Shown piece by piece: positions 1-64,000 of a DNA stretch of 64,000 nt. The stretch is taken from the NCBI GenBank assembly GCA_963675755.2, contig CAXXMD010000003.1, forward strand, positions 2,880,001 through 2,944,000, read 5' to 3'. A program made the position numbers and the translations under genes. Positions within the stretch are counted from its first letter, which is position 1, and each line of letters begins with the position of its first letter. The stretch comes from a bacterium (GTDB lineage Bacteria > Zhuqueibacterota > Zhuqueibacteria > Residuimicrobiales > Krinioviventaceae). The notes under the pieces were generated by a model that ran no database searches, was not told where the DNA came from, and saw only the letters and a program-made list of their open reading frames with translations.

Positions 1-116
1 ATGTTAAATGCGGCCAGAGAGAAAAAAGTTACACCAATAACAGAGATGATTGTTAATCTTCTGCGTATGATCAACTGTTTGGGATTCTGAGGTTTTTTAA
101 TTTTTGTCCTGCTCAT
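1..116 (-). CDS. 5' part of a membrane or secreted protein (runs off the window edge)
   Basis: Manual translation from ATG at 116: MSRTKIKKPQNPKQLIIRRRLTIISVIGVTFFSLAAFN..., open to the edge. Basic N-terminus followed by a hydrophobic stretch; starts 11 bp after the NYN gene stop. Confidence 0.6.
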   Translation of the reverse strand, partial: MSRTKIKKPQNPKQLIIRRRLTIISVIGVTFFSLAAFN

Positions 117-127
117 TGTCTCTCTGA

Positions 128-625
128 TCAGGTTTCCTCTTTATCATTGAAAAGTCGTTCCCATTCTTCAAGTTCTTTGGGACCAATATTTACATTATAC
201 TTTTTTTCATATTCCCGGTTTGTTGCTTCTTTATTCATTCTTTGAAAAAGAAATTCTACGCTCCAAACCGAGCATCCCATGGATTGTACAATTCGTGCCA
301 GAGAATTGTCTGATGTTACAACCGTAAGATCTCGTTTGTTTTCAGTCTTTTCAACAAGTTTAATAATCATAGGATCCGCTTTTTGCGGTGCTTTAGAGAA
401 TGCAACATGTATGCCACGCGGGCGATGGAGTTTGGTAATGCCTTTGATATCCTGACCGTCAAAGACGATACTAATCCTTATACTCTTGTTGCTCCTGTAG
501 GCAATGACTTGCTGTACAAGCTCTTCACGGGCTTTCCAAAGGTGTTTTTCGTTATGTAAATAGGCTGGATTGTGGCGGAAAATATAGTTATACCCATCAA
601 TAATGATGTGCTGCTGGAGTTTCAT
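128..625 (-). CDS. NYN domain (YacP/Rae1-like, PIN-fold) putative RNase
   Basis: IIIDGYN, IVFDG, AD..I and VVTSD motifs of NYN_YacP. Confidence 0.85.
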   Translation of the reverse strand: MKLQQHIIIDGYNYIFRHNPAYLHNEKHLWKAREELVQQVIAYRSNKSIRISIVFDGQDIKGITKLHRPRGIHVAFSKAPQKADPMIIKLVEKTENKRDLTVVTSDNSLARIVQSMGCSVWSVEFLFQRMNKEATNREYEKKYNVNIGPKELEEWERLFNDKEET

Positions 626-1647
626 CGTAAATTTGTTTTTGAATTTATAGTATCCATTACTGCTTTAAATACCATGTCTGAAGTGATGGATTGCATACAC
701 TCCATTTTGGGACAAAGATCGCGATGGCAGCGGCTGCAATCAATTTGGTGAAAGACCAGGCGATGTCCATTGTTCGGGCTGTATGGGAACCATATTTCGG
801 GTTCTCCCGGACCGAAAATACCTACTGTAGGTGTGCCAACAGCGGGGGCAAGGTGCATTGGACCACAGTCGTTTGACACAAAAACATTTATGTGATATAG
901 AATTGCGGCTAGTTTTCTTAGAGAGAGAACCTCTGGTGCTATGGCATCGTAACGGTAGTTTTTGATAACAGATTGAACCAGATGGTGTTCACCGGGTCCC
1001 ATTGTGAATAATATTTGGGCATCGGCTTCGGCAGTGAGTCGGGTAGCCAACTCGCTGAATCGTTCAGGTGACCATCGTTTTGCAGGCCATGTCGCGCCAG
1101 CGTGTATACCGATTATTTTTTTGTCCAGATCAAATCCTTTTTGGTCCAGATATTTTGCTGCCCACTCTTTTTCATCAGGATGGACGATAATATAAGGATC
1201 AACTGGTTCATGGGGTTTGATGTCTAGCGGGGAAAGATAACGCAGATGAAAATCAACCGCAGAGCGGGTTTTACCATCATCTTTTATCTTGTGACTGTAA
1301 AAGTGCTTTCTGCCTCTAAAGTTGCCACCTATACGTATTTTAGCGCCTGATAACCAGGTTAGATAGGCTGAACGAGGATTACCAAATAGATCAATCGCTA
1401 TATCATATTTATTTGTTAACAGTTTAAACATAGCTCGATTTTGCGAACCCTTGTCACTGCGTTTAAAGGACAGCAGCCTGTATATATGCGGATGGTGTCT
1501 TAAAAGTGAGATATAGGGTTCTTCGGCAAGATACGTTATTGATGCCTGGGGGTAGGTGCGTTTTAATTCATGCAATAATGGGGTGGTTAAAATAATATCA
1601 CCCATAAACCGTAATCGTGAGATAAGAATATTATTAACAGTTTCCAA
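622..1647 (-). CDS. Glycosyltransferase family 9 (LPS heptosyltransferase-like)
   Basis: RLRFMGDIILTTP, GATWPAKRW and SNDCGPMHLAPAVGTPTVGIFGP motifs; TTG start. Confidence 0.9.
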   Translation of the reverse strand: METVNNILISRLRFMGDIILTTPLLHELKRTYPQASITYLAEEPYISLLRHHPHIYRLLSFKRSDKGSQNRAMFKLLTNKYDIAIDLFGNPRSAYLTWLSGAKIRIGGNFRGRKHFYSHKIKDDGKTRSAVDFHLRYLSPLDIKPHEPVDPYIIVHPDEKEWAAKYLDQKGFDLDKKIIGIHAGATWPAKRWSPERFSELATRLTAEADAQILFTMGPGEHHLVQSVIKNYRYDAIAPEVLSLRKLAAILYHINVFVSNDCGPMHLAPAVGTPTVGIFGPGEPEIWFPYSPNNGHRLVFHQIDCSRCHRDLCPKMECMQSITSDMVFKAVMDTINSKTNLR

Positions 1648-1714
1648 TCGGCCCTCGTTTTGTATTGATTAGAATAGTAATAAAACTTGATATATAAATC
1701 AAGAAAATTTTCGA

Positions 1715-2572
1715 TTATGTTAAAGAAAAGAGAGAGTAATTTGGTGATTTGACGCCTTTAATTGTAACAGGGTAGCGAATAACTTGCTGATCTGTTAATT
1801 TTTGCAATGTTTGCTCAATTACGAGCTTGTTCCATCCAAATAAGCGTATAATGGAGTTTGCATCTGAAACGAGTACGGTTTCAAAGTATTTTTTTAGAAT
1901 TTGAAAATAGGCGTCTTGAATTGAGAGGGTAGAGATGGATTCAAATATTTCCTCAAATCTATTGGTGAACAAGTCCCATAAAAAAGTAAAGGGATCATAA
2001 AACTCGCCTATTTTTAATACAAACATTTTCATTTGCAACTCTGCCATGGCTTTGTCAAAATCTGACCGTCGGTCCGGGTTAGACAATCTGCTGGCAATTT
2101 TCAGATCAGAGGTAATCATGGGATGGGTTTCCATAAGGGCGTCCATAATAGCTTTAGCATTTGCAGACAACCTGCCGGCCATATATTCTGCAATATAGGC
2201 ATTGGGATCGTCAGAATAGCCTTTGGTTTTGTAGAAAAAGGGTAGATATTCTAGCGAGATCATGGTGGGACGGTTTTTAAGAGCTTTGCCGTAATAAATT
2301 TGTTTTCTTGCCGGCAATACATCTTTGGCTGTCCATACCAGACCAATGTTGGGATCGTGCTGCACATGGTGTGGATATTCCGGGTCCCTTTCTCCACATG
2401 CCGCATGCCACAAGCACGGCAGTTCTGATTTGTTGGATTTGAACGCAAAACAAAATCCAACCTTGTTGACAAAGTCTAGCGCATTGTCAATATCAGTTAT
2501 GCGGAGCTCGGGAGTACGATGGTAAATCGCATCCCGTTTTTCTTCAATATATTCAATGTAAAATTCTGTCAT
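1715..2572 (-). CDS. AlkZ/YcaQ-related winged-helix protein, putative DNA crosslink-repair glycosylase
   Basis: FVNKVGFC...LPCLW...W..KD.LP....IYYGK......MIS pattern recalled from AlkZ-related proteins; 4-bp overlap with mutY. Confidence 0.6.
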   Translation of the reverse strand: MTEFYIEYIEEKRDAIYHRTPELRITDIDNALDFVNKVGFCFAFKSNKSELPCLWHAACGERDPEYPHHVQHDPNIGLVWTAKDVLPARKQIYYGKALKNRPTMISLEYLPFFYKTKGYSDDPNAYIAEYMAGRLSANAKAIMDALMETHPMITSDLKIASRLSNPDRRSDFDKAMAELQMKMFVLKIGEFYDPFTFLWDLFTNRFEEIFESISTLSIQDAYFQILKKYFETVLVSDANSIIRLFGWNKLVIEQTLQKLTDQQVIRYPVTIKGVKSPNYSLFSLT

Positions 2573-3645
2573 GATTGTCTTTTCAGCATTTTATCAAGAA
2601 TTTTTCGGTTTGCACGAGGAAAAGCAAAATCGTCAATTGTTTCCAGTGTTACCCATTTCCAATCCGCACAGCCAATGGTTTTGGGGTTACCCGAGAGATA
2701 CTTGCAATTGAATACCTGCATTGTTATGGAAAAATGGGTATAAGCATGTTTAACCGTATCGAATAATTCACCAACCTGTACATCAATATCCAGTTCTTCT
2801 TTGATTTCGCGTGCAGCTGCCTGTTCCGGGGATTCATTTTCTTCTACCTTGCCACCGGGAAATTCCCAGAGACCACCCAACAATCCTTTGTCAGGTCGTT
2901 TTGCGATCAGGATTTTATCGTCATGGTAAATAATTCCAGCGGAAATAAGATGATGCGGCAGAGCCTTTGACGGCTGTTTGACAGGGTATTGCTCCATATC
3001 ACCATGTTTGTTGGCCGCGCAATAATTATTTATGGGGCATAACATGCATTTAGGAGATCGGGGACGGCATACCATTGCACCTAGTTCCATGATGGCCTGA
3101 TTATAATCCCCCGGTCGATTCCAGGGTAAAATCTGCTGTGCCAGGTTTTCCATTTCTTTTTTACCTGCGTTTGATTTGGGATCTATGGATATGCGATATA
3201 CCCTGCACAATACACGATTTACATTTCCATCTACAACTGCTAATTGTTGATTAAAAGCAATACTGAGAATTGCCGCAGCGGTGTACGGACCAATTCCGCT
3301 CAGATTGCGTACAGAATCCGGCTCGTTTGGGAAAATGCCATTGTGATCATTTACTATCTGTTTCGCGGCTTTGTGCAGATTCCGTGCGCGGGCATAGTAA
3401 CCCAATCCTTCCCAGAGTTTGAGGACCTGGTCCTGATTTGCATTCGCCAGATCAAAAACAGTGGGAAAAGCTTCCATGAATCGTAAATAATAAGGTACAA
3501 CGGTTTTGACCTGTGTCTGCTGCAGCATGATTTCGGATACCCATATGGAATACGGATCGCTGGTCTGCCGCCAGGGCAGGTCACGGAATTCATTGTCGTA
3601 CCACTCGAGTAAAGCGGTTTGGATGTGGTGGATATGAGCAGTCAT
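2569..3645 (-). CDS. mutY: A/G-specific adenine DNA glycosylase with C-terminal MutT/Nudix domain
   Basis: WVSEIMLQQTQV, GLGYYARARNL, HhH LSGIGPYTA, VDGNV, FeS motif CRPRSPKCMLCPINNYC; C-terminal GGKVEENESPEQAAAREIKEE. Confidence 0.95.
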   Translation of the reverse strand: MTAHIHHIQTALLEWYDNEFRDLPWRQTSDPYSIWVSEIMLQQTQVKTVVPYYLRFMEAFPTVFDLANANQDQVLKLWEGLGYYARARNLHKAAKQIVNDHNGIFPNEPDSVRNLSGIGPYTAAAILSIAFNQQLAVVDGNVNRVLCRVYRISIDPKSNAGKKEMENLAQQILPWNRPGDYNQAIMELGAMVCRPRSPKCMLCPINNYCAANKHGDMEQYPVKQPSKALPHHLISAGIIYHDDKILIAKRPDKGLLGGLWEFPGGKVEENESPEQAAAREIKEELDIDVQVGELFDTVKHAYTHFSITMQVFNCKYLSGNPKTIGCADWKWVTLETIDDFAFPRANRKILDKMLKRQS

Positions 3646-3850
3646 ATATTTTTATAATTTTGCTTAATATATTGATTTACGAAATTTAAAGTATTAAAAA
3701 ATAGGATTAATTGAAAAGAAAACTAGTATTAATTCAAAGGAACATAGCAATTTTAAATATTTATACTTAAAGTAAGGCTATCAATTTTTTGAAAGATTTT
3801 AAATGATTGTTTTATCTAGTCTTGAAAAAATAAATAGTATATGAAAAAAA

Positions 3851-4174
3851 TTACTCAATTGTCCATTTGCGTTGTTTGTTAATCTCTTCTTTTTCGCGGA
3901 ATGCTGCCTCCAGATCAATGTCGTAACGGTTGGCTATGGCAAAGAGATAGATCAGAATGTCAGCCAGCTCGTGCGAGATATCACTAAACCTGGAATTGGT
4001 ATCTATTTTTAGTCCTTCAGATTTTCGAACTGCTTTGAACAGCTCCCCAATCTCTTCTCCCAATAGCAGACATTTATCCCTTGCGGACTGGTCAATGAAT
4101 CCCCGTTCAATCTCAAGCTGGTTAACATATTCCTGTAAATCCTCTAGTGTAGGGTTTTCTAATAAATTTGGCAT
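3851..4174 (-). CDS. MazG-like nucleotide pyrophosphohydrolase (dCTPase/RS21-C6-like)
   Basis: LGEEIGELFKAVRK...ELADILIYL motif. Start moved to ATG 4174 (MPNLLEN, preceded by CAGGAAA) because the longer ORF runs through a terminator. Confidence 0.85.
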   Translation of the reverse strand: MPNLLENPTLEDLQEYVNQLEIERGFIDQSARDKCLLLGEEIGELFKAVRKSEGLKIDTNSRFSDISHELADILIYLFAIANRYDIDLEAAFREKEEINKQRKWTIE

Positions 4175-4286
4175 GAATATTTTCCTGAAAAATAATGTGG
4201 ATTTTATAGGATAGAATAAATAAAATTTTAAAGGTAAATACAACAGGAATGTAGGGAGAATTTGATTTAAATGATTTTTTATTGGG

Positions 4287-4326
4287 AAAAATAAAACACC
4301 CCTCAAAGCCTTGGGTCTTTGAGGGG
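4287..4326 (-). terminator. Intrinsic terminator of the DCCP operon
   Basis: Inverted repeat CCCCTCAAAG (4299-4308) / CTTTGAGGGG (4317-4326) followed on the minus strand by a T-rich tail; a second hairpin TACCCGGC/GCCGGGTA lies at about 4336-4362. Confidence 0.8.
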
Positions 4327-4364
4327 CGCTGATAATACCCGGCACCTGCCATGCGCCGGGTAAT

Positions 4365-5123
4365 TTAAACTTCGCTTCCGGCCTCCTGCGCCAGTAGTGA
4401 AGCTCCTAATGCACCGGCAAATTGAGGAAGGGCTGGTACAATTATTTCACGATGTAATAATTTTTCAAGTAGTACCCGTATACACGGATTTTTGGCAACT
4501 CCACCCTCAAATACAACCGGGCCATCGCTGCCAATCCGGTTCAACATGCTCACTGCCCGTTTGGCTACGGATTTGTGCAATGCCCATGCAATATCATTTC
4601 GGTTATGTCCTTTTGATATGAGAGAGATAACCTCAGATTCCGCAAACACTGTACACATGCTGTTGATATGAATTTCGGTTTGAGATTCGAGCGCGTGTTC
4701 ACCAAATTCCTGAATATTGAATCCCAGGGTAGATGCCATAATCTCTAAAAATTTGCCGGTACCAGCTGCGCAACGGTCATTCATTTCAAATTTTTTGACC
4801 TTGCCGTTTTCGAACAAAGAGATGACTTTGCAGTCCTGACCACCAATATCCAGAATTATAGATGCATTGGGATAAAGGGCCTTGGCCCCCCGTGCATGGG
4901 CTTTGATTTCGGTAACCGTGGGGCTGTCATACTCGATCTCCATGAGATTACGGCCATAACCGGTAGCCATAATACTATCGTATTTCAATCCATCCAGCAA
5001 TTGCTTTGCCTGGTTAAGCGGATCATATCCCGTATCTGCATGATGGTATTCAAGCAGGTTGCTGTTTTCAGTCAATACAACTTTGATTGTTCTTGAGCCG
5101 ATATCAATCCCGGCACACTTCAT
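4365..5123 (-). CDS. ATP-dependent [4Fe-4S] activase/reductase (HgdC/BadFG ASKHA family; DCCP reductase)
   Basis: GIDIGSRTIK, ATGYGR, TEIKAHARGA, LDIGGQD, MNDRCAAGTGKFLE, INSMCTVFAESEVIS, GGVAKN. Confidence 0.92.
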   Translation of the reverse strand: MKCAGIDIGSRTIKVVLTENSNLLEYHHADTGYDPLNQAKQLLDGLKYDSIMATGYGRNLMEIEYDSPTVTEIKAHARGAKALYPNASIILDIGGQDCKVISLFENGKVKKFEMNDRCAAGTGKFLEIMASTLGFNIQEFGEHALESQTEIHINSMCTVFAESEVISLISKGHNRNDIAWALHKSVAKRAVSMLNRIGSDGPVVFEGGVAKNPCIRVLLEKLLHREIIVPALPQFAGALGASLLAQEAGSEV

Positions 5124-5138
5124 ACTGCCAACTCCTAC

Positions 5139-6416
5139 TTATTTTAACTGCTCTACAAATGCTTCTACGCGGGTTTTTAGCTGACCCACATCTTCCATAC
5201 TATAGTCGGTTTCCACACGTAGCACGGGAACACCGGCATCTTCAAGTTTTTTCTCTACCGGAATGGATTCCATGATATAGGGCTGGCAGAACTGCAAACC
5301 ATAATGGATAACTCCATCGGCATTATAGGCTTTGACCATCTCTTGAATGTGCTGTGTTCGTTCCGAATTGGGGGTAAATATTGCACAATCAACCTTGAAA
5401 TAGCGGTCAATGATGGCATCCATCAACTCATCCATTGATTCGCCCGTGGCATCGGTGAGGTTGCGTGTACCGCGTTCACCCACGCACGATTCTTCACCCA
5501 CAATGACTGCACCAGAAGATTCAACAATCCATGGGAACTTCCAGTTGGGTACTGCCATAGGACAACCGGAGATGAGAATTCGTGGTGTATTTTCCGGGAA
5601 AACGCCCTCTTTGTTGGATATACGTTCGGCCAGTTCGTCACAGATTTTGTTGACAGAGGCGGTAAAGCGTTCAGGATTATCATAAAAGAACACCTGGTTG
5701 GCCAGCAGGGCATCGAGACCTGAAATAGGGGCGGGATTTGCTTTTCTCAATGCAGAAAGACGGTGTATTGCACCGCGTTTTTGGTTTACAATTTGAATAC
5801 CTTTTTTCAGGGATTCCAGAGTTACCTCGTGACCGGTCAGTTCCTGGAGTACCTGCAAGAAACGATAATATTCGGCTTTTAACAGCATGCGCCCCTGCTC
5901 GGATTTAACCTGGGGGATGTCCATTACATACAGATTGTCTACAAGGGTATCAAGCGTTTCATAGGCTTTTTTCTTGCCGTCGCAGGTGTTTTCGCCTACA
6001 ATCATATCCGCGCTTTCCAGGTATGGGCACACTTTGCCCAGTTTGAACCCAAAGGAGGATTTGATCAATGAACAGGTATTACGGGGCAGATACTGTTCAA
6101 CACTTTCTGTGGCAAAATCAGCCCCGGAGCATAAACCTACAAGAGAAGCGTTTGCAGCCAGTACCAGTTCTTCCGGAACAAAAACACAATATGAGCCAAT
6201 AATTTTGCGACCCTGGTCTTTTTCATCCAGTAATTCTTTAATACGCAGTCCATGCACTTCGCTCATAACAAAATCGAAATATTGCATGCCTTGTGGACGG
6301 TTTTTCTGAGAAAGGTAAATATCCCCATAACCCTGGCCCAGTACTTCAAGCAGTGCATCGTGGGCACCCAGGTCCAGTCCGAGATCGGACCACATTTGCT
6401 GATAATTTTCAGACAT
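5139..6416 (-). CDS. Double-cubane-cluster protein (DCCP; 2-hydroxyacyl-CoA dehydratase/HGD-D family anaerobic reductase)
   Basis: Colinear with the recalled Carboxydothermus DCCP: W..L..DL..HD, YFD.V....HG.R, YCVFVPEE, GLC, PRNTC.LIKS, CPY, ENTCDGKKK, EESCVGER, DCAIFTPN, QFCQPY, GQLKTRVEAF. GGAGGA (6427-6422) favours ATG 6416. Confidence 0.88.
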   Translation of the reverse strand: MSENYQQMWSDLGLDLGAHDALLEVLGQGYGDIYLSQKNRPQGMQYFDFVMSEVHGLRIKELLDEKDQGRKIIGSYCVFVPEELVLAANASLVGLCSGADFATESVEQYLPRNTCSLIKSSFGFKLGKVCPYLESADMIVGENTCDGKKKAYETLDTLVDNLYVMDIPQVKSEQGRMLLKAEYYRFLQVLQELTGHEVTLESLKKGIQIVNQKRGAIHRLSALRKANPAPISGLDALLANQVFFYDNPERFTASVNKICDELAERISNKEGVFPENTPRILISGCPMAVPNWKFPWIVESSGAVIVGEESCVGERGTRNLTDATGESMDELMDAIIDRYFKVDCAIFTPNSERTQHIQEMVKAYNADGVIHYGLQFCQPYIMESIPVEKKLEDAGVPVLRVETDYSMEDVGQLKTRVEAFVEQLK

Positions 6417-6420
6417 GTTC

Positions 6421-6481
6421 ATCCTCCAAATGGTGTTGATCGCTTACATCCCCACGCGAACACCTTTATTATTGGAAGGAC
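6421..6481 (-). promoter_or_regulatory. Leader stem-loop sequestering the DCCP Shine-Dalgarno sequence
   Basis: mRNA GUCCUUCCAA (6481-6472) can pair with UUGGAGGAU (6429-6421); inner helices GGUGUU/AACACC and CGC/GCG. Confidence 0.55.
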
Positions 6482-6496
6482 AAACGCACAGGAACG

Positions 6497-6574
6497 TTAC
6501 GAAAATAAACTGAGAAAAGAGCTGACCAGCCCTTTGATCGGTTGTCAATTACATTGATAAAAAAGTAATTTCAT
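6497..6574 (-). CDS. Putative 25-aa selenocysteine-containing leader peptide MKLLFYQCNUQPIKGLVSSFLSLFS
   Basis: ATG 6574 preceded by GGAAAG; in-frame TGA at 6547-6545 in a C-x-U context; frame stays open to TAA 6499-6497; SECIS-like hairpin immediately downstream of the TGA. Confidence 0.55.
6516..6535 (-). promoter_or_regulatory. Bacterial SECIS-like hairpin
   Basis: AAAGGGCU-GGUC-AGCUCUUU: 8-bp stem with one G-U pair, starting 9 nt after UGA. The loop G is the 18th nt after UGA; the GGUC loop core matches the E. coli fdhF SECIS. Confidence 0.6.
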
Positions 6575-6833
6575 AACGCTTTCCGTTTTTCAGAACGTTG
6601 TTGAATAAATTACAGTAAAATTTTTGCATGGAATCTATATTTTTTACAATTAATGCATTTTTTGCACAATATGCAAGTGGAATGTGCTGATTTGCTATGC
6701 AATTTATATTAAATGTATGTTAACAATTGTAAAATGCTCTATGCTGGACGTTATAACCGGGGATATGTCTGTCGCTTTTCATGCCAGCGTAACTAATCGT
6801 TTGTAGCGGACAAAGGGATATGTTTTGTTCTAC

Positions 6834-6870
6834 AAAAAAACCTCCCAAAGCAAATTGCTATGGGAGGTTT
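6834..6870 (-). terminator. Intrinsic terminator after the GHMP kinase operon
   Basis: AAACCTCCCA...TGGGAGGTTT inverted repeat with an A7 run on the plus strand (U-tract on minus). Confidence 0.8.
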
Positions 6871-6913
6871 AAAATCTTATCTTAATAATACTATGTATCC
6901 TAATTCAGACAGT

Positions 6914-7906
6914 CTAGATCTGCGGTTTAATGACCACCGCGCCGATTGTTGCCAATTCTTTTTTCAGTTTTTCAAACATCTGTGGTCCGTCATAGGTACC
7001 CACAATGGCGCCACCACTGCCAGAGAATTTGGCACTGGCCCCAACGGATCGGGCATGTTCTACCATTTCCAGATTCATACGCGAGATGGGGAAAATCTCT
7101 TTACGTTTGTCAAAATTCTGGTTCATAATCTTACCCAGTTTGTCCGGTTCATGGTTGAGCAGGCAATCGCGTGCCTGTTCTGCCATTTCCGCAAAATACT
7201 TCATGGCATCAATTACTTTTTGATCACCAGCCATAAAACGTCCGCGCAGGTTGCCATGTGCAATGCCCGAGATTTCAGCCAGATCGCTGATATATGCCAG
7301 ATAGATAGGCGGAAGCATATTCGGATCGATGTTTTCGTAATTACCGTAACCCTGACTGTCTATCAGTTTTTTATCAAAATCCATGTAAACCAGGTTTTCG
7401 TAAACCTGAACTACGCGATCCTGCAGACCTGCCGAGATTTGCAGTTCGTCTGTTTCTACACTAAGAATAAGGTTGGGAATCAGCGGTTTGGGTATTTCAA
7501 TGCCGTAAAATGTCATTAACGCGCGTATGGTTGCGGTTACAATTGCACTTGATCCGGCAAGTCCCACCTGCACAGGTATGTTTGAGTCGTAGCGGACGGT
7601 AAAATTCTTGTCTGCCAGAACAATACCTTTGCTCTTGCAGTACTCGAAAAACTTTTTAGCCGCTGCTTTGATGAGGCGAATACCGCCGTAATACCCATGA
7701 CGTTGTACGTCTTTGACCAGGTGTTCCAGGTTTTCAAAATATGAATGGTCCCGCTGATTCGGAATGATCTCTATGTCCGGTGTTTCATACAGGGTTACTT
7801 CGGCGAAAAAATCTTTAAATGTTACAGACAGTGTCTTGCCAAAGTATCCGTCTGAAGGATTCCCCGCAAGTCCTGCACGTGTGTATGCTTTTGTTCTTAC
7901 TATCAT
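6914..7906 (-). CDS. GHMP-family sugar kinase, glucuronokinase-like
   Basis: RAGLAGNPSDGYFGKT, IPVQVGLAGSSA, AGLQDRVVQVYE, AKFSGSGGA. Start set at ATG 7906 after AGAGGAA. Confidence 0.8.
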   Translation of the reverse strand: MIVRTKAYTRAGLAGNPSDGYFGKTLSVTFKDFFAEVTLYETPDIEIIPNQRDHSYFENLEHLVKDVQRHGYYGGIRLIKAAAKKFFEYCKSKGIVLADKNFTVRYDSNIPVQVGLAGSSAIVTATIRALMTFYGIEIPKPLIPNLILSVETDELQISAGLQDRVVQVYENLVYMDFDKKLIDSQGYGNYENIDPNMLPPIYLAYISDLAEISGIAHGNLRGRFMAGDQKVIDAMKYFAEMAEQARDCLLNHEPDKLGKIMNQNFDKRKEIFPISRMNLEMVEHARSVGASAKFSGSGGAIVGTYDGPQMFEKLKKELATIGAVVIKPQI

Positions 7907-7926
7907 ATGTTCCTCTCTAATTTTTA

Positions 7927-8772
7927 TTAGAGTTTGGATTGTATCCAATCCCACAATATATCGAGATTTTGCTTCTTTTCAACTTCGTTAAACAATTCAT
8001 GATTTGAAATCGGACAAATATACTGCTTTTTATCCTCAGTTCCAAATAAAGAAAACATTTTTGTGGCGTCATCAATGTTGATGATATTATCATTTTCGCC
8101 CAACATTAATAATATAGGGATATTTACCTGATTTGCGTTTTTATGCACATCCTCAATTACTTCCAGCATGGATAAAAAGAACGAAACGCTTGCCATATCA
8201 TGAACCAGTTCATCTTTTTTGTATTTTTCTACTTCATTGCGATCATGTGAGAGATCGTCAGGATTAATTCCGTTGGGCATGGTAAAAGAGGGAGCGATGT
8301 GGTTCAGCATTTTTGCAAGTGTGTGTTTCCATGCCGGAACCGGTACTTTGATACCAAAAGCAGGAGATGAAAACACCACTCCATTTAATAGATTGTCAGG
8401 GTATTGTAATAAAAAATCCATGGCAATTAGCCCACCCAGACTGTGTCCCAACAATATAGAAGGTTTGTCGTCCCATTTATCCCTTATATATCCGCACATG
8501 GTTTTCATGTCTCTGGCGTATTCATGGAAATGTTTTACATGACCCCGTTTACCACCGGATTTCCCATGGCCCTGGTGATCAAGCGCATACACCGCCATAC
8601 CTTTTGGCAATACAAAATCCAGTATATTGCGGTATCGCCCGGAATGCTCACCAATTCCATGAGCAATAATCAGGTTGCCAATGTGCTCTGTTTCAGGCAG
8701 CCAATATTGATAAAATATCTCAATACCGTCCTGGTTGAGAAATTCCCCGGTAGTATGATTTCTTGTTTTCAT
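7927..8772 (-). CDS. Alpha/beta hydrolase, lysophospholipase/monoglyceride lipase family
   Basis: HGIGEHSGRY, DHQGHGKS, nucleophile elbow GHSLGG, C-terminal HELFNE. Confidence 0.9.
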   Translation of the reverse strand: MKTRNHTTGEFLNQDGIEIFYQYWLPETEHIGNLIIAHGIGEHSGRYRNILDFVLPKGMAVYALDHQGHGKSGGKRGHVKHFHEYARDMKTMCGYIRDKWDDKPSILLGHSLGGLIAMDFLLQYPDNLLNGVVFSSPAFGIKVPVPAWKHTLAKMLNHIAPSFTMPNGINPDDLSHDRNEVEKYKKDELVHDMASVSFFLSMLEVIEDVHKNANQVNIPILLMLGENDNIINIDDATKMFSLFGTEDKKQYICPISNHELFNEVEKKQNLDILWDWIQSKL

Positions 8773-9473
8773 GCTTTTTCGCTTATATTGTAGGGTAATG
8801 ATTTGATAATTGTGATCTGCCTGGGAGTCACCTCTGCCTGGTATACCAGTATCTCAACTCCATGATTTATGGCTTTTGCAAGGGTTTCAGCATAGAGGGG
8901 ATCAATATCTACCGCTGGTTCAAACCTGTCCGTGTCATTGCGCTGCACAAGGTAAAACATTACCGCGCGGTGCCCCTGATCAACCATGTCCATTAGCTCT
9001 TTGAGGTGTTTGGTTCCGCGAGAGGTAACCGCATCGGGGAACAGAGCAAGGTTGTCTCTTGCCAGAGTTACGTTTTTAACCTCTACATAGCATTTTTCTT
9101 CATCTCGGGTCAGCAGAATATCTATCCGGCTGTTTTTACCGTATGCTACCTCTCGTTTAAATTCGGTATAGCCGGTTAATTCAGGGATTTGTCCTTCTAC
9201 AATGGCATCATAGACAATCTTGTTGGGGTAATGTGTATTTATACCCACCCAGGTATCGTTTATTTGTATCATTTCCCAGGTGTATTTGTGTTTGCGTTTG
9301 GGATTATCGCTTATTGAAAGCATTACCTTGCTGCCGGGGGTTTTGCAAGAAAGCATACTGCCTGAATTTGCACAAAATGCAGTTATGTTTTCACCGCTTT
9401 CCAGCTTGATATCCGCTAAAAAGCGTTTGTAGCGTTGAATCAGTGTACCTGCGTATAGCTCGGGTAATTCCAT
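8769..9473 (-). CDS. sfsA: DNA/RNA nuclease-like sugar fermentation stimulation protein
   Basis: RYKRFLAD, NSGSM, SRIDILL, YVEVKNVT, FPDAVTSRGTKHL. Confidence 0.93.
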   Translation of the reverse strand: MELPELYAGTLIQRYKRFLADIKLESGENITAFCANSGSMLSCKTPGSKVMLSISDNPKRKHKYTWEMIQINDTWVGINTHYPNKIVYDAIVEGQIPELTGYTEFKREVAYGKNSRIDILLTRDEEKCYVEVKNVTLARDNLALFPDAVTSRGTKHLKELMDMVDQGHRAVMFYLVQRNDTDRFEPAVDIDPLYAETLAKAINHGVEILVYQAEVTPRQITIIKSLPYNISEKA

Positions 9474-9476
9474 ATA

Positions 9477-10034
9477 TTATTGTACCTCGTTGAACCAGGC
9501 GATCTCTTCAAGATCGTGTCTTTTCTTTGTTCTGATATTGTCAGAGTCCGGATATCCTACCGCAAACATGGCAACCGGTCTGTATTTGGCGGGTAGCTTT
9601 AAAGCTTTTTTTACACCTTTGGCACTGAACCAGCCAATCCAGCAGGTGCCAAGATCCAGTGCATGGGCTTGAAGTACAAAGTGTTCGCCGGCAATTCCGG
9701 AATCGATCAGGTAATAATTTAATCCGGTAATTTGTTTACCAATGCGGTTTGCCAGAACATCCAGTTTGGCGAGCTGTACAACCAGAACCGGGGCTTTTTC
9801 GGCCCAACGCGTTGCGGCAAAAACGCCAGTAAATGCATGTTTGGCAAGATTCGTTTTTGTTTCGGGATCATCAACAATAATGAACCGTGAAGGCTGCGAG
9901 TTTTCAGCAGAGGGTGCCAAGCGTGCTGCCTCTGCACATTGCAGCAAAATCTCACGTTCAATGGGTTTGTCAGCAAAGCGGCGCACGCTTTGTCTTTTTT
10001 TGAACAGTTCCATCATGGATTGAGAAAAATGCAT
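9477..10034 (-). CDS. Nitroreductase family protein
   Basis: RQSVRRF, ARLAPSAENSQP, LGTCWIG, VGYP. Confidence 0.9.
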   Translation of the reverse strand: MHFSQSMMELFKKRQSVRRFADKPIEREILLQCAEAARLAPSAENSQPSRFIIVDDPETKTNLAKHAFTGVFAATRWAEKAPVLVVQLAKLDVLANRIGKQITGLNYYLIDSGIAGEHFVLQAHALDLGTCWIGWFSAKGVKKALKLPAKYRPVAMFAVGYPDSDNIRTKKRHDLEEIAWFNEVQ

Positions 10035-10046
10035 TTATATTTCCGT

Positions 10047-11396
10047 TTAATGTATATTCAAGAGTTCTGAAACTGTAACCAGCTCGTAGCCGCGGGTTTG
10101 CAGGCTGTCTATCAGGGCGGGCAGCATATGGTGTACCTGATTGTCTTTGCGCTGGGTGTCCAGATGCATTAAAATAATACCACCATTTAGGCGGGATTCT
10201 TTGTCGTGATTGAAATTGAGAATTTTATCAAGTACCTGTTCCGGGGTTTTATAGATTGAAGAAGTAGAGTCTGTGACCCAATCATGTGTGTCCAGGTTTT
10301 CACCGCGACCAACAGTCCAGCCAATCTGCCGATAGCCCAATTCAGATGCCCATCTGCGGATTTCCAGATTATGCTCTCCGTAAGGAGCGCGCCAAAACCC
10401 GGCCATTTTTTCGCCGGTGATTTTGTGATAAAGGTCTGTGGTTTTAACAAGTTCTTCCTGAACAGCTTTGCGATCAACACCTTTGGATGTGGTTTGCTGG
10501 CGATTGTCTGTAAAGGTGGTTAAATGTGGATGGCTCCAGGTATGGTTGGCTATTTCGTGCCCATCCTTTACCATGCGCTTGACCAATTCGGGATAATGTT
10601 TCAAATAAGCACCGGTAAGAAATATAGTGCATTTCAGGTTCTTTTCCTGCAGGTAGTTCAGGATTTCTTCAGATGCCCCGTTACCTGCTCCGCCATCAAA
10701 GGTTAATGCTATTTTGGGAATGTTTCTGCTTCCGCGGGTAAAGTCCCGAGCCAGATAGTCGAGACGGGGAGGGCCATAAAAGGTCACCATTTTCTGCAAA
10801 ATCATGGCATTTCCATGAGAGTCAAGGCCTTGCACAATAATTTCGTTCGAGCCATAATCCAGTTTAATATCTTGAAACAAAAATTTATTGTTTTCCGGCA
10901 AAGTAACCGAATTGATCTTGCCATTGATTTTAAGACTGATGATAATACTGTCAGCCGCTTCACCTGCAATATCAACGGTGCTGGTGAGCACCATGGCATC
11001 GGGAGCTTTTAAAACTCCGGATTCTACAGCGGGAAGCATTCCTGTGGAAATTAAACTTTTTTGCTGTTCAGTACGGAGCAGCTTGATCTCTTGCGATAAA
11101 TTATGTATAGACAGGTACAGAACAATGAAAATGGATAAAATAACAAGATTGAAAATCAGTTTAACCGGACGAAAATGGATGTGAGGAAAGAGTGATGTTC
11201 TGCGTTCGGATGCTGTTTGGGGTTTTATTTTAACCAGCGCAAGAAAAGCGTGAAATAGTGAGGTTGAAAAGCATTTCAGGCTGCAAAAGGTGCGGCCCAG
11301 GAATTCAAACTGGCATTCACTGCATACATAATTATCGCAATGATGGCATTTCTTGCGTGTCTTTCTGTCCGGATGGTTTTTGCAATAATGTTCCAT
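10047..11396 (-). CDS. Membrane-anchored polysaccharide/peptidoglycan deacetylase (NodB) with N-terminal Cys/His zinc finger and Ig-like domain
   Basis: Start MEHYCKNH (ATG 11396); CxxH...CxxC...CxxC...CxxxC; TM helix; IALTFDGG, HEIANHTWSHP, WRAPYGE, IILMH. Confidence 0.8.
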   Translation of the reverse strand: MEHYCKNHPDRKTRKKCHHCDNYVCSECQFEFLGRTFCSLKCFSTSLFHAFLALVKIKPQTASERRTSLFPHIHFRPVKLIFNLVILSIFIVLYLSIHNLSQEIKLLRTEQQKSLISTGMLPAVESGVLKAPDAMVLTSTVDIAGEAADSIIISLKINGKINSVTLPENNKFLFQDIKLDYGSNEIIVQGLDSHGNAMILQKMVTFYGPPRLDYLARDFTRGSRNIPKIALTFDGGAGNGASEEILNYLQEKNLKCTIFLTGAYLKHYPELVKRMVKDGHEIANHTWSHPHLTTFTDNRQQTTSKGVDRKAVQEELVKTTDLYHKITGEKMAGFWRAPYGEHNLEIRRWASELGYRQIGWTVGRGENLDTHDWVTDSTSSIYKTPEQVLDKILNFNHDKESRLNGGIILMHLDTQRKDNQVHHMLPALIDSLQTRGYELVTVSELLNIH

Positions 11397-11567
11397 GACT
11401 CTAGGTATCCTGTTATCGTTGTTGAAAAAAATAGCGAAATTTTTTGCAAGAAAAAAGTTCTTTTTTTGGTTTAGAATATATACAGGAAAAGAGCTGTCTA
11501 TGCAAAAGAAATGATTTGAAATGTGCCAGAATATCCATATAATAAAAGAATTATTTTGAGGCAAATC

Positions 11568-12416
11568 ATGAAACAAAAGGTTCGTAAAGCCGCCTGGAGC
11601 GGTCAGTTTTATCCTGCTCCTTCTGCTGTATTGGAATCTATGATTCAGGGCTTTCTGGACAAGGTTACCGTTCAAGATAATAATAACAAGCCTATTGGTA
11701 TAATAGCCCCACACGCGGGTTACGCTTATTCCGGGCAAACGGCTGCAGCAGCCTTTGCCTATATTCAAGAGCAAGAGTATGAAACTGTAGTTGTTATTGC
11801 TCCCAGTCATGCTGAATTAATTGACGGTGTATCTGTTTTTGATGGAGACAGTTATTCAACTCCTTTGGGCAGTATTCCGGTAAATGTTGAACTTGCTAAA
11901 GAAATCTGTCAGCATGGCAATCGCTTGAATTATACCTCAATTGGGCATAGTAAATACACAAAACGTCCCGAGCATGCTTTGGAAGTGCAATTACCGTTTT
12001 TGCAGTATCTTTTAAAAGACACGTTTTCCATTGTGCCCATTGTTTTTCATGATTATGAATGGCAACTGTGCAGTGACCTTGGAATGGCAATAGCAGAATC
12101 GATTGCAGATGTACATAAAACACTATTGGTTGCGAGTACAGATCTGTATCATGGCTATTCTTATGACGAGTGTAAAAGAGTGGATGATATGACGGTACAT
12201 GCAATTCAGGACTTTGATCCGCAGGTGTTTATGCAAGGAATACATGACGATATTTATCAGGCTTGTGGAGCGGGTCCTGTAGCTGCTGTTCAGGTGGCAG
12301 CAAAAGCTATGGGTGCCAATAAAGTCAGAATAATAGATCAGACTACTTCAGCGGACCAGACCGGTATACGAGGTGATTGGACTGTTGGATACGTTTCAGC
12401 ATTGGTTACTGAATAG
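11568..12416 (+). CDS. amrB: AmmeMemoRadiSam system protein B (MEMO1 family)
   Basis: VRKAAWSGQFYP, IAPHAGYAYSG, PSH, EHALEVQLPFLQ, ASTDLYH, ACGAGP, VGYVS. Confidence 0.9.
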   Translation: MKQKVRKAAWSGQFYPAPSAVLESMIQGFLDKVTVQDNNNKPIGIIAPHAGYAYSGQTAAAAFAYIQEQEYETVVVIAPSHAELIDGVSVFDGDSYSTPLGSIPVNVELAKEICQHGNRLNYTSIGHSKYTKRPEHALEVQLPFLQYLLKDTFSIVPIVFHDYEWQLCSDLGMAIAESIADVHKTLLVASTDLYHGYSYDECKRVDDMTVHAIQDFDPQVFMQGIHDDIYQACGAGPVAAVQVAAKAMGANKVRIIDQTTSADQTGIRGDWTVGYVSALVTE

Positions 12417-12423
12417 GAGAAAC

Positions 12424-13311
12424 ATGGCAGAAGAAAAAATTGCAATAATTGGAACAGGAAGAGTCGGTACAGCGTTAACCAAAGCCCTGTATGAAACAGG
12501 CTTTAATATATCAGTTGTATATGATCATGATGTTGAAAAGGCTAATGAATGTGCAAGTTTGTGTGAGAACAGACCCCAGGTTGTGCCTTTTGAGCAGTTT
12601 CCGGATGATTTGAGTTTGATATTTTTTACCGTTATGGATGATAAACTTGCCGGACTCATCAAAGAAGTTTCTACTAAAATCAAAGTTTCAGATCAAACAA
12701 TTGTAACCCATTGTTCGGGAGCTTATAGTTCTCAATTGCTTGAACCCTTTGCTGACCAAACCTCTCATTTGGCATCTATACATCCGGTGCAGAGTTTTCC
12801 CGGTACTCAGGATGATTGGAAACGCCTGTTTGGTATCTATTTTGGTCTGGAAGGTGATGAAGCGGCTTTGACACGTCTGAAGAAAATTGCCAATATTATG
12901 CAAAGTCGTTTTGTTGTGATACCCACCGAGAAAAAAGTGCTTTACCATCTGGGCTGTGTAATGGCTTCTAATTATCTGGTATCTTTGATCTCAGGAGCAT
13001 TGGATGTAATGGATAATGTAGGTTTTACGCCTGAAGATGCTTTCAAGATTATTCAACCACTGGTATCTAACACATTTGAAAATATAAAGCGAGACGGCCC
13101 TTCAAAGGCGGCTACCGGTCCCATTCCTCGTGGAGATATTGGAACTGTTAAACAGCATATTCAAAATTTAGAGCAATTTCAACCCGAAATGTTGGAAATC
13201 TATACAGCTCTGGGTAAACAGCTGGTAAAAACAGTTTATAACTTGCCAAACAGCGACAAAACAACGCTGGATTCTATTAATGCATATCTGGATGACAGTA
13301 AAAAGAAATGA
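12424..13311 (+). CDS. Rossmann-like + DUF2520 oxidoreductase (PanG-like)
   Basis: IIGTGRVG, HCSGA, SIHPVQSF, YHLGCVMASN, TGPIPRGD; AGGAG upstream of ATG 12424. Confidence 0.85.
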   Translation: MAEEKIAIIGTGRVGTALTKALYETGFNISVVYDHDVEKANECASLCENRPQVVPFEQFPDDLSLIFFTVMDDKLAGLIKEVSTKIKVSDQTIVTHCSGAYSSQLLEPFADQTSHLASIHPVQSFPGTQDDWKRLFGIYFGLEGDEAALTRLKKIANIMQSRFVVIPTEKKVLYHLGCVMASNYLVSLISGALDVMDNVGFTPEDAFKIIQPLVSNTFENIKRDGPSKAATGPIPRGDIGTVKQHIQNLEQFQPEMLEIYTALGKQLVKTVYNLPNSDKTTLDSINAYLDDSKKK

Positions 13312-14168
13312 GTTTTTGTTTAGAATTTAAGAATGTTTTTTTTCAGTACACCGGTATAGGTGGATCCGATCGAAACATATTACATGATATATCTTTGACT
13401 ATTGAAAAGCCTGAATGTATTGCATTGGTTGGCCCAAGCGGGTCAGGTAAAACTACACTGGTACAGCATTTTACCGGACTTTTAAAACCGGTAAAGGGTA
13501 GTATTTATTTTAATGACCGCAATATTTGGGAAAAGCCACATCAGTTCACCGCATTACGCCAAAAAATCGGACTAGTCTTTCAATTCCCTGAATCACAGTT
13601 GTTTGAAGAAACAGTTTTCAGAGATATTGCTTTTGGTCCCGAAAAGCTGGGAGTGCCCAAAGATGAAATTACGGAACGGGTCCATTCAGCAATGAAAGCT
13701 GTGGGATTATCTTTTGATGATTTTGCAGAACGATCACCATTCAAGTTGAGTGAGGGAGAAAAGCGTCGAGTTGCTATTGCCGGTATTCTGGCTATGCAGC
13801 CCGAGATGGTTGTTATGGACGAGCCAACTGCGGGGTTAGATCCGCGAGGCGTGCGTCAGATTATTTCTATTATTGATTCGCTTGTTGAATCGGGAATTGC
13901 TGTTGTATTGATCACCCACAATATGGAACTTGTTGCAAGACTTGCCCGGCGTGTTATTGTGTTGAGAGACGGAGTAATCGTTTGGGATGATAATCCCAAA
14001 ATGTTGTTCAATGATGCCGAAATGCTTGCACAAACTCATCTGGAAGTGCCAGATACTGTTAAATTTTTAAAAGATCACCAGAGCCTGCTAAATATCGATA
14101 TTAATTCCCCACCTCTCAAAGTCCTGCTGTCGGATTATGTCAAAACTTTTAAAAATATTTACTCCTGA
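13308..14168 (+). CDS. Energy-coupling factor transporter ATPase (EcfA2/CbiO)
   Basis: Walker A GPSGSGKT, GLVFQFPESQLFEETV, LSEGEKRRVAIAG, DEPTAGLD. Confidence 0.88.
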   Translation: MSFCLEFKNVFFQYTGIGGSDRNILHDISLTIEKPECIALVGPSGSGKTTLVQHFTGLLKPVKGSIYFNDRNIWEKPHQFTALRQKIGLVFQFPESQLFEETVFRDIAFGPEKLGVPKDEITERVHSAMKAVGLSFDDFAERSPFKLSEGEKRRVAIAGILAMQPEMVVMDEPTAGLDPRGVRQIISIIDSLVESGIAVVLITHNMELVARLARRVIVLRDGVIVWDDNPKMLFNDAEMLAQTHLEVPDTVKFLKDHQSLLNIDINSPPLKVLLSDYVKTFKNIYS

Positions 14169-14240
14169 CAAGAGTGTTCAGGCATAATACAGACTGTTCA
14201 GTTGTTAAACATATGTTGATAATTGTGAGTTAGAAATCTT

Positions 14241-14258
14241 AATTACGAAAAAGTAATT
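14241..14258. promoter_or_regulatory. Palindromic operator/UAS candidate AATTAC-N6-GTAATT
   Basis: About 85-100 bp upstream of the sigma54 promoter; the same palindrome recurs at 16154-16171. Confidence 0.45.
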
Positions 14259-14340
14259 GAGGCATCGTTAATGACTATAAATACATAACTTATGTTTGAA
14301 TGGTTTGTTGTTTTTTATAGGGTTATGAAGTGAGGGTTTG

Positions 14341-14356
14341 TGGCAGACTATTTGCA
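14341..14356 (+). promoter_or_regulatory. Sigma54 (-24/-12) promoter
   Basis: TGGCAGACTATTTGCA matches TGGCAC-N5-TTGCA with exact GG/GC spacing. Confidence 0.8.
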
Positions 14357-14368
14357 CATGGACCATAG

Positions 14369-15490
14369 ATGACTATGGAAAATGGAGGTGATTTACAGAA
14401 CATGAATAACATCGGAGAGATTGAAGTATACAACCTGACAGATGTGGATTTTGATCATCTGGATACAATGACAGTATCCACGCATGGATTGACAGGATTT
14501 GAGATGTACTATCCCAAAGTCAGCAAAAATCCTGAAATTAAAAAAGTCTACGAGTTGATCAAAAAAGTTGCCAAGAGCAATGCATCTGTATTAATTCAAG
14601 GCGAAACCGGTACCGGTAAGGAATTAATAGCCGGTTCCATACAGGCGCAAAGCCTGCGTGCCAACAAACCCTTTGTTACGGTCAACTGCGCTGCACTGCA
14701 TGAAAATTTGTTAGAAAGTGAATTGTTTGGCCATGAAAAAGGTGCTTTCACCGGTGCTATTTCATCGCATTCCGGCAAGTTTGAGCAAGCAGATGGCGGG
14801 ACTTTATTTCTTGATGAAATTGGAGATATGCATCCGTCAACCCAGGCTAAAATCCTAAGGGTATTGCAAGAGCAGACTTTTAATCGCATTGGCAGCAGCA
14901 AAATGATCAAGGTGGATGTTCGTATTATTGCAGCTACCAACAAGGACTTGTGGCAGGATATAGAAGACGGTAAATTCAGAGCAGATCTTTATTATCGTTT
15001 AAATGTTGTACCCATGTATATACCCGCATTGCGCGAAAGACGTGAAGATATACCCATGCTTGCGGAATATTTTAGACATAAATTTTCAAATGAAATAAAG
15101 AAAAATGTAGGACCTTTTACTGCGGAAGCTATTGATATTCTACGAGAGCATAGCTGGACCGGTAATATTAGAGAGCTGCGCAATATTTTAGAACGTGCTG
15201 CCCTTGTTGTGCCTGAAGGAAGAGCAATTACTGCAGAGATCTTGGGCATGTCTGGTAAAGATTATTTTGGTTCAGGTGGTATTGAACGAAGACAGGCAGA
15301 GCGTACCGGTACCAATTTTAAATCGCTGAATCTGGAAGAAATAGAAAAAGAAGCTATTATTGTTGCGCTGCAACGTACCCGATGGGTACAAAAAGAGGCT
15401 GCGGCAATGTTGGGTATTTCACCCAGGGCTTTAAATTATAAAATTTCTCAACACAATATAACACATCACGGATGGAGAAAACACAGCTAA
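14369..15490 (+). CDS. Sigma54-dependent enhancer-binding protein (AAA+ and Fis-type HTH) without a recognisable sensor domain
   Basis: GETGTGKE, ESELFGHEKGAFTGA, LFLDEIG, FRADLYYRLNV, WTGNIREL, C-terminal HTH. The real start may be ATG 14402 (GGAGGT at 14384). Confidence 0.9.
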   Translation: MTMENGGDLQNMNNIGEIEVYNLTDVDFDHLDTMTVSTHGLTGFEMYYPKVSKNPEIKKVYELIKKVAKSNASVLIQGETGTGKELIAGSIQAQSLRANKPFVTVNCAALHENLLESELFGHEKGAFTGAISSHSGKFEQADGGTLFLDEIGDMHPSTQAKILRVLQEQTFNRIGSSKMIKVDVRIIAATNKDLWQDIEDGKFRADLYYRLNVVPMYIPALRERREDIPMLAEYFRHKFSNEIKKNVGPFTAEAIDILREHSWTGNIRELRNILERAALVVPEGRAITAEILGMSGKDYFGSGGIERRQAERTGTNFKSLNLEEIEKEAIIVALQRTRWVQKEAAAMLGISPRALNYKISQHNITHHGWRKHS

Positions 15491-15523
15491 CGGAAGAAAC
15501 GGATACGAGAAAATTGAAATTTT

Positions 15524-16138
15524 ATGATCACGAGAAAAAATTTTTTTGTTATATATAAACTCATCATTACAATTACATGCTCTTTGGCCTTAATCTCCCC
15601 GGTAAAGAGTCAGAATGTTTCTCTGACTGTATCCTGGAATCAAAATTCGGAAGACGATATTTTCGGTTACAAGGTTTACTGGGGGACGCGTCATCAAAAG
15701 TATGACCATCACAAGTGGGTGTCGGAGAATAATACGACACTCGATGATTTGAGAAGCGGTTTGCGTTACTATGTCGTGGTAACGGCAGTGGATTACTGGG
15801 GTAATGAAAGTGCCTTTTCAGATGAAGTTTCTCAAATCGCCGGAAGTGCAGAGGTGCCAGCGTATCTTGTCCTGGAAACCAATTATCCCAATCCATTCAA
15901 CCATGATACTGCAATCGAGTTTTCTATTCCCGAGCGGACGAATGTAAATATTCATATTTATAACCGAATTGGGCAATTGGTCAGAGATATGCGAATTGGG
16001 CCTTTGGATAGCGGCAGACATGTACGATTTTGGGACGGGTTGGATGACCAGGGAAACAGGGTATCGTCAGGAATTTATTATTATCAATTACGATCAGGAT
16101 CGGAATCGATAACAAAAAAAATGTCCCTGGTACGATAA
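15524..16138 (+). CDS. Secreted FN3-domain protein with C-terminal FlgD-Ig/T9SS-type sorting domain
   Basis: Signal peptide; VSWNQNSEDDIFGYKVYWG...YYVVVTAVDYWGNES; NYPNPFN...WDGLD..G..VSSGIYYY...KKMSLVR. Confidence 0.8.
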   Translation: MITRKNFFVIYKLIITITCSLALISPVKSQNVSLTVSWNQNSEDDIFGYKVYWGTRHQKYDHHKWVSENNTTLDDLRSGLRYYVVVTAVDYWGNESAFSDEVSQIAGSAEVPAYLVLETNYPNPFNHDTAIEFSIPERTNVNIHIYNRIGQLVRDMRIGPLDSGRHVRFWDGLDDQGNRVSSGIYYYQLRSGSESITKKMSLVR

Positions 16139-16140
16139 TG

Positions 16141-16266
16141 GGAAACTGCAATGAATTACGTATTTGTAATTTATTTACAATTACGTAACTGGGTTTTGCA
16201 GTGTTTCCGCAAATCCTGAAAAATTTTCTATTTTTTACATGTTATTTCAGGTTTCAGGATTTTTTT
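16141..16266. repeat. Two intergenic inverted repeats
   Basis: TTACGTATTTGTAA (16156-16169) / TTACAATTACGTAA (16175-16188), one mismatch, extended by GGAAACTGCAA/TTGCAGTGTTTCC. Second pair AAATCCTGAAA (16211-16221) / TTTCAGGATTT (16252-16262) is followed by Ts. Confidence 0.6.
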
Positions 16267-16295
16267 CCAATACTTGGTAATGAGATGAGGTTTTT

Positions 16296-19200
16296 ATGTA
16301 TATATATATGGGGTATTTCAAGGCTCTAATTTTTGCGGTGCTGCTTTTCATTTGTCCTCTCTATGCGATTGACCTTCAATTAAACTGGTTTGAAAATACA
16401 GAGCCTGATTTGGCGGGGTATACCATTTATTTTGGCAATCACAGCCGATTGTACGACCAAAAGGTTTCTACCGGTTTGGTAAACAGTTACGTGTTAAAAG
16501 ATCTTGAAGAAAAGGTCGTGTATTATTTTGCAATTACCGCTTTTGATACAGCCGGTAACGAGAGCGCATATTCTGCAGAATCCATGTGCATTTTAAATGA
16601 TACAACTCCTCTAAAAATTGATTCAGTAATCGTGCTGAGTCTGAATGATTTAGAGATCGTATATAATAAAAAAGTTACTACGGAAACCGCTGAAAAAATA
16701 GAGAATTATTACATCACACCGGATATTGATATACAAAAAGCCGTACTGCAGACCGATGCGAAGAGTGTTCGTCTGGTTACCGGAGAACATGCATTTGAAA
16801 CATCCTATCAGTTGTCAGTTGATAACATTTCAGACATTGCGCTGCCTGCCAATACATTACCAGAAACACAGTTGAATTATACGGTAGACGCACAACAGAT
16901 TGATCATATACCACCGGTTGTTGCTTCTGTTGAGCCCTTGACTGATGTGTCAATACTTGTTTATTTTGACGAACCGATCAATGCAAATCTGGATAGTGCC
17001 CAGTTTTCTATTAGTCCCAATATTTCTGTGCTGTCATTTGAACAGATATCGGCAAATGTTATTAAAATACAGACGGCTCCACATCAACAGAACGATGTTT
17101 ATACATTAAATGTGAAAAATGTTTCTGATAATTCAGTGAACGTCAACACCATCGCCGATGACAGTCGATGCAGTTATTCCATTATAGCTGAATCAACAAA
17201 TGCCCCCATAGTTGAATTGTGGAATGTGCCTGAAAAAAATCATGTGCAGTTGATGTTTAATTCTGCTCCCGGAATATTGGATGAAAATGATTTTGTGATT
17301 TCCGGTATTACAATCCATAATGTTTCTATGGATTCAAGCGGCAGGATGCTGAATTTGTTTACATCTAATCACAAGGTGGGTGAGATTTATAAACTTGAAT
17401 ATATGGGCAATTCTCAATCTATTGTAGAGCCTTTTACAGTACATTATGAATATACTACTCCTGATACTCTGGCGCCAGTTTTGCAAAAGATAAGGTTTTT
17501 AAATGATTCGGAAATTTGTTTGCATTTTTCCGGTTCACTTGAAGAGAACAGCGCACTGGATGTTCAGAATTATGTTATTGATAATAGTATTAGTGTTCTA
17601 AACGCCGAGTTGTCTTTTTACAAGAATATTGTAACGCTTGAAACCACACCCCATACGGTTAATTCAGATTATTCAATACAGCTGCATGGAATTGTTGATA
17701 ATACATATCGTCATAACCGGATTGATTCAACCCGGACTTTTAATTATACTTTTTCAGATACAAAATATCCCCGCATCACTAAAATTGTTCAGCTCGATTC
17801 GGTAATGGTTGATGTTTACTTTAATGACCGACTGGACCCGGTAACAGCTCAAAATATATCAAATTACAGTTACGGTGATACGGATATGCAATTGTTTGAC
17901 GTACAGCTCAGCAATGATGGAATTATTGTTCGTCTTACTACATCGCCTCATCAGGAAGGCAAAATATATTCTCTGCAAACACAAAACATTTTATTCTTTG
18001 ATAATGGAATTCTTCCGGCCGGATATAAAAATGTATATCACTATGAATACCTGGGCAAAGATTTAACCGGCCCTGTAATCCGTACCATTCGCGCCAAAGA
18101 TGAAGAAAATCTTTATGTGCTGTTTAGTGAGGCATTGGATGAAACCTCTGCGCAGGATGTGCGGAATTATACTATATCCGATGGAATTCAAGTATTGAGT
18201 GCTGTATTGAATGCAGAGAGGGATATAGTTCATCTTGAAACCAGTACACATGATAAAAAACAAAACTATACGCTTCAAATTGAGAATATTTGTGATTCAA
18301 GCATGACCATGAATGTTTGTCCGGATGAGCATTCTTTTATTTATACCGTCGATTTGCCTGATGATCAACCACCCTATATTGAACAGGTCAAAGTGCTGGC
18401 ATCGGATAAAATTGTTGTCTTGTTTAATGAACCGGTTTCCGGGGCTAATGTGACCCAGTCAAGAAATTATTATATTGATCATGATATTGATGTGACGGCT
18501 GTAAACACTACTTATTTGTCCAATCGTGTTGAACTTACCACAACATTGATGGAACCCAAAGTTTATCAATTGTATGTAAACAATATTGCAGACAGGTCTG
18601 GAAATATTCCGGATGGGAATCCTTACTTTTATTTCAGTTATAGTGGAATGTCTACCACTTTGCAGGTCACGAATGTTGAGCCATTGTCATCAAACGAATT
18701 ACTTTTAACATTTTCTCATGATTTGGAAACTGCAAGCGCTGTCAATGAGAATAATTATGCTATTGACAAGGGCGTTCAAGTTCTATCCGCCCGCATGGAT
18801 GATAAAGATAATCAGGTTATTATAACAACGAGTGATCATGTTGCAGAGACCGAATATTTGTTAACGGTTGAGAATGTTACTGACAAGCAGAAAAAGCGTA
18901 CTGCTGAAAAAGAATATACCCGCTTTCAGTATTATTTTCATTCCGGTTATTCTAACAAGCTTGCAATTGAATCCGTATCTTTGACCACACCAGAGCAGAT
19001 CGAATTGAAATTTGATCAAAAAGTCAACTGGCAATCCGCGGAAAATATTGAGAATTATACCATAGAGCCATTTGTAGAGTTGGAATCTGTCACCCTTGCG
19101 GATGACGATCAAACGGTTATCCTGCAAAGCTATCAGCATTTTCAGGCAATTCCATATACCCTCAGAGTTTCAGATGTAGTACCTGTTGATGATTCCATTG

Positions 19201-20024
19201 AAACGAGTGACAGTTATTATGGTGTTTACCATTATCTTTCTCTGCTGGATGTACTGTTGCCTGACAACTCGGCAATTGATGTTGAATATGTTCAGGTGGG
19301 CAAGCCTTATTATACTGATCGTGATTATGTTTTAACAGCAGTGCCGGAGGTGCTTGAAGGTTCCAGAATGATCAAAACCCCGAATGATGACAAGAGTAAT
19401 GAGGCCCCCGATTATTTACCCATGTCACTCACTCAAAATGCTGTTATATATATTGCTTATGACTCTCGTGTTGAATCTGTACCGCAGTGGTTGAATGAAA
19501 AGTTTAAAAAGACATCATTACCATTGGGTGTTACAGATCAGGTAGAAAAGCTGGATATCTGGCGAGGATATTTTAAATCCGGTGAGTTGACATTGGGCGG
19601 AAATTCCGCTGAAGGCGCTGTTAATGCAAAAAGTATGTATGTTGTATTTGTAGCCGAACCTACCCAGGAAGTTGTTGAAGATATTTTAAATGGGGATAAA
19701 ACTGATGAAAATGGAGAAATACCCGAAACGTTTGTTTTGTATCAAAATTATCCCAATCCGTTCAATCCGTCTACAACAATCCGTTTTGATTTGAATGCTG
19801 ATCAGTACGTAACCTTGCAGGTATTTAATGTTTTGGGTCGTAAAGTGAAAACTTTGTACGATGCATATGCACCTGCCGGATATTATGAAGTGGATTGGCA
19901 GGGTGTTAATGAAACCGGTAACAAGGTGGCTGCGGGTTTGTATTTTTACAGATTTGAGATGCGTTCCCAAGAAGGACAGGGAGGAACTCGAACGTTTGTT
20001 AAGAAAATGTTGCTGATCCGTTAG
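16296..20024 (+). CDS. Large surface protein: FN3 + about nine tandem SbsA/Big_5-like Ig repeats + FlgD-Ig/T9SS-type sorting domain
   Basis: Signal peptide; FN3 YYFAITAFDTAGNES; repeated D..PP.I..V.....V.F.E.......NY.I...T..H...Y.L.V.NI.D units; QNYPNPFNPST...KKMLLIR tail. Confidence 0.8.
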   Translation: MYIYMGYFKALIFAVLLFICPLYAIDLQLNWFENTEPDLAGYTIYFGNHSRLYDQKVSTGLVNSYVLKDLEEKVVYYFAITAFDTAGNESAYSAESMCILNDTTPLKIDSVIVLSLNDLEIVYNKKVTTETAEKIENYYITPDIDIQKAVLQTDAKSVRLVTGEHAFETSYQLSVDNISDIALPANTLPETQLNYTVDAQQIDHIPPVVASVEPLTDVSILVYFDEPINANLDSAQFSISPNISVLSFEQISANVIKIQTAPHQQNDVYTLNVKNVSDNSVNVNTIADDSRCSYSIIAESTNAPIVELWNVPEKNHVQLMFNSAPGILDENDFVISGITIHNVSMDSSGRMLNLFTSNHKVGEIYKLEYMGNSQSIVEPFTVHYEYTTPDTLAPVLQKIRFLNDSEICLHFSGSLEENSALDVQNYVIDNSISVLNAELSFYKNIVTLETTPHTVNSDYSIQLHGIVDNTYRHNRIDSTRTFNYTFSDTKYPRITKIVQLDSVMVDVYFNDRLDPVTAQNISNYSYGDTDMQLFDVQLSNDGIIVRLTTSPHQEGKIYSLQTQNILFFDNGILPAGYKNVYHYEYLGKDLTGPVIRTIRAKDEENLYVLFSEALDETSAQDVRNYTISDGIQVLSAVLNAERDIVHLETSTHDKKQNYTLQIENICDSSMTMNVCPDEHSFIYTVDLPDDQPPYIEQVKVLASDKIVVLFNEPVSGANVTQSRNYYIDHDIDVTAVNTTYLSNRVELTTTLMEPKVYQLYVNNIADRSGNIPDGNPYFYFSYSGMSTTLQVTNVEPLSSNELLLTFSHDLETASAVNENNYAIDKGVQVLSARMDDKDNQVIITTSDHVAETEYLLTVENVTDKQKKRTAEKEYTRFQYYFHSGYSNKLAIESVSLTTPEQIELKFDQKVNWQSAENIENYTIEPFVELESVTLADDDQTVILQSYQHFQAIPYTLRVSDVVPVDDSIETSDSYYGVYHYLSLLDVLLPDNSAIDVEYVQVGKPYYTDRDYVLTAVPEVLEGSRMIKTPNDDKSNEAPDYLPMSLTQNAVIYIAYDSRVESVPQWLNEKFKKTSLPLGVTDQVEKLDIWRGYFKSGELTLGGNSAEGAVNAKSMYVVFVAEPTQEVVEDILNGDKTDENGEIPETFVLYQNYPNPFNPSTTIRFDLNADQYVTLQVFNVLGRKVKTLYDAYAPAGYYEVDWQGVNETGNKVAAGLYFYRFEMRSQEGQGGTRTFVKKMLLIR

Positions 20025-20094
20025 CGGTTTCGGGGGGAACTGACTTGCTCAGTTATTGCAATTCATGTAATCCAGTCAATGTGAATGAATTTGG

Positions 20095-20123
20095 TTGATT
20101 AAATTGCTTTGATTACCTATATT
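20095..20123 (+). promoter_or_regulatory. Putative sigma70 promoter of the polysaccharide operon
   Basis: TTGATT-17 bp-TATATT, ending 22 bp upstream of ATG 20146. Confidence 0.45.
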
Positions 20124-20145
20124 TATAGTCTAAACTCTGGAGAAT

Positions 20146-22107
20146 ATGGTTATTTTTAAAGCAATACTCAAATATTCAAGTTTGATACTTTTTATTCCTC
20201 TGTGGCTTGGGGCTTTTGAATCTGTTCGTGAAATACAAAATCAAATGTCAGATTTTGTACGTCCCGATGAATTTGGTTCTTATCAGAAAACTTTACAAAC
20301 AGAATCTGATTCTGTTCAGGATAAAGAAGAGATGGGTCTGTTTGGGGAACAGTTTTTTGATCGTATTCTAACCCAAAATACGTTTGCCACAGGTGGCGTG
20401 ATTACCCCCGAGTATCCACTGGGACCGGGAGATATTTTAAATATCTACCTGGGTGATAAAGCACAAAAGGAATTCAAGGTGCAGGTCAGTGTTGATGGCA
20501 AAGTATATATCCCCACTGTTGGTGTGTTTGATGTCTATGGTCAAACGGTTAAAGATTTTCACATCAACCTGGATGAGCGTTTGAAGCGGCTTTACAATAA
20601 TTACATTGTTGATGTAATGCTATTGGCGCCCAAGCAGGTTCGGATCAGTGTGGTTGGTGAAGTCAGGTCTCCGGGGAATTATACACTGAATGCATTAAAT
20701 ACTGCACTGGACGCGATTTTGAATGCCGGTGGCCCCACAGAATTGGGTTCATTACGAAATATTCAACTGTTCCGAAATGATAGTCTGCTGGCATATATTG
20801 ATTTATATGAATACTTGTTGGAACAAAAGAGTCCACCCAATATATATCTGCAAAACGGAGATCGGTTGTTTGTGCCTGTGCGTAAAGCAGTCGTTGAAAT
20901 ATCCGGGGAAGTATATCGGGAAAAAATTTATGAGATTAATGCTCAGGAGCCAGAATCCATACTGCAATTGATAGCGTTGGCCGGTGGTTTGACTGATATG
21001 GCACTGGTTGATCGTATTGAACTGAGCCGGATGGGTGTAAATGGGGAACGAGAAATATATTATTTCGATTACAATAATCCCGACCAAAATGAAAATATCA
21101 ATTGGAACCTTGAAAATCATGACAGGATCCATGTCTACTCTATTAAAGACAAGTTTGAACCGCACATTCTCACAATAATGGGCGAGGTTAAACACCCCGG
21201 AATTTTTGAATACGAAGAAAATATGCGAGTTAGTGATCTGGTGATGAAAGCCGGAGGCGTCTTGCGCAGCAGTTATCTGTTAAAAGCAAGCCTTGCTAAA
21301 GTTGATCCCCAAACACCTTATAGTGTGCGTGAGGTCAGTCTTGAAACTGTTTTAAATAATCCGGGTTCTGATGAAAATTATTTGCTTGAACCGGATGATC
21401 AGGTATTCATTCGTAAAATTCCGGACTGGCAGGTTGGGCCTTTGGTAGAAATTAAGGGAGAGGTGCTATTTCCTGGTTTTTATCCAATCGTCAAAGATTC
21501 AACCCAATTGAGTGAGGTGATTAAGCAGGCCGGTGGTTTAAAACATGACGCCAACGTAAATGAAGCAACACTAACACGATCCAATACGGTATCTGTTAAA
21601 GATAAAGAATTTCTGCGTTTGCAAAGTATGAGCAAGAGTGAAATGAGCAAGAACGAATACCAGTATTATGTTATGAAGCAAAACGCTGCGGACGTGAATT
21701 CTATTGTAGTAGATTTTTACAAGCTGCTAGTGAAAAATGATACCAAAGAAGATGTTGTTTTAAAAGATGGTGATATTATCAATATCCCTCAAGCACCCAT
21801 GGTGGTTACAGTTATTGGAAGAGTAGCAAAAAATGGTGGTATTGTCTATAAAGAGACCGCGGGTATAGATTACTATATTGAACAGGCGGGCGGGTACACC
21901 TGGGATGCCGATGCTGGTGATACCAAGGTTATCAAAGTCTCTGGTGAAATTCTTGACAGTAACGATGTAAATCATTTCTCACCGGGAGACAGAATCTGGG
22001 TACCGCGTAAACCTGACAGGAATTACTGGGAAATATTCAGAGATATTATGCTGGTAGCAGGGCAGGTTGCAACAGTTTATCTTGTAGTGAGACAGGCTAC
22101 TGATTAA
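20146..22107 (+). CDS. Polysaccharide export protein with multiple SLBB domains (Wza/KpsD-like)
   Basis: YPLGPGDILNI, repeated GEV..PG.Y.....LI..AGG SLBB units, L..GD.I.VP. Confidence 0.88.
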   Translation: MVIFKAILKYSSLILFIPLWLGAFESVREIQNQMSDFVRPDEFGSYQKTLQTESDSVQDKEEMGLFGEQFFDRILTQNTFATGGVITPEYPLGPGDILNIYLGDKAQKEFKVQVSVDGKVYIPTVGVFDVYGQTVKDFHINLDERLKRLYNNYIVDVMLLAPKQVRISVVGEVRSPGNYTLNALNTALDAILNAGGPTELGSLRNIQLFRNDSLLAYIDLYEYLLEQKSPPNIYLQNGDRLFVPVRKAVVEISGEVYREKIYEINAQEPESILQLIALAGGLTDMALVDRIELSRMGVNGEREIYYFDYNNPDQNENINWNLENHDRIHVYSIKDKFEPHILTIMGEVKHPGIFEYEENMRVSDLVMKAGGVLRSSYLLKASLAKVDPQTPYSVREVSLETVLNNPGSDENYLLEPDDQVFIRKIPDWQVGPLVEIKGEVLFPGFYPIVKDSTQLSEVIKQAGGLKHDANVNEATLTRSNTVSVKDKEFLRLQSMSKSEMSKNEYQYYVMKQNAADVNSIVVDFYKLLVKNDTKEDVVLKDGDIINIPQAPMVVTVIGRVAKNGGIVYKETAGIDYYIEQAGGYTWDADAGDTKVIKVSGEILDSNDVNHFSPGDRIWVPRKPDRNYWEIFRDIMLVAGQVATVYLVVRQATD

Positions 22108-22122
22108 TTATTACGGAGAATA

Positions 22123-23373
22123 ATGAATAATCATTCAAATACTCAGGAAATACACATCCTGGACTATCTCAATGTTCTGGTAAATGCCCGATGGATTATT
22201 GTCAGGAATTTTGTAATAGCAGCTGTTTTGGGTGTTGTACTGACGCTTGTTCTCCCCAAACAATATGTGGGAGAGACCACATTAATGCCGCCTCCTGAAG
22301 CAGAAAAATATGGCATGGGTAGTATTCTTTCAGAAGTAACAATACCCAGCCTGAGTATGAATTTTGGTCAATCTTCTTCATCAGAGATCCTGGTCGAAGT
22401 ACTGAAAAGTCGTTCTGTAAAGACCAGAGTGCTTGAACGAAAATTTAAGGTAAAAGATGAGGATGTAGTACTGTATAAATATCTGGGATATTCTTCATCT
22501 CAAAACGCGCTAAAAAAGATTACAAAAAAGAGTTTTTTTTCAGTATCCAAACAGGGCATTATTACTATTGCTGTGAAAATGAACACGGCGCAGCTTGCTG
22601 CCGATGTGGCAAATGCCTTTGTGCAAGAGCTTGACCAGGTAAATCAGGCAAAGAGTGTTTCACGGGCAAAGAATTCAAGAATATATATAGAATCTCAGCT
22701 TAAAGAGACAAATGAAAAGCTGGAACAGGCAACGCGAAAGCTGGCAGAATTTCAACAGGAAAACCGGGCTGTATCTCTGCAAGAGCAAACACAAGCATCA
22801 ATTCAACAAGCGGGTGAACTCAAGGGACGGATTATTGCCAAAGAAGTAGAAATAGGGGTTATGCTGCAAACCATGAAACCTGAAAATCCCCTGGTAACCC
22901 GCGCGCAAAAGGAACTTGACGAATTGAACCGCAGGTATCATGAATTGCAGTATGGAGATGCTACTGTACAGACTGACGAAGGCGAGTTTTATGTGCCCTT
23001 TACCGATGTTCCGCAGGTAGGGCTAAAGCTTGCTGAACTTACCCGTGATGTTAAAGTGCAGGAGACTGTTTGGCAGTTACTTAATCAACAGTATTACCAG
23101 GCCAAGATTGAAGAGGCGCGCAATACTCCCACCGTTCAGGTGTTGGATGTGGCAATTGCTCCTGTAAAACATTTTTGGCCACGAAAGAAAACCTTTTTAT
23201 TGGTATTTGGAGCCGCCTCCTTTCTGTTCACTATTTGCTGGGTATTTATTGTTCATTTTCATATGATATTGATTCAAAATCCGGAAAAAAATGAACGGTT
23301 TATGAATATCCGGGACCAACTGAATAGCGATTGGCATCTTTTTAAATCCCGCTTGATTCGCAAGAAATTTTGA
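22123..23373 (+). CDS. Wzz/GumC-type chain-length regulator (polysaccharide co-polymerase, no kinase domain)
   Basis: Two TM helices flanking a coiled-coil; LPKQY; VQVLDVAIAP...P GNVR-like region. Confidence 0.85.
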   Translation: MNNHSNTQEIHILDYLNVLVNARWIIVRNFVIAAVLGVVLTLVLPKQYVGETTLMPPPEAEKYGMGSILSEVTIPSLSMNFGQSSSSEILVEVLKSRSVKTRVLERKFKVKDEDVVLYKYLGYSSSQNALKKITKKSFFSVSKQGIITIAVKMNTAQLAADVANAFVQELDQVNQAKSVSRAKNSRIYIESQLKETNEKLEQATRKLAEFQQENRAVSLQEQTQASIQQAGELKGRIIAKEVEIGVMLQTMKPENPLVTRAQKELDELNRRYHELQYGDATVQTDEGEFYVPFTDVPQVGLKLAELTRDVKVQETVWQLLNQQYYQAKIEEARNTPTVQVLDVAIAPVKHFWPRKKTFLLVFGAASFLFTICWVFIVHFHMILIQNPEKNERFMNIRDQLNSDWHLFKSRLIRKKF

Positions 23374-23395
23374 TCTGATTATTTCAGGAGTATTT

Positions 23396-24148
23396 ATGGA
23401 AAACTATATATCCGAATCTGCCACTATTGGTGAGAATTCAGAAATCGGACATTTTACAGTTATTGCAGAAAATGTAAAAATCGGCAGCAATTGTCGTATT
23501 GGTCATAATGTTGTTATTCATGAGGGTGCGATCATTGGCGATAATGTTCGCATTGATGACTGTACTGTGATTGGTAAGCTGCCTATGCGTGCTAAACGCA
23601 GTATTTTCAAAGACGAATCAACATTGCCTCCTGTGAAAATTGGTAATGATTGTATGTTTGGTGCGCAGGTTGTGATCTATGCTGGATGTGAAATTGATAA
23701 CAATGTTCTGGTTGCTGATGGGGCCGCGGTACGAGAAGAAGTGAGTGTGGGTGAATTTACTATAATTGGCCGAAGTGCTACCATTGAAAACAAAACCACA
23801 ATTGGTAAAAAATGTAAACTGGAAACCAATTGTTATATTACCGCATATTCTACTATAGAGGATTTTTGTTTTATCGCACCGGGCGTGCATACAACCAATG
23901 ATAACTTTATGGGGCGCACCGAAGAGCGATTTAAACATTTTAAAGGTGTGACAATAAAACGTGGTGGTCGTATTGGTGGTCATGCTGTTATTTTACCGGG
24001 TAAAGTAATTGGTCAGGATGCAGTCGTTGCAGCGGGTTCAGTAGTTACACGTGATGTGCCACCGCGTCAAATTGTAATTGGGGCACCTGCCAAGTATTTA
24101 CGAGATGTACCGGAAGATCAGTTGTTGGAAAACCAGGGGTGGGAATAG
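23396..24148 (+). CDS. Hexapeptide-repeat sugar N-acetyltransferase (WbpD-like)
   Basis: Many [LIV]G hexapeptide repeats; FIAPGVHTTND; VAAGSVVTRDVP...GAPAK. Confidence 0.8.
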   Translation: MENYISESATIGENSEIGHFTVIAENVKIGSNCRIGHNVVIHEGAIIGDNVRIDDCTVIGKLPMRAKRSIFKDESTLPPVKIGNDCMFGAQVVIYAGCEIDNNVLVADGAAVREEVSVGEFTIIGRSATIENKTTIGKKCKLETNCYITAYSTIEDFCFIAPGVHTTNDNFMGRTEERFKHFKGVTIKRGGRIGGHAVILPGKVIGQDAVVAAGSVVTRDVPPRQIVIGAPAKYLRDVPEDQLLENQGWE

Positions 24149-24160
24149 GAGAAGGTTCTG

Positions 24161-25231
24161 TTGAAAGTATTAACCGTTGTGGGTGCAAGACCCCAGTTTA
24201 TTAAAGCGGCACCGGTATCCCGGAATTTAAGAGTGCAGCATGAAGAAATTCTGGTCCATACCGGACAACATTATGATGAAAATATGTCTCAGCTTTTCTT
24301 TGATGAGCTTAATATACCCAAACCCGATGTAAATTTAGAGATTGGCTCAGGATTACACGCAGAACAAACCGGTAAAATGATGGTAGAGCTTGAAAAGCTT
24401 ATAATCAGTCATAAACCCAATTGTGTGATGGTGTATGGCGATACCAACTCTACAATCGCCGGTTCACTTGCAGCAAGTAAACTCAATATTCCGGTAGTGC
24501 ATATTGAAGCGGGCTTGCGCAGTTTCAACAGACATATGCCCGAAGAGGTTAATCGGGTATTAACAGATAAAATATCGGATTTGTTGTTTTGTCCTACAAA
24601 GGTCTCTGTTGAGCATTTGGCAAAAGAAGGTGTTACCCGGGGTGTGTATCAAACCGGTGATGTTATGTTTGATGCTGCTTTATACTATGCGGAAATGGCT
24701 GAACGCAAAGACTCTGTGCTGGATGTTATTGGTGTGAAACCCGGACAATATTTATTGGCAACCTGTCATCGCCCGCAGAATACTGATGATAAACAGATTT
24801 TAACAGGTATTGTGCAGGCTTTTATAGAATCCGGCAAAAATATTGTTTTGCCTATACATCCCCGTACACGTGGATTTTTACAAAAATATGAACTAATGGA
24901 TGTGATTAAAAAGAGTGGCACGGTCAAGCTTGTAGATCCTGTGGGTTATCTTGAAATGATTCAGCTTGAAAAAAATGCAGAGAAAATTCTAACGGATTCC
25001 GGCGGGGTTCAAAAAGAGGCTTATTTCTATAAAGTACCCTGTATTACTATGCGTCCTGAAACCGAATGGGTTGAAACCGTACAGGACGGTTGGAATGTTC
25101 TGGTAGGTGCAGATAAGGAAAAAATAAAAAATGCTATTTCTTCCTTTAATCCTGACTCTGAACAAAACAGCCACTATGGGGAAGGTAAGGCAAGTGAAAT
25201 AATGGTTAATATATTAAATGAACATTTTTAA
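24161..25231 (+). CDS. wecB: Non-hydrolysing UDP-N-acetylhexosamine 2-epimerase (WecB/WbpI family)
   Basis: VVGARPQFIK, HTGQHYD, YGDTNST, HIEAGLRS, PEEVNR, TDSGGVQKEA, TEWVE; TTG start. Confidence 0.88.
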   Translation: MKVLTVVGARPQFIKAAPVSRNLRVQHEEILVHTGQHYDENMSQLFFDELNIPKPDVNLEIGSGLHAEQTGKMMVELEKLIISHKPNCVMVYGDTNSTIAGSLAASKLNIPVVHIEAGLRSFNRHMPEEVNRVLTDKISDLLFCPTKVSVEHLAKEGVTRGVYQTGDVMFDAALYYAEMAERKDSVLDVIGVKPGQYLLATCHRPQNTDDKQILTGIVQAFIESGKNIVLPIHPRTRGFLQKYELMDVIKKSGTVKLVDPVGYLEMIQLEKNAEKILTDSGGVQKEAYFYKVPCITMRPETEWVETVQDGWNVLVGADKEKIKNAISSFNPDSEQNSHYGEGKASEIMVNILNEHF

Positions 25232-26885
25232 AAAAATAATTTTCCTTCTTTTATGGGGGGGATTTTTATATTCTCAAACTGTTTTTGTTCCTTCTCACTA
25301 CCGGGTATATGACTTTCTTGAAAGAATGGAGACAAAAGGTCTCTTGCGAGGATTTCACAACGATACCCGGCCTTTATCCCGATTGGAAATTGCAAAGGGA
25401 TTGCGAAAAGTTTATGAACACTCGTATCAATTGGGGCAAACCGAAGCCAAAGAGTTGGGGTATTATATCTCTCTATTCAGAGAGGAATTGGGTGATCTCT
25501 ATAAACCTCATGCAGAACGCCTGGACATGATTACAAAGCATAAATGGATTGATGGCTGGCTTCCGGACAAGGTTTATGCCAATGGAAGGAATTTATTTTC
25601 TTATTCAGATGATATAACGCGCATTAACATTGATCCCATATTGTCAGAAAAACGATTGTTTGCAAGTGTTGATACGCTGCAATCAACAGAAAAGGTTTTT
25701 GAGCAATCGAGTGGTTTTCTGATTTGGGGAACGCTTGGAGACCATGTAGGATATTATACAGATGTACGAGATACACGCGAGTGGGGCACACGTAATTATC
25801 CCCTTTTTATTAATACCTCTGCTTATGGACTCGGATTTGTTTCCGGCGGCAATGGTGATATTTATCATGATGAGACCCGTGCATACCTCGTCTATAATAA
25901 AAACTGGTTTCTATTGCAATTTGGTAAAGATGAAAATCAATGGGGCCCGGGATATCGGGGTCAATTGGCATTGTCTGACAACGCAACCAGTTATGATTTT
26001 TTAAAAATCCAAGTCAATACGAGGCCATTCAAGCTCACGTCCATGTATGCGGTTTTAAAGCATTTTACACCCGAATACTATTACGGCAATCATTTGGAAA
26101 AATATATGGCTGCGCACAGGATAGAATTTTCTCCATTCTCCTGGTTGAATGTGGGTATGCATGAGATTATGATCTTTTCCGAAAGAAAGTTTGAAGCTGC
26201 TTATGTGAATCCCGTTATGTTTTTCAGGTCTGCTGAACATTACCTGGGGGACCGAGACAATGCTGCTATGGGAATGGATGTAGAGCTGTTTGTGCTTCCT
26301 CGCACCAAAATCTATGCGGAACTGTTTCTTGATGATGTCACCACAAGTAAGTTGGGTTCATCTTTTTATGGCAACAAGTATGCATATCTTGCCGGTATTT
26401 ACCACGTTAATCCATTAGGACTTGCCAATACTGATATTCGATTAGAATATTCCAGACTGCGTCCGTTTGTTTACAGCCATAAATCGGATATCAATACCTA
26501 TAATCATTTTGTAACAGGTATGGGGCACTGGAGTGGTCCCAATTCCGATGACATTTATATAGAGATGAATTACAGACCTACTTTTCGAACACGCTTTACC
26601 GGGTTTGTAGAAAAGAAAAGACACGGCAGTAATACTGAACAGATAAATGCGGGAGGGGATATTTTTACTCCTCATGATCCCAGTGACTCTGTTACTGCCC
26701 CATTTTTGGATGGCATACTTGAAGAAAATTTACAATTTGGTATTCTATATAGATATGAATTGTTTTACAATTGTTATTTGACAACACAATACAGTTATGG
26801 CAAAGGGGACTCGGAGCTTTATCCAGATACAGATTTGCCAGGTAAGCGTTCTGAATTCTGGTTCCATTTCAGTTTGAATTATTGA
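25218..26885 (+). CDS. Capsule assembly Wzi-family outer-membrane protein
   Basis: Signal peptide; Y.FLERM...G; GKDENQWGPG...LALSDNA; HRIE; DNAAMG; terminal aromatic residue. Confidence 0.75.
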   Translation: MNIFKKIIFLLLWGGFLYSQTVFVPSHYRVYDFLERMETKGLLRGFHNDTRPLSRLEIAKGLRKVYEHSYQLGQTEAKELGYYISLFREELGDLYKPHAERLDMITKHKWIDGWLPDKVYANGRNLFSYSDDITRINIDPILSEKRLFASVDTLQSTEKVFEQSSGFLIWGTLGDHVGYYTDVRDTREWGTRNYPLFINTSAYGLGFVSGGNGDIYHDETRAYLVYNKNWFLLQFGKDENQWGPGYRGQLALSDNATSYDFLKIQVNTRPFKLTSMYAVLKHFTPEYYYGNHLEKYMAAHRIEFSPFSWLNVGMHEIMIFSERKFEAAYVNPVMFFRSAEHYLGDRDNAAMGMDVELFVLPRTKIYAELFLDDVTTSKLGSSFYGNKYAYLAGIYHVNPLGLANTDIRLEYSRLRPFVYSHKSDINTYNHFVTGMGHWSGPNSDDIYIEMNYRPTFRTRFTGFVEKKRHGSNTEQINAGGDIFTPHDPSDSVTAPFLDGILEENLQFGILYRYELFYNCYLTTQYSYGKGDSELYPDTDLPGKRSEFWFHFSLNY

Positions 26886-26892
26886 GCAGTAT

Positions 26893-28323
26893 ATGGGTGA
26901 GAGAGACCGTATATTTAAAAATTTCATGTTCCTGTTAGTTGGTGGTATTATTGCCAGTCTGGTTGAATTTGCAGTAGAGATTGTTCTGGCCCGGCGTTTA
27001 TCAGATACGGGATATGGTCACTGGTCTTATGCTCAGTCAGTTTTTATTTATCTGATCCTGATTGTAGATATGGGGCTTGCAGTGTATGGCGCACGCGAGA
27101 TAGCGCGTTACAGAGACCAAATCAATCGGTTTATGACAAATATTGTAATGGTGCGAACGCTTGTGGCTGTGATTCTTTCTGCTGTGTTGTTTTTATACAT
27201 TTTGAGATCGGGGATCCCTGCGCATTTAAAAACGCTCTATTTGGGTGGTTTTACCATACTAATTGCGCTGGCCTGGAATCCTGAATTCGTTTTTCAGGGT
27301 ATTGAAAAAATGGCGGGTATAGCGCTGTGGCGCGTTCTGAATTATATGTTCTTTTTTATTATTGTTCTGCTGATTGTTCATGGTCCCGATGATCTGCAGA
27401 GGGTTTCCTGGCTCCGTGGAGTTTCGTATATAGGTGCAGCTCTGATATTGTGGTTGATCATTGCAAAAATATCAGGTATACCGCGTTTCAGCGATATTTC
27501 AGTTCTTTCGTGGATTCCCATGTTAAAAGTGTCTGTATTTATTGCCGCTTCAACACTCATAGTAAATGTTTATTTTACATTTGATACACTGGTAATTGGC
27601 AAGTTTTTAGGTGCTCAGCAGGTTGGCTGGTATTCGGCAGCGTACAAGGTTGTTGGTCAGTTTTTAGGTTTAGCTATTATGGTACAGGTTGTTTTTGGTC
27701 CTGTTATTTCACGCTGGCGTGACAATACTCCTAAATTGGATTGGCTTACCTCTGCGCTACAGGTGGTAATGCTTTATCTAGGTGGATTGATTGCAGGGGG
27801 TTTGTATTTTATCTCGGATGTTTTAATAATCCGTTTGTATGGACAGGAATTTGTACAATCGGTTTTTATTTTTCAAGTACTGCTGGTTGTGATTTTTTTG
27901 TTCTTTTATCAGACAATCTATACAACGCTATTGCTTTATAGCGGAAAAGAGCGGTTGTACCTGTGGAGCATGTCTGCAGGAGGTGTGGTGAACTTGGTGC
28001 TGAATTTAATAGTTGTCCCCATATGGGGAATGATAGGGGCACTGATTGCAACAGTTTTCAGCCATTTGGTGATTGCTGGAATTGCCTTTATATTTTATCG
28101 ATACAGGATTCAAAAACAACTGCATCATATAAATTGGGTTGTAATTTTTGTAAAAATGATTTTATTTTTTGTGATGCTGGTAATAGCTTCTTTGATCAAT
28201 AATGCTTATTTTGCATGTATATTGTTTTGTTCAGGTTTTACAGTTTTATATGTTGTAATGAATTTTCAAAAAATCTCAAATGTTTTTAATGGACTGGTGA
28301 CTAACGGAGAACGTTTAAATTAA
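26893..28323 (+). CDS. Wzx flippase 1
   Basis: Multi-TM MOP-fold protein; DMGL...GAREIA; D...IG......VGWYSAAYK; N.VLN...VP.WG.IGA. Confidence 0.85.
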   Translation: MGERDRIFKNFMFLLVGGIIASLVEFAVEIVLARRLSDTGYGHWSYAQSVFIYLILIVDMGLAVYGAREIARYRDQINRFMTNIVMVRTLVAVILSAVLFLYILRSGIPAHLKTLYLGGFTILIALAWNPEFVFQGIEKMAGIALWRVLNYMFFFIIVLLIVHGPDDLQRVSWLRGVSYIGAALILWLIIAKISGIPRFSDISVLSWIPMLKVSVFIAASTLIVNVYFTFDTLVIGKFLGAQQVGWYSAAYKVVGQFLGLAIMVQVVFGPVISRWRDNTPKLDWLTSALQVVMLYLGGLIAGGLYFISDVLIIRLYGQEFVQSVFIFQVLLVVIFLFFYQTIYTTLLLYSGKERLYLWSMSAGGVVNLVLNLIVVPIWGMIGALIATVFSHLVIAGIAFIFYRYRIQKQLHHINWVVIFVKMILFFVMLVIASLINNAYFACILFCSGFTVLYVVMNFQKISNVFNGLVTNGERLN

Positions 28324-29828
28324 TGGCAAATCATGTAGAAAATAATAGTATGCTCAATCTTACCCGGGGTGGTTTGCTTGCTAAAAATACTATGCTGAAT
28401 ATTCTTTTTCAGGGTGTGCCCCTTTTGGTGGCATTAATTACAATTCCTGTTTTGATTAAGGGATTGGGTACCGATCGTTTTGGTGTGCTGAGTATTGCAT
28501 GGATTGTAATGGGGTATTTCAGTCTGTTTGATTTTGGTATTGCCCGGGTATTGATCAAAATGATTGGAGAAAAGCTTGCTGTCGACAAGTATGATGAAAT
28601 ACCAGCCTTGTTTTGGACCGGATTTACATTTTTGTCCATTTTGGGTTTAGTAATGGCTGTTGTTTTGATTTTTCTATCTCATACACTTGTTTATCAGGTT
28701 TTTAAAATACCTCCCGATCTGTTGGGAGAATCGGTCATTGCATTCTGGGCTATATCCGGTTGTATACCGGTTGTTATTACTACTGCCGCCTTGTGGGGAG
28801 TAATGGAGGCAAATCAATCTTTTCTTAAAGTAAATATTGTTCGTACACTAAATACCCTGTTTACTCTATTAATACCGGTTTTGGGATTACTATTTACAAA
28901 CCACATTGGCTATATCATTATCATGCTTACCATTGGCCGGATTGTTTTATGGTTTGTTTCCTTGTATGTTGCGTTGGATGTGCTGGATGTTCTGAAACGC
29001 GGATATATATTTTCCCGTGAACTTGTAAAACCCATTTTAAAACTGGGTGGCTGGATGTCTGTCAGCAATATTATCAGCCCGTTAATGGTGTATTCAGACC
29101 GGTTTTTAATTGGGGCACTATTATCAGTTACTGCAGTGACGTATTATGTTACTCCTTATGAAGTGGTAACAAAAATATTAATGGTGGCCATTGCTTTGAA
29201 CCGGGTTTTGTTTCCCGCATTTTCTGCAAGTTATGATCTGGACAGAACCCGCGCAGCTCGAATTTATGAGTGGGGAAGAAAGTTGTTATGGGTTTTCATG
29301 TTCCCCATTATATTGTTAATTGTACTTTTTGCAAAAGAAGGATTGCAAATTTGGGTAGGGAACGACCTGGCCACTCAAAGTACATTGGTGATGCAATTGC
29401 TTGCACTGGGAGTTTTTCTGAATGCACCCGCACAGGTTTCGCTTAGCCTTATTCAGGCCGCAGGAAGACCGGATATAACTGCCAAGCTTCATTTGATAGA
29501 AACCCCATTATATTTTTTAATGTTTGTATTTATGGTTGACAAGATGGGCATTAATGGCGCGGCTTTGACATGGTCCGCACGTGTATTGCTTGATTCTGTT
29601 TTAATGCATTATTTTGCCGGTAAATTACTGGATATGAAACAATTGAAATTCTTTATCGGTTTGGCCTTTGCCATGATTGTTTTTATAGCTGCCATGGTTA
29701 TTCAATCTACGTTGATTGCTAAATTGTTTTTTGTTGCGGTTATGATTCCTGTTTTATTGCTATTTGTCTTTAAATGGTGGTTTGAAAAAGCTGAATTGAA
29801 ACAGGTTTTGCAGTTCAGGAGAAATTGA
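28323..29828 (+). CDS. Wzx flippase 2
   Basis: KNTMLN, LGTDRFG, FDFGI, DRFLIG.......YYV; multi-TM. Confidence 0.85.
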   Translation: MANHVENNSMLNLTRGGLLAKNTMLNILFQGVPLLVALITIPVLIKGLGTDRFGVLSIAWIVMGYFSLFDFGIARVLIKMIGEKLAVDKYDEIPALFWTGFTFLSILGLVMAVVLIFLSHTLVYQVFKIPPDLLGESVIAFWAISGCIPVVITTAALWGVMEANQSFLKVNIVRTLNTLFTLLIPVLGLLFTNHIGYIIIMLTIGRIVLWFVSLYVALDVLDVLKRGYIFSRELVKPILKLGGWMSVSNIISPLMVYSDRFLIGALLSVTAVTYYVTPYEVVTKILMVAIALNRVLFPAFSASYDLDRTRAARIYEWGRKLLWVFMFPIILLIVLFAKEGLQIWVGNDLATQSTLVMQLLALGVFLNAPAQVSLSLIQAAGRPDITAKLHLIETPLYFLMFVFMVDKMGINGAALTWSARVLLDSVLMHYFAGKLLDMKQLKFFIGLAFAMIVFIAAMVIQSTLIAKLFFVAVMIPVLLLFVFKWWFEKAELKQVLQFRRN

Positions 29829-29829
29829 G

Positions 29830-30546
29830 ATGCAAATTGTAACAGTATATAACAATGAGCGTGTTTTGCATGGAGGATTAAAAGCAAGTCATCCCAATAT
29901 TCTCGAAAATACATCCATAACCCTGATCGATAATACCCAGGGTAAATATGCTTCATTTAGCAATGCTGTTCAGGATAATTTGCATCTATTAACAGATGAA
30001 ATACTTGTCATCACGCATCAGGATGTGATCTTTTATGATGATAAAAGCTTTTTGCAAATCCCTGAATGGTGTCATTCAATTGATAATGACGGTTGTTTTT
30101 TTGCAGGAGTCGCAGGTAGAGTAGAAAAAGTTGGATATAAAGAAGGTGTGGGGATAGGAAATATTATTTCCGGTGGCAGTGAAACCGGATTTTTAACAAT
30201 AGACAAACCTCATATAGTCAATACATTTGATGAATGTGTCATGATTACAAATCTAAAAACCATGAAGCAATTTGGATTATTTGAAAACACTGTAATAAAG
30301 TGGCATTTATATGCTGTTGAAGCTTGTACGATTTTGGCAAAAAATGATTTTAAAAGATACGTTCTCCCGGTTCAGGTAAACCATCTTTCAGCTGGAAACT
30401 GTAATACTGATTATTTTTTAGCAGGACAGCATTTGCTGAAAAAACATCAGGTCAATGAATTGTATACCACCAACGGCAAGTTGACCCGCACATCTGTGGT
30501 AACACGGAATTTAAAATATAAAGCAAGAACGATTTTGGGATTTTAA
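29830..30546 (+). CDS. GT2-like glycosyltransferase
   Basis: THQDV (DxD-like), GVAG, DEC, WHLYAVE pattern of Glyco_tranf_2_5-like proteins. Confidence 0.7.
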   Translation: MQIVTVYNNERVLHGGLKASHPNILENTSITLIDNTQGKYASFSNAVQDNLHLLTDEILVITHQDVIFYDDKSFLQIPEWCHSIDNDGCFFAGVAGRVEKVGYKEGVGIGNIISGGSETGFLTIDKPHIVNTFDECVMITNLKTMKQFGLFENTVIKWHLYAVEACTILAKNDFKRYVLPVQVNHLSAGNCNTDYFLAGQHLLKKHQVNELYTTNGKLTRTSVVTRNLKYKARTILGF

Positions 30547-30552
30547 TAAAAA

Positions 30553-31836
30553 ATGTACAAATCGAACAGCTTACAATTTTCATTAAAAGACTCTGGTTTT
30601 ATTGTGCCTATGCTGGCACTGGTCTTGTTTGCGTTCATTCCCATTGATATTCAGATCTATATTATCCTGACATTGTTTTGCTATTTTGTTTTATGGGGAT
30701 TGTCTTTTGAACAGTCTGATAAATTCAAATTAATTGTTTTTGCAGGTTTTACATTAAGGGTTGTATTGATTTTTGTGGATGAATATCTGGGATCCGTCTT
30801 GCAGGAGCAATCTGATCAGATTTTGTACAACTTGGAAGCCAATATTATTCTGGATAATATCAAGAACAATTCTCCCATGTTTTACAATGTCTTTCCGGGT
30901 TTTGGGGTTAAAAGTTACAGCTTTATTATGGGTATGATTTACAAAGTGTTTGGACCTGTTCCTATTTTGCCAAGGCTATTGAATATATTTTTAAATGTAT
31001 GGTCTGGAATTTTATTATACAAAATTTCACGGGAATTGTTTGAAAAATCAAAAATTGCATTGCTGGCAATGGCTCTCTTTATGTTCTGGCCTTCAAACTG
31101 GGCTTTTACATCTTATGCATTACGTGACAGTATGATAATTTTTCTTTCATTTCTGTTAATTACATACTTTATAGATATTGTAAAAAATAAACCAAGATTT
31201 GGCAATATCTTGATGATTGTTTTGATTTATACGCTGAGCACTTTGCTTAGGAATCAAAATTCTTATCTTTATATTGTCATGTTTTTGTTTTATGGGATCT
31301 ATTTGTTCTTTAAATCCAAGGTGAGAAAATCTTACAAGCTATTATTACTTTTTGGGATCTTACTGCTATTACTGTTTGTATATCTGAAATTCAAATTGTA
31401 TATTGACCTGGTTTTGGCGTATCCCTTTGTTGCGCAGCCCTTGAGGGTTGAGGGCGGATCCGCTTACCTGGTTAATATTGAAATGAACAATTACTGGGAT
31501 GTATTCAAGTACTCTCCGATAAGATTTTTTTATTTCACTTTTGGTCCATTTTTGTGGAATGTCCGTACAATATTTCAATTGTTTTCCGCGCTTGAGAGTG
31601 TTGCGCTTTTTATAGTATTTTGGGGCTTTATTCAATATTTTAGAAAATATAAAATACCCAAAAATGAAAATTTACAGATGTTTATTGTTATTTTTTGCCT
31701 TGTTGGATTAATGGCAAATGCAATTGTGGATTCAAATTTTGGTACAGCAATACGGCATCGTTTAAATTACACCAGTTTCTTTTTTGTTTTTTTTAGTGTG
31801 TATATGCAAAATTTTAAAATTCGTTGGATATCTTGA
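30553..31836 (+). CDS. Putative Wzy polysaccharide polymerase / GT-C membrane protein
   Basis: About 10 TM helices, very AT-rich, SDQ..Y, LRDS, NFGTAIRHR; located among glycosyltransferases. Confidence 0.6.
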   Translation: MYKSNSLQFSLKDSGFIVPMLALVLFAFIPIDIQIYIILTLFCYFVLWGLSFEQSDKFKLIVFAGFTLRVVLIFVDEYLGSVLQEQSDQILYNLEANIILDNIKNNSPMFYNVFPGFGVKSYSFIMGMIYKVFGPVPILPRLLNIFLNVWSGILLYKISRELFEKSKIALLAMALFMFWPSNWAFTSYALRDSMIIFLSFLLITYFIDIVKNKPRFGNILMIVLIYTLSTLLRNQNSYLYIVMFLFYGIYLFFKSKVRKSYKLLLLFGILLLLLFVYLKFKLYIDLVLAYPFVAQPLRVEGGSAYLVNIEMNNYWDVFKYSPIRFFYFTFGPFLWNVRTIFQLFSALESVALFIVFWGFIQYFRKYKIPKNENLQMFIVIFCLVGLMANAIVDSNFGTAIRHRLNYTSFFFVFFSVYMQNFKIRWIS

Positions 31837-32762
31837 TGCTCACATCTTTTATCATTGTTACATGGAATACACGAGATTTAACGCTACGCTGTATTCAGTC
31901 CATTTATGAGCAGGAAGCAAATGCTTTTGAAATTCTGGTTGTAGATAATAATTCTATGGATGATACTTGTGAGCAGATAGAACAAAACTATCCTGATGTG
32001 CATTTGATTAGAAATGGTGAAAACCTGGGATTCGCAAAAGCAAATAACCAGGGGATTCATGCTGCCAAAGGTGATTTGATAATCTTGATGAACAGTGATA
32101 CGGAATTGTTGACTAGAGATTCTATTGGTCAATTAATTTCTTTTTTTAATACAAATGAAAATGCCGGCATTGCGGGTGCTTGTCTTGTCTTCCCGGATGG
32201 GAAAATTCAGGCTTGCGGCAGACGTTTTGTTTCGGTTTTAACATTGATCAAGGATCAATTGCTGTTTCAGGATTCACCCTTGTTCAGGAAATCTAATGCA
32301 CCAGAGGCAATCCAGGCTGTGGATTATGTTGACGGTGCTTTTCTTGCCATCCGTAAGCAGGTTATAGAGCAGATTGGATTGTTGAATGAACATTATTTCA
32401 TGTATGCAGAAGATATGGAATGGTGTGCCGCAGCTCATGATGCAGGTTGGGGAGTATATGTAATCCCGGAGTTAAAAGTATTGCATGTTCATGCTGCAAG
32501 TTCAAAGAAATCGTTCAGGAAAATATTGATTTTGAATGCTGTCAATCAATCCAGATATTTGTACAAAAGATATAATATGTTTAATGCTATTTGTGGTTAT
32601 ATTGTTTTAATTCTGGGTATGATTCTGAGAATACCCGTAAATTTTGCAAGACGTAACGGTTTAACACCAGCTTATGCTAAAGCCGTTGTGACATGTTTTC
32701 GACTGATACCTGTATTTACCAAACTTGTTACCGGAGAACTGGATGAAACGCGTTGCATTTAA
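31836..32762 (+). CDS. Glycosyltransferase family 2 (WbbL/rhamnosyltransferase-like)
   Basis: IIVTWN, VVDNNS.D, NLGFAKANNQG, NSD, GAFL, YFMYAEDMEWC; ATG overlaps the upstream TGA. Confidence 0.88.
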   Translation: MLTSFIIVTWNTRDLTLRCIQSIYEQEANAFEILVVDNNSMDDTCEQIEQNYPDVHLIRNGENLGFAKANNQGIHAAKGDLIILMNSDTELLTRDSIGQLISFFNTNENAGIAGACLVFPDGKIQACGRRFVSVLTLIKDQLLFQDSPLFRKSNAPEAIQAVDYVDGAFLAIRKQVIEQIGLLNEHYFMYAEDMEWCAAAHDAGWGVYVIPELKVLHVHAASSKKSFRKILILNAVNQSRYLYKRYNMFNAICGYIVLILGMILRIPVNFARRNGLTPAYAKAVVTCFRLIPVFTKLVTGELDETRCI

Positions 32763-33873
32763 TGCCCTGGTTATGGGACCCAATATAGGCGGCCTGGGTG
32801 TATATATGCAGGAGATTATGGATTCGTTGCTGCAGGAACAGCACAACTTTGAACCGGTTGTGTATCTGCCAGAATCATGGTGTACGAGCCATCCGGAATA
32901 TTTAAAACATCCTTTTGTGAAATGTATTTCAATTCGGGCCGATAATCCCATATTACGGATTCTGCTTGATCCTGTTTTTTGGCCCAATCAGTTGAAAAAA
33001 GATGCTATTGATTTATATTTTTCACCCATGTCTTATTTCCCGTTGGGTACTAATGTGCCCGGTATCGTTACCATTCATGATCTGCGCAGTTTTAATTGTC
33101 CCGAGTATTATCCGTTTTTACGATATCATTATCTGCAATGGATCATTCGTAGGTCCGCAAGGAATGCTAAACGGATTATTTCTGTTTCCCAATATACTCG
33201 TGATGACATTTTAAAATATTTAAAAGTAGACAGTTCCAAAGTTCATGTCATTCATGAGGGTATACATGCTGAACCCTGGCAAATAAAGCACACAGATGAA
33301 GAATATAACACTTTGAAGAAAAAGTACGGCTTGGAAAAACATTTTATATTATCTATAGGGCACCTGGAACCCAGAAAGAACTATATCCGTTTAATTGAAG
33401 CGTTTTCAATATTGAAAAAAGAGTTTTCAATTGATCATGATTTGGTTATAGTAGGTCAGGAAAACTGGTTTTTTAAAGAAATTTATGCCAAAGTAGTTGA
33501 ATTAAATTTGAATAATTCCGTACATTTTACTAACTTTGTTGAACAAAAAGATATCGCACCTTTGTATCAATTGGCGGATGTTTTTGTGACTGTTTCAACG
33601 TTTGAGGGATTTGGTTTTACACCACTTGAGAGCATGGCTGCGGGTACTCCTGTGGTGGTTTCTAATTGTTCCTCTTTACCGGAAGTCGTAGGGGATGCTG
33701 CAATATTATGCGATCCATATAATGTTAAGGATATTGCTAATTCGATAAATCATTTGCTGTCAGATGAATCGATCCAAGCTGATTATATAGCAAAGGGTTT
33801 TGAACATATTAGGCGATATCCCTGGAGAAAATGTGTCAATGAAACAATGAAAGTAATCGAGGAAAATGTCTGA
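32743..33873 (+). CDS. Glycosyltransferase family 4 (mannosyltransferase-like)
   Basis: TIHDL, EPRKN, EGFGFTPLESMAAGTPVV. Confidence 0.9.
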   Translation: MKRVAFNALVMGPNIGGLGVYMQEIMDSLLQEQHNFEPVVYLPESWCTSHPEYLKHPFVKCISIRADNPILRILLDPVFWPNQLKKDAIDLYFSPMSYFPLGTNVPGIVTIHDLRSFNCPEYYPFLRYHYLQWIIRRSARNAKRIISVSQYTRDDILKYLKVDSSKVHVIHEGIHAEPWQIKHTDEEYNTLKKKYGLEKHFILSIGHLEPRKNYIRLIEAFSILKKEFSIDHDLVIVGQENWFFKEIYAKVVELNLNNSVHFTNFVEQKDIAPLYQLADVFVTVSTFEGFGFTPLESMAAGTPVVVSNCSSLPEVVGDAAILCDPYNVKDIANSINHLLSDESIQADYIAKGFEHIRRYPWRKCVNETMKVIEENV

Positions 33874-35071
33874 ACAGAGTGGGAAAATTAAAGTCATTGT
33901 TGTATTGTCCCGTATAATTATTGGGGGGCCAGCTAATTTTGTCGAGTTGTATGCAACTCACTTACCCAAGGATACTTATAAAGTATTGCTTGTAGGGGGG
34001 TGTGTTGAAGAAGGAGAGCTGAATAAAGCACAATTACTAAAAGAAAAAGGTATAGAAGTTCACCTTATTGATATTATGAAAAGAGAACTGTCTTTTTTTT
34101 ATGATATCAAATCCGTTTATAAATTATATAAATTTATAAAAAAAGAAAAACCTCATATTGTATCCACACATACCGCAAAAGCAGGAGCCGTGGGCAGAAT
34201 TGCTGCCAGATGTGCCAATGTACCGGTTGTTTTACATACATTTCATGGCCATACATTTGAAAATTATTTTTCTCCTGCAAAAACAGAGTTTTACAAGATA
34301 GTTGAACGGGTGTTGGGATTTATTTCAACAAAGATCATTTCTATCAGTCCGCTTCAGCGTTATGATTTGGTCAAAAAATTTAAAATTGCATCAATGGACA
34401 AGGTAGTTACCATTCCGATTGCAATTGATTCCAGTCGCTTTTTGAACCTTGAAAAAAATAACGAGTTTAGAGACACTTTAAAGATCCCCAGTGATGCTTT
34501 TGTAATTGGTATAGTGGCCAGAATTGTACCCATAAAAAATCATAAAATGATTATTGATGTGTTAAAAGAGCTGCATAGCAGGGGTGTAAAAGCGCATTTA
34601 CTTGTTGTTGGAGATGGTGAACTGGAATATAAAACTATAATTGAAGACTATATTGATGAAAAGAATTTGAAACCATTTGTACATTTTACAGGGTGGGTGT
34701 TGAATGTAGAAAAAGTATACTCTGCCCTGGATGTACTGGCATTAACTTCGTTAAATGAAGGAACACCTGTCAGCATAATTGAAGCAATGGCTGCATCCGT
34801 CCCCGTTGTTGCTACTGATGTTGGGGGTGTAAATGACTTGCTGCTCGATAATAAAAATGGATTACTCTGCAAGAGTAATGATCCCCTGGATATGGTTGAA
34901 AAAATGCTGCAAGTTAAGGAAGATATTGGATTTAGGAATGAAATTTGCAAAAATGGCAGAGAATTTGTTAAAGAACACTATAATCACATCACTGTTATCA
35001 AGCGTGTGGACCAATTTCAACGTGAATTATTGCAAAAGTTTTATGAAAAAAATCCAAAATATAAATGTTAA
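33866..35071 (+). CDS. Glycosyltransferase family 4
   Basis: IGGPA, HTAKAG, HTFHGH, ARIVPIKNH, SLNEGTPVSIIEAMAA. Confidence 0.9.
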   Translation: MSEQSGKIKVIVVLSRIIIGGPANFVELYATHLPKDTYKVLLVGGCVEEGELNKAQLLKEKGIEVHLIDIMKRELSFFYDIKSVYKLYKFIKKEKPHIVSTHTAKAGAVGRIAARCANVPVVLHTFHGHTFENYFSPAKTEFYKIVERVLGFISTKIISISPLQRYDLVKKFKIASMDKVVTIPIAIDSSRFLNLEKNNEFRDTLKIPSDAFVIGIVARIVPIKNHKMIIDVLKELHSRGVKAHLLVVGDGELEYKTIIEDYIDEKNLKPFVHFTGWVLNVEKVYSALDVLALTSLNEGTPVSIIEAMAASVPVVATDVGGVNDLLLDNKNGLLCKSNDPLDMVEKMLQVKEDIGFRNEICKNGREFVKEHYNHITVIKRVDQFQRELLQKFYEKNPKYKC

Positions 35072-38000
35072 TTACAAGAAATATGAATTCAATTTATTTG
35101 TATTTTTATTTATTACCATTTTCTGGTATCCTGCCTCTATAGCGTTTGGAAACAGTACTGTTTCGGTACTTGAACAAACACCGCAATATACCATATTAGA
35201 GTGGACCGTTCCGCAAATTGAATTTAATACCCTGCAAACGGATAATGGTGAATATATTGTACCGATATGCGATGATCTGGCAGAAGCCAGAACTCCCGGA
35301 TTTCCCATTTTACCTGTAAATAACCTCCTGTTGGAAAATGTGGATAGTCGTCGAATAACCGTTCTGGATACGGTTTATTCAAATCAATCCACTCATACGA
35401 TTTGCCCTGCACCAAAATATCTATATTCTGATTATAATTCTCAACCTGATATTTCTTATAAAACAGGAAATGTTTATCAAAAAGCTGCTTTTTATCCCGC
35501 ATCTTTTATATCGACATCTCATGCCTGGCAGCGGGATAATTTATTGACCCGGTTCGCCATAAATCCGGTTTTATATAATCCTGTTCAAAACCAGATGCGT
35601 GTATTGAGATATATCAAGATCAGGATTAATGCCGCAGTTGAATTAGATTTGAAAAATCATACAATCCGGTCTAAATCGGGTAATGCCAAACTTGCCAGAG
35701 CAAATTCCGTGCAGACTATTGCCATTGATTCCTGGTGGGAACCCTATAATCGTGATGAATTGATTAAGATCGAAACGCCAACCGCTGGTATGTATAAAAT
35801 TACGGGTGAGGATCTGCGTGACCAGGGTGTTCAGTTGTCAATGATCGATCCAGGCACTATTAAGATTTTAAATAATGGGATTGAACAGCCTTGCCAGGTT
35901 TTAGATGGGGGAGACGGGGAATTTAATGAAAATGATTTGCTGTTTTTTTATGCTGACCGATTGAGCGGTGATAATGATTATTTTCATTCCTGGGCTGTTA
36001 ACAACGTGTATTGGCTGGTTTGGGGTGGTGATGCCGGATTACGATATTCAACAATTTCCAATGAAAATGATTCCGGTTTATCACACAATTACTTTATATC
36101 TACTATTCATATTGAAAAAGATATTGAATACTATCATGGCGATACCAATGAAGCCATACAGGAAACCGACATAACCGACGGTGAAGGGTGGGTTTGGACC
36201 CGGGCATTATATCATAATTCCAGACAAACAATCGAGTTTGATTTACCGGGACTGTTCTCTGGTACAACCTTGGATGATTCTTTGAGAATACGATTGAGAT
36301 TCAGAGGAATGACCATTGATTCAGCAGAAAATGATCATCATCTTTTATTATCGGTGAACGATAATCGTATTGGGGAAGGCTATTTTAATAACCGCCAAGA
36401 GTGGTTACCATATTTTTCAGTTCCTGTATCAAACCTGCTGGAATCTGGTAATCAATTATTAATAGAATCTGTTGCAACCAATGCCGAAATCTCACAGGTA
36501 TATTTTGACTGGCTTGAGGTTGATTATCCCCGCGCCTTGCAGGTTGAAAATGGTCAGCTCTTGATCGATTCGTTAGATACGGTTGAACATGCTCTGCAGA
36601 TCAGTGGTTTACAATCTGATTCTGTTTTTGTTTTTAATCTACGGGAACAAAAAGAGCTGGTGAATAAAAGTGTAACAACGGGCAAGTTGTTAAATATTAA
36701 AGTGCAATCCGCTGCTATTGGTGATGGAAATTACAGCCGTTTCTTGATTGAAAATGAATTGATATATGAAGGTACCCGTGGAATTGGTATGGTGGTAATC
36801 AATCAGCATACCGGTAATGTAGAGATGAAAAGGACTTTTGATACGTGGGGCTCTACAGCGGATGCAGATAGCCTGGTTGCAGTTGTAAACAGAATTGCTG
36901 ATGGCCGTATTGTATTATGCGCAATTAAAGATGAGGGTTCTAACCACCTAAGCGAAGAACAGTTTAATGCTTTGGAAACACTTGGTAGCAGCCAGATCCA
37001 AAACTTGACAGAACGAGCATCGTGGGCTTTAATCGGAAGAAAGGGAGCCGAGCCGGGTACGGCAATAGAAGTATTATCCGCTTCGGGTGAAGGACCGGCG
37101 CACATTGATGACTATATCAATTTTACAGAAGGTGATGGGTTTGTTTGTCGTTTTAATGTGCCTGAAAAACAAACGGGACCTTTTGTTGTATTTGATATTA
37201 TGGGATTAAAGCAACCCCTTTTAGAAAAAATACAACTGGGTGAATTGTCTTCTGTGCAGAATGGTGCGGATTATATTATTGTTACCCACCCTGATTTTAT
37301 GGCTAGTGCCAATCAATTGGCGGCTCATCGTCAGACGCAAAATGGATTCAGAACCTATGTTGCTAATGTTAATGAGATATATAATGAATTCAATTACGGG
37401 ATAAAGGATCCGGTAGCTGTTAAACGGTTTCTGGAACATGCATATAACAACTGGCAAAAGCCAGCACCGGAATATGTAGTCATGTTGGGCGACGCAAGCT
37501 GGGACCCACTAAAGAATTCCGGAGATGACAGTAAAGAGGATTTTGTTCCTGTTTATGGAAATCCGGTTAGCGATGTTTGGTATGCCTGTATGGATGGCGA
37601 GGATGACATTGTTCCGGATATGAATATCGGTCGGATTCCGGTTGAATCAGAAGATCAAGCTCAAAATTATCTGGATAAAATAATGGAATACGAATCCACT
37701 GCACCCGCATCATGGAAAAAGAATTTTTTGTTTATCAGTGGTGGATTTGATCAGTATGAACAACTGGTATTTGGTCAACAATCTCAGACTTTGATTGATG
37801 ATTTTGTTTCAGTGCCTCCTGTGGGTGGTAATGCTATACTTATTGGTAAAGAAACTACAGGTCTTGCAGAAGGTGAACACCGTGATGATCTGTTGAACAC
37901 ATTTGACGATGGTATTGTCTGGGCTAACTTTATCGGCCATGCAGGCAGCAGCACATGGGACCTAATGTTCCACAATCCGGATATTGATTTGCTGAATAAT

Positions 38001-40805
38001 GGACCAAAATATCCTTTTATCACAAGCATGACCTGTCATACCGGGCGTTTTGCTGAACCGAATCAGGATAGTTTTGGAGAATATTTTCTACGGGTTGTAG
38101 ACAAGGGAGCAGTTGCATTTTGGGGGACTGCAGGTTGGGGTTATACGTATGAAGATTATATGTTTTTGCGTCAATTGTATCCTATTATGCTGCAGAATTC
38201 TGTGCAGGAAATTGGCAAAGGCCTGAGCCAGGCAAGTGCCGGAATTTGGAGTACACTGGGCGAAGGGCTGCATGTTAGAAATATTATATTACAATATGTC
38301 TTGTTGGGTGATCCCGCACTGGATCTTGCACTGCCTGATAAACCTGATCTGGCAATTGGTGCTTCTGATATCCGTGTTTATCCCACCATACCCAGCGAAG
38401 CAGATTCGCTGGCAGAAATTCATGTGGCGGTGAACAATTTCGGACTTTTACCGGAAGACAGTGTGACTGTATTGGTTACAGCAGAACTGCAAAACGGAAA
38501 TAATCATAGAGTAGAGTATGTAAAAAAACTGGCACCCGTTTATCTTTCTGATTCTGTAAAAGTAGATTGGGAATTAAAAGATATGACCGGGTTAGTCAAT
38601 GTTACTGCATCTGTTGATCCCAATCAAATGATAGATGAAGATGACGAAACAAACAATACAGCGTCTCAACAGGTAACGGTTGTTTCGAATGTAATACGCC
38701 TTTTATATCCACATGATCAGGCGATATGTTCCGGTGATGATATGGTCCTCAGTATTCGCAATCCCCAGGCAACAACCCTGGAGGATTATATGTTCGAGTT
38801 CCAACTAGATACATCCAGCACGTTTAATAGCGGATATCTCAAAACCTATACAGCTTCACCCGGTCTTTTAACAACTGAGTGGGCTGTGGGTGATCTGGCT
38901 TCCGGAATTTATTACTGGCGATGCCGCAATACGAATGAAACCGCAGGTCCGGTTTGGATTGAAGGCAGCTTTTTAGCTACGAATTCTAATGATTTTGGCT
39001 GGGGACAATCTCAAGCTAAACAATTCTCGGAAAACAATCTTGAAAATACACAAATACACGACGGTAGTATAGTACTTTATCGTGATGTTCTTACTCTGAA
39101 TGTTGAATCGGCTGGTATTGTAGATGGGAATTATGCCAGGTTGCTGGTGAATTCAAATTCGGTTTTGGAAACGTCACGCGGAATCAATCTGGTCGCCCTG
39201 AGTCCTCAAGATGGCAGTGTTTTGTTTCAAAAATGCTTTGATACTTATGCAGATGGTAATACTCCAGATTCAATGGCATTGGTAATTAGCGAGTTTGCTG
39301 ACAGTACCTGGGTATTGGCCGCAATCAAAGATGAGGGCAGCAATCAGTTGAATGAGACGGCTTATACTGCCCTGGAATCTATAGGAAGTCAGTATTGCCG
39401 GGATTTACAGTACAGAGATTCATGGGCCATTATTGGTAAAAAAGGAGCTCCTGTTGGTTCCGTTTCTGAAGAGATAAAAAAATCCGGTGAAGGATTTGTT
39501 TCATTGTTGGAGAATATTGAAATTTATAAATTGAATGGAACGGTGTCAACTCCACTTGTAGGCCCCAGTACAAATTGGCGAAAATGCAATGTAAAGACAA
39601 ATCTGCCAGAGCAAACGTCCATATTATTTAATGTGCTTGGAATACGGAGTAATGGTATACAGGATACTTTGATCAGTCAAACCAATGCCAAAGAAATTGA
39701 TCTTGCTGGTATCGATGGAAAGATTTATCCTTTTCTCAAAATATCGGGTACATTAATAACAACTGATTTTCATTTTACTCCGTCAATTCATCAATGGGCT
39801 GTAAATTTTCAGCCATCACCTGATTTTGCAGTGTCACAAGAGATATTCAGTGTTGATAATGATACAATCCTGGTTGGGAGTGATGTGGAAATACGGGCAC
39901 AGATTTATAATCTCGGTAAAGGAGCCATAGTCGGAGATACGCTGAATCTTGGGTTTTTCCATATCGATACCGATGGGAACGAAAGCTTAATTGCCATAAA
40001 GCGTTATGCTCAATCCATATTACCTGACAGTATGATATCAGTTTCTCATATATGGAATTCCGAGGGACTGGCAGGAATCCACAAACTCAAGATGTACATT
40101 GATCCGGAAAATCATTTTGTTGAACTGGATAAAGCCAATAATATTGTCACCACATCTGTTTATGTATTGGCAGATACCATTAAACCAGAAATTGCAGTAA
40201 CCATTGATGGCAGAGAGATCATGTATGGAGATTGGGTTGCGTCCCAACCCACTATATTGGTCGATATTACAGACAATCGGCAGAACACATCTGGCATTGT
40301 TGATACCAGTATGGTTACTCTATTTCTGGATGATCAGCGTGTGAGTTATAACAGTGGTCAATTGCAAATGTTGGAATCTGATGAAGTTAATACAGCCATC
40401 AAGCTTGAATATAAACCGGTACTGGCAGATGGAGAGCACTATCTAACAGTGATGACTTCTGATCCCAGTAATAATTCAAGCATCTATCAAACCAGTTTTA
40501 ATGTGATTAATGAACTGGCAATACGTAAAATCGTCAACTATCCAAATCCTTTTGAAACCGATACACATTTTACTTTTGAATTATCACAGCCTGCTAATGT
40601 GCGTGTCAAGATCTATACGGTTGCAGGCAGATTGATTAACGATTTGGATTATGGCTGGCAGGGTGCCGGTTACAATATGCTGCCCTGGGATGGAACGGAT
40701 GCTGATGGAGATGTTCCTGCAAATGGTGTATATATTTACAAGATTGTTGCCTCAGAAGGTGACGAAAATGCCGAAGCAATCAGTAAATGTATACTCATGA
40801 AATGA
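35043..40805 (+). CDS. Gingipain/PorU-like peptidase C25 protein with two ILEI/PANDER-like domains, CARDB domains and FlgD-Ig/T9SS-type tail
   Basis: Signal peptide after MKKIQ (ATG 35043); ADYIIVTHP, YNEFNYG, YVVMLGDASWD, IGRIP, His/Cys dyad NFIGHAG / SMTCHTG, YVLLGDP; two RGI..V.....G......FDT...AIKDEGS...R.SWA.IG.KG units; NYPNPF...WDG...NGVYIY. Confidence 0.8.
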   Translation: MKKIQNINVNYKKYEFNLFVFLFITIFWYPASIAFGNSTVSVLEQTPQYTILEWTVPQIEFNTLQTDNGEYIVPICDDLAEARTPGFPILPVNNLLLENVDSRRITVLDTVYSNQSTHTICPAPKYLYSDYNSQPDISYKTGNVYQKAAFYPASFISTSHAWQRDNLLTRFAINPVLYNPVQNQMRVLRYIKIRINAAVELDLKNHTIRSKSGNAKLARANSVQTIAIDSWWEPYNRDELIKIETPTAGMYKITGEDLRDQGVQLSMIDPGTIKILNNGIEQPCQVLDGGDGEFNENDLLFFYADRLSGDNDYFHSWAVNNVYWLVWGGDAGLRYSTISNENDSGLSHNYFISTIHIEKDIEYYHGDTNEAIQETDITDGEGWVWTRALYHNSRQTIEFDLPGLFSGTTLDDSLRIRLRFRGMTIDSAENDHHLLLSVNDNRIGEGYFNNRQEWLPYFSVPVSNLLESGNQLLIESVATNAEISQVYFDWLEVDYPRALQVENGQLLIDSLDTVEHALQISGLQSDSVFVFNLREQKELVNKSVTTGKLLNIKVQSAAIGDGNYSRFLIENELIYEGTRGIGMVVINQHTGNVEMKRTFDTWGSTADADSLVAVVNRIADGRIVLCAIKDEGSNHLSEEQFNALETLGSSQIQNLTERASWALIGRKGAEPGTAIEVLSASGEGPAHIDDYINFTEGDGFVCRFNVPEKQTGPFVVFDIMGLKQPLLEKIQLGELSSVQNGADYIIVTHPDFMASANQLAAHRQTQNGFRTYVANVNEIYNEFNYGIKDPVAVKRFLEHAYNNWQKPAPEYVVMLGDASWDPLKNSGDDSKEDFVPVYGNPVSDVWYACMDGEDDIVPDMNIGRIPVESEDQAQNYLDKIMEYESTAPASWKKNFLFISGGFDQYEQLVFGQQSQTLIDDFVSVPPVGGNAILIGKETTGLAEGEHRDDLLNTFDDGIVWANFIGHAGSSTWDLMFHNPDIDLLNNGPKYPFITSMTCHTGRFAEPNQDSFGEYFLRVVDKGAVAFWGTAGWGYTYEDYMFLRQLYPIMLQNSVQEIGKGLSQASAGIWSTLGEGLHVRNIILQYVLLGDPALDLALPDKPDLAIGASDIRVYPTIPSEADSLAEIHVAVNNFGLLPEDSVTVLVTAELQNGNNHRVEYVKKLAPVYLSDSVKVDWELKDMTGLVNVTASVDPNQMIDEDDETNNTASQQVTVVSNVIRLLYPHDQAICSGDDMVLSIRNPQATTLEDYMFEFQLDTSSTFNSGYLKTYTASPGLLTTEWAVGDLASGIYYWRCRNTNETAGPVWIEGSFLATNSNDFGWGQSQAKQFSENNLENTQIHDGSIVLYRDVLTLNVESAGIVDGNYARLLVNSNSVLETSRGINLVALSPQDGSVLFQKCFDTYADGNTPDSMALVISEFADSTWVLAAIKDEGSNQLNETAYTALESIGSQYCRDLQYRDSWAIIGKKGAPVGSVSEEIKKSGEGFVSLLENIEIYKLNGTVSTPLVGPSTNWRKCNVKTNLPEQTSILFNVLGIRSNGIQDTLISQTNAKEIDLAGIDGKIYPFLKISGTLITTDFHFTPSIHQWAVNFQPSPDFAVSQEIFSVDNDTILVGSDVEIRAQIYNLGKGAIVGDTLNLGFFHIDTDGNESLIAIKRYAQSILPDSMISVSHIWNSEGLAGIHKLKMYIDPENHFVELDKANNIVTTSVYVLADTIKPEIAVTIDGREIMYGDWVASQPTILVDITDNRQNTSGIVDTSMVTLFLDDQRVSYNSGQLQMLESDEVNTAIKLEYKPVLADGEHYLTVMTSDPSNNSSIYQTSFNVINELAIRKIVNYPNPFETDTHFTFELSQPANVRVKIYTVAGRLINDLDYGWQGAGYNMLPWDGTDADGDVPANGVYIYKIVASEGDENAEAISKCILMK

Positions 40806-40907
40806 TTTTTTTGTTTTCACGTCTTTTTGTTCTATAAGATAATATTGATTTTGAGATTAGCCTAAAAATCTGTAAATTCTTGTTTTATGTGCAGAGATTA
40901 AAATAAT

Positions 40908-42134
40908 ATGTCATTAATTGGTGTTTTTTCAAAAAGTTTTATTGCCGAGGGTATAGTTGTTTTTGTTGGATTCATTAACAGTATAATTATTACCCGTGCA
41001 CTGGGTGTAGAAGGAAGAGGTCAATACTCTTTGGCAATGACGATCATTACTATTTCCGCTCTGGTATTGGGTGATGGGCTTTCCCGTAATAATACCTATC
41101 TTACCAGCAAAGATAAAAAGCTGGTTTCACCACTTTTTGGCAATTTGTTATTATACGGTTTTTTTCTGGCTATACTAATGGCAGCAGCAGGTGTTTGGGG
41201 ACTCCCGGTATTTCATATTGCAGTGCCGGGTTTGTCAAACAAGCTGATTTGGTTATCCGTTGCTGTTGTTCCGTTCTATATTACAATCCGCAGTATGAAT
41301 TCAATATTTTTAGGCTTGCAGGATTATAATCGTTACAATTTTTTTCTGGCATTACCGTTTATATTCTATCTGCTGATTAATATCTGTATATATTTGTTTG
41401 CTACTGTAACACCTGAACTGGTTTTAACCGGATATAACTTTTCAATGATTTTGGTCTTTATCCTGATTCTTTATCTTTTTATTACAAAACATAAAGCTTC
41501 AAAGCCAGATACCTCTTTATTAAAAAAGAGTTTAAATTATTCAACCAAAGCAGCTGTTTCTCATATCTCTTTGTTTTTGCTATTCCGGGTTGATATTATT
41601 TTGATTAATTTATTGATTGGAGTCAAAGGAGCAGGATTGTACTCTATTTCTGTCATGATTGCAGAACTGATGCAAAAGCTTGCCAATACGTCGGGAAATG
41701 TGATTTTCCCCAAGTTAACCGGTGAAAATACAAAGCAAAAACAACAGTTGACAATCCGAGTGTTTGCGTTTGTTATGATAGTTAGTGTTATTGTGGCTGT
41801 TTTTATTTTGCTTTGGGGAAACGAGTTTATTGTTTTGTTGTTTAAAAAAGATTTTTCAGATTCCGCTTTGCCTCTATACTGGCTGCTGCCTGGTGCAGTT
41901 ATTATGACCGGCGCCAAAGTTATAAAATTTTCGCTATGGGCCCAGGGTTTTCCCTGGATCACTATTACCGCTCCGGTTTCTGCTTTGATTTTAAACATTA
42001 CTTTGAATCTGATACTCATTCCTCGTATGGGTATTGTTGGGGCTGCAATTGCAACCAGTTGTTCCTTTATTGTTTATAGCATTATGATTGTGGGGTATTA
42101 TTTTACCCGAATTTACCGGAAAGCTCTAGTATGA
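40908..42134 (+). CDS. Wzx-like oligosaccharide flippase 3
   Basis: TRALGVEGRGQY, RVD.......GLYS, LN..LIP.MGIVGAAIATS; multi-TM. Confidence 0.82.
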   Translation: MSLIGVFSKSFIAEGIVVFVGFINSIIITRALGVEGRGQYSLAMTIITISALVLGDGLSRNNTYLTSKDKKLVSPLFGNLLLYGFFLAILMAAAGVWGLPVFHIAVPGLSNKLIWLSVAVVPFYITIRSMNSIFLGLQDYNRYNFFLALPFIFYLLINICIYLFATVTPELVLTGYNFSMILVFILILYLFITKHKASKPDTSLLKKSLNYSTKAAVSHISLFLLFRVDIILINLLIGVKGAGLYSISVMIAELMQKLANTSGNVIFPKLTGENTKQKQQLTIRVFAFVMIVSVIVAVFILLWGNEFIVLLFKKDFSDSALPLYWLLPGAVIMTGAKVIKFSLWAQGFPWITITAPVSALILNITLNLILIPRMGIVGAAIATSCSFIVYSIMIVGYYFTRIYRKALV

Positions 42135-43351
42135 GAATTTTATATATTACACAATACTTTCCCCCCGAAGTTGGAGCTACACAAACCCGTGCTTTGGAAA
42201 TGACCACCAATCTGGTTAAGCAGGGGCACGAGGTCACGGTATTGACTGAATTCCCCAATCATCCTGTGGGCATTATTCCACCGGAATATAAAGGTAAATG
42301 GGTAACTGTTGAAAAGTGGCGGGGTATGGATGTGATCCGTACCTGGGTTTACGCGCGTCAGGAAAAGAACTTTAAAACCCGTATGGGATTTTATCTGAGT
42401 TTTATGGCCACATCTGCAATTGCGGGTTCATACATGTTACCCGAGTATGATATCGTATATACAACCTCACCACCTTTTTTTGTCGGCCTGACGGGTTACT
42501 GGTTGAGCCGGTTAAAAAATGCGAAATTTATTTTTGAAGTGCGAGACCTTTGGCCAGATTCCGCGGTACAGTTGGGTGAATTGACCAATCGTACATTTAT
42601 TCGTTGGGCAGAAAAGTTGGAAACTTTTTACTATAATAAAGCAGAACGTATTGTAACCGTTACCCAAGGGATTAAGAACACCCTGACTGAACGCGGTTAT
42701 GGAGATAAAACCGAGCTGGTACTCAATGGCACCAATACCGATCTGTTTAAAAATATGGGACCCGGAATGAAGAAAAAGCTGGGTCTTGAAAATAAATTTG
42801 TTGTGTTGTATGCGGGTATAATAGGTATTGCTCAGGGGCTTGAACAAATTTGTGATGTTGCGGAACAATTGCAAGATCAACCCGACATTGCATTCGTTCT
42901 GATTGGTGAAGGCCCTGTAAAACATAAAATTGAAAAAATAAAACAGGAAAAATCTTTAAAAAATCTTATATTAATGGATCAGGTACCCAGAGACGATATT
43001 CCGCAATATATTTCAATGGCAGATTGCTGCCTGGTTCCCCTGAAAAAGAATGATCTGTTCATGGGTGCATTGCCATCCAAGATGTTTGATTATATGGCAT
43101 GTGAAAAACCGGTTATACTCAGTGTGGATGGTGAAGCAAGATCGGTTCTTGAAAGCTCAGGAGCTGGTATATTTGTAGAGCCTGAGAATCGAAAGGATAT
43201 GATCTCTGCTATCCTTTCTCTGAAATCCGGTTCTGTTGATGGAACGTCAATGGGACTATTGGGAAGAGAATTCGTTGAAAAAGGGTATTCGAGAAAACAA
43301 CAGGCCCTCGAGTTGTTGAGTATCCTGGAAAAAATCGTCCGAAATCAATAG
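42131..43351 (+). CDS. Glycosyltransferase family 4 (WbuB-like)
   Basis: QYFPPE.GA, PNHP.G, TSPP, EVRDLWP, YAG.IG.AQGL, PSKMFDYMA. Confidence 0.88.
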   Translation: MRILYITQYFPPEVGATQTRALEMTTNLVKQGHEVTVLTEFPNHPVGIIPPEYKGKWVTVEKWRGMDVIRTWVYARQEKNFKTRMGFYLSFMATSAIAGSYMLPEYDIVYTTSPPFFVGLTGYWLSRLKNAKFIFEVRDLWPDSAVQLGELTNRTFIRWAEKLETFYYNKAERIVTVTQGIKNTLTERGYGDKTELVLNGTNTDLFKNMGPGMKKKLGLENKFVVLYAGIIGIAQGLEQICDVAEQLQDQPDIAFVLIGEGPVKHKIEKIKQEKSLKNLILMDQVPRDDIPQYISMADCCLVPLKKNDLFMGALPSKMFDYMACEKPVILSVDGEARSVLESSGAGIFVEPENRKDMISAILSLKSGSVDGTSMGLLGREFVEKGYSRKQQALELLSILEKIVRNQ

Positions 43352-43367
43352 GATCAGGAGATTTTAA

Positions 43368-44465
43368 ATGCGTTATTTTTTATATGGTATTGTAGCTTTT
43401 GAAGCATTTTTAATTGCACTTTTTATTGTGCCCATTATCCGAAAACTGGCCATTTCATGGAATGTAGTTGATAAACCGGGTGAACGAAAAATTCATTATA
43501 CCCCCAAAGCATTGATGGGAGGTGTTGGGATTTTTACCGCGTTTTATGTAACGGTTTTGGTGAATGTAATTGGTTTTTATCTTTTATATCATACGTCATT
43601 TGTTCAGACTCATTTACAAACCATGGTTAGAGTTGCCCCCATGCTGGACCAGGTTGTACCCAAACTTGTTGTAATACTGGGAGGCGGGGCTGTTATACAC
43701 ATGTTGGGTATTCTGGATGATATTCTTAAAGAGAAATTAACTTATAAGCCCAAATTTATTGTACAAATTGTAGTTGCGCTGGTTGTATCTCTGATGGGCG
43801 TGCGCACCCACTTTATGCCGGGTACAACTCTGGATGTAATTATTACTACCATCTGGATAGTGGGTGTTACGAACAGCTTTAATCTACTGGATAATATGGA
43901 TGGTTTAACAGCCGGAGTTTCGGTTATTGCGGCTTTGTTTTTATTTGTTATTGCTGTTTTGCAGGGACAGATATTCTTTGCTTTTATGCTTGCGGCGTTA
44001 ATAGGTGCTTGTTTGGGATTTTTGCCGTACAATTTTAATCCGGCAAAGCTATTCATGGGTGACAGTGGCAGTCTGTTTTTAGGGTATATTTTTGCAACCT
44101 TGACGGTAACCGGTTCATATGTTGTGCCTACAAGCCAGACACATATACCTATCATGATCCCGATTCTGGTACTTTCTATTCCGCTATATGATACTTTTTC
44201 GGTAATGTTTATAAGGTGGCGCGAAAAACGGCCGCTATTTCTGGGAGACAAACGCCATTTCTCCCACCGATTACATGCACTTGGCATGAGCCAACGTCAA
44301 GCGGTAACTTTTATTTATCTTGTTGGTTTATGCGTGGGTAGTGTTGCTACTCTTTTACCATATATCTCTTTAACCGGTAATATTGTTGTTCTGGTTCAGA
44401 TAATTATTATTTATATAATCATAACTTTTTTAATAGTTATAGGAAAACAAAATCAAAATTCTTGA
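43368..44465 (+). CDS. wecA: Undecaprenyl-phosphate HexNAc-1-phosphate transferase (WecA/MraY family)
   Basis: DKPGERKIH, GILDD, NSFNLLDNMDGL, FMGDSGS, HFSHRL. Confidence 0.85.
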   Translation: MRYFLYGIVAFEAFLIALFIVPIIRKLAISWNVVDKPGERKIHYTPKALMGGVGIFTAFYVTVLVNVIGFYLLYHTSFVQTHLQTMVRVAPMLDQVVPKLVVILGGGAVIHMLGILDDILKEKLTYKPKFIVQIVVALVVSLMGVRTHFMPGTTLDVIITTIWIVGVTNSFNLLDNMDGLTAGVSVIAALFLFVIAVLQGQIFFAFMLAALIGACLGFLPYNFNPAKLFMGDSGSLFLGYIFATLTVTGSYVVPTSQTHIPIMIPILVLSIPLYDTFSVMFIRWREKRPLFLGDKRHFSHRLHALGMSQRQAVTFIYLVGLCVGSVATLLPYISLTGNIVVLVQIIIIYIIITFLIVIGKQNQNS

Positions 44466-44489
44466 TGTAATATTTCTCAGGAGGAAAAT

Positions 44490-45464
44490 TTGAGAGCGTT
44501 AATAACTGGTGGTGCAGGATTCATTGGTTCGCACCTTGCAGAAAAATTGTTGGAGAGAGGTGACAGTGTTTGTGTCATAGATGATCTGTCTACAGGTCGA
44601 TTAGAGAATGTTAACCATTTACGAGAAAATCCGAATTTTAGTCTGGTAATTGAGACCATTCTGAATGAAACGGTCATGGACCGCCTGGTAAGTGAATGCG
44701 ATGTAATCTATCATTTGGCTGCAGCCGTTGGTGTAGAGTTGATTGTTAAAAGTCCTGTAGAAACCATTGAAAGAAATATTCTGGGTACTGATGTTGTACT
44801 TCGGTTGTCTAATCGATATTTGCGCAAAGTATTGATTACTTCTACTTCAGAGATTTATGGCAAAAGCGAATCTGTACCGTTCAAAGAAGAAGATGACCGT
44901 GTGCTGGGACCCACAACAAAAAGCCGATGGAGCTATTCAAGCTCTAAAGCAATCGATGAGTTTTTGGCACTTGCCTATCATAAAGAGAAAAATCTTCAGA
45001 CTGTTATCATGCGTTTGTTCAATACTGTGGGTCCACGTCAAACCGGGCAATATGGAATGGTAATTCCACGCTTTGTTAAGCAAGCGCTGACCAATCAACC
45101 CTTAACCGTTTATGGTGATGGATTACAGTATCGCTGCTTTACCTATGTTGATGATGTTGTCGCCGCTTCAATTAAATTGATGGAAACACCCGAAGCCATT
45201 GGAGAGGTCTTTAATATTGGTAATGATATTGGAATTTCAATTCACGACCTTGCTGTAAAGATCATTGAAATGACCGGCTCCAAATCGGTAATCAACAACA
45301 TCCCATATGATCAGGCATATGAACAGGGTTTTGAGGACATGAAAATCCGCAGACCCGATTTAAGCAAAGCCAACAAATACATCGGATACACCCCCAAGGT
45401 ACAGTTGGATGAAATTCTTGAAAATGTGATCAAATATTTCCGTGAAAACGAGAATACACTGTAA
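44490..45464 (+). CDS. NAD-dependent nucleotide-sugar epimerase/dehydratase (extended SDR)
   Basis: TGGAGFIGSH, HLAAAVG, STSEIYG, YSSSK, RLFNTVGPRQ; TTG start after GAGGA. Confidence 0.9.
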   Translation: MRALITGGAGFIGSHLAEKLLERGDSVCVIDDLSTGRLENVNHLRENPNFSLVIETILNETVMDRLVSECDVIYHLAAAVGVELIVKSPVETIERNILGTDVVLRLSNRYLRKVLITSTSEIYGKSESVPFKEEDDRVLGPTTKSRWSYSSSKAIDEFLALAYHKEKNLQTVIMRLFNTVGPRQTGQYGMVIPRFVKQALTNQPLTVYGDGLQYRCFTYVDDVVAASIKLMETPEAIGEVFNIGNDIGISIHDLAVKIIEMTGSKSVINNIPYDQAYEQGFEDMKIRRPDLSKANKYIGYTPKVQLDEILENVIKYFRENENTL

Positions 45465-45500
45465 ATTTGAAAAAACATGCCGAAATTTGCAATAGCGCAA

Positions 45501-45811
45501 TGTGGATAACTTGTCAATAAATTGATTTTTTTAAAGTCAAGAGTTTTTTGATGAAAAATTCATCAGAATTAACTCAATTTTTTTGTCGTTAAACTTGTGT
45601 TAAGTGTTTGTTAATGTTGAATGAGTGCGTAAGTTGTTGATTATTAATTGCTTAGCTTACCGAACATTTGTTCGACTTACAATTTTGTTGCAAAATTTCG
45701 TGAAATTACTTTGATTGCACTCGTTTCTATGGATAATGTTACAATTTGGAAATTAAAAGTTTCGTAAAATGCTTGTGAAAAATGTGGATAACTTGGGGAT
45801 ATCGTGGATGA
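45501..45811. promoter_or_regulatory. DnaA-box cluster with IHF site (oriC- or datA/DARS-like)
   Basis: Perfect TGTGGATAA at 45501-45509 and 45783-45791; degenerate boxes at 45512, 45728, 45794 and 45803; IHF consensus AATCAACAACTTA on minus 45642-45630; AT-rich ORF-free gap. Confidence 0.6.
45661..45674. promoter_or_regulatory. Palindrome matching the Gram-positive-type LexA SOS box
   Basis: CGAAC-ATTT-GTTCG. Confidence 0.4.
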
Positions 45812-45869
45812 GTTTGCTCATTGTTAAATCTGTCTGTCATAATTCAAACACAGATGGGATGATTTGATT

Positions 45870-47375
45870 ATGGTTTCAAAAGATTTGATCTATCTTTTTG
45901 TTTTTTTTATGATTTTATTTGGTCTGGTGATGACTGCTGATGTAATCAGGAAACGGCTTGGCTGGCCTCCGGAATCGACCCGCAAGTTTGTTCATATTTT
46001 TGTAGGGATTGTGGTTGTTTACACTCCATTCGTTTTAAGCAGTATGTGGCCCATGATTATACTGGGAAGCCTGTTTGCCGTGTTGGACTTGATTGCTGTT
46101 AACAAGACCTGGTTCACCGGAATGCATGGTACAAAACGACATTCTTATGGAACTGTATTTTACCCTGTTTCTTTTGTAATACTGGTTTACTTTTTTTGGA
46201 ATCGCGATCAACTCGTATTGATCACTGCTATGATGATTATGGCCGTTGCAGATGCTCTGGCCGCCATTGTGGGCGAGCGCCTGGGAAAGACAACATTAAT
46301 GGATATAGGGCTCGAAAAAAAGTCCTGGGCAGGAACATTTACCATGATGCTTTCTTCAGCAGTTATTACTTATTTGTGCATCCATTTTATAGGCTATCTG
46401 AGTCCTGCTGTTGTTTTGCCCATGCAAATGATCTGGATCTCTTTGATGGTGGGAACAGTGGCAGCCGCATGTGAAATGATTTCCAGGAACGGATCAGACA
46501 ATCTTACCGTGCCCTTGGGTTCGGCATTTGTGCTTGAATACCTGCTGTACAATAGTCAATCTGATATGATGCTTTTTGCTTTGGGTATGGTGCTTGCATT
46601 GATAGTCGCGCTGTTGTCTTTTCGCTTTAAATTTCTTGATGCGGGCGGCTCGGTTGGAACCTTCCTGTTGGGTACTTTGGTTTTTGGTATTGGAGGGTGG
46701 AGTTTTACCTTGCCAATACTGACATTTTTTGTATTATCCAGTTTGATTTCAAAAATAGGCAAGCGTAGAAAACAAAAACTGTTACAGGTTTTTGAAAAGA
46801 GTGGTCAAAGAGATATTTGGCAGGTCCTTGCCAATGGTGGCGTACCGGGGCTGCTTGTTATTGTGTGGAGTTTTTATCCGCATGATCTGGTGTATTTGTT
46901 TTATGTAGGTGCGCTTGCAGCGGTTATGGCAGATACCTGGAGTACTGAAATTGGTGTTTTGTCAAAGCAGGAGCCCGTTTCTGTAATAACGTTTAAAAAA
47001 GTAGATATGGGGACTTCGGGCGGAATTACCCTGCTGGGCACATTGGGTGGATTGCTGGGTGCTTCAATTCTTGTGTTTACGGGATGGCTAAGCGGACCGC
47101 ATTCTTCACCTGCTATTATTGGTAGTAAAGAGATAATTGTTTTGGTTGCAGCAGGACTGCTGGCTGGTTTGATTGATAGCATTTTGGGTGCAACAGTTCA
47201 AGCCAAGTTCAGGTGTGCTGAATGCAAAAAGATAACAGAAAAAAAGGTGCATTGTAACGATATAACCACACAGCATGACAGCGGATATAGATGGATCAAT
47301 AATGATGTGGTAAATTTATTCTGTGCAATCAGCAGTTCAGGATTTATCCTGCTCTTTTGGTTGTTACTATATTGA
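45870..47375 (+). CDS. Fusion of a phytol/dolichol kinase-like domain and DUF92 (TMEM19/VTE6-like) domain
   Basis: N-half TRKFVHI, ADALAAIVG, KKSWAG, DNLTVP; C-half RDIWQVLANGG, ADTWSTEIG, GTSGGIT, DSILGATVQ, NNDVVN. Confidence 0.82.
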   Translation: MVSKDLIYLFVFFMILFGLVMTADVIRKRLGWPPESTRKFVHIFVGIVVVYTPFVLSSMWPMIILGSLFAVLDLIAVNKTWFTGMHGTKRHSYGTVFYPVSFVILVYFFWNRDQLVLITAMMIMAVADALAAIVGERLGKTTLMDIGLEKKSWAGTFTMMLSSAVITYLCIHFIGYLSPAVVLPMQMIWISLMVGTVAAACEMISRNGSDNLTVPLGSAFVLEYLLYNSQSDMMLFALGMVLALIVALLSFRFKFLDAGGSVGTFLLGTLVFGIGGWSFTLPILTFFVLSSLISKIGKRRKQKLLQVFEKSGQRDIWQVLANGGVPGLLVIVWSFYPHDLVYLFYVGALAAVMADTWSTEIGVLSKQEPVSVITFKKVDMGTSGGITLLGTLGGLLGASILVFTGWLSGPHSSPAIIGSKEIIVLVAAGLLAGLIDSILGATVQAKFRCAECKKITEKKVHCNDITTQHDSGYRWINNDVVNLFCAISSSGFILLFWLLLY

Positions 47376-47469
47376 AATGATGTGACAATTTTTTCTCTTT
47401 TTCTTTTCATAAAAACATGTTATATTAGATTTTTAATATATTTTAGATATATGAATAATAAAATAATGA

Positions 47470-48783
<1,314 letters not shown>

Positions 48784-48797
48784 TTTTTGTTATCTTG

Positions 48798-48822
48798 GCC
48801 CTGGGATTTTCCCAGGGCTTTT
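48798..48822 (+). terminator. Intrinsic terminator after eno
   Basis: GCCCTGGGA/TCCCAGGGC hairpin followed by TTTT. Confidence 0.75.
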
Positions 48823-48842
48823 AATTTAAACGATCAAGTGAT

Positions 48843-49145
48843 ATGAGAGTACCGTATTCAGACAAATTGCAAGCTATTCTCAAACCTTCAGTGTTATATT
48901 GGGGTATAATACTGACAATCGTTTATTCTTTTGTTTTTGGAAACACCGGGTTTATTAAGCTCTATCGATTATGGAATGAAAGCAAGCGTTTGGAAAAAGA
49001 AATAACCGTTGCTCAAAAACAAAATGAATTTTTAAAGCAGGAGGTTGAGCAGCTATCCGATCCTAACGATTTATCACGTATAGAGCTTGAGGCCAGAAAA
49101 CTGGGGATGGCAGCAAAAGATGAAGTGGTTATTATGGTAAGATAA
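48843..49145 (+). CDS. ftsB: Septum formation initiator FtsB/DivIC family
   Basis: TM helix, FG..G, coiled coil, IE..AR.LGM...E; conserved position after eno. Confidence 0.75.
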   Translation: MRVPYSDKLQAILKPSVLYWGIILTIVYSFVFGNTGFIKLYRLWNESKRLEKEITVAQKQNEFLKQEVEQLSDPNDLSRIELEARKLGMAAKDEVVIMVR

Positions 49146-49172
49146 GACAGTCTGTCGATTGCAAAGGTCATC

Positions 49173-51095
49173 ATGAAAGGAATTGCCGCATCTAACTTTA
49201 AGCCAGTGCATTCTGCAGCAACCGGCTTATTTTTCAAGTGTATGATTGCGGTTTTTTTGTTTCTAGCAGTATCACCCAATTCAAATTTATTTTCCCAAAC
49301 AGTTGGTTTACAATACCCCACAGGTAATGGCAGTAATATTCGGTTTAAGCAGGAATTTAATACCTATATCTGGAATTTTAATGTCAATGCTTTTCAAATT
49401 GTTCATAATCGATGGCAGTTTAAAATCAGTGAGAATTTTAGAACATCTCTTTTAAACACCAGTTCAACCGTGGATAAATGGAAAGATGATCAGACTTTGG
49501 ATGTGGGATTAAACTATTTATTGTCTCCTCAATTTACTCTAAATTCACGTGTTAATTCTGTCGTTTTTATGGACAAACAATCCGGGTTTACCAATGATAT
49601 ACGCACTCACTATGGTAATATCGGATTAACTTATACTCCCACAAATAATATAATGGCTTCAATAGCCGCTGGTCCCAAATGGGACAAGCGCTATGAACAA
49701 AATGATCAGGGATATAATTATTCAATACACACCCAGGCAGTTGACCTGGATTGGGAAGAGTATCAAAACAGCCTTGATTTTGTTCTGGAAAATGAAAAAT
49801 ATGAAAAACGACAAAATTATGATGTGAATTTAAATTATACCGCGTTTAGAGAATTTTCACCCGGCACACGTGATTCTTTGAATGTGTTTACCAATAATCA
49901 GCGCAGGGACAATTATACTTCTTTTTCCGGAGATATAGAAAGCCTGCGAGAGCAGGTAAGAGGTATCAATAATACATTGAGCTATAAAATAGGTGACCAT
50001 GTAAACATGACTTTGAACAGTGGTCTCTATTTTAAAAATGTAGAAATTTTATCTTTTTTGAATCAAAATGAGGAAAAACGACGTAAAAGGAATGACCAGA
50101 GAATCAGTCAGGATGTTTACTGGCATCTCAATTATCCCGGTTTGACAAACTATTTACAGTTTTCATACTGGACGCAGAACCAATCGTATGATATAGAGTT
50201 GACAAATACCAATGTGCCTTTTTCACAACGCACGGCATTTGTAACTCCTGACAATGAAAGCAGCCGAATTATGATGGTTGGAGGTTTGGGTAAAAATATA
50301 ACCAAAAAGGATTCATTGTATTCATATGTATCTATAAGTAAATATCAATATGATACACCCGATACATCAAACTTTGATGACCGTGATGAATTGCGCATCA
50401 ACTCAAGAATTATTGCATTTCACAATTTTAATGCTATATTGAGTATGGAACTTCAGGCCAGTTTAAACTTGTATCATATGGTTTATATTTTTGGTGAAAG
50501 AAGTGCTGATAACAATTGGAACCGGATATTTATGTTAAGGCCGGTATTTCATGTAACACCCAATAATAGATTTAAACTGCGTCAATCATTTGAAGTGCTT
50601 GCGAATTATGTAGATTATGATTTTGATGACATGTATACACAAACCAAAAGTTTTGTGTTCCGCAAGTTTTCTATTGATGATTCGTTGCAATACCGGCTAT
50701 CACGACGTACGCTCTTTCAAATGGACTATCGTTTGCAGCTTGAAGAAAATGGTCAGCTTTCCTGGGACGATTGGACAGAAAGGGTGTTGGTTACCCGCAA
50801 TAAACAGTGGTTGCATGCATTATATGGATATGAACCCAGAGAGTATTTTACTATAAGCTCTGGTTACAGCTACTATATTCGGGAAGAATGGCGTCATAAT
50901 ACAACCGTAGAGGGTGTTGAGGAAAAGGAAAAATTTGGAGTCTATACAAGCCAGGGACCGATTTTAAGGTTCCAATATGCCCCGTCAAGCAGGAGCCGGT
51001 TAATACTGGATGCAGTGAGATATAAAGTAAATCCCCCGGATCAGACGGAATATTACATTAATAATATAGAGTTACAATTAAACTGGGTCTTTTGA
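49173..51095 (+). CDS. Hypothetical outer-membrane beta-barrel protein
   Basis: Signal-like N-terminus, alternating beta-strand pattern, C-terminal LQLNWVF beta-signal; start may be a later Met. Confidence 0.6.
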   Translation: MKGIAASNFKPVHSAATGLFFKCMIAVFLFLAVSPNSNLFSQTVGLQYPTGNGSNIRFKQEFNTYIWNFNVNAFQIVHNRWQFKISENFRTSLLNTSSTVDKWKDDQTLDVGLNYLLSPQFTLNSRVNSVVFMDKQSGFTNDIRTHYGNIGLTYTPTNNIMASIAAGPKWDKRYEQNDQGYNYSIHTQAVDLDWEEYQNSLDFVLENEKYEKRQNYDVNLNYTAFREFSPGTRDSLNVFTNNQRRDNYTSFSGDIESLREQVRGINNTLSYKIGDHVNMTLNSGLYFKNVEILSFLNQNEEKRRKRNDQRISQDVYWHLNYPGLTNYLQFSYWTQNQSYDIELTNTNVPFSQRTAFVTPDNESSRIMMVGGLGKNITKKDSLYSYVSISKYQYDTPDTSNFDDRDELRINSRIIAFHNFNAILSMELQASLNLYHMVYIFGERSADNNWNRIFMLRPVFHVTPNNRFKLRQSFEVLANYVDYDFDDMYTQTKSFVFRKFSIDDSLQYRLSRRTLFQMDYRLQLEENGQLSWDDWTERVLVTRNKQWLHALYGYEPREYFTISSGYSYYIREEWRHNTTVEGVEEKEKFGVYTSQGPILRFQYAPSSRSRLILDAVRYKVNPPDQTEYYINNIELQLNWVF

Positions 51096-51117
51096 TCTGG
51101 TATTTTGACTTGGAGAA

Positions 51118-51558
51118 ATGGGATTGAACAGGAAAAAGGAAAATATAGAGCTGATGGAAATCGTCAGTAAACCTGAGAATATTAATCAGGTTGAAGCACG
51201 AACTGAACACTTGGCCAAAGAGTTGGGTTTTAATGAAGATGATTGTGTAAGCCTGGGGATTGCTGTAACTGAAGTTGTGGCAAATGCAATAACACATGGA
51301 AATAAAAGGGACCAAAACAAAAAAGTTAAAGTTAAATTTGTTTATACTGACAAAGTTTTCGAGATACATATCAGAGATCAGGGACCCGGCTTTAAACCGG
51401 ATTCTATAGATGATCCTTTAAAACCTGAAAATTTGTTAAAAGAAAGTGGACGAGGTATTTTTATTGTAAGATCTTTGATGGACAAGGTTGAATATAATTT
51501 TTTCAAAGATGGCAGTGAAGTTGTCCTAATCAAAAACATTCCTTCCCCCAAAAAGTGA
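51118..51558 (+). CDS. RsbW-like anti-sigma factor / Ser kinase (HATPase_c_2)
   Basis: AVTEVVANAITHGN, DQGPGF, ESGRGIFIVRSLMD. Confidence 0.85.
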   Translation: MGLNRKKENIELMEIVSKPENINQVEARTEHLAKELGFNEDDCVSLGIAVTEVVANAITHGNKRDQNKKVKVKFVYTDKVFEIHIRDQGPGFKPDSIDDPLKPENLLKESGRGIFIVRSLMDKVEYNFFKDGSEVVLIKNIPSPKK

Positions 51559-52763
51559 TTGGTAAAATTTTGAAAAATTTGGTGCGAAATTATTACCTGA
51601 ATATATTATTTCTGTTTGTGTTGTGTATAGCTCCTCAGGTATTGGGTCAATTTGGCTATGAAAAATTTGATGATGACCCCTATACAGAATACAAGCCTAT
51701 TGATTTTTTCTCCCAGCCTTATTACAATCGGGTAGAGGGGGTGGTATTACATGGTGGTGTTTTTTTACGTCAGGTCCCGGTTCTGCCTATTGTTACCAGT
51801 GTAGAACTTGCATTTGCAACCCGAACAAACAGCTGGCATTATAATTTTGGACTACAGCAATGGTTATTTACCAACAGCCGGCGCATGTTGGTGCGCATGA
51901 ATTTTTTTCAAGAAACGCGTACAAATGATTCCTGGAAAATAGGTCGTATGGAAAACTCCCTTGCGGGTGTATTCATGCATGAAGATTTTCATAATCATTA
52001 TGCTGTAAAGGGCTTTAGTATTGCTGCTGATCAAAAAGTGTTTCGCAGAAATTTATTAAGAATTATTTATTCTCAACATCGATACTCTAGTATGCCAGTT
52101 AATACCAGTTTTGCCGGTTCTTTGTTTGATTGGTCAAAATCGTATGCACCTAACCCTGCAATTACAGAAGGGGATGAACGCAGTGTTCAGGTGAGGATGC
52201 TGATTGATGAACGCGATAATGCCTTTTTCCCTACAAGCGGATTTTATTTTGAAGGAGTTTATGAACGTACTTTTGGAGATTTTGTAACCAATGGTATCTT
52301 TATAAATTCTGTAATTTATTATCCCACAATCAATACACAGAAATTTATTCTGGTAGGCAATTTAGGACTACGTAAAGGCAGCCTGGCCCATCAGCATTTA
52401 ATGACTATTGGAGGTATTGGCAGCCTGCGGGCTTTTTCGGACCATTACCATATTGGTCAAAATCTGGCCATGTACCGAATTGTATATCATTTTGGTGGTT
52501 ATTTTTTCCAAAAAGCTCCGTTCAAATATATGCCTACCAGTGATGCCGCATCATTTGCTGTTTTCTGGGAAAGTGGAAATGCCTGGTATGCTGATAAACC
52601 TAAAAATCGGATATATCATGGTATTTTCAAACCTCAACTTTTAGGTGACGCGGGAATGTCATTGTTGCTTGCTGATGGTATTTTGCGTGTGGATATAGCT
52701 CGTCAATTACTGAATGGTGATGGGGACTGGCGTTTAACTTTTAGGCTTTTTAACAAACTATAG
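51555..52763 (+). CDS. Omp85/BamA-TamA-like barrel protein lacking an obvious POTRA domain
   Basis: YNRVEG, DERDN.FFPTSG, GG.GSLRAF, FWESG.AW, LRVDIA. Confidence 0.65.
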   Translation: MIGKILKNLVRNYYLNILFLFVLCIAPQVLGQFGYEKFDDDPYTEYKPIDFFSQPYYNRVEGVVLHGGVFLRQVPVLPIVTSVELAFATRTNSWHYNFGLQQWLFTNSRRMLVRMNFFQETRTNDSWKIGRMENSLAGVFMHEDFHNHYAVKGFSIAADQKVFRRNLLRIIYSQHRYSSMPVNTSFAGSLFDWSKSYAPNPAITEGDERSVQVRMLIDERDNAFFPTSGFYFEGVYERTFGDFVTNGIFINSVIYYPTINTQKFILVGNLGLRKGSLAHQHLMTIGGIGSLRAFSDHYHIGQNLAMYRIVYHFGGYFFQKAPFKYMPTSDAASFAVFWESGNAWYADKPKNRIYHGIFKPQLLGDAGMSLLLADGILRVDIARQLLNGDGDWRLTFRLFNKL

Positions 52764-52769
52764 GCATTT

Positions 52770-54086
52770 ATGCGTTTAACCATTTTCTCAATAACTATAA
52801 TTCTGTTACTTGTTAATTGTGCTTTTTCTCAGGATGATCAACAGAATGATTTGGATGAAGAATTTGAATCATTAATGATTTTGGGTTTTGATGTTATTGG
52901 CAATACCTATACCAGAGACATTGTAATTACCCGCGAGTTAAAAATGCAGATAGGTGATCTTTATGAAGAAGATCGTCTGATTGAAGACCAGAAACGTATT
53001 CAAAACTTGAATCTTTTCAGCAGAGTTGAAATGGTGCCGGTGTTTAATCAGGATGGTGTTATAATACAGATCCTGGTATCTGAACGCTGGCATATTTTTC
53101 CGTATCCCATTTTGTATAGAAACGAAAGGGATTGGAGCAAGCTTTCTTATGGGGCGGGTATTTTTCATGATAATTTCAGAGGATTGCGTAATTTTGTCAA
53201 TACTTCCTTTTGGCTTGGTTATAATCCCGGTATGGATGTATACTACTCGAATCCCTGGTTTGGCGGCAAACATAAATTGAATTACAAGTTTTCGGCTTAT
53301 TCCAGAACCATTCGAAGCAAGGGACTGGAATATGACCGTTTTGATGAAAAACATCATGGCGCTACATTAACCTTTGGTAATAGATGGGGATACCATCTCT
53401 ATTTGTCCATGTCCTTAGGATTCAGGCAAGTATCTTTGCCTGTCGAGTATCGGTTTTTAAATTATTCAAATAGCAAGACGGACAGATTGCCTTCTTTTGG
53501 ATTTGCTATTAAATACGATAAACGAGATTTATGGGAGTATCCCAAAAGCGGTTTCTTTGCCGAGTTATATGTCAATAAAATTACAAACGCATCATATATA
53601 GATTATTTGCGATACGGAGCCGATTTGCGCAAATATTTCAATATGTTCAAAGATATTTCTATCGGATTTTATGGACGTGCTGATTTATCAACCGGCAGTG
53701 TGCCATATTATGACAAGATATATCTGGGGTATGCTTACCGTATCCGTGGCGAGTTTGATACACGTATGGAGGGAGATAACAGAGCTATTGGGCGAGTAGA
53801 ATTGCGTTTCCCCATCATTCCTGTAAAATATTTTGATTTATCAGAACAGGGTTATGATTTTGGGTCCTACAGTAATAATTTGCCGTTTGGTGTCAGCGGC
53901 GGATTGTTTTTTGATACGGGTACAACCTGGAATAGAAATACAAGTATTACAGATCAAACACGTTTAAATGGATTTGGCCTGGGACTGCATTTCCATGTCC
54001 CATATGTACAATTATTACGAGTAGAATATGCATGGAACTCTGATTTTGAACCACAACTCATTACAGATATAGGAGTTGCCTTTTGA
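52770..54086 (+). CDS. Omp85/BamA-TamA family protein with one POTRA domain
   Basis: GNTYTRDIVITREL, NLNLFS.V, V.ERW, YDKRD..EYP..G, IRG, FFDTG, terminal F. Confidence 0.8.
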   Translation: MRLTIFSITIILLLVNCAFSQDDQQNDLDEEFESLMILGFDVIGNTYTRDIVITRELKMQIGDLYEEDRLIEDQKRIQNLNLFSRVEMVPVFNQDGVIIQILVSERWHIFPYPILYRNERDWSKLSYGAGIFHDNFRGLRNFVNTSFWLGYNPGMDVYYSNPWFGGKHKLNYKFSAYSRTIRSKGLEYDRFDEKHHGATLTFGNRWGYHLYLSMSLGFRQVSLPVEYRFLNYSNSKTDRLPSFGFAIKYDKRDLWEYPKSGFFAELYVNKITNASYIDYLRYGADLRKYFNMFKDISIGFYGRADLSTGSVPYYDKIYLGYAYRIRGEFDTRMEGDNRAIGRVELRFPIIPVKYFDLSEQGYDFGSYSNNLPFGVSGGLFFDTGTTWNRNTSITDQTRLNGFGLGLHFHVPYVQLLRVEYAWNSDFEPQLITDIGVAF

Positions 54087-54814
54087 GTCGGATGCATTTT
54101 CAACAATACTATGTGGAACCCCAAAATGTTTCTCAAAATAGTCTGGAACTTGATGGTGATGAATTCAATCATGCTGTCAGGGTAATGCGTATGCAGGTTG
54201 GTGATTTTATATCTTTAACAGATGGTCAGGGTCAAATCTATGAAGGTGCAATATCTGTAATTGAAAAAAGATCATTAACCGTCGATATCCAAAATATTTT
54301 GCAAAATGAGGGAGAGCCAGCGTTACAACTGGTTCTTGCAGAGGCTGTATCAAAAGGCAGCGGATTCGATTGGGTTGTTGAAAAAGGGACTGAGATTGGT
54401 ATAAGCACTTTTCAACCCATAATAACAGAAAGATCGGTTGCCAAGCCTGAAAAAAATGACAGATGGCAAAAAAAGGCCCTTGCGGCAATCAAACAATGCG
54501 GCAGAAGCAAGTGCCCTCAAGTAAAAGAGCCTGTTGCGTTTAAAGAATGTTTAAAGCAATATCAAGACAGTTTATTATTTATTGCACATGAAAGTCATCA
54601 GGGAGTACCTGTTGATGAGATTCAAAGGGCTGTAGCCAGCAACCAACAGGTCGTCTTGTTTATTGGTCCTGAAGGTGGCTTTTCTCAATCCGAATTTGAA
54701 CTGGCACTGCAACATAATGCTATACCTCTCAATCTGGGACCCCGGCGATTGCGAAGCGAAACAGCTGCTATTGTAGCTGCTGTCAAACTTTTAGAATACT
54801 CGGATGATTTATAG
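54083..54814 (+). CDS. rsmE: 16S rRNA m3U1498 methyltransferase
   Basis: H..RVMR, EKGTEIG, KQCGR, IGPEGGFS, LGPRRLRSETA. Confidence 0.93.
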   Translation: MSRMHFQQYYVEPQNVSQNSLELDGDEFNHAVRVMRMQVGDFISLTDGQGQIYEGAISVIEKRSLTVDIQNILQNEGEPALQLVLAEAVSKGSGFDWVVEKGTEIGISTFQPIITERSVAKPEKNDRWQKKALAAIKQCGRSKCPQVKEPVAFKECLKQYQDSLLFIAHESHQGVPVDEIQRAVASNQQVVLFIGPEGGFSQSEFELALQHNAIPLNLGPRRLRSETAAIVAAVKLLEYSDDL

Positions 54815-54841
54815 TTGAATAATAAAAATACAGGAGGATAT

Positions 54842-55183
54842 ATGGATTGTATTTTTTGTAAAATTGCACAAAAAGAAATTCCCGCAACTATTGTTTATGA
54901 AGACAGTGATGTGGTAGCTTTTAAAGATTTAAATCCTCAGGCCCCAACGCATACGTTGGTAATCCCCAAAACGCATATTGCTACTCTTAACGATCTTGAA
55001 ACCGAAAACGCAGAGCTGGTTGGCAAAATGGTACTTGCGGCTAAAACAATAGCTGCTGAAAATGGCCATTCAGATGCCGGTTACCGACTGGTGTTAAATT
55101 GCAATGATGATGGCGGACAAACTGTATTTCATATTCACTGCCATGTTTTAGGTGGTAGAACAATGCAATGGCCTCCCGGTTAA
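54842..55183 (+). CDS. hinT: Histidine triad nucleotide-binding protein
   Basis: MDCIFCKI, PQAPTH.LVIPK, GQTVFHIHCHVLGGR...WPPG; AGGAGG RBS. Confidence 0.92.
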   Translation: MDCIFCKIAQKEIPATIVYEDSDVVAFKDLNPQAPTHTLVIPKTHIATLNDLETENAELVGKMVLAAKTIAAENGHSDAGYRLVLNCNDDGGQTVFHIHCHVLGGRTMQWPPG

Positions 55184-55280
55184 TTTAAGTCAAAAATACC
55201 TTGATTTTAACCTAAATTTTTTATAATTTTAAAGTTGAAAATGAACATTTAAAAACTTAGGAAAGGAGGTCGAGTACTTT

Positions 55281-55475
55281 ATGCCTGGAATCAGGGTAAG
55301 AGAAGGTGAACCCTTTGAAAGAGCGTTAAAACGTTTTACCAAATCTTGTGAAAAAGCGGGTCTGATGTCTGATATTAAAAAACATCAGCAATATGAAAAA
55401 CCCAGCGAATCTAAACGTCGTAAGGCTAATGTTGCCCGTCGCAAGATGCGCAAATTGCAAATGATGGAAAGATAA
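55281..55475 (+). CDS. rpsU: 30S ribosomal protein S21
   Basis: ERALKRF...EKAG, YEKPS; AAGGAGGT RBS. Confidence 0.95.
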   Translation: MPGIRVREGEPFERALKRFTKSCEKAGLMSDIKKHQQYEKPSESKRRKANVARRKMRKLQMMER

Positions 55476-55514
55476 TTTTTTGGTAATAATGTTGCCGTTT
55501 TAATTGGAGAAAAC

Positions 55515-55961
55515 ATGAGTTTTTTAACTCAGTTGACTGAAGATATGAAAGCCGCAATGAAGTCAGGCGATAAAGAGCGTCTGGGTACTATACGTCTATT
55601 GCGGGGACAAATCAAAGATGCTTCTATCGACAAGCGCAGTGAGCTTGATAAAGATGAAGAATTGGCTGTTTTGACCAGTGCCGCTAAAAAAAGACGCGAG
55701 TCTATTGAGGCATATAAAGCAGCAGGCCGGGATGATTTAGCTGATAAGGAACTAGTTGAATTAAAGATCATTGAAACCTATTTACCTGAACAGTTGTCTG
55801 AGCAGGATGTCGAAAAAATTGTGAATGAAGCAATTCAAGAGACGGGTGCACAGACCATCAAAGATTTAGGCAAGGTCATGCCGGCAATTATGTCCAAAGT
55901 CAAAGGACGTGCAGATGGAAAATTGGTAAATGAGCTTGTTAGAAAAAAACTGAGTATATAA
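55515..55961 (+). CDS. yqeY: GatB/YqeY domain protein
   Basis: DMKAAMKS, KKRRESIE.Y..AGR.DL, YLPEQLS, DLGKVM, GRADG. Confidence 0.9.
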   Translation: MSFLTQLTEDMKAAMKSGDKERLGTIRLLRGQIKDASIDKRSELDKDEELAVLTSAAKKRRESIEAYKAAGRDDLADKELVELKIIETYLPEQLSEQDVEKIVNEAIQETGAQTIKDLGKVMPAIMSKVKGRADGKLVNELVRKKLSI

Positions 55962-56059
55962 GTTGAAACGACAAATTTGAAAGTGGATAGAGTTGGGTTT
56001 TTTACCTATATTCTTTATTCACTTTTTTTTATTTACTATCATGCTAGCGGATTAAAATT

Positions 56060-56737
56060 ATGAACATTTTGGACTTTATTATCATTGGAATATTGACCTT
56101 GTTTGTATTTCTTGGTGCCCGGCGTGGTTTTATGGATGAAATTCTGGGTATTACCGGTTGGATCATTGCCATTATTTGTGCTGTAAAATTTGGGGGTACA
56201 CTTGCTGTAATAATCACCCGTCAGGTTCCCCAACTTCATATGATCAGTTCAGTTCTTGCTGGTTTGATGCTGTTGTTCGGCATTAGATATGCTTTTTTAC
56301 TGCTGATTGGAATGATTAAAAAGACAGCACCTGCTATAACAGAGAACAGTCTGAACAAAATTACCGGGGCTATATTGGGTTTTGTTCAGGGTATTCTTTT
56401 AATCAGTATATTGATTCTTTTATTATGGGTAATACCTTTTGGAAATAATGTAAATCGAGTGCAAAAGCAATCTGTTCTTTTGCCGCATATGGAAAAAGTA
56501 ACAGTTTTTCTGGTGAATTCTGTTGGGAATTTTATCCCCTATACTCAACCCATGATCGATAAATTGTATGATAGAATAGATAACAATAAATTAGATAAAG
56601 ATGGGCTTGAACCAAAAGATATTAAAGATCTGGGGAAAAAAGTTAACAAAATTGCAGATGAAGATCTTGTGGATAAAGATAAGCGTAAAGAAATGAAAGA
56701 GGCGGCCAGAAAGCTGGAAAAGGAGTTACGGAGATAA
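56060..56737 (+). CDS. CvpA family membrane protein
   Basis: MNILD.II, G.RRGF..E, LNK.TGA.LG; conserved adjacency to mutS2. Confidence 0.85.
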   Translation: MNILDFIIIGILTLFVFLGARRGFMDEILGITGWIIAIICAVKFGGTLAVIITRQVPQLHMISSVLAGLMLLFGIRYAFLLLIGMIKKTAPAITENSLNKITGAILGFVQGILLISILILLLWVIPFGNNVNRVQKQSVLLPHMEKVTVFLVNSVGNFIPYTQPMIDKLYDRIDNNKLDKDGLEPKDIKDLGKKVNKIADEDLVDKDKRKEMKEAARKLEKELRR

Positions 56738-56741
56738 ACAT

Positions 56742-59099
56742 TTGGAATCCTGTTATGAAACATTAGAGTTCCTTAAAATACGAGAAAAAATTGCTGCATG
56801 TGCAGCTTCTGTTTTAGGTGAAAAACTCGCCCTTGAAATCCAACCCATTCATGATACTCAAGAATTAACAATCATACAAACCCAGGTAACAGAATTACGT
56901 GATTTGAATGATTACGATCACGCTGTACCTATGGAAGGAATACAAGATATTGAAACCATTCTTAAAAAAGCAGGAATGGCCGGCAGTATTTTAGGTATTC
57001 ATGAATTGATTGCTGTTTATCAACAAGCTAATACATCAAGGCGATTAAGTAGTTATTTCTTTCAAAGAAAAGAAAAAATACCTCATTTTAAAAAAATCTC
57101 AGATAGGCTGATTATATTACCTGAACTGGAAAAAGAAATCAGTCGATGTATTGATATAAAAAGCACGGAAATTTTAGATAATGCGAGTCCTGAACTAGCA
57201 CAGGTCCGAAGTCAGATCAACCGGGTTCGTAACTCTATAAGACGGAAAATTGAGACCAAATTAAAATCCTTTGGTGAGCAAGGCATGCTGCAGGAGAATG
57301 TGATCAGTGTGCGCGATGGTCGTTTTGTACTTATGGTAAAAGACGAATACAAGCGCAAGGTTAAGGGATTGATACATGGCCAATCTGCAAGCGGCTCCAG
57401 TTATTTTATTGAACCCATGGATGTATTTGAAGAAAATAATCGTATCCGTGAATTGCTGAACGAAGAAGCCCGCGAAATTGAACGTATTTTGACTCAATTG
57501 ACCATACGTGTTCATGAGGTTGTTGGCGAGCTGAAAAGAAATGATAAAGTTCTTGCTCAAATTGATCTCTTTTATGCCAAAGCTGTATTTTCAAAATCTA
57601 TTAATGGCTTTCAACCCGAGCTGGTAGATAGTCCTGAAATCATGATAGCAGGCGGCAGACACCCTTTGCTCATTTTACGTTTGGGTGAATCGAATGTAGT
57701 ATCGCTTGATATCGAGTTGAGTAAAATATCTACTTTGATCATAAGCGGTCCCAATGCTGGCGGCAAAACAGTTGCTTTGAAAACCGTAGGATTGTTAACA
57801 CTCATGGCCCGATGCGGGTTACATATTCCTGCCAAGCCCCATTCACGTATTGGGAAAATAACAAAGATTTATGCAAATATTGGTGATCAGCAATCTATTG
57901 AAAATGATCTATCCACATTTTCATCACATGTTCAATCCCTTGCTGATATTGCCTCGAATGCGGATGAAAATAGCCTGGTGCTGGTTGATGAAATAGGAAC
58001 CGGTACTGATCCTGAAGAAGGTATAGCACTTGCCATTACACTATTGCAACGACTCACTGACAGACACGCATTAACCATAGTTACAACTCACCTGGGTGCA
58101 TTAAAGGCCTTTGCCTACCAAACTGACCGTGTTGAAAATGCATCTATGGAGTTTGATCGGGAAACCTTGCAGGCAACTTATAAATTTAGAACCGGTATCC
58201 CCGGTTCAAGTTATGCGTTTGAAATTGCACGTCGCATGGGTTTTCCTCCTGAATTGATTGAGGCTTCCCGCGAGCTGATTGGTTCGCACAAAGACCAGCT
58301 TGAAGGATTGATTGAAGATCTTGAGGAAAAGATACAATCTTATAATACATTGCTGTCAGAAGTAAGGATAAAAGACTCTGGCTTGAGCAGCCTTCAAAAG
58401 TTGTACACAGAGCGAAATGAAGCCCTGAAACGTGACGAGAAAAAAATTAAGCGTGAAGCTGTTAAAGAAGCTGAACAAATTATTGCTCAGGCTAACGCTT
58501 TGATTGAAAAAACTGTCAAAGAGATTAAAGAAAAAGAAGCTCGTCGTGAAGCTATACAAAATGCCAAGACAGTAATGAACGAACAGCAGCAAAAGATTAA
58601 GGTTATAAAAAAACAGGTTAGCGAACCAGAGCCGGAAGCTTTGATCTCAGTAGAGCCTGGCGATTATGTGAAATGGAAACACAGTACCAGCGTTGGTGAG
58701 GTGATTTCTCGGGTGGATAAAAAAGGCAAAGTCATGGTACAGTTGGATGGTGTAAAAATGCAACTGCCTTTGGCTGATCTTGAAAAAGCGAGTAAAAAGA
58801 AGAAAAAGCGAACCTCGGTAACACATATCAATGTTACTCAAAAAGAAATTATTACTCACGAGGTTGACCTTCGTGGGATGCGTGCTGAAGAAGCCAGATC
58901 CATAGTTGACCGGTTTATTGATGAAGCTTTAATGACCGGATTAAATGAGATTCGTATTATACATGGAAAGGGTACAGGGCGTTTACGACAGGACATTACA
59001 ACTTTTCTTAGTTCGCATCCACAGGTAACACAATTCAGGTTAGGGAACTGGAATGAAGGTGATTCTGGCGTTACTATCGCTACTTTGAAAACAAAATGA
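56742..59099 (+). CDS. mutS2: Endonuclease MutS2
   Basis: LEF.KI, S.SG...FIEP, ISGPNAGGKT, LSTFSSH, DEIGTGTDP.EG, C-terminal Smr DLRG...IIHGKGTG. Confidence 0.93.
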   Translation: MESCYETLEFLKIREKIAACAASVLGEKLALEIQPIHDTQELTIIQTQVTELRDLNDYDHAVPMEGIQDIETILKKAGMAGSILGIHELIAVYQQANTSRRLSSYFFQRKEKIPHFKKISDRLIILPELEKEISRCIDIKSTEILDNASPELAQVRSQINRVRNSIRRKIETKLKSFGEQGMLQENVISVRDGRFVLMVKDEYKRKVKGLIHGQSASGSSYFIEPMDVFEENNRIRELLNEEAREIERILTQLTIRVHEVVGELKRNDKVLAQIDLFYAKAVFSKSINGFQPELVDSPEIMIAGGRHPLLILRLGESNVVSLDIELSKISTLIISGPNAGGKTVALKTVGLLTLMARCGLHIPAKPHSRIGKITKIYANIGDQQSIENDLSTFSSHVQSLADIASNADENSLVLVDEIGTGTDPEEGIALAITLLQRLTDRHALTIVTTHLGALKAFAYQTDRVENASMEFDRETLQATYKFRTGIPGSSYAFEIARRMGFPPELIEASRELIGSHKDQLEGLIEDLEEKIQSYNTLLSEVRIKDSGLSSLQKLYTERNEALKRDEKKIKREAVKEAEQIIAQANALIEKTVKEIKEKEARREAIQNAKTVMNEQQQKIKVIKKQVSEPEPEALISVEPGDYVKWKHSTSVGEVISRVDKKGKVMVQLDGVKMQLPLADLEKASKKKKKRTSVTHINVTQKEIITHEVDLRGMRAEEARSIVDRFIDEALMTGLNEIRIIHGKGTGRLRQDITTFLSSHPQVTQFRLGNWNEGDSGVTIATLKTK

Positions 59100-59118
59100 T
59101 AAAATTACAGGATATATT

Positions 59119-59907
59119 ATGTTAAATACCGCAATACGTGCTGCAAAAGCGGCCAGTAAAATTCAATTAGAAAATCTGGGCAAGATTACATCCTCCCATA
59201 TCGATACAAAAAAACAATTTGATTTTGTGACTTTTGTTGATAAAACTTCTGAAGCGGCTATCATTGAAACCATCCAGAAAGAGTATCCTGATCACAGTTT
59301 TTATGGAGAAGAATCTCACAAACATGATGGCGGTGGACATCGTTGGATTATTGACCCACTTGATGGCACTACAAATTATATTCATGGAATACCTGTGTTT
59401 GCGGTTTCAATCGCACTAGAAGTAAATCATGAGATCGTACTGGGTGTTATATATGATCCTACTCGCGACGAATTATTTACTGCAGAAAAAGGCAAAGGTG
59501 CTTTTTTGAATGGTGATCCAATACAGGTGTCTGACATTGATGATCTGGGACTCGGTTTAATAACAACCGGTTTTCCTTTTCGTGCAAAAGAATATATTGA
59601 TATTTATTTACGTTCATTCAAAGAAGTATTGTTCAAAGCAAGCGGAGTTAGGCGACTCGGTGCAGCCGCTTTGGACTTTTGTTATATTGCATGCGGACGT
59701 TGTGAAGGCTTTTGGGAGATTAATTTAGGGCCGTGGGATGTTGCTGCAGGATCCATAATTATTCAGGAAGCTGGTGGAAAAATTACAGATTTCTCCGGTG
59801 GCAATAATCCCGTTTGGACAGGAAATGTGGTTGCATCTAACACTATTTTACATCAGGAATTATTACAAACAGTTCAAAATGTTTTCAAGGGACAGGTTGA
59901 CGAATAA
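59119..59907 (+). CDS. suhB: Inositol monophosphatase
   Basis: DFVT.VD, GEE, WIIDPLDGTTNY, GAAALD, PWDVAAG. Confidence 0.92.
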   Translation: MLNTAIRAAKAASKIQLENLGKITSSHIDTKKQFDFVTFVDKTSEAAIIETIQKEYPDHSFYGEESHKHDGGGHRWIIDPLDGTTNYIHGIPVFAVSIALEVNHEIVLGVIYDPTRDELFTAEKGKGAFLNGDPIQVSDIDDLGLGLITTGFPFRAKEYIDIYLRSFKEVLFKASGVRRLGAAALDFCYIACGRCEGFWEINLGPWDVAAGSIIIQEAGGKITDFSGGNNPVWTGNVVASNTILHQELLQTVQNVFKGQVDE

Positions 59908-60337
59908 TATTACAAGAATCATCCGTATAACGCTATACCTGGTTGTTTTATGTTTACTGGTATTGTTTGGAAGTTATAACAATCCTACCATTACGCTTGC
60001 AATGTGTGATGCTGATCCGATAAAATATGACAATGCGTTTCTGGAAATAGGAAATGAAATCACTGTAAAAACAATTTATCCGGATTCATTCATTGTTCAC
60101 CAGAACGGTAAACTGTACAAAGTTGTTGGTCGATCAAAAAATCTGATACCTAACCAGTTCATCTCGTTAAAAGCAAACTATCACCGGGATGGATGGCTCG
60201 AGCTGGTGGATTACCATGTGTCTGAAAAAAGACGTGTCAAAATTTGGGTGTCGGTTTTACCTGTCTTTATCGTATTGATAATATTTTTCAAACAATTTAG
60301 ATTTTCATTCAAGAACTTTTATTTTAAACGGGTATAA
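59897..60337 (+). CDS. Hypothetical membrane protein
   Basis: TTG 59897 overlapping the suhB end; two TM segments flanking a small beta-rich domain. Confidence 0.55.
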   Translation: MTNNITRIIRITLYLVVLCLLVLFGSYNNPTITLAMCDADPIKYDNAFLEIGNEITVKTIYPDSFIVHQNGKLYKVVGRSKNLIPNQFISLKANYHRDGWLELVDYHVSEKRRVKIWVSVLPVFIVLIIFFKQFRFSFKNFYFKRV

Positions 60338-60795
60338 TGGCCGATCTATTGACACATTTTGCGTTGGGTTATGCGACCAGTCGGCATCGTTCATTTGCTG
60401 ATATGCGTGCCATTTATTATCTCGGAATTATATTGCCCGATGTCATTACCCGTCCAATTTATATTTTATTTCCCGGCTTGTTTAATTACACAATTGCCAT
60501 GCATACACCTGTATTTCTGGTGATACTCTGTTTATTTCTTGCAGAATTCTTTCAGCCTCAAATCAGATCACTTGTGTTTAAATATTTATTTGCTGGTGTA
60601 ATAGTACATTTGCTGTTAGACTCAATACAACGCCACTTTATTGGTGGATATTATTGGCTGTTTCCGTTTTCATGGAAGACGTATGAGTGGGGACTGTATT
60701 GGGCCGATGCCCCGTTGAGATGGATACCGCTTTGGGTGATTTTAATAGCCGGCTATGAATTATTTATTCGCCTGCATCGCCATAATAACGATTAA
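60337..60795 (+). CDS. Membrane metal-dependent hydrolase (YdjM-like)
   Basis: LTH, LPD, H, HLLLD, LFPFS motifs. Confidence 0.7.
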   Translation: MADLLTHFALGYATSRHRSFADMRAIYYLGIILPDVITRPIYILFPGLFNYTIAMHTPVFLVILCLFLAEFFQPQIRSLVFKYLFAGVIVHLLLDSIQRHFIGGYYWLFPFSWKTYEWGLYWADAPLRWIPLWVILIAGYELFIRLHRHNND

Positions 60796-61789
60796 TTTCC
60801 CCTAAAATTTTGACTGCTTTTTCTTTTTTCTCCTTGGCCCTGTCCTTAATTTTTTCATCAGCATCAAGATCAATGGCCCTGTTAAGAAAAGATATTGCAA
60901 TAGAGTCCTGATCCAGTGCTTTATAGCATTGCCCCAATTTAAGGTTTAAAACAATTTCATTGTAATGATTATTTATGGATTCAGAAGAAACCGAGATGAG
61001 CAGTTTGTTGTATGTATCAATGGCTTGCTTATAATTTTGGGCTTTAAAAGAGGCATCACCCAGTGGCCATAAAAAGAACCTACTGTTATCAAAGTGTTCA
61101 AGACCTTTTTGAGAGATCTGGATAGCTTTTTCATACTCTTTTTCTTCTATATAAATCCATGCCAGATTTGATAAAGCTGCCCAACGTGTAAAGGTGCCTT
61201 TATCCAGTACCCATAATAAATTCTCTATGCCTTGTTCTCTTTTATCGGAAAAGAAAGGCAGCCATGAAAATTTACGTGTCAGATAACTACGCCAGTATTT
61301 ATAACTGCCAATTCCCAAATATGCATCATACCAGGTTTCATCCAATTGCAGGCATTTCTCAAGTTCATCAATTGAACTGGATGCTTTACGAATTGCAGAA
61401 AAGTATTTCTTGTCACGTGCAAGCTGATAACTGTGATAGGAACGGGCTGCACCCAGAAAGAAATGCGCCTCAGCGGATTCGGGGTGAGCTTTGACCAATT
61501 GTTCAGAGAGTTCAGTGGCTTTTTCTATATTCTCATAAAATTCATCTTTACCAACCTGGGTTTCAAAATCCATCATTTTAGATTGATAAGCCGCTGCTTT
61601 GAAAAAATATCCGGCAGGGTGAGAGGGGGCTAATTGAATAAGACTGTCAAAAAGAGCCAGAGATGTTTCGTATTCTTCCTCAATGCTTTTATCAATCCCC
61701 AATTGAACGAGCTCTAAATGCTTCATTCCGGTATTTGCGTAACCCAAAGAAAAAAGTAATAATATGGCTGTGATCAGTTTCTTTAACAT
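60764..61789 (-). CDS. Secreted tetratricopeptide-repeat protein
   Basis: Signal peptide; TPR-like helices (P..AEAHFFLG, DAYLGIG, A...Y..A). Confidence 0.75.
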   Translation of the reverse strand: MLKKLITAILLLFSLGYANTGMKHLELVQLGIDKSIEEEYETSLALFDSLIQLAPSHPAGYFFKAAAYQSKMMDFETQVGKDEFYENIEKATELSEQLVKAHPESAEAHFFLGAARSYHSYQLARDKKYFSAIRKASSSIDELEKCLQLDETWYDAYLGIGSYKYWRSYLTRKFSWLPFFSDKREQGIENLLWVLDKGTFTRWAALSNLAWIYIEEKEYEKAIQISQKGLEHFDNSRFFLWPLGDASFKAQNYKQAIDTYNKLLISVSSESINNHYNEIVLNLKLGQCYKALDQDSIAISFLNRAIDLDADEKIKDRAKEKKEKAVKILGEINRYYGDAGE

Positions 61790-61802
61790 AAGTGTCCTGA
61801 AT

Positions 61803-61831
61803 AAAAAAAAGCCCGCTAAAATTTAGCGGGC
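61803..61831 (-). terminator. Intrinsic terminator after the M23 gene
   Basis: GCCCGCTAAA/TTTAGCGGGC hairpin with an A8 run on the plus strand. Confidence 0.85.
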
Positions 61832-61859
61832 CTGCAATAACAATATTTTATAATAAATC

Positions 61860-62786
61860 TTATTCTTCAATAATATACTTCATTGGATCCACTTTTTTGT
61901 TGCTAACCCGTACTTCGTAATGCAAGTGAGGTCCTGTGGATCGACCAGTATCACCTACTTTGCCGATAATGTCGTAGCGTTTTACACGTTGACCGGGTTT
62001 AACCAGGGTACGATGCAAGTGACCATAAACGGTTCTAAAACCATAACCATGATCAACAATGATGTATTTTCCAAGACCTTTATTTGCAGTATATTTTGCA
62101 ACAACTTCAACAACACGACCGTCAGCAGCAACATGAACATCGGTCCCGCGTGGGGCACTGATATCAATACCATCATGAGATCTATATTGTTCAACAAAAG
62201 GGTCAAGTCTCAAACCAAATTGGGCAGAAATACGTCCAATAGTAACAGGACGAATAGAAGGGGTGTGTTTCAATAGTTGTAAATCTTCATTGTATTTGGT
62301 CATGATTTCATTACGACTACCGGTGGCCAGATCAACACGTTGTTCCATGTTGTCAACCATTCGCTGGATCTTTATTGCCTTATTCAACTCGTCATCGTCA
62401 ATAGATGTGAAATTGGCATAAGTATCCAAGTCATGACCACCAACACCCAGATTACGGGTATCACCGTCAATAGCAGGTAAATCTACAAAAACCCTCAAGT
62501 CATCGTCTTCTTTTTCAAGAACTTTGACTTTGGTTTCGATTTGGTCTATTTTTTGCCCCATCTCAGTCAGCAAGTGCTTTAACTGAGTATTTGATTTTTC
62601 AAGCCTGGCATTTTCGATATGATGAAAAAAATCAGTAAATGTTTGCAGGATAAAAAATACACATACCAGTACAAGAGTAAACGTGACAAAAGATAATCCT
62701 ACAATTTTTTTCCATCCTAAACTAATTTGCCTAACCTCTGATCCCCCCATCGAGAAATAGATAAGCTTAATTCGTTTATCTTGCAT
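61860..62786 (-). CDS. M23 family metallopeptidase with TM anchor and coiled coil
   Basis: HDGIDI, YGHL, GRSTGPHLHYEV. Confidence 0.92.
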   Translation of the reverse strand: MQDKRIKLIYFSMGGSEVRQISLGWKKIVGLSFVTFTLVLVCVFFILQTFTDFFHHIENARLEKSNTQLKHLLTEMGQKIDQIETKVKVLEKEDDDLRVFVDLPAIDGDTRNLGVGGHDLDTYANFTSIDDDELNKAIKIQRMVDNMEQRVDLATGSRNEIMTKYNEDLQLLKHTPSIRPVTIGRISAQFGLRLDPFVEQYRSHDGIDISAPRGTDVHVAADGRVVEVVAKYTANKGLGKYIIVDHGYGFRTVYGHLHRTLVKPGQRVKRYDIIGKVGDTGRSTGPHLHYEVRVSNKKVDPMKYIIEE

Positions 62787-62947
62787 AATGATCCTTAAAT
62801 TTCAATTCCATTGACCCATAAACATACATACTATTATCACACTCTTCCCCGGCAGGAATATAGATAAAGATAAGACAATTAGTCCAGTAAATATAATGAT
62901 TTCAAGTGCTTTTGTCAAGAAAAAAGTCTGATTTTCAAGCGCTTTGC

Positions 62948-63841
62948 TTATTCCAGATATTTGCGCAGTAACTTGCTTCTGGAGACATGCCTGAGGCGTT
63001 TTAAGGCTTTTTCTTTGATTTGCCGGACTCTTTCACGGGTGAGATTGAATTTTTCACCAATTTCTTCCAGCGTAAAAGAATTTTCATAGCCTATGCCAAA
63101 ATAGAGTCGTATAACTTCTGCTTCACGTTTGTTTAACGTATCCAAAGCCCGTTCTATTTCAATCATCAGGCTTTCTGAGATTAATAATTTGTCTGGAGAG
63201 GGGAGGTCCTTGTTTTCCAGGAGATCGATAAGTCGATTGTCTTCTTCAAGATTGAGTGGTGCATCAAGTGAAAGATATGCACCGGGAGAATTGAGTGCGT
63301 CAAGCACTTCATTCGGTTTTAGATTTAATTCTTTGGCAATTTCATTGGCAGAAGGTTCGCGTTCAAATTCCTGCTCCAAAACCGTAAAGATTTTTTCGAT
63401 TTTGTTCAATACACCGATTCTGTTCAAGGGAAGTCTAACAATACGGGCTTGTTCGGCAAGTGCCTGCAGAATGGATTGGCGGATCCACCATACCGCGTAA
63501 GAAATGAATTTGAAACCACGGGTTTCATCGAATCTGCCGGCAGCTTTGAGCAGACCAAGATTACCGGCATTAATCAGATCGCCCAGGGAGAGGCCCTGGT
63601 TCTGATATTGTTTTGCCACACTTACAACAAAACGAAGATTGGCCTTGGTGAGTTTTTCCAAAGCTTCATGATCTCCGTCTTTGATTCGCTTTGCACACTC
63701 GATCTCTTCGTCCGGAGTCAATAATTTAACCTGACTGATCTCACGAAGATATCTGTCTAGCGAATCTTCCGAATAACTGTTGGATCCTGAACCTTTACCT
63801 GCCACGATAGAACTCCATTCGCCAGGGACAAATCGTACCAA
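62948..63841 (-). CDS. RpoD/SigA-family sigma70 factor, short form without region 1.1
   Basis: [47 protein letters not shown]...TRERVRQI. Confidence 0.92.
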
Positions 63842-64000
63842 CGTTTTTTCAATTTAGTAAAAAAAACTTTAATGTCAATAAAAAGAATTTGTATTTCTTA
63901 AATAAAAACAGGAACTTTTAATTGTATATTTCAATTAAATATTTAAAAAAGTACTTGATTTTTTTAGGTAATTTGTTGATATTTACCTGATAGCTGTAAT

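Follow-up and report, generated by a model that had tools for sequence, protein, structure and literature searches.

A leader of about 170 nt (6585-6417, minus strand) precedes a double-cubane-cluster reductase (DCCP) gene in the 64,000-nt stretch of bacterial DNA analysed here (the window). It carries a short upstream ORF (uORF) with an in-frame UGA, a SECIS-like hairpin behind that codon, and a second hairpin over the DCCP Shine-Dalgarno (SD) sequence. On balance, its sequence features lean slightly towards a regulatory leader peptide that decodes UGA as selenocysteine (Sec) and would switch the operon on when selenium is replete. Selenium-responsive translational control was the best reading because the UGA fits a Sec codon, the Sec machinery is present, the leader covaries among homologs and the operons are selenium-linked. 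An earlier reading of this DNA from the sequence alone (the sequence-only reading) had already suggested a selenium-responsive translational switch. That part of the proposal was supported, whereas the mutually exclusive helices on which the switch was to operate were not.

Organization of the leader

Leader coordinates are given on the minus strand throughout. A terminator-like hairpin followed by a U run (about 6868-6835) closes the GHMP-kinase gene upstream, which makes a separate promoter for the leader probable. A promoter-like site (TTTACA, 16 nt, TAATAT) was placed upstream of the leader, at 6706..6733, by a consensus scan only, with 9/12 matches. The uORF (6497..6574) has 25 codons and reads MKLLFYQCN-U-QPIKGLVSSFLSLFS, with the ATG at 6574-6572, the in-frame TGA at 6547-6545 and the TAA at 6499-6497. 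An SD-like GGAAAG (6579..6584), assigned from the sequence, lies 5-10 nt 5' of the ATG at 6574.

Three helices organize this region. P1 joins CGUUAUGAAA (6578-6569), which holds the uORF start codon, to UUUCGUAACG (6504-6495), which holds the stop codon, by 10 bp including one G-U pair, with pair probabilities of 0.54-0.99. The 3' arm continues into UUCC, thus spanning 6491..6504. The sequence-only reading had described this helix together with a GGAA/UUCC extension at its base. The helix was recovered as described, and the extension, in which part of the uORF SD pairs with UUCC at 6494-6491, was predicted but weak (0.04-0.34). P2 is a hairpin right behind the UGA, formed by AAAGGGCU (6535-6528), the loop GGUC (6527-6524) and AGCUCUUU (6523-6516). 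The text of the sequence-only reading is silent on it.

P3 (6417..6485) is a three-tier hairpin that sequesters the DCCP SD. In its outer tier, the anti-SD GUUUGUCCUUCCAA (6485-6472) pairs with UUGGAGGAUGAAC (6429-6417), with U6476 bulged; the arms proposed earlier, 6481-6472 and 6429-6421, fall inside this helix. The middle tier pairs GGUGUU (6464-6459) with AACACC (6437-6432), enclosed by the outer helix as had been claimed, and the inner tier pairs UCGC (6459-6456) with GCGA (6443-6440). The burial of the DCCP SD was also confirmed, each of the bases 6427-6423 having an unpaired probability of 0.00 in the ensemble. The uORF stop is separated from position 6481 by 15 nt, in agreement with the distance given before. 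A scan of 6300-7000 for terminators returned no terminator-like site.

The UGA codon and the hairpin behind it

The hairpin right behind the UGA is the most telling part of the leader. Its GGUC loop begins exactly 17 nt after the uORF UGA, and the 8 bp of the window copy had pair probabilities of 0.87-1.00 and a folding energy of -7.8 kcal/mol. The bacterial SECIS model given in PMC13188914 combines an upper stem of 4-16 bp with an apical loop of 3-9 nt whose first two positions include one G or more, in most cases with G or U as the next base. It further requires a spacing of 16-37 nt and a minimum free energy (MFE) of -7.5 kcal/mol or lower. With its 4-nt loop and 8-bp stem, the window copy lies within the loop and stem ranges, and so do all 14 leaders of the homolog set, with loops of 3-5 nt and 4-11 predicted pairs. 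The loop G was present in 14/14 (GGUC, GGUCG, GUC, GUU, CGUG[AC] and AGGAG), and the further locus L179 has the loop GGUUC. The distance from UGA to loop was 17 nt in 14/14, or 18 nt where RNAfold closes one more pair. The MFE was at or below -7.5 kcal/mol in 11/14 when folded as a 30-nt segment of our choosing; L031 reached -5.5 and L192 and L194 reached -6.0.

The selD gene of genome G116, a bona fide Sec gene, has the identical UGA-N17-GGUC layout. The selD hairpin of the window's own genome differs in spacing, at about 37-38 nt. Across both strands of the 6.48-Mb genome there are 8 occurrences of the strict pattern TGA-N17-GGT[CT] whose stem has 6 bp or more, and the leader site is one of two with 8 bp. 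The hairpin thus resembles bacterial SECIS elements in loop size, loop G, spacing and stem length. It is a candidate SECIS that differs from those of selenoprotein genes in its host ORF, which has only 25-36 codons and no conserved protein sequence.

No Rfam SECIS family matched 6000-7100 at E values up to 10. The best match on the leader, STnc630, reached 19.5 bits (gathering score 55), and the other matches were also sub-threshold and mostly lay on the upstream terminator. As a control, the SECIS of the Sec-containing selD locus was examined and was missed as well. The negative result on the leader therefore says little.

The Sec machinery is present, the genome itself having tRNA-Sec (68.1 bits), SelB, SelA and a SelD with one in-frame TGA. 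SelB was present in 8/9 of the other leader-bearing genomes, the exception (G143) being 74% complete. In the class sample, SelB was found in 110/125 genomes, or 108/123 without the unpublished genomes G151 and G118. Since SelB is nearly universal in the class, its presence has no discriminating power, and it was dropped as a discriminator of leader genomes. Taken together, the uORF UGA looks like a genuine Sec codon, with a predicted SECIS-type hairpin at a fixed 17-nt spacing in 15 loci. From this pattern we infer both Sec decoding at the UGA and translation of the uORF.

A SECIS-type hairpin might also act in an untranslated leader. A passage of PMC13449736 describes such a case for E. coli selAB, where an untranslated SECIS-like element of the 5' UTR, 3 nt away from the SD, brings about repression when SelB binds to it. 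By this precedent, P2 could be a SelB-binding site that acts through its occupancy without uORF translation, and its loop indeed has the G[G/U] feature of the SECIS model. Both elements would tie the status of Sec-tRNA and SelB to downstream translation through a hairpin in the mRNA leader. However, SelB binding needs no UGA, no UGA spacing and no frame, and all three are kept in 14/14 leaders. In addition, P2 lies inside a translated-looking uORF with a correctly spaced in-frame UGA, about 90 nt upstream of the DCCP SD, unlike the E. coli element. We regard this explanation as very unlikely.

The reading frame across homologs

The frame around the UGA was preserved in all loci. A start codon, the in-frame UGA and 15-24 further sense codons were found in 15/15, and an in-frame ATG lay 15-42 nt before the UGA in 14/14 leaders and also in L179. 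Among control TGA sites, only 42/512 (8.2%) showed the same frame pattern. Reading of the first 11 homologs revealed a purine-rich stretch at the position of the uORF SD in 8 of them. In contrast to this frame, the peptide was poorly conserved, with a length of 25-36 residues. The only residues shared between peptides (Val and its neighbours after U) derive from codons in the loop and 3' arm of the hairpin. The conserved UUCG in the P1 3' arm sits in differing reading frames between homologs, and the constraint is therefore on the RNA and not on the peptide.

These observations bear on the possibility that the uORF encodes a real small selenoprotein of 25-36 amino acids that works with DCCP, P1 and P3 being ordinary mRNA structures with no sensing role. 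The conservation of start, in-frame UGA, SECIS and stop would be expected of such a gene. The window copy, L094, L099, L186, L192 and L193 have a Cys no more than 3 residues away from U, and the two codons before the UGA in family f9 vary at third positions only (ATT/ATC, ACT/ACC), so that Ile-Thr is kept in 4/4 copies. Nevertheless, the length and sequence of the peptide vary widely, the Cys is missing in 8/14, and neither the confinement of shared residues to the hairpin-encoded segment nor the shifting frame of UUCG would suit a conserved protein. Moreover, the start and stop of the uORF are held together by a helix that covaries, and the position of the stop follows the anti-SD arm; a mere structural gene would hardly account for this. 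A small selenoprotein thus seems quite unlikely.

The uORF might instead be an ordinary one of 9-13 codons that ends at the UGA and is followed by a hairpin, perhaps sensing RF2 or ribosome traffic, with no involvement of Sec. UGA is primarily a stop codon. In G022/G143 and L099, another in-frame UGA precedes the N17-spaced one by 6 nt; if this earlier codon were read as a stop, the putative Sec codon would never be reached, and an ordinary uORF would end there equally well. The unremarkable fold of the single sequence (see below) would also fit. This explanation does not account for the frame that stays open past the UGA in 15/15 loci, for a distal stop that tracks P1 and P3, for a loop and spacing that fit both the SECIS model and the G116 selD SECIS, or for the selenium-linked operons. 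We consider it the most improbable of the explanations.

Distribution and covariation

The three-part leader was found in 15 loci from several phyla and tracked one DCCP subclade. A DNA search of the leader against 60 relatives gave a full-length match in G001 only, the other matches being 29-65 nt long. A covariance model search of the window's own genome returned the leader locus as its single match. Seven of 151 genomes matched in the phylum sample and 10 of 125 in the class sample. One of the seven phylum matches, in G096 (24.6 bits), was taken as false; it sits in unrelated sequence. In the genome-contig set, the leader was absent from 72/80 DCCP loci, the remainder being six R1 matches plus L100 and, doubtfully, L096, both judged by eye. 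The metagenome set comprised 80 DCCP loci at no more than 80% identity, and a first motif pass gave 10 loose matches, L179 among them. A relaxed scan applied to L179 only showed a full instance there, and the other 79 loci were assessed by the first pass. L096, L097, L098 and L179 were unmatched by R2 at E <= 0.01.

Covariation was examined on 14 leaders, a set outside which L179 falls. On these alignments, which were fitted to the model, 79.4% of cells were paired against 38.8-47.1% with the partners slid, and two-sided (compensatory) changes were seen in 32/42 base pairs against 14-19. None of 500 shuffles reached the observed values. Two-sided changes affected 11/14 pairs of P1 (helix 1; 74.2% of cells paired), 7/8 pairs of P2 (88.4%) and 13/17 pairs of P3 (helices 5 and 6; 80.8% and 81.3%), including 6/9 in helix 5, which covers the DCCP SD. 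The sequence-only reading had made its proposal depend on structural conservation in homologs, and the leader structure was indeed kept. It was above chance across homologs, but not on the single sequence: the 241-nt leader had an MFE z-score of -1.03, and 27/200 shuffles folded equally well or better.

The DCCP operon and selenium-linked genes

The gene behind the leader (5139..6416, minus strand; ATG at 6416) encodes a double-cubane-cluster reductase of the HGD-D family, as indicated by PF06050 (E 9.8e-120) and by NF040772 double_cubane (469 bits; cut-off 350). Its 425-amino-acid ORF is open, with no in-frame UGA. The seven Cys residues at 77, 96, 115, 145, 311, 344 and 377 have spacings of 18, 18, 29, 165, 32 and 32. 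A section of bioRxiv 10.1101/2022.07.06.499078 gives the seven-Cys motif as CX19CX18-19CX29CX166-170CX32-34CX32C; taken literally, this expression misses the DCCP by one residue at two gaps. The adjoining gene (4365..5123, minus strand) encodes the DCCP activase, an ATPase of the BcrAD/BadFG family (PF01869, E 3.2e-54; TIGR00241, 229 bits against a cut-off of 125.4).

Elsewhere, the leader is associated with genes of selenium metabolism. YedE, a putative selenium transporter (TIGR04112, 485-495 bits against a cut-off of 200), belongs to the same gene string in G121, G140 and G143; in G141 it comes directly behind the leader. N-terminal YedE fragments were found after DCCP in G022 and about 3 kb downstream of the leader, at the contig end, in G056. 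In L099 and L100, the activase gene is followed by a cysteine-desulfurase/SclA-like (selenocysteine-lyase-like) gene, which in both is cut at the locus end and scores below the cut-off. Two published associations point the same way. A portion of bioRxiv 10.1101/2022.07.06.499078 reports that NF040772 double-cubane proteins are associated with SelD in 955/970 cases, and a STRING table in PMC5322559 ties an HGD subunit and an activase to YedE/YedF. By gene content, the operons headed by the leader are selenium-linked.

Ribosome position and exposure of the SD

In the mechanism that we favour, a ribosome would initiate on the 25-codon uORF and meet the UGA at codon 10, where P2 would serve as a bacterial SECIS and bring in SelB and Sec-tRNA(Sec). 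According to a passage of PMC4513850, the selenium level decides between UGA recoding and RF2 termination. When selenium is replete, Sec would be inserted, and the ribosome would pass the P1 3' arm to the distal stop at or near the anti-SD arm of P3. Its passage might help to open the DCCP SD and keep transcription coupled to translation, and the operon would be expressed. When Sec-tRNA(Sec) is short, RF2 would terminate the uORF at the UGA, P1 would reclose over the uORF start, P3 would bury the DCCP SD and the operon would be off. We infer both the ON polarity of selenium and the exposure of the SD as a result of reading through the uORF.

The sequence-only reading had envisaged instead that the P1 and P3 helices exclude each other and that the leader refolds according to the ribosome position. 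Both helices are present together in the MFE structure. With footprint masks at the uORF AUG, UGA or UAA, the SD of the window copy stayed paired, its mean unpaired probability being 0.07 in all four states under equilibrium folding. With the P1 5' arm removed, RNAalifold on the leader family gave no conserved alternative (anti-anti-SD) helix. A switch by mutually exclusive helices is unsupported, because masked folding never frees the SD of the window copy and no conserved alternative helix exists.

Where the model works on paper, it would be by direct occupancy by the ribosome. The distance between the uORF stop and the anti-SD core is 0-10 nt in 9/14 leaders and 0-2 nt in 6 leaders, and a ribosome masked at the stop raised the mean unpaired probability of the SD to 0.42-0.80 in 5 of those 9. 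For the window copy this distance is 17 nt, too far for direct melting to work on paper; it also fails in G001, G022, G143 and L093. A mask at the UGA left the SD closed in 13/14 leaders, with L093 reaching 0.36.

The same Sec-decoding uORF could act with the opposite polarity: read-through under replete selenium would be the OFF state, and a ribosome that terminates or pauses at the UGA when selenium is short would switch the operon on, forming a homeostatic loop as in trp or his attenuation. Classical attenuators are ON when the charged tRNA is scarce. This polarity would suit an operon for selenium uptake and recycling, as the YedE and SclA-like genes may suggest, and it would agree with the closed SD of the window copy on read-through. 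Against it, no conserved anti-anti-SD helix exists that a UGA-paused ribosome could favour, and the SD stays closed under the UGA mask outside L093. Furthermore, a stop that abuts the anti-SD core, as in 6 leaders, is the layout of coupling by arrival and not of repression. The opposite polarity is therefore judged unlikely, and read-through as the ON state remains our preferred reading.

Comparison with known systems

Ribosome-mediated control by a leader peptide is known from trpL/hisL attenuation and from translational attenuation of the ermC type. The present leader shares with these a short ORF whose decoding would hinge on the supply of one charged tRNA, and a ribosome position that would decide the effect of a downstream signal, here an SD-sequestering hairpin. 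The short ORF has its own start signal, and the SD of the regulated gene lies in a conserved helix. In contrast, ribosome-chosen mutually exclusive helices were found neither by masked folding, nor by RNAalifold, nor in the pair probabilities. The leader further differs in that its regulatory codon would be a recoded stop dependent on SelB, Sec-tRNA(Sec) and a hairpin in cis, that it would fail by RF2 termination and not by stalling, and that the controlled genes are not biosynthetic for the amino acid.

The trp mechanism is also outlined in a part of PMC3892789 that describes selenium control of Treponema primitia fdhFSec through uncoupling of translation from transcription at the Sec codon. 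There, as proposed here, the selenium supply is read at a UGA with its SECIS, and failed Sec insertion lowers downstream expression on the same mRNA. The UGA of fdhFSec lies inside a selenoenzyme gene, whereas the leader has its UGA in a mini-ORF, dedicated and non-conserved, that precedes a gene free of in-frame UGA and is joined to a hairpin sequestering the SD. Another early in-frame UGA is that of prfB (RF2), which autoregulates by a +1 frameshift within the gene. It likewise gauges the availability of a translation factor, but has no SECIS, SelB or separate leader ORF. Searches of a set of open-access papers for a Sec-decoding leader, uORF or attenuator, or for DCCP with selenocysteine, returned no description of such a leader.

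The chances are about even that the leader is the first natural "selenium attenuator", a leader peptide that solely tests the decoding of UGA as Sec and gates the DCCP/activase operon, in some lineages together with YedE or a Sec-lyase-like gene. If so, bacteria would gauge their selenium status through the recoding machinery itself, and the double-cubane reductase would have its role in selenium metabolism, by acting on a selenium compound or by using a cluster that contains selenium. The two tandem regulatory codons (U-x-U) carried by two leader lineages would then be the counterpart of the tandem Trp codons of trpL. The association of double-cubane proteins with selenium in bioRxiv 10.1101/2022.07.06.499078 is purely statistical; the leader would back it independently at the level of mechanism, and would thereby direct work on the physiological substrate of DCCPs to selenium chemistry. 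The bacterial selenium regulatory network is described as incompletely understood in a passage of PMC5322559. By joining a UGA and a SECIS to two helices that mask the SD, such a leader would form a compact, cis-acting and directly testable selenium sensor, which could also find use in synthetic biology as a selenium-responsive part. Regulatory Sec codons of this kind would escape gene callers and selenoprotein finders whenever these pass over very short ORFs.

Minor features of the leader region

A point against the favoured reading is that, in family f9, the regulated SD-AUG opens a 3-codon ORF only, which is followed by about 265 nt of repeat before DCCP. The sequence-only reading had also proposed that an upstream segment competes for the uORF ribosome-binding segment. 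The complementarity of AACGUU (6599-6594) to AGCGUU (6580-6575) is real, but the helix is not predicted to form, with pair probabilities of 0.00-0.01. By eye, this segment was not seen in G004, G143 or L094, and the same one was kept only in the near-identical G001 copy. G022 has an AACGUU-containing stretch about 45 nt upstream.

The DCCP locus and its leader

On the minus strand, the leader separates a GHMP-kinase-like gene (6914-7954) from the gene for a 425-aa protein, whose ATG is at 6416. The 425-aa protein matched PF06050 (E 9.8e-120) and NCBIfam NF040772 "double-cubane-cluster-containing anaerobic reductase" (469 bits, cut-off 350), and its activase ATPase is encoded next door, downstream at 4365-5123, so DCCP is a fair name for it. 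The upstream gene ends in a terminator-like hairpin and U run near 6868-6835, and the sole promoter hint is a sigma-70-like site at 6733-6706. An inverted repeat, TTGCA-N5-TGCAA (6662-6676, minus strand), is located between this site and the short upstream reading frame (uORF) of the leader. It is retained with one change in genome G001 and could be a transcription-factor operator.

A uORF with a probable selenocysteine codon

The uORF runs on the minus strand from ATG 6574 to TAA 6499-6497, with an in-frame TGA (6547-6545) as codon 10. The TGA is followed by an 8-bp hairpin, P2 (6535-6516, minus strand; pair probabilities 0.87-1.00), whose GGUC loop (6527-6524) begins exactly 17 nt past the TGA. 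The bacterial SECIS model, as given in a recent review (PMC13188914, Fig. 2 legend), has a loop of 3-9 nt, an upper stem spanning 4-16 bp, a G at loop position 1 or 2 that in most cases precedes a G or U, a UGA-to-loop distance of 16-37 nt and an MFE at or below -7.5 kcal/mol. The window's P2 agrees with this model on every point, with an MFE of -7.8 kcal/mol. Within the 6.48-Mb genome, counting both strands, the strict form of this layout (TGA-N17-GGT[CT], stem of 6 bp or longer) turned up just 8 times. The leader belongs to no Rfam family according to an Rfam search.

With tRNA-Sec (68.1 bits), SelB, SelA and a SelD whose gene contains one in-frame TGA, the genome has the means to decode Sec. 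SelB was found in 110 of the 125 genomes of the class (108/123 leaving out the unpublished G151 and G118). The selD gene of the genome (C3:1425405-1426334, locus L188) encodes a selenoprotein itself, KCAG-U-ASK; its best hairpin sits about 37-38 nt after the UGA with a (U)GGA(A) loop, and an Rfam scan of this locus found no SECIS. In the selD of G116, a bona fide Sec gene, 17 nt separate the UGA from a GGUC loop closed by an AGCCC/GGGCU stem, which provides a positive control for the P2 type of hairpin. Both spacings therefore occur within the class. G056 and G140, which bear a CGUG-loop form of the leader, each gave SelB-wing_3 matches in two distinct open frames, 640-655 aa long, representing two SelB paralogs.

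Conservation of structure and frame

The single-sequence stability of the leader was unremarkable (z -1.03), so the case for it rests on the comparison of homologs. The consensus has three elements: P1, joining the uORF SD and start to the uORF end; P2; and P3, a three-tier anti-SD hairpin. In the alignment of 14 leaders, which was itself fitted to the model, 79.4% of cells were paired, against 38.8-47.1% with the partners slid by 1-3 columns. Two-sided changes occurred at 32 of 42 pairs, compared with 14-19 when slid. None of 500 shuffles equaled the observed pairing measures. Within P2, again in the fitted alignment, 7 of 8 pairs changed on both sides and 88.4% of cells were paired. The same three helices had already emerged from the first, MAFFT-only alignment of five sequences, with 11/42 compensatory pairs.

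The reading frame was also retained. In all 14 leaders, as well as at locus L179, an ATG in frame with the UGA stood 15-42 nt ahead of it, and 15-24 sense codons followed it. Among control TGAs from the upstream regions of 145 leaderless DCCP loci, 42 of 512 (8.2%) had both properties; the 15 leader loci represent about eight or nine lineages, and kinship inflates any simple product of such probabilities. The uORF peptide was conserved neither in length (25-36 residues) nor in sequence, with the sole exception of a Val and its neighbors, which are encoded by the P2 loop and 3' arm. A UUCG conserved in the 3' arm of P1 fell in different frames from one homolog to the next. These features argue for selection on the RNA and the frame rather than on the protein, the hallmark of a leader ORF with a regulatory role. 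Overall, we have high confidence that the element is a conserved leader whose uORF is of the SECIS type.

Distribution of the leader

DCCP orthologs were gathered from relatives, from 80 genome-contig loci and from 80 metagenome-contig loci, and covariance models were built from 5 (R1) and 10 (R2) leaders. The leader was found at 15 loci in all: the window, G001, G022 (L022), G004 (L031), G143 (L184), G116 (L185), L094, L099 (labelled a Cloacimonadales MAG), L093 and L100 (labelled Spirochaetota and Leptospirales MAGs), the four members of family f9 (G141, G056, G121 and G140) and L179, which was detected by motif scan only. Elsewhere the leader is rare. The covariance-model search gave a single match in the window's own genome, matches in 7 of 151 phylum-sample genomes (one judged false) and matches in 10 of 125 class genomes. 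No leader was present at 72 of the 80 genome-contig DCCP loci. A FastTree of 165 DCCP proteins placed every one of the 13 leader-bearing proteins in it within one 16-tip bipartition (support 0.78), indicating that the leader travels with one DCCP subclade. The remaining three tips were L096, L097 and L098, and L179 attached at the next node.

At L096, a TGA about 155 nt upstream of DCCP is followed 17 nt on by a UGGAAU loop with a 5-bp stem. The sole in-frame ATGs are about 100 nt upstream, and the covariance model gave no match; the element may be a decayed or divergent leader copy. Eight leaderless loci (L029, L030, L033, L034, L042, L110, L122 and L129) share an AT-rich, operator-like stretch, ATAATAAATATGAATTTGCTTAATAG and neighbors, about 100-170 nt upstream of DCCP. 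Its presence suggests that this clade relies on a protein for control instead of on the RNA leader. The DCCP matches at L061 and L084 measured 1620 and 1508 nt versus the usual ~1275, suggesting that these genes contain an insertion.

Selenium-linked gene content

The gene order was leader, DCCP, activase and YedE in G121 and G140, leader, DCCP and YedE in G143, and DCCP followed by a YedE start in G022. G056 has a fragment of a YedE start, scoring 36 bits and so under the cut-off, where its contig ends ~3 kb downstream from the leader. The YedE genes scored 485-495 bits against TIGR04112 "YedE family putative selenium transporter" (cut-off 200). Behind the activase gene of L099 and L100 lies one for a class-V aminotransferase with best matches to TIGR01977 and the selenocysteine lyase SclA; both copies are fragments ending at the locus edge, with scores below the cut-offs. 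The window's own operon lacks YedE, and its genome has no TIGR04112 match above the cut-off. A yedE gene also neighbors DCCP orthologs that have no leader: in L089 it lies upstream with the same orientation, and in L062 it is divergent; the DCCP-YedE link thus extends beyond the leader family.

Published work likewise ties double-cubane proteins to selenium. In one preprint, 955 of 970 NF040772 double-cubane proteins came from assemblies that contain SelD, and a role in selenium-compound processing or a selenium-bridged cluster is raised (bioRxiv 10.1101/2022.07.06.499078). In a STRING table of PMC5322559, YedE, YedF and DUF3343 are linked to an HGD-type subunit and an activase. This DCCP-selenium link is independent of the leader UGA.

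Predicted fold and mode of regulation

In the fold computed over 6640-6405, 6485-6472 paired with 6429-6417 with U6476 bulged, enclosing GGUGUU/AACACC and then an inner UCGC/GCGA. The DCCP SD bases (6427-6423) had a P(unpaired) of 0.00, so this part of P3 buries the SD as the sequence-only reading had described. Its start-stop helix was likewise recovered within P1: CGUUAUGAAA (6578-6569) paired with UUUCGUAACG (6504-6495) at probabilities of 0.54-0.99, tying the uORF start codon to its stop codon. The upstream competitor it had proposed, AACGUU/AGCGUU, reached only 0.00-0.01. The two strong helices stood together in the fold and hence are not mutually exclusive, and no conserved alternative helix appeared in the leader family on removing the P1 5' arm. 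The structural observation thus holds apart from the competitor helix. The earlier interpretation was broadly correct in proposing a leader that is linked to selenium and decodes Sec, and wrong in its proposed switch by exclusive helices.

A ribosome on the uORF would either insert Sec and continue or be released by RF2 at the UGA. In E. coli, the selenium level is known to shift this balance (PMC4513850). In 9 of 14 leaders the distal uORF stop lies 0-10 nt from the SD-core-pairing nucleotides (0-2 nt in six of these). Masking a 30-nt ribosome footprint at the distal stop raised the mean SD P(unpaired) to 0.42-0.80 in L031, L094, L099, L100 and L185. This proximity and opening give the layout of coupling by arrival. 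Read-through would unmask the downstream SD, and selenium would turn the operon on; we lean slightly towards this specific model for DCCP. In a second route of the same polarity, transcription and translation would come uncoupled once the ribosome is released at the UGA, as demonstrated at the Sec codon of Treponema primitia fdhFSec (PMC3892789), an in-gene UGA uncoupling that the leader element resembles. P1 would close the uORF start once ribosomes stop passing, locking the off state. Uptake and recycling genes, on the other hand, would more naturally suit the opposite polarity, in which selenium shortage switches the operon on.

The leader element would work in the same manner as leader-peptide attenuators, but the sensed codon here is a recoded stop needing a cis hairpin and SelB. 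The SECIS-like leader of E. coli selAB resembles it, but is untranslated, lies 3 nt from the SD and represses via SelB binding (PMC13449736). The open-access literature searched yielded no description of a Sec-decoding leader, uORF or attenuator, nor of such an element for DCCP together with selenocysteine.

Several copies do not fit read-through activation readily. In the window copy, G001, G022, G143 and L093, the uORF stop is 15-20 nt from the anti-SD core, and the SD was paired in every masked state (mean P(unpaired) 0.07 in the window copy). A second in-frame UGA occurs 6 nt upstream of the N17-spaced one in two separate lineages, as UGA AAU UGA in G022 and G143 and UGA AAA UGA in L099. 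Since both UGAs fall within the 16-37 nt range, both might be read as Sec, and the pair could be a tandem Sec-codon design; the upstream UGA could also be an inactivating plain stop, which would kill the model for those copies. In f9 (L186, L192, L193 and L194), the leader SD-AUG opens only a 3-codon ORF, ATG TCT CCG TAA, followed by a ~265-nt AT-rich inverted-repeat element and then DCCP with its own SD. Any control in f9 would thus have to differ from simple unmasking of the DCCP SD. In G141 (3,284 bases of contig), yedE comes right after the leader and repeat, an arrangement that probably arose through a deletion between repeat copies that took out DCCP and the activase. G140 carries an additional copy of the repeat past the activase gene.

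Follow-up and report, generated by a model that had tools for sequence, protein, structure and literature searches.

A candidate selenocysteine-dependent attenuator in the leader of a double-cubane reductase operon

Why should an in-frame UGA codon, followed at a fixed distance by a hairpin, be found in front of a reductase gene that is itself devoid of UGA? This question is raised by a bacterial locus situated in a 64,000-nucleotide stretch of DNA (GCA_963675755.2 CAXXMD010000003.1:2880001-2944000), called here the window, the genome of which is designated G000. To our knowledge, no physiological substrate has been established for the double-cubane [Fe8S9] reductases. Known functions of SECIS elements are to signal recoding for selenocysteine (Sec) and, in E. 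coli selAB, to act as the operator of SelB. The original prediction made at this locus was that of a selenopeptide acting either as a selenium-sensing leader or as a small redox or chalcogen partner of the reductase. We have analyzed the position, the conservation and the predicted folding of the leader, and we weigh below what it may be.

The leader frame and its genomic neighborhood

The leader ORF extends on the minus strand over positions 6497 to 6574 and comprises 25 sense codons and a stop, with the ATG at 6574-6572, an in-frame TGA at 6547-6545, and a TAA stop at 6499-6497. Read from 6574 to 6497, its codons are ATG AAA TTA CTT TTT TAT CAA TGT AAT TGA CAA CCG ATC AAA GGG, followed by CTG GTC AGC TCT TTT CTC AGT TTA TTT TCG TAA, and the translation in the window genome is MKLLFYQCN-U-QPIKGLVSSFLSLFS*. 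The frame with its TGA is thus found on the minus strand exactly as it had been written. The element GGAAAG that had been reported to precede it is present at positions 6584-6579; this weak Shine-Dalgarno-like (SD) element is placed at -10 to -5 from the leader ATG and coincides with the SD G peak of the genome at -9/-10. As an observation, the leader described originally is real. The gene located upstream, GHMP-kinase-like, ends at 6914, and this end together with the start of the reductase places the leader within an intergenic region of 490 nt. Inspection by eye of this region also revealed a hairpin with a run of T residues at around 6868-6833, which was not reported by the terminator scan.

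The candidate regulated genes, a reductase (PF06050) and an activase (PF01869), occupy positions 4365 to 6416 of the minus strand. The first (6416/6422-5139) matches the double-cubane family NF040772 with 469 bits for a cut-off of 350, in agreement with the original assignment, and the adjacent gene (5123-4365) encodes an ATP-dependent activase (TIGR00241, 229 bits). The reductase gene has no internal stops and so no UGA. Among the other genomes carrying the leader, G001, G004 and G098 also have the activase next to the reductase on its downstream side, and none was seen in the downstream sequence examined of G022 and G091.

A search of the genome for selA, selB, selC and selD had been proposed, and all four are present: selA (493 bits), selB (371 bits), selD (377 bits, with one in-frame TGA) and, for selC, a tRNA-Sec (68 bits). 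The gene selB was detected in four of the five other leader genomes, the exception being the 74% complete G091, and selA in 41 of the 43 genomes of the order. Furthermore, a SelB C-terminal motif lies directly upstream of the reductase ortholog at 5 of 80 loci (Desulfobacterota), and at two loci (L084 and L098) selB itself was recognized beside the reductase ortholog by NCBIfam, with scores above cut-off. By phylogenetic profiling, 955 of 970 NF040772 proteins come from assemblies that also contain SelD, according to the available part of 10.1101/2022.07.06.499078, where a role of the double-cubane proteins in selenium chemistry is also discussed. A connection of double-cubane proteins with selenium is thus not new, being already reported in that part of the 2022 preprint (10.1101/2022.07.06.499078); the word 'leader' does not occur in the same portion of its text (10.1101/2022.07.06.499078). 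The co-occurrence with SelD and the adjacency of selB are in keeping with an enzyme linked to selenocysteine metabolism.

A hairpin with the geometry of a phylum SECIS

The hairpin located downstream of the TGA covers positions 6535-6516 of the minus strand, where RNAfold predicts an 8-bp stem (6535-6528 with 6523-6516) closed by the loop GGUC (6527-6524), with the arms and loop AAAGGGCU/GGUC/AGCUCUUU in the window genome. A lower stem is predicted beneath it, in which 6543-6538 are paired with 6513-6508. The hairpin begins 9 nt past the TGA, as had been proposed together with its GGUC, and the loop begins 17 nt past the TGA. Published descriptors of bacterial SECIS elements place a G (GU) loop at 16-37 nt from the UGA. 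The comparison made originally with the SECIS of E. coli fdhF also holds, since the GGTC loop of fdhF follows its TGA after 18 nt, for 17 nt in the leader.

A bona fide selenoprotein of the same phylum served as a positive control. The Prx selenoprotein, with the motif FYPGDFTFV-U-ATE, is encoded at G000:C3:1158744-1159454, and an in-frame TGA was found in 62 of 62 matches spread over 56 of the 167 genomes of the phylum. Its tetraloop lies exactly 17 nt past the TGA in 30 of the 30 loci fetched (GGTC in 22, AGTT in 8), and is carried by a stem of 4-7 bp in 28 of them. Changes at a wobble position of the stem are compensated, the arms being either UCAGC/GCUGA or UCGGC/GCCGA, and the A-C combination occurs in none of the 30 loci. 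The predicted leader hairpin has therefore the SECIS geometry of the phylum's Prx, spacing and loop both matching. The selD gene of G000 is followed by a hairpin of another shape, which implies that N17-GGUC is one form of SECIS in this genome and not the sole form.

Sites of this kind are also produced by chance. The genome G000 contains 55 TGA-N17-RGTY sites whose stem is 4 bp or longer, three of them with an 8-bp stem, and 20 sites in which a GGTC loop on a stem of 6 bp or more lies at a spacing of 14-21 nt. A single UGA/hairpin site is, alone, no more than chance, and the significance of the leader rests on its conservation across lineages. Among the coding-like sites of the genome, the strict N17-RGTY descriptor recovered Prx alone; for this reason it is no general finder of selenoproteins here, and the selD hairpin is of another form. 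When the whole genome was screened by coding score, 234 candidates were obtained, a noisy set in which Prx alone was convincing, and a HesB-like candidate was weak (E = 0.089 at best on Pfam). Selenoproteins of the Fdh-alpha, GRDA and GRDB types were not found in G000, the GRDA and GRDB controls having matched nowhere.

Conservation of the codon, the frame and the hairpin

Orthologs of the reductase, defined by an E-value of at most 1e-150, are present in 9 of the 167 genomes of the phylum. A homologous leader, ~170 nt in length and located upstream of the orthologous double-cubane reductase, was found in six genomes of this one phylum, which form four lineages: G000 and G001; G004; G022 and G091; G098. 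Three more distant orthologs (family f12, 70% identity) are without the leader, as are 79 of 80 orthologous loci of other phyla, mostly Desulfobacterota, in agreement with the covariance model described below. Between lineages, the third-codon identity of the adjacent reductase gene is 42-46%, that is, saturated. Since neutral sites are saturated, the leader features common to the four lineages have been kept by selection. Within one lineage, domain I of the leader (see below) is identical at 94 of 94 positions between G000 and G001, for 76% identity at the third positions of the reductase gene. Contigs from four runs yielded the G001-like variant only, with 6479-6585 unchanged and nothing beyond G001.

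What is invariant across the six leaders is a UUGA, the 17-nt gap, the GGUC loop, an in-frame AUG, a helix joining the start to the end of the frame, and two mutually exclusive folds. The UGA at 6547-6545, the candidate Sec codon, is contained in the invariant UUGA, and its flanks vary in the alignment. In all six leaders the UGA is followed after 17 nt by a GGUC loop on a stem of 7-8 bp; the spacer between UUGA and GGUC is exact in length and not conserved in sequence. The stem covaries, three of its seven pairs being changed on both sides among the six leaders, with 90.5% of the cells paired. Conservation of frame, UGA and hairpin upstream of homologs, which had been suggested as a check, is thus found in the six leaders of four lineages. 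A Cys codon replaced the conserved UGA in none of the six leaders, all of which have TGA, and further homologs were not found; homologs with Cys in place of UGA are not to be expected of a regulatory leader.

A covariance model (R1) was built on domain I. In G000 it gave one real match besides a chance match at 25 bits, which corresponds to one leader copy per genome; in 151 genomes of the phylum it matched five, every one a training row, and over 84 loci it matched two, besides a chance match at 19 bits. No extra copies of the leader and no other regulated genes were found with this model in G000, in the 151 genomes or in the 84 loci. A metagenome scan gave one match, which was unrelated and due to chance; the pattern used was limited to the SD-proximal part so that the test of the UGA and hairpin stays unbiased. 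A scan against Rfam 15 of the window from 5000 to 8000, with E up to 10, gave STnc630 as the best overlap (19.5 bits for a gathering score of 55, E = 1.9).

These searches bear on the idea that the element is a structured cis-regulatory leader unrelated to selenocysteine, that is, a riboswitch or a protein-binding RNA in which UUGA and GGUC would serve another ligand or a tertiary contact and the likeness to a SECIS would be coincidental. A conserved fold in two domains with a platform that sequesters the SD is indeed typically riboswitch-like, and TGA-N17-RGTY hairpins do arise by chance (the 55 sites counted in G000 with stems of 4 bp or more). However, the loops of domain I are long and A/U-rich with hardly any conserved junction letters beyond UUGA, which is unlike an aptamer, and the best Rfam score of 19.5 bits against 55 is no family match. 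The idea also needs a triple coincidence, namely a match in spacing and in loop to the SECIS of the phylum, upstream of an enzyme tied to selenium. We regard it as improbable.

The frame was then compared among the lineages. Each of the six leaders has an in-frame ATG 9-11 codons 5′ of the TGA, the ATG-to-TGA distances being 27, 33, 30 and 33 nt in the four lineages (9, 11, 10 and 11 codons), and these distances indicate that changes in leader length kept the frame. In G004 the ATG sits one codon further on than in the other lineages, with the frame intact. Past the conserved TGA, the frame is open for 15-20 codons in all six leaders. When the flanks were shuffled, an in-frame ATG occurred together with 15 or more open codons in 1.7-5.7% of the trials per lineage. 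An AGGA or GGA stands at the place of the leader SD in five of the six leaders, G098 being without. In G022 and G091 a second in-frame TGA occurs two codons 5′ of the conserved one (ACA TGA AAT TGA); located 23 nt from the loop, it may escape Sec decoding and would then stop the leader early. The leader AUG could also be retained for its pairing in the helix P1 (see below) instead of for initiation.

The encoded peptide gives a different picture. On both sides of the UGA its sequence is not conserved among the four lineages, the UGA alone being shared. The C-x-U motif that had been proposed did not survive the comparison: the codon aligned with the Cys of G000 encodes Cys in G000 and G001 only, and is TGA in G022 and G091, AAC in G004 and ATT in G098. 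All four codons that differ between G022 and G091 are non-synonymous, and the C-terminal parts of the peptides vary in length and sequence and extend into the regulatory helices. With the peptide not conserved around the UGA, the suggestion of a small redox or chalcogen partner was not borne out either. A stand-alone selenopeptide of 25-32 residues acting beside the [Fe8S9] enzyme could appeal to the very existence of a frame with a UGA and a SECIS-like hairpin, and to the Cys two codons before the UGA in G000, which, with TGA at that place in G022 and G091, recalls a Cys/Sec exchange. Against this, the UGA aside, no residue is common to the four lineages, the aligned 'Cys' is replaced by Asn in G004 and by Ile in G098, the codon differences between G022 and G091 (four) all alter the peptide, and the divergent C-terminal parts run into the regulatory helices. 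We consider the selenopeptide very improbable. Because the peptide, including its Cys, is not conserved, the frame, if it is read, would be a regulatory leader rather than the gene of a functional peptide.

Leader folds and a proposed selenocysteine-dependent attenuator

The leader folds into two domains according to RNAalifold and to single-sequence minimum free energy (MFE) folds. Domain I (6586-6488, minus strand), in which 79.5% of the cells are paired, is closed by the helix P1. The 5′ strand of P1 (6586-6571) includes the leader SD, the GGAAAG element, and the AUG, and its 3′ strand (6502-6488) includes the leader stop. Much of P1 is invariant or broken, and 8 of its 13 pairs depart only through unpaired cells. 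The interior of domain I consists of long A/U-rich stretches that are not conserved, plus the invariant UUGA and the hairpin, which lies 94-99 nt 5′ of the reductase SD.

The second domain contains the ribosome binding site of the reductase. The SD GGAGGA (6427-6422) and the likely start ATG (6416-6414) are both paired in the MFE fold, where an anti-SD strand (6485-6472), which is the 5′ strand of helix P3, pairs with the SD region of the reductase, and the hairpin P4 (6464-6432) forms the apical part of this sequestor. This anti-SD strand has changed together with its partner: G000 and G001 have UUUGUCCU paired with AGGAUGAA, whereas the other lineages have UUAAUCCU paired with AGGAUUAA. In six of six leaders the sequestor P3 + P4 (6485-6472 with 6427-6414) is the MFE fold, with an energy lower by 6-14 kcal/mol than that of the most stable fold in which the SD is free. 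If the leaders are folded without their 3′ half, two alternative helices, P5 and P6, are predicted to form in all six. They use the 5′ half of the sequestor, including the 5′ strand of P4, and a short strand directly after domain I; the 5′ strand of P5, the anti-sequestor strand UGUGCG, lies at 6490-6485. Over the whole leader, paired cells amount to 83.3%, compared with 39-44% in controls with slid partners, this structure being derived from the same six rows. With that same derivation from the six rows, ten pairs are changed on both sides and the covariation score was reached by none of 500 shuffles.

The leader stop occupies two positions of the alignment, which are separated by 15 nt. It is contained in the 3′ strand of P1 in G000, G001, G022 and G091, 9-14 nt 5′ of the 5′ strand of P5, and in G004 and G098 it lies just past the 5′ strand of P5, inside the anti-SD strand. 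No intrinsic terminator was found within the leader by a scan of positions 6300-7000. The conserved TTGA was considered as a sigma-70 -35 box and rejected, as none of the lineages has a -10-like hexamer at a distance of 16-18 nt and the box is absent from the results of the promoter scan; nor did reading of the upstream sequences by eye reveal a -35/-10 pair consistent across lineages.

From this anatomy we infer that the ORF is translated, that its UGA is read as Sec, and in which direction the switch works. The explanation to which we give a slightly better than even chance is that the leader is a ribosome-mediated translational attenuator, placed before the reductase/activase operon, which senses selenocysteine decoding. 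Translation of the short frame would start at the AUG held in P1 and reach the UGA after 9-11 codons, and the hairpin 17 nt downstream would act as a SECIS recruiting SelB-GTP-Sec-tRNA(Sec). If Sec is delivered, the ribosome would run to the leader stop, which is one footprint or less from the 5′ strand of P5 in every lineage; with this strand masked, the sequestor P3 + P4 would form and bury the SD and the start codon of the reductase. If Sec-tRNA is scarce, translation of the leader would be ended by a release factor some 50 nt further upstream, at the UGA; P5/P6 would then form first and the SD would be open. As the anti-sequestor is by far the less stable of the two structures, the 'on' state must be kinetic. 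The leader would in this way probably let the cell set the production of the reductase by its selenium supply. Of the functions originally envisaged, the selenium-sensing leader fits the SD-sequestering switch downstream. The extra TGA of G022 and G091, the missing SD of G098, the absence of any Cys codon in place of the UGA, the possible retention of the AUG for P1 pairing, the invariant or broken pairs of P1, the other shape of the selD hairpin and the number of lineages, only four, speak against the attenuator.

The direction of the switch was considered in both senses. The opposite logic, in which read-through would open the SD, the terminating ribosome opening the anti-SD strand, fits G004 and G098, where the stop is inside this strand, but misfits G000, G022 and G091, whose stop precedes the strand by about 12 nt. 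This misfit of steric opening is why masking of the anti-sequestor is preferred. Provided that the leader is an attenuator, we modestly favor 'on when Sec is limiting' over the opposite sense. In that favored sense the operon would respond to a shortage of selenocysteine in the way that operons of amino-acid biosynthesis respond, through their leader peptides, to a shortage of their product. A reductase produced when Sec is short would be an enzyme of selenium supply.

The leader could also be a SelB operator that functions with no translation of the ORF: the hairpin would bind SelB (with GTP and Sec-tRNA), shift the folds and set the translation of the reductase, and the ORF would be incidental. 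The SECIS geometry and the GGUC loop are what such an operator would display, the extra TGA of G022 and G091 and the missing SD of G098 would be harmless to it, and a precedent exists in the repression by SelB at a SECIS-like element of a 5′ UTR, as given in the available part of 10.64898/2026.03.03.709296. However, binding of SelB requires only the apical hairpin, and such an operator therefore leaves unexplained why the UGA is invariant and exactly 17 nt away, why an AUG is in frame with it and why the length changes keep the frame; the helix P1, which joins the leader start to the leader stop, suggests that ribosome traffic matters. The distance is also at odds with it, the hairpin being 94-99 nt before the SD as against 3 nt for selAB. 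The SD distance, the conserved UGA and the frame together lead us to conclude that the leader is not an operator of the selAB type, and we assign a low probability to the SelB operator, if a somewhat higher one than to a leader unrelated to selenocysteine. The probability remaining beyond the four readings discussed here goes to anything else.

The attenuator that we propose has relatives among known systems. Like the selAB element of E. coli, as described in the available text of 10.64898/2026.03.03.709296, it has in its 5′ leader a SECIS-type hairpin tying the status of Sec-tRNA and SelB to downstream translation. Unlike that element, which lies 3 nt from the SD in the same text (10.64898/2026.03.03.709296), the hairpin is found inside a short ORF, 17 nt past an invariant UGA, and the genes regulated would be a double-cubane reductase and its activase instead of selA and selB. 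With the SECIS elements of E. coli fdhF and of the phylum's Prx it shares the UGA, the spacing of 17-18 nt, the GGUC tetraloop, the short stem and the Sec machinery in the genome, and with Prx a stem that covaries; it differs from them in that the ORF, of 26-33 codons, is not conserved, is not an enzyme and has no known Cys homologs, and in the second UGA 6 nt upstream in two of the leader genomes. In fdhF(Sec) of Treponema primitia, the part of PMC3892789 that is available describes a translation-coupled control of transcription elongation by selenium, with the UGA inside the regulated gene. Here as there, passage of the ribosome through a Sec UGA and a SECIS would decide downstream expression; the difference, relative to that available description (PMC3892789), is a dedicated leader ORF ahead of a regulated gene free of UGA.

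Attenuation of amino-acid operons by leader peptides, of the trp, his and leu type, is textbook knowledge. The present leader resembles these attenuators in its short upstream ORF, in which the codon of the sensed amino acid alone is conserved and the peptide is otherwise free, in a stop placed so that the ribosome would mask one strand of mutually exclusive helices, and in an output that would be set by the progress of the ribosome. It departs from them in what is sensed, namely a stop codon recoded through SelB, Sec-tRNA and the SECIS in place of the supply of an ordinary charged tRNA; in the consequence of failure, which would be termination by a release factor and not stalling; and in the output, which would be sequestration of the SD and not an intrinsic terminator. 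The cysteine-responsive poly-Cys short ORFs of mycobacteria are translational, short-ORF relatives of the leader attenuators, according to the available part of 10.1101/834739.

The predicted anatomy of the leader is unusually coherent, on a base of four lineages. No description of a Sec-codon leader or of SECIS-based attenuation was found in the literature searched. The full proposal, that this is the first natural selenocysteine-sensing attenuator, on when Sec is short, and that the reductases are selenium-supply enzymes providing, for example, selenide for SelD, is tentative, and we would hold it at clearly less than an even chance.

If the attenuator is confirmed, it would represent a new regulatory use of recoding, in which a leader ORF with a UGA and a SECIS serves bacteria as a sensor of selenium status. 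A compact element of ~170 nt could also find use as a natural switch of expression in response to selenium. In the available part of 10.1101/2022.07.06.499078, what ties double-cubane proteins to selenium consists so far of co-occurrence statistics. The Sec-gated leader, together with the selB-reductase pairs, would provide independent regulatory evidence for a selenium link of the reductase, and the function of the double-cubane reductases would gain a directly testable hypothesis.

Probable transcription unit of the leader and the reductase

On the minus strand of the window, a GC-rich hairpin followed by a T run (6868-6833) lies just after the GHMP-kinase-like gene (7954-6914). This hairpin is absent from the list of the consensus terminator scan; it is probably the terminator of the GHMP-kinase-like gene, and in that case the leader and the double-cubane reductase gene would form their own transcription unit. 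A 101-codon ORF on the plus strand (6252-6557) runs antisense to the leader and the reductase start. It overlaps both the conserved RNA and coding sequence on the opposite strand, and is most likely spurious.

The activase gene is located directly 3′ of the reductase in G000 (the genome of the window), in three other leader-bearing genomes (G001, G004 and G098) and in the genomes of f12, a family of three more distant reductase orthologs of the phylum. It was not found in the sequence that covers the 3′ side of the reductase in the remaining two, 546 nt in L023 (G022) and 1500 nt in L108 (G091). Genes for a MazG-like pyrophosphohydrolase (3851-4345, minus strand) and a NUDIX-domain glycosylase of the MutY type (2569-3645, minus strand) lie 3′ of the activase in the window, on the same strand, and in G001 a MazG-like gene likewise comes after the activase.

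The f12 orthologs (70% identity; L110, L111 and L112) are without leader. Around 300 nt upstream of the reductase, these loci are AT-rich and carry many repeated GAAATTTGA-like words. This AT-rich stretch stands in place of the leader and suggests a control region of another kind.

Selenoproteins and a selenoprotein candidate elsewhere in the genome

Outside the window, G000 encodes a peroxiredoxin selenoprotein (C3:1158744-1159454; L113:145-858) with selenocysteine at the peroxidatic position (FYPGDFTFV-U-ATE). The in-frame TGA is present in all 62 matches (56 of the 167 genomes of the phylum), and the SECIS is of the form UGA-N17-(GGUC or AGUU). SelD is itself a selenoprotein (C3:1425405-1426334; L010, L152; KCAG-U-ASKL), and none of its downstream hairpins has the N17-GGUC form. 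A HesB/IscA-like candidate with the motif GFG-U-GGPS (C3:571888-572298, minus strand; L151:389-799) is a possible selenoprotein. It matches Pfam Fe-S_biosyn with an E value of only 0.089, carries an additional TGA close to the C-terminus, following SSC, and has a downstream hairpin of a form other than N17-GGUC.

selB beside the reductase in Desulfobacterota

In several Desulfobacterota loci, the reductase ortholog starts at the end of selB or within 12 nt of it. The selB genes of L084 (549-2504, reductase ortholog at 2501-3778) and L098 (455-2491, ortholog at 2504-3781) score above the TIGR00475 cut-off, and in L098 the activase comes next. The same adjacency was observed in L086, L091 and L100, and by eye in L097. 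From this gene arrangement, selB and the double-cubane reductase ortholog look like an operon in these loci.
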